Source: a virus
Virus record (IMG/VR): IMGVR_UViG_3300023492_000064
Span: 1 to 5,867 of that record
DNA: 5,867 bases
Strand: one strand, 5' to 3'
The notes below the pieces were generated by a model. It was not told where the DNA came from. It saw only the letters and a program-made list of their open reading frames with translations, and made no database searches. Positions within the stretch are counted from its first letter, which is position 1. Each line of letters starts with the position of its first letter. Both the position numbers and the translations under genes were made by a program. Positions 1-5,867 of the stretch are shown one piece after another.

Positions 1-55
1 TTGGGCTGCGCCCCTAGATGGTTGGCAAGTCCTGACATCTTCTGGTGCTTGGTCT
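1..55. repeat. Left copy of the 55-nt exact terminal direct repeat (circular-genome assembly overlap)
   Basis: Bases 1-55 (ttgggctgcgcccctagatggttggcaagtcctgacatcttctggtgcttggtct) are identical to 5813-5867 in a base-by-base comparison. Confidence 0.97.
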
Positions 56-214
56 TATCAGTCCATGAAAGTTCGTCCTCAACAGCTTAATTCTATTTTC
101 GTGCCGCAGATTGATTCTACTAATTGCTCTGTTGCATTTGATCAGCTGTTATGTAATGTTAATTTCCAAGTGTATGCTGTTCAGAACTTGGATCGTAATG
201 GTTTACCTTGTTAA
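2..214 (+). CDS. VP1: C-terminal end of the same VP1 major capsid gene. Bases 1-55 duplicate 5813-5867; the unique continuation is 56-211, with stop TAA at 212-214.
   Basis: Position 5867 completes a codon, and its equivalent in the repeat is position 55. The next codon starts at 56 (TAT) and reads YQSMKVRPQQLNSIFVPQIDSTNCSVAFDQLLCNVNFQVYAVQNLDRNGLPC, then TAA at 212-214. The frame at 2, 5, 8... matches the frame of 5814 onward. Confidence 0.9.
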   Translation, partial: WAAPLDGWQVLTSSGAWSYQSMKVRPQQLNSIFVPQIDSTNCSVAFDQLLCNVNFQVYAVQNLDRNGLPC

Positions 215-225
215 TTTGTTTTGTT

Positions 226-669
226 ATGAGAAATTTTGCTTATAAAAATCCCGATTTTTTAGAGGATGATTTTACTCCTGAGCTTGTTGAAGAAAATCCG
301 TGTTATCAGGCATCTGTATATGATCAGGTTATGTATGATGAAACTCCTGATGGTGATCTGATTCAGTGCGATATGACCCAAATCTTGTTGAATCAGGAAA
401 AATATCGTCGTCTACTTGGTGATATGAATGTTCAGAACATTCTTGCTCAGATGCATCCTACGCGGTCTACTACTATGGATAGCATGACTGATGAAGAGCG
501 ATTCGCTTGTGTTATTTCTCGTCATTGTCAGACAATGTCGGAACGTCAAGCTGTGTTACAGCAGTTGGCTAGTGAAAAATCTGAGCTAACGGCTTATGCC
601 GAAGCGATGTTGGCAGAGCAACAGTCAGCGCCCGATCCGTCGTCCGCCCCTGACGCTTCTGTTCAATGA
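226..669 (+). CDS. Hypothetical 147-aa protein between VP1 and VP2. Its position and size fit an internal scaffolding (VP3-like) role, but I cannot establish the function from sequence.
   Basis: Track ORF 208-669 begins at TTG. The first ATG is at 226 (MRNFAYKNPDFLEDDF...), 12 nt after the VP1 stop. It has T-ending codon usage like the core genes. The N-terminal half is acidic, there is a motif MTDEERFACVISRHCQTMSERQ, and the tail is Pro/Ser-rich (SAPDPSSAPDASVQ). Its stop TGA (667-669) overlaps the VP2 start ATG (666-668) as ATGA, which suggests translational coupling. Confidence 0.75.
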   Translation: MRNFAYKNPDFLEDDFTPELVEENPCYQASVYDQVMYDETPDGDLIQCDMTQILLNQEKYRRLLGDMNVQNILAQMHPTRSTTMDSMTDEERFACVISRHCQTMSERQAVLQQLASEKSELTAYAEAMLAEQQSAPDPSSAPDASVQ

Positions 670-1787
670 GATTCTATGATATTGGAGAGAACCCCTTAAT
701 GGGGCTCTCTGAAAAGTGTATTGCTCCGCTTGTTCTTGGTGGTATTATTGCTGCTGGTGCTTCTCTTGCTGGTAATGCGATCGGATCCGCTTCTCAGAAT
801 AAGACCAATCAGACTAGTATTGATATTAATCGTGAGAATAACGCATTTAATGCTCATCAGGCTCAGATCCAGCGTGATTGGCAAGAAAAAATGTGGGGAA
901 TGAATAATTCTTATAATTCCCCCAATGCTATGATTTCTCGTGGTCTAAACCCATTTGTTCAAGGTTCTGCTGCTATGGCCGGCTCGAAGTCCCCTGCTTC
1001 AGGCGGTGCTGCTGCTTCTTCTGCTGGTATGCCTAGTTTACAAGCGTTTCGCCCTGATTTTTCCGATGTTGGTTCTGCTCTTGCTTCTATGGCTCAGGCT
1101 CGTGCTGCTATGCTTAATGCTGAGAGTAATGCTGCTCTTACCCCGTATAAGATGCAACAAATTCTCGGCGATACCAATTATCGTAATATTGGTGTTGGCC
1201 AGTCAGGTTATTGGAATGCGTCTACCGGCCGTCGTTCTGCTTTGTTAGACCAATCTAAGGAGTATCAGGAACTTAAGAATATGGAATTTGCTGGTCGTCT
1301 TACTTCTGCTCAAGAAGCGCAGATTCTCCTTGATTCTGAAGCCCAACAGGTGCTTAATAAGTATCTTGATGAACAACAACAGGCTGATCTTTTTATCAAA
1401 GGTCAGACCTTGTCTAATTTGTATGCTCAAGGTTCTCTTACAGAGGCTCAGTATAAAACTGAGATGGCTAAAGCTGTAAAAACTGCTGCTGAAACCAATG
1501 GCATTCGTATTAATAATAAGATTGCTTCCCAAACTGCTGATTCTCTGATTTATGCTAATATTCAGTCTAATCGTGCTCGAGGTTTATCTTCATTATGGGA
1601 ATCTAAGAATACCAATGTGCTTAAAAATATTGAGTATTCTAAGGATAAGGCTTTACGTGATTATTATAAGTGGAGTTCTAAGCATAAACAGAAAGACGTA
1701 GATTCTTATGAGTTACGTAATGCTGTGGATTATGGCTCACGTATATTCCAAGGTATTGGTAGTTCAATCGGTACTAAGATTAGATAG
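666..1787 (+). CDS. VP2: VP2 minor capsid / DNA pilot protein (phiX174 H-like), 373 aa
   Basis: It has an N-terminal hydrophobic Gly/Ala-rich segment, CIAPLVLGGIIAAGASLAGNAIGSA. This is followed by NRENNAFNAHQAQIQRDWQEKMWGMNNSYNSPNAMISRGLNPF (about 828-957), which matches the conserved block I recall from microvirus VP2 proteins (N..FNA..AQ..RDWQE.MW...N.YN.P.....R....GLNP). Next come an Ala/Ser/Gly-rich linker and a long Gln/Glu/Lys-rich helical region. An alternative start is ATG 699 (MGLSEK...). Confidence 0.87.
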   Translation: MRFYDIGENPLMGLSEKCIAPLVLGGIIAAGASLAGNAIGSASQNKTNQTSIDINRENNAFNAHQAQIQRDWQEKMWGMNNSYNSPNAMISRGLNPFVQGSAAMAGSKSPASGGAAASSAGMPSLQAFRPDFSDVGSALASMAQARAAMLNAESNAALTPYKMQQILGDTNYRNIGVGQSGYWNASTGRRSALLDQSKEYQELKNMEFAGRLTSAQEAQILLDSEAQQVLNKYLDEQQQADLFIKGQTLSNLYAQGSLTEAQYKTEMAKAVKTAAETNGIRINNKIASQTADSLIYANIQSNRARGLSSLWESKNTNVLKNIEYSKDKALRDYYKWSSKHKQKDVDSYELRNAVDYGSRIFQGIGSSIGTKIR

Positions 1788-1794
1788 CATACTT

Positions 1795-1987
1795 TAGGAC
1801 TAGAAGCCCATCGCGGCGTTTGAGCGATATACACCCGCCGCCCGCGTAGGGCCTGATCGAAATATGGAGCGGAGCGACTTCCTTAGAGAAGCGTTCCGCT
1901 TCGGTATTTTAGCACGGAGTGCGCAAAGGCAGATTCTATCTGATCTGCCGTGCCTATACACCCCTGTATACATCCACTTCTGTCCTA
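1795..1987 (+). other. G+C-rich structured domain in the large intergenic region: a closing helix plus four hairpins. Candidate complementary-strand origin or structured nucleic-acid element.
   Basis: TAGGACtAGAAG (1795-1806) pairs with CTTCTGTCCTA (1977-1987), giving 11 bp with one bulged T (1801). Internal hairpins are as follows. A, 1806-1852: GCCC/GGGC plus CGCGG/CCGCG, with alternative register GCGGCG 1813-1818 / CGCCGC 1836-1841. B, 1866-1902. C, 1928-1949: GGCAGAT/ATCTGCC, extendable by GCAC 1912-1915 / GTGC 1950-1953. D, 1955-1970: TATACA-CCCC-TGTATA. Hand count gives 98 G+C in the 180 nt of 1801-1980 (38/60 in 1801-1860), against 19/60 in coding 1501-1560. No track ORF falls in 1788-2038 on either strand. 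Confidence 0.5.
1866..1910 (+). terminator. Strong imperfect hairpin followed by a T-rich tract. Possible terminator of the VP4-VP1-VP2 transcription unit; it is also hairpin B of the structured domain.
   Basis: AGCGGAGCG (1868-1876), bulged A1877 and CTTC (1878-1881) pair with GAAG (1888-1891) and CGTTCCGCT (1892-1900). That is 13 pairs including one G:T, with a 6-nt loop CTTAGA. It extends to 1866/1902 and is followed by GGTATTTTA. It lies about 80 nt downstream of the VP2 stop. The T run is short and not directly adjacent to the stem, so the terminator call is weak. Confidence 0.3.
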
Positions 1988-2023
1988 GATCTGTTAGTAA
2001 TGGACCTAGGATTTGTTAATTAA

Positions 2024-2049
2024 GCGAAGCCCCTAGTTGTGTGCGAAGC
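2024..2049 (+). repeat. Two exact copies of GCGAAGC (2024-2030 and 2043-2049), the stable DNA mini-hairpin heptamer, spaced 19 nt start to start
   Basis: Read directly: taaGCGAAGCccctagttgtgtGCGAAGCaaaa. Each heptamer can form a GC/GC stem with a GAA loop. Confidence 0.6.
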
Positions 2050-2151
2050 AAAACTCGAGTTATCATCTCGATTTCTCCCTTCCCTTGTCCATAAACGCAC
2101 AACTCACACTATATTTCCAATGGTCCTTTTTCCACAATATTTAAAAAACTA

Positions 2152-2182
2152 TTTGGAAATACAAAAAAAAATCATACCTTTG
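2152..2182 (+). promoter_or_regulatory. Candidate Bacteroides-type promoter: -33 TTTG (2152-2155), 19-nt spacer, -7 TACCTTTG (2175-2182)
   Basis: It matches the Bacteroides fragilis primary-sigma consensus TTTG / TAnnTTTG as I recall it (spacing 19-21). A manual scan found only three TAnnTTTG matches in the window (2175, 4061, 4516). This is the only intergenic one and the only one with a correctly spaced -33 TTTG. It lies about 50 nt upstream of the first ATG (2233) of the ORF65 - membrane peptide - VP4 - VP1 gene string, ahead of an A/T-rich leader with no Shine-Dalgarno sequence. Confidence 0.45.
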
Positions 2183-2209
2183 TCCGCTGTAGAAGTTACA
2201 ACTATTATT

Positions 2210-2227
2210 AACATTTTAAACATTTTA
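2210..2227 (+). repeat. Perfect tandem duplication of the 9-mer AACATTTTA, immediately upstream of ATG 2233
   Basis: AACATTTTA occupies 2210-2218 and again 2219-2227, read directly. Function is unknown; it lies in the predicted 5' leader. Confidence 0.6.
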
Positions 2228-2232
2228 CAATT

Positions 2233-2430
2233 ATGCAAAAATTTATTATTTCCGTTAAGGAGAAAACCACTGGTCGTGATGTTATTCCGCCTTATGTTGT
2301 TAATTCTCTCGAGGCTCTTGGACATTATTCTGAACGAGTTTCTCGACTGGGTTTTATTGTTATTGTGGACTCGATTAGAGAGGAGAACGATTTTGTCGAA
2401 TTTAAAGCTCAAGCTGATGAAAAGAAGTAA
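2233..2430 (+). CDS. Hypothetical 65-aa protein
   Basis: It starts at an ATG and is the first ORF downstream of the candidate promoter. Codon usage shows the same T-ending bias as the core genes (GTT, GGT, CGT, GAT, CCT, TAT, AAT, TCT, GCT, CTT), unlike the overlapping 153-aa frame. I recognise no motif. The net charge is near neutral, so it is not an obvious J/VP5-like basic DNA-packaging protein. Confidence 0.55.
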   Translation: MQKFIISVKEKTTGRDVIPPYVVNSLEALGHYSERVSRLGFIVIVDSIREENDFVEFKAQADEKK

Positions 2431-2500
2431 TTTTTGGAAAATCGTTATTGGTGCTATTTCTGCTGCTTTAGGCTATATTCTTAGTGCCATTGGTGTTTGA
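2417..2500 (+). CDS. 27-aa single-pass membrane peptide (MKRSNFWKIVIGAISAALGYILSAIGV). Candidate lysis or membrane-active effector.
   Basis: ATG 2417 lies inside gctgATGAaaag and overlaps the last 14 nt of ORF65 in another frame; the stop is TGA 2498-2500. A basic N-terminus (KR, K) is followed by about 20 uninterrupted hydrophobic or small residues with periodic Gly/Ala/Ser. Nearly all codons are T-ending (GTT ATT GGT GCT ATT TCT GCT GCT ... GGT GTT), matching the phage's coding signature. It is the C-terminal tail of track ORF 2039-2500, whose upstream part looks non-coding. Confidence 0.5.
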   Translation: MKRSNFWKIVIGAISAALGYILSAIGV

Positions 2501-2552
2501 TTGATTTTATTATTCATATTTATATTTATTGCCATTTCAGGCTCTTGGTTAT

Positions 2553-4232
2553 ATGAAATTTTCTCCTGATTTGTTTAAGGCAGTTGACCATTGTCAACAT
2601 CGTTCATTTATTACGAATAAGTATACTGGTGCACGCATTGCTGTAGATTGTGGTCAATGTGATTATTGTATCCATAAGAAAGCTAAAAAGGCGTCCATGC
2701 GTGTGAAGACCGCTGGAAGTGCTTTCAAGTATTCTTTTTTTTCTACTCTTACGTATGATAATGAGCATATTCCTCTTATGTATTGTAAGGTTCTTCATAG
2801 TGAATACGAGGATGTCGTAGGCATTTCAGGAGATATCCATTTTGGCGATGAATACCATTCTTATATCCCTGTTTCTGAATATCAATGTGATGATAGCTCC
2901 GCATTGCGTCATGTATTTTTCGAGCAGGTACAGGGTACTGTTCCGTATGACCGTGAAATTAAGGAATATATTCCTGTTAAGGATAATTGGTTCCTTAGTA
3001 TGGATACTATTCGTAGTTTTATCCATAAAACGCAGGCCCTTGAGAAAACGGATTATCCCGTTTCTGAACAATATGGTCGTAATAATCTTATTCCCTTCCT
3101 GAACTATGTCGATGTTCAGAATTACATAAAACGTTTACGTAAATATTTATTTCAAAAATTAGGATCTTATGAATCGTTACATTTCTACGCTGTGGGCGAG
3201 TATGGTCCAGTCCATTTCCGTCCGCATTTCCATTTGTTATTATTCACTGACTCGGACGAAGTCGCAGCGGTTTTACGAGAGTGTCATGATAAGAGTTGGA
3301 AGTTCGGTCGTTCAGATTTCCAACGTGCCGCTGGTGGAGCTGCTTCGTACGTTGCGAGTTACGTTAACAGCCTTAGTGCTGCTCCCTTATTATATCGGTC
3401 ATGCCGCGCGTTTAAGCCCAGATCGCGAGCGTCTGTCGGATTTTTTGAAAAAGGCTGCGATTTCGTGGAAGACGAAGAACCTTATGCGCAAATTGAGCGA
3501 AAAATCGATTCTGTCGTTAACGGAAGAAGCTACAACTTCGGCGGTGTCTGTGTTCGGTCAACTCCACCCATGTCGTATATCCGTACCTTACTCCCCCGAT
3601 TCTCGTCTGCTCGCAATGATGATAGTACTGCGATTATTAGAATTCTTCGAGCTGTACACTCGACGCCAACAAGAATTGCAAGGTTTGGATTCATTGACTA
3701 TAAGCAAGACTCAGTCTTAAATCTTGTTCATTCTTATTATCAATATCTTAAATGTAATCCTATTCTTACTGATGATGATAAGATTATATTACATACTGCT
3801 CGGTGCCTTACTAGGTTCTGCAACAGTTCTAGTGATGTCGATATTAAATCTTATATTAATAAGTTATATCGGCTGTTCTTATATGTCTATAGGTTCTTCC
3901 GTAATTGGCATTTGCCTCCCTTTGGTTCTGATATTAGCGCTTACTCCGGCCGTATTATGTTTATCCTTAAAACTGGAATAGAATATGAGACGAAAAAAAA
4001 TTATGAAAGTCTACGAAATGCATTCAACATACGCTCCCTTAACTCGGAGATATCAGATTGTATGTTTGCGTTGCCTCAGAACGGGCAAGAGCGTGATGTC
4101 TTGTCGAATGTTTCATTTGAAACGGTTCAACTTCTTGAGCAACTCCGGTACCGTAGTGCGACATTCTGTCGTGATATGATTAAGCACAAGAAGCTTAATG
4201 ATGCTAATAATATTTTTAACCGCATGGTTTAG
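2553..4232 (+). CDS. VP4: VP4 replication initiation protein (HUH rolling-circle endonuclease, phiX174 A-like), 559 aa from ATG 2553. The track ORF starts at TTG 2529.
   Basis: It has an N-terminal Cys/His cluster (DHCQH...VDCGQCDYCIHKK). HUH motif I is FSTLTYDNEHIP (2739-2774) and motif II is HFRPHFHLLLF (3213-3245). Motif III, YVASYVNS (3348-3371), has two tyrosines spaced Y-x-x-x-Y as in phiX174 protein A. The length above 500 aa, with a long insertion between motifs I and II and a long C-terminal extension, fits what I recall for Alpavirinae-like VP4 rather than the roughly 300-aa gokushovirus VP4. Confidence 0.93.
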   Translation: MKFSPDLFKAVDHCQHRSFITNKYTGARIAVDCGQCDYCIHKKAKKASMRVKTAGSAFKYSFFSTLTYDNEHIPLMYCKVLHSEYEDVVGISGDIHFGDEYHSYIPVSEYQCDDSSALRHVFFEQVQGTVPYDREIKEYIPVKDNWFLSMDTIRSFIHKTQALEKTDYPVSEQYGRNNLIPFLNYVDVQNYIKRLRKYLFQKLGSYESLHFYAVGEYGPVHFRPHFHLLLFTDSDEVAAVLRECHDKSWKFGRSDFQRAAGGAASYVASYVNSLSAAPLLYRSCRAFKPRSRASVGFFEKGCDFVEDEEPYAQIERKIDSVVNGRSYNFGGVCVRSTPPMSYIRTLLPRFSSARNDDSTAIIRILRAVHSTPTRIARFGFIDYKQDSVLNLVHSYYQYLKCNPILTDDDKIILHTARCLTRFCNSSSDVDIKSYINKLYRLFLYVYRFFRNWHLPPFGSDISAYSGRIMFILKTGIEYETKKNYESLRNAFNIRSLNSEISDCMFALPQNGQERDVLSNVSFETVQLLEQLRYRSATFCRDMIKHKKLNDANNIFNRMV

Positions 4233-4250
4233 TCGTGCGGTTTAATTTCT
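4218..4250 (+). terminator. Hairpin spanning the VP4 stop codon, followed by a T-rich tract. Possible attenuator or terminator between VP4 and VP1.
   Basis: AACCGCA (4218-4224) pairs with TGCGGTT (4236-4242), a 7-bp stem with an 11-nt loop that contains the TAG stop (4230-4232). It is followed by TAATTTCT. Confidence 0.3.
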
Positions 4251-4277
4251 ATAGTTTTTAATCTTATATTATTAATT

Positions 4278-5867
4278 ATGAGTGATTTTAATCCCCTTGA
4301 TCGAGCGAGAATTTCTATGCATCGATCTTCATTCGATTTAAGTTCGAAGAAACTATTCACTGCTAAGATTGGTGAAATTTTGCCATGTTATTGGCAGATT
4401 GCTATTCCGGAAAATAAATATCGTATTTCCTCGGATTGGTTTACCCGTACTGTTCCTGTCAATACCGCTGCTTATACCCGTATTAAGGAGTATTACGATT
4501 TTTATGCTGTTCCATTACGTTTGATTTCTCGTGCTCTTCCACAAGCGTTTACTCAGATGACTGATTATGTGACTAGCGCGGCTAGTAATGATACGAATAC
4601 TACTACATTAAGTTCTGTTCCTTATACCACTATGTCTCAGTTTAGTGCTTTTTTGCTTGCTGCGAACGCTGGAGATCAACCTAATACTCGTGATGATGCT
4701 GGTCTTCCTTTTGTTTATGGTACTTGTAAGTTATTGGATTTACTTGGTTATGGATCTATGATTGATAAGTCTAATGCAGGTAAGGCTGCAATTACTAAGA
4801 AGTATTTAGGTCTTGACAATCTTGGTGACGGAAATAATCCACTGGTTTATTCTGTAAGTCAGACGGTAAATATGCTTCCTCTTCTTGCTTATCAGAAGAT
4901 TTATTTTGATTTCTTCAGTAATTCTCAATGGGAGAAACATTTAGCTTATGCTTACAATGTGGATTACTGGCAAGGCACTAGTTCTGTTCCATTATCCGTT
5001 AATATGCTTAAGATGCGCTATGCGAATTATCCTAAGGATTATTTTATGGGTATTCTTCCCTCTTCTCAATATGGTTCTGTAGCTGTTTTGCCTGCGGTTG
5101 ATAATGCTCTTCTTTCTTCTCAAGTTGGTTTATACCCCTCGCTTACTTCTGCCGTTGCTGGCTCGTCTGTTCAGAATCCGTCTGGTGGCAGTACCGTTGT
5201 TGCTTCGTCTTCTAATTCTTCCACTGGCCCTCGTTTTGCTCGTCTTAATTCTGACCTTTCCGCATTGTCAATTCGTGCAACGGAATATCTCCAGCGCTGG
5301 AAAGAGGTAGTTCAGTTTAGTAGTAAGGATTATTCTGATCAGATGGCCGCCCAATTTGGTATTAAAGCCCCTGAGTATATGGGTAATCATGCTCATTATA
5401 TTGGTGGTTGGTCTAATGTGATTAACATCAATGAGGTTGTGAACACTAATCTTGACGCTGATACTTCTCAGGCTTCTATTGCTGGTAAGGGAATTTCTAG
5501 TCAGTCAGGACATACACTTACTTATGATTGCGGTGCCGAGCATCAAGTGATTATGTGTGTATATCATGCTATTCCATTATTGGATTGGAATTTGACAGGT
5601 CAGAACCCTCAGTTAACTGTTACTGCTGTTTCTGATTTTCCGCAACCCGCATTTGATCAACTTGGTATGCAATCTGTTCCGGCATTGAATTTGCAAAATA
5701 ATCCCGGTCGTTCTGTTTCTGGATCCATTGGTTATAATCTTCGCTATTGGCAATGGAAATCTAGTATTGATACGGTTCATGCTGCATTTCGTACTGGTGC
5801 TGCTTATCAGTCTTGGGCTGCGCCCCTAGATGGTTGGCAAGTCCTGACATCTTCTGGTGCTTGGTCT
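4278..5867 (+). CDS. VP1: Major capsid protein VP1 (phiX174 F-like), N-terminal 530 codons. The ORF is open to the window end and continues at position 56 through the 55-nt terminal redundancy, giving 582 aa in total.
   Basis: Hand translation from ATG 4278 found no stop through 5867 (1590 nt = 530 codons). This ORF is absent from the supplied track, presumably because it has no stop inside the window. The protein starts MSDFNPLDRARISMHRSSFDLSSKKLFTAKIGEILPCYWQIAIPENKYRISSDWFTRTVPVNTAAYTRIKEYYDFYAVPLRLISR. It also contains LPLLAYQKIYFDFFSNSQWEKH, MRYANYPKDYFMGILPSSQYG, IRATEYLQRWKE, VYHAIPLLDW, FPQPAFDQLGMQ and YNLRYWQWKSSID. From memory, these blocks are characteristic of Microviridae major capsid proteins, especially the Bacteroidota-associated (Alpavirinae-like) lineage. 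Codon usage is T-ending, as in the other genes. Confidence 0.95.
   Translation, partial: MSDFNPLDRARISMHRSSFDLSSKKLFTAKIGEILPCYWQIAIPENKYRISSDWFTRTVPVNTAAYTRIKEYYDFYAVPLRLISRALPQAFTQMTDYVTSAASNDTNTTTLSSVPYTTMSQFSAFLLAANAGDQPNTRDDAGLPFVYGTCKLLDLLGYGSMIDKSNAGKAAITKKYLGLDNLGDGNNPLVYSVSQTVNMLPLLAYQKIYFDFFSNSQWEKHLAYAYNVDYWQGTSSVPLSVNMLKMRYANYPKDYFMGILPSSQYGSVAVLPAVDNALLSSQVGLYPSLTSAVAGSSVQNPSGGSTVVASSSNSSTGPRFARLNSDLSALSIRATEYLQRWKEVVQFSSKDYSDQMAAQFGIKAPEYMGNHAHYIGGWSNVININEVVNTNLDADTSQASIAGKGISSQSGHTLTYDCGAEHQVIMCVYHAIPLLDWNLTGQNPQLTVTAVSDFPQPAFDQLGMQSVPALNLQNNPGRSVSGSIGYNLRYWQWKSSIDTVHAAFRTGAAYQSWAAPLDGWQVLTSSGAWS
5813..5867. repeat. Right copy of the 55-nt exact terminal direct repeat
   Basis: Identical to 1-55. 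It lies inside the VP1 reading frame, so it is redundancy from linearising a circle, not a biological repeat. Confidence 0.97.

Follow-up and report, generated by a model that had tools for sequence, protein, structure and literature searches.

In every microvirus the packaged single-stranded DNA is turned into duplex by host enzymes and, to our knowledge, the start site of this conversion is known only for E. coli phages (phiX174, G4 and relatives). In phiX174, complementary-strand synthesis starts at the primosome assembly site (PriA n′ site), a hairpin in the F-G intergenic region (PMC9865509). This is a single hairpin of ~55 nt that is recognized by PriA. The G4-type origins are primase-dependent. 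These origins, which comprise those of G4, St-1 and alpha3 and the RSF1010 ssiA and ssiB sites, are ~140 nt in length and have three hairpins. Mini-hairpins are known at the G4 primer site (GCGAAAGC), in St-1 and alpha3 (GCGTTAGC) and at RSF1010 ssiA (CCGAAGG); they are SSB-resistant there and mark the priming site (PMC13037366). Conversion of single-stranded to double-stranded DNA by host enzymes takes place at ssi or sso sites, and the sso sequences and the M13/f1 minus origin are 150-300 nt long, extensively folded, specific to one strand and dependent on host enzymes alone (PMC5714925). The reekeekee- and roodoodoo-microviruses, which are metagenomic clades, display one or two simple conserved non-coding hairpins of 13-64 nt with compensatory substitutions, and for such hairpins in other microvirus clades a role in minus-strand initiation has been put forward tentatively (PMC9865509). 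No described origin or non-coding RNA was found in the literature for Alpavirinae-like or Bacteroides microviruses.

The window analysed here is a stretch of 5,867 nt from the microvirus record IMGVR_UViG_3300023492_000064. All genes are on the + strand, and a non-coding stretch of this packaged strand lies between the VP2 stop codon (TAG, 1785-1787) and the next open reading frame, which starts at 2233. A sequence-only reading of the window had singled out a G+C-rich island at 1795-1987, described as four hairpins (A to D) closed by an 11-bp inverted repeat, and had proposed that it is a complementary-strand origin or else a structured RNA or a MITE-like insertion. Its base counts are exact (98 G+C of 180 in 1801-1980 and 38 of 60 in 1801-1860, compared with 19 of 60 in 1501-1560); the island is 54-56% G+C and the genome 40.0%. 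As it had stated, 1788-2232 has no credible gene, since the open reading frames there are only 51 and 57 amino acids long. Across 1800-1962 the length differs by a non-multiple of three in 89 of 131 relatives, which also counts against a gene. Several GenBank records annotate hypothetical proteins across the element. The repeated sequence TATACACC does have its only two genomic copies at 1828 and 1955, where 0.19 are expected.

The island is real and conserved, and constitutes the upstream, lineage-specific half of a folded non-coding element of roughly 320 nt. The element is bipartite and spans 1790-2112, with a 5′ domain at 1795-1975 and a 3′ core at 2013-2112 (Table 1). Thus the boundaries first drawn were too narrow, as both conservation and covarying helices extend to about 2112; the island is an accessory 5′ half, and the deeply conserved part is the 3′ core. 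The element is maintained 3′ of the VP2 stop codon in more than 130 microvirus genomes, which include 34 GenBank microviruses and more than 100 IMG/VR microvirus contigs, and it always follows VP2. A blastn search (word size 11) with 1780-2240 as query against 50,697 phage records returned only this microvirus clade. Exact pattern matches to both domains were absent from 185,579 bacterial and archaeal species, each represented by one GTDB genome. The element was found only in a group of gut (Bacteroides-type) microviruses. The Rfam 15 covariance models gave no match at E<=10 on either strand of 1780-2240 (461 nt), and no tRNA or tmRNA was found. Four or five genomes have the core but not the 5′ domain (L127, L135, L141 and L147, and L122 in part), so the island is dispensable, which rules it out as the only essential origin. 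Among relatives, the region is a hotspot for indels.

Table 1. Positions of the structural and sequence features in and around the non-coding element (window coordinates).
Feature	Positions	Strand	Description
Linker after VP2 stop	1788-1801	+	CTTYAGGAC (1792-1799), near-invariant columns in alignment A1 (79 sequences)
PK-A, interleaved helix pair	1803-1828	+	S1 1803-1808/1815-1820; S2 (hairpin a) 1810-1814/1824-1828
TATACACC, copy 1	1828-1835	+	Unpaired, between PK-A and PK-B
PK-B, interleaved helix pair	1836-1852	+	S1 1836-1838/1844-1846; S2 1840-1843/1849-1852
Mini-hairpin b and hairpin c	1866-1902	+	b, GCGGAGC 1869-1875; c, 1888-1892/1898-1902
Alternative to b and c	1866-1902	+	One long helix, 1866-1876/1892-1902 (hairpin B of the sequence-only reading)
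GGTAnTTTAGC and hairpin d	1903-1922	+	GGTAnTTTAGC invariant; d, 1912-1915/1919-1922, GGA loop closed by C-G
Hairpin e (hairpin C of the sequence-only reading)	1923-1954	+	1928-1934/1943-1949; junction pairs 1923-1924/1952-1953
TATACACC, copy 2, and optional hairpin D	1955-1970	+	CCTATAC invariant; D, TATACA/TGTATA
Optional insert	1976-2012	+	3′ arm of the proposed closing repeat and degenerate hairpin CCTAGATC...GACCTAGG
3′ core, outer parts	2013-2112	+	Mini-hairpin f, GCGAAGC 2024-2030; P1, 2035-2042/2097-2104
3′ core, inner helices		+	Mini-hairpin g, GCGAAGC 2043-2049; P2, 2052-2059/2067-2074
3′ core, unpaired		+	Pyrimidine tract and CTYGTCYATAAAC, 2075-2096; AACTCACAC, 2101-2109
Bacteroides-type promoter for downstream genes, read from sequence	2152-2182	+	TTTG 2152-2155, 19 nt, TACCTTTG 2175-2182

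Covariation supports nine helices in the 5′ domain. Among aligned relatives 94.8% of the helix cells are paired and, over 12 pairs, 49 cells are changed on both sides; 0-1 of 500 shuffles are as good, and slid controls reach 26-50%. The linker has no covariation-supported partner. PK-A, a pseudoknot or else a choice between two hairpins, shows compensatory changes at 1813/1825 (GC 110, AT 14, CG 5) and 1804/1819 (AT 94, GC 17), and 1805/1818 turns to A-T in AGAGCC/GGCTCT variants. PK-B shows such changes at 1836/1846 (CG 121, GC 5, TA 5), 1841/1851 (CG 127, GC 3) and 1843/1849 (CG 127, TA 4). These two helix pairs take the place of hairpin A of the sequence-only reading (1812-1818/1838-1846), which is contradicted by mismatches at 1813/1845 (14 A-C, 5 C-C) and 1812/1846 (5 C-C, 5 C-A). 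Between them, the first TATACACC copy is retained by almost all aligned relatives, but most of the IMG/VR loci had been collected with a 5′ search pattern that demanded the motif; in the distant relatives L152 and L155 it is also present, 3′ of a hairpin.

Hairpin c is supported at 1889/1901 (GC 79, AT 46) and the long alternative helix at 1872/1896 (GC 118, AT 4), and short variants have GCGAAGC, GCGTAGC or GCGCAGC in place of hairpin c. Hence three sites have two overlapping helices, each backed by compensatory changes: PK-A, PK-B, and b plus c versus the long helix. Hairpin d varies at 1914/1920 (AT 100, GC 29) and has GGA, AGA, GTAG, GAAG or GACG loops; hairpin e varies at 1932/1945 (GC 58, GT 41, AT 27) and 1929/1948 (GC 127, AT 2). 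Of the hairpins in the earlier description, C (1928-1949) is accordingly kept, with compensatory changes, as is the core of B (1888-1902, or 1866-1902 in the alternative form). Hairpin D displays no covariation and its 3′ arm is missing in several relatives (L006, L025, L034, L086, L087, L090). As for the 11-bp repeat, the minimum free energy structure of the single sequence does close with TAGGACtAGAAG/CTTCTGTCCTA, but the repeat is not conserved. Its 3′ arm (1977-1987) lies in an optional insert at about 1976-2012 that is found in about 18 of 79 aligned relatives, most having none, and its 5′ arm (1802-1808) pairs instead with 1815-1821. A multi-way junction closed by this repeat is therefore not the conserved architecture. 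Other pairings were discarded. Two came from RNAalifold on A1: GCCC 1806-1809/GGGC 1849-1852 is disrupted in precisely the variants whose changes are compensated within PK-B, and the long-range 1866-1875/2024-2033 has invariant columns only and conflicts with an ACGAAGT variant in L016. A helix closing the whole element, GGAC 1796-1799/GTCC 2087-2090 or AGAAG with the pyrimidine tract, shows no covariation in A1, and in the AAATA/TATTT pairing (1859-1864/1905-1910) positions 1863/1906 are A-A in 109 of 131 sequences.

The 3′ core has four covariation-supported helices, with 97.7% of cells paired and, over 10 pairs, 70 cells changed on both sides; none of 500 shuffles is as good. Mini-hairpin g changes at 2043/2049 (GC 75, CG 41, AT 10) and the lower P1 pairs are invariant (AGTT/AACT). 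The covariance model of the core, R1, matches relatives whose Rep is only 25-29% identical, as well as the cultured Bacteroides fragilis phage phiHBP1; it found the core in every microvirus contig tested and in no other contig. A CRISPR spacer targets the 3′ core.

The element contains three to five mini-hairpins of the C-GNA-G type (GCGAAGC and similar). On the + strand GCGNAGC occurs three times in the genome, and all three copies (GCGGAGC and two GCGAAGC) are within the element. Mini-hairpin g varies only among GCGAAGC, CCGAAGG, ACGAAGT, GCGAAAGC, GCGAACGC, CCGTAAGG and similar sequences, with covariation of its 2-bp stem, and relatives carry CCGAAGG, GCGAAAGC and CGTTAG forms. Most of these loops, or sequences closely analogous to them, appear in the literature among the stable DNA mini-hairpins, which bind SSB poorly; d(GCGAAGC) melts at 76.5 C and r(GCGAAAGC) at 39 C (PMC13037366). 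These mini-hairpins combine very high stability as DNA with weakness as RNA, and priming sites that contain them are known in G4 and RSF1010 (ssiA); they thus point to a structure of viral single-stranded DNA rather than of RNA.

The island also folds far better than shuffled sequences. As DNA, 1795-1987 has a folding energy of -39.8 kcal/mol (z -4.36; 0 of 200 shuffles as good), and as RNA it has -80 kcal/mol with a better z-score of -5.68 relative to shuffles. The reverse complement folds with z -3.58, so that energy alone cannot assign the strand. Among helix cells across relatives G-T outnumbers A-C (278 vs 81), and this favours the + sense as the strand that folds. With standard DNA parameters the 3′ core is not thermodynamically exceptional (z -1.36), nor is the upstream region in L152 (z -0.3) or in phiHBP1 (z -0.5).

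The position relative to transcription signals provides another indication. In 114 of 124 genomes the core is followed by the pattern TTTG-N17-23-T[AT]nnTTTG, which we take to be the Bacteroides promoter consensus. A canonical terminator, where recognizable, is never 3′ of the core. It is located 5′ of the 5′ domain in, for example, L012, L015, L037, L076, L079, L107, L137 and L148, between the two domains in four genomes, and directly 5′ of the core in genomes that have no 5′ domain. The insert at 1976-2012 in L041, L043, L077 and L083 is a perfect hairpin followed by a T-run and is terminator-like. In the distant relatives and phiHBP1, VP2 (or whichever gene is last upstream) is immediately followed by the terminator, with the promoter 3′ of the core. 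Because the element sits between terminators and a Bacteroides-type promoter, single-stranded DNA rather than RNA is again favoured. No strict upstream terminator is present in 102 of 124 genomes of this clade, and in these transcription thus probably runs into the 5′ domain, which would be a 3′ UTR. In a terminator scan hairpin c with the adjoining GGTATTTTAG passes as terminator-like, but the canonical terminators of relatives lie 5′ of the element or within it instead.

The element resembles the G4-type origins in that it is an intergenic cluster of stable hairpins on the viral strand of a microvirus; mini-hairpin motifs of the kind known from those origins are present and enriched in it. 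It differs in being ~320 nt long and bipartite, with interleaved or alternative helix pairs, and in that the host of the present phages is Bacteroides; blastn similarity was not detectable among the 50,697 phage records. The lack of sequence similarity to the G4, phiX174 or M13 origins counts against an origin function. The ssoA, ssoT, ssoU and ssoW sequences and the M13/f1 minus origin are likewise folded, non-coding and one-strand-specific. The CS-6 motif of ssoA is TAGCGT; unlike ssoA, the element has neither TAGCGT nor TAGCGA in 1788-2116. A promoter-like hairpin mimic was not found in the element: hairpins judged by eye for CAAAnnTA or TAnnTTTG have one-mismatch matches only. The M13 intergenic region gave only a low-complexity pyrimidine-tract match (p about 0.015), and a resemblance to the M13 gpII site did not emerge as the best alignment. 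The phiX174 PriA n′ site is also a viral-strand intergenic hairpin in a microvirus, but it is a single hairpin and similarity to the element was not detected. Compared with the reekeekee- and roodoodoo-microvirus hairpins, the element is multi-domain, has mini-hairpins and interleaved helices, and has a core found across very divergent lineages.

From these properties we infer that the element folds in the packaged + strand and acts as DNA in a replication-origin region, where its most likely role, with about an even chance of being the right one, is to start the complementary strand on incoming single-stranded DNA. The origin proposed in the sequence-only reading is thus the best supported of its suggestions, given the GNA mini-hairpins, the position, the wobble bias and the absence of an Rfam match, although its architecture and extent had to be corrected. 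An RNA element, i.e. a structured 3′ end of the long VP1-VP2 transcript, is considered unlikely. It could be a terminator, a 3′ exonuclease block or an unclassified cis- or trans-acting RNA, with the covarying helices as RNA helices. The RNA folding energy, the frequent G-U pairs, the pseudoknot-like interleaved helices and hairpin c followed by GGUAUUUUAG, which scores as an intrinsic terminator, agree with this, and in most clade genomes the stretch from VP2 to the island holds no other terminator. However, at least eight clade members and the distant relatives, including phiHBP1, have a canonical terminator 5′ of the whole structured region, the 3′ core is always between terminator and promoter, and no promoter of its own is visible upstream. 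Neither the lack of Rfam matches nor the conserved hairpins of 2 bp and a GNA triloop, whose measured RNA counterparts are much weaker (PMC13037366), fit an RNA, and the earlier suggestion of a non-coding RNA or 3′ UTR is weakened accordingly, the RNA z-score notwithstanding. A mobile origin of the island is scarcely credible. A MITE-like insertion bounded by the inverted repeat, or a captured host fragment, would be in keeping with the elevated G+C content, the indels and the genomes that have no 5′ domain; yet those genomes do not lack exactly 1795-1987, every copy is at one syntenic microvirus site, and neither the inverted repeat, which is not conserved and has its 3′ arm in a separate optional insert, nor the absence of exact pattern matches to either domain from the 185,579 representative bacterial and archaeal genomes is compatible with it. 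This suggestion is rejected.

A viral-strand (Rep/VP4) origin is improbable, but is compatible with a minus-strand origin. The rolling-circle initiator would bind and nick at the 3′ core or at the TATACACC motifs, a site that the hairpins would present in supercoiled RF and, for termination, in displaced single-stranded DNA; the island would be an enhancer or a separate minus origin. The core is indeed kept at very low Rep identity, with invariant unpaired motifs and lower P1 pairs, and its unpaired YCTTGTY after the pyrimidine tract resembles CTTG/ATA, which we take to be the sequence around the nick in phiX174 and pC194. The core and 5′ region would also parallel the phiX-like phages, whose plus origin is conserved and whose minus origins are variable. 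When the right half of the phiX174 origin is taken together with the CCCC-GAA-GGGG hairpin next to it, the best match in the genome is at 1828-1851 (20 of 24 identical), but 24 of 200 shuffled queries equal it and the match is not significant. The full phiX174 30-mer, CAACTTGATATTAATAACACTATAGACCAC, matches best in VP2, with an exact 11-mer at 819-829; the homologous site varies in relatives and the match is ascribed to a coincidence of codon usage. G-T wobbles and DNA mini-hairpins suggest a structure specific to single strands rather than a duplex site, and we know of no nick site for this Rep group. Some other role of the packaged strand, such as a packaging or ejection signal, contact with a protein of the capsid or a pilot protein, or shielding from the nucleases or defence systems of the host, has little likelihood. 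The strand specificity, the repeated unpaired TATACACC, which could bind a protein, and the spacer against the core are in accord with it, but nothing in the analysis points specifically to such a role. For Microviridae, which couple packaging to rolling-circle synthesis, we know of no sequence-specific packaging signal.

Under the preferred reading as a complementary-strand origin, the ejected single-stranded DNA would become coated with host SSB, and the stable C-GNA-G mini-hairpins and covarying helices would remain folded and free of SSB. The folded element might then offer the unpaired TATACACC (twice), GGTAnTTTAGC, CCCCTAGTT, CTYGTCYATAAAC and AACTCACAC to a host priming enzyme, which would lay the minus-strand primer. 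Candidates for this enzyme are primase, which acts directly at the origin of G4 and at RSF1010 ssiA, and RNA polymerase, which is used in M13 and plasmid sso. The 3′ core may represent the ancient, indispensable part and the G+C-rich island a module added in one clade, which probably strengthens or duplicates the signal of the core.

The overlapping helices raise a further question. Helix pairs that interleave or alternate are typical for RNA, and we know of none described in origins of single-stranded DNA, which counts against the preferred reading. Perhaps the 5′ domain is a selected bistable or pseudoknotted single-stranded DNA fold that switches, e.g. on SSB binding, to license priming, or perhaps it belongs to a new class of structured phage RNA; both are doubtful. 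Such a switch has been proposed for G4 hairpin I, which would turn into a mini-hairpin. A switching DNA fold, if true, would be the equivalent in DNA of a riboswitch-like element, and the 5′ domain would be the first pseudoknotted single-stranded DNA origin that we know of.

The gut is rich in Bacteroides-associated microviruses. The first isolate of such a virus, phiHBP1, was reported only in 2025 (PMC13064476). The present analysis provides a defined candidate origin region with covariation support, a core common to very divergent lineages and to this cultured phage, and concrete motifs for mutation, i.e. the GNA mini-hairpins, TATACACC and CTYGTCYATAAAC; the origin question thereby becomes directly testable. 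It would also help in the annotation of such genomes and in the design of synthetic microvirus genomes that can replicate or be rescued. Should the interleaved helices exist in DNA, they would make the element an unusual natural case of complex single-stranded DNA folding.

The window spans one complete microvirus genome, a circle of 5,812 nt whose bases 1-55 recur at 5813-5867, with all genes on the + strand and a sole long non-coding region, 1788-2232. This region holds a genuine, conserved element with good support for its structure; a sequence-only reading had noticed it as a foldable island, but delimited it wrongly and drew it wrongly in part. The G+C counts behind that reading are exact (98/180 in 1801-1980, 38/60 in 1801-1860, 19/60 in 1501-1560; genome 40.0%). 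For 1795-1987 the folding energy is -39.8 kcal/mol as DNA (z -4.36) and -80 kcal/mol as RNA (z -5.68), with no shuffle as good. The repeated motif TATACACC is found at just two genome sites, 1828 and 1955, and the stretch is non-coding, its length across 1800-1962 being off by a non-multiple of three in 89 of 131 relatives. The G+C-rich island is therefore real and non-random.

Thirty-four microvirus genomes from dog, human and lemur samples share the region with 69-85% identity, always directly after VP2 (blastn, phage records). A conserved 27-nt pattern is found in 102 IMG/VR contigs, mostly of ~6 kb, the size expected of microviruses. A 3' pattern is found in at least 119 stretches, which comprise these contigs, additional ones from microviruses and a few of larger size, the last rejected as chance or CRISPR-spacer matches. 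The comparison set consists of 131 distinct island copies and 128 copies of the adjoining stretch.

The island had been thought to be closed by an 11-bp inverted repeat. The 3' arm of this repeat (1977-1987) sits in an insert (~1976-2012) that is found in only ~18 of 79 aligned relatives, and thus the closing stem is a sublineage peculiarity. In four genomes the insert forms a perfect hairpin with a T-run after it. Hairpin A, in its MFE version, is contradicted by uncompensated changes (1813/1845 is A-C in 14 cases and C-C in 5) and gives way to two interleaved helix pairs (see table); for example, 1836/1846 appears as CG, GC and TA, and 1841/1851 as CG and GC. When the 5' domain as a whole is written in pseudoknot notation, 94.8% of its cells pair, and both sides have changed in 12 pairs (49 cells). 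Shuffles equal these values in 0-1 of 500 cases, and slid controls are 26-50% paired. The first interleaved pair would be sterically impossible as a complete classical pseudoknot, with a 2-nt loop across a 7-bp stem, which suggests that some interleaved pairs are alternatives and not simultaneous. The long helix of hairpin B (1866-1876/1892-1902) is backed by 1872/1896 (GC 118, AT 4), but so is a rival fold, consisting of mini-hairpin 1869-1875 and a hairpin at 1888-1902, by 1889/1901 (AT 46, GC 79). Covariation is present in hairpin C (1928-1949) and also in a hairpin at 1912-1922; hairpin D (1955-1970) is without covariation and optional.

Features of the window genome and of the bipartite element
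Feature	Position	Strand or domain	Remarks
Pilot protein VP2	666-1787	+	
First interleaved helix pair	1803-1808/1815-1820 with 1810-1814/1824-1828	5' domain	replaces hairpin A; compensatory changes
Second interleaved helix pair	1836-1838/1844-1846 with 1840-1843/1849-1852	5' domain	replaces hairpin A; compensatory changes
Mini-hairpin GCGAAGC	2024-2030	3' core	
Helix P1	2035-2042/2097-2104	3' core	
Mini-hairpin GCGAAGC	2043-2049	3' core	position g
Hairpin P2	2052-2059/2067-2074	3' core	
Unpaired pyrimidine tract		3' core	downstream of P2; CTYGTCYATAAAC at its end, then AACTCACAC
A-rich spacer, then Bacteroides-type promoter	2113-2232	+	TTTG 2152-2155, TACCTTTG 2175-2182; ~50 nt upstream of ATG 2233
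Small ORF	2233-2430	+	
Rep with REP_ORF2-G2P domain	2553-4232	+	
Capsid protein, Phage_F family	4278 onwards	+	

Conservation runs on past the boundary first set, into a second domain, the 3' core (2013-2112). Here 97.7% of cells are paired, 10 pairs have changed on both sides and 0 of 500 shuffles are as good. Position 2043 covaries with 2076 as well (GT 72, CG 32, AT 10, CT 11; 2043-2047 with 2072-2076 in the window), and CCGAA of the CCGAAGG variants is able to pair with a downstream TTCGG. This may represent an alternative pairing that competes with the mini-hairpin at g and P2, or a lineage effect. R1, a covariance model built on the 3' domain, detects that domain at an unchanged genomic position even where Rep identity is as low as 25-29%, with scores of 48.9, 43.5 and 31.7 bits in three such relatives and ~18 bits in two more. 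It also matches Bacteroides phage phiHBP1 (40.2 bits), reported as the first microvirus of Bacteroidota to be brought into culture (PMC13064476). R1 matches all microvirus contigs tested and none of the others, the M13 and phiX174 origin stretches being among the latter. The island is missing from four or five genomes that do carry the core, and distant relatives display a different sequence upstream of the core, having kept only "hairpin + TATACACC ... CTATACCC" motifs and several mini-hairpins. Thus the element is bipartite, and the island is its accessory half, specific to one clade.

A CRISPR array with the repeat GTCACACCCTACGTGGGTGTGTGGATTGAAAC (type I-C-like ending) is carried by two contigs, IMGVR_UViG_3300029016_000046 and its twin (L136 ~12,000-12,400 and L143 ~5,650-6,050). 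One of its spacers, TTGTCTATAAACGTTGAACTCACACAGCGCCCCA, has a 26 nt match to the 3' core of genomes of the type of relative L012, and therefore the element is targeted by some host.

A predicted Bacteroides-type promoter, TTTG-N19-TAnnTTTG, lies downstream of the core, at 2152-2182 in the window and with the same layout in 114 of 124 genomes; in phiHBP1, TATGTTTG is immediately upstream of the Rep ATG. An M15-like peptidase ORF (~102 aa) is found upstream of Rep in MG945488, Dulem viruses and phiHBP1 and is absent from the window genome, where a 27-aa membrane-like ORF (2417-2500) is all that remains in the corresponding stretch, 2417-2552. Dulem viruses 254 and 255 (L007 368-612, L010 368-612) carry, between VP2 and the element, an additional ORF of 50 aa that has a Bacteroides-type promoter to itself; relatives L006, L008 and L009 retain its 3' remnant only. 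The VP2-element junction is a hotspot of module gain and loss. GenBank 'hypothetical protein' CDSs lie over the 5' domain in PP511392 (L006 558-884) and over the 3' core in PV598014 and PP511526 (L156 2326-2736, - strand; L152 3581-3784). These are probably spurious, as indels among relatives break the frame.

The element is neither MITE-like nor host-derived: across 185,579 species of bacteria and archaea, with one genome per species, exact pattern searches with both domains gave no match. Nor is it a known RNA family, as Rfam gave no match even at E<=10, and a tRNA/tmRNA search found none. Folding energy does not decide between DNA and RNA, because the reverse complement folds well too (z -3.58). 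The wobbles in helices, 278 G-T versus 81 A-C cells, favour folding of the + sense strand, a sense that packaged DNA and mRNA share. C-GNA-G mini-hairpins are many in the element, and GCGNAGC on the + strand is found just three times in the genome, all within it. The 2-bp stem at position g covaries (GC 75, CG 41, AT 10), and its loop forms are confined to GCGAAGC, CCGAAGG, ACGAAGT, GCGAAAGC, GCGAACGC, CCGTAAGG and similar; in short variants, GCGAAGC, GCGTAGC or GCGCAGC stands in place of another entire hairpin, hairpin c. A family of extraordinarily stable DNA mini-hairpins that bind SSB poorly includes most of these forms or close analogues of them, d(GCGAAGC) melting at 76.5 C versus 39 C for r(GCGAAAGC); such mini-hairpins are also found at the G4 primer site, in St-1 and alpha3, and in RSF1010 ssiA (PMC13037366). 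These DNA-type mini-hairpins favour structure at the DNA level, as does the position between terminators and promoter. Recognizable canonical terminators precede the island, stand between the two domains or immediately precede the core, and none comes after the core; in distant relatives and phiHBP1 the terminator is directly 3' of VP2 or the last upstream gene. With the promoter downstream, the core therefore lies in a non-transcribed spacer. The island can fall on either side of the terminator, and an RNA role for it is possible: a strict upstream terminator is missing in 102 of 124 genomes of the clade, and in the window hairpin c (1888-1892/1898-1902) with GGTATTTTAG is itself terminator-like.

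The start of complementary-strand synthesis is the only known microvirus step that needs a packaged-strand structure recognized by host enzymes (PMC5714925, PMC9865509). Because position, strand specificity and mini-hairpins fit, this is the most likely predicted function of the element, held with about even confidence. The features of the core, namely its deep conservation, invariant unpaired motifs and invariant lower P1 pairs, would suit a Rep (viral-strand) origin equally. The two origins adjoin in the M13 intergenic region, and by analogy they may lie side by side here. In searches for phiX174-like and M13-like origin sequences, no match was both significant and conserved. VP2 contains, at 819-829, the exact phiX174 origin core TTGATATTAAT, including the TG/AT nick context; it is kept at the homologous site in a minority of relatives only and is probably a codon-usage coincidence. 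When the right half of the phiX174 viral-strand origin, together with its adjacent CCCC-GAA-GGGG hairpin, was compared with the genome, the best match (20/24 identical) was TATACACC plus a GCCC/GGGC hairpin at 1828-1851; it is not significant, as shuffled queries score equally in 24 of 200 cases. Homology to mapped origins is not detectable. The element is most likely a structured ssDNA origin region as in rolling-circle replicons, in a new form, and since the cultured phage phiHBP1 carries the core, its function is now testable.
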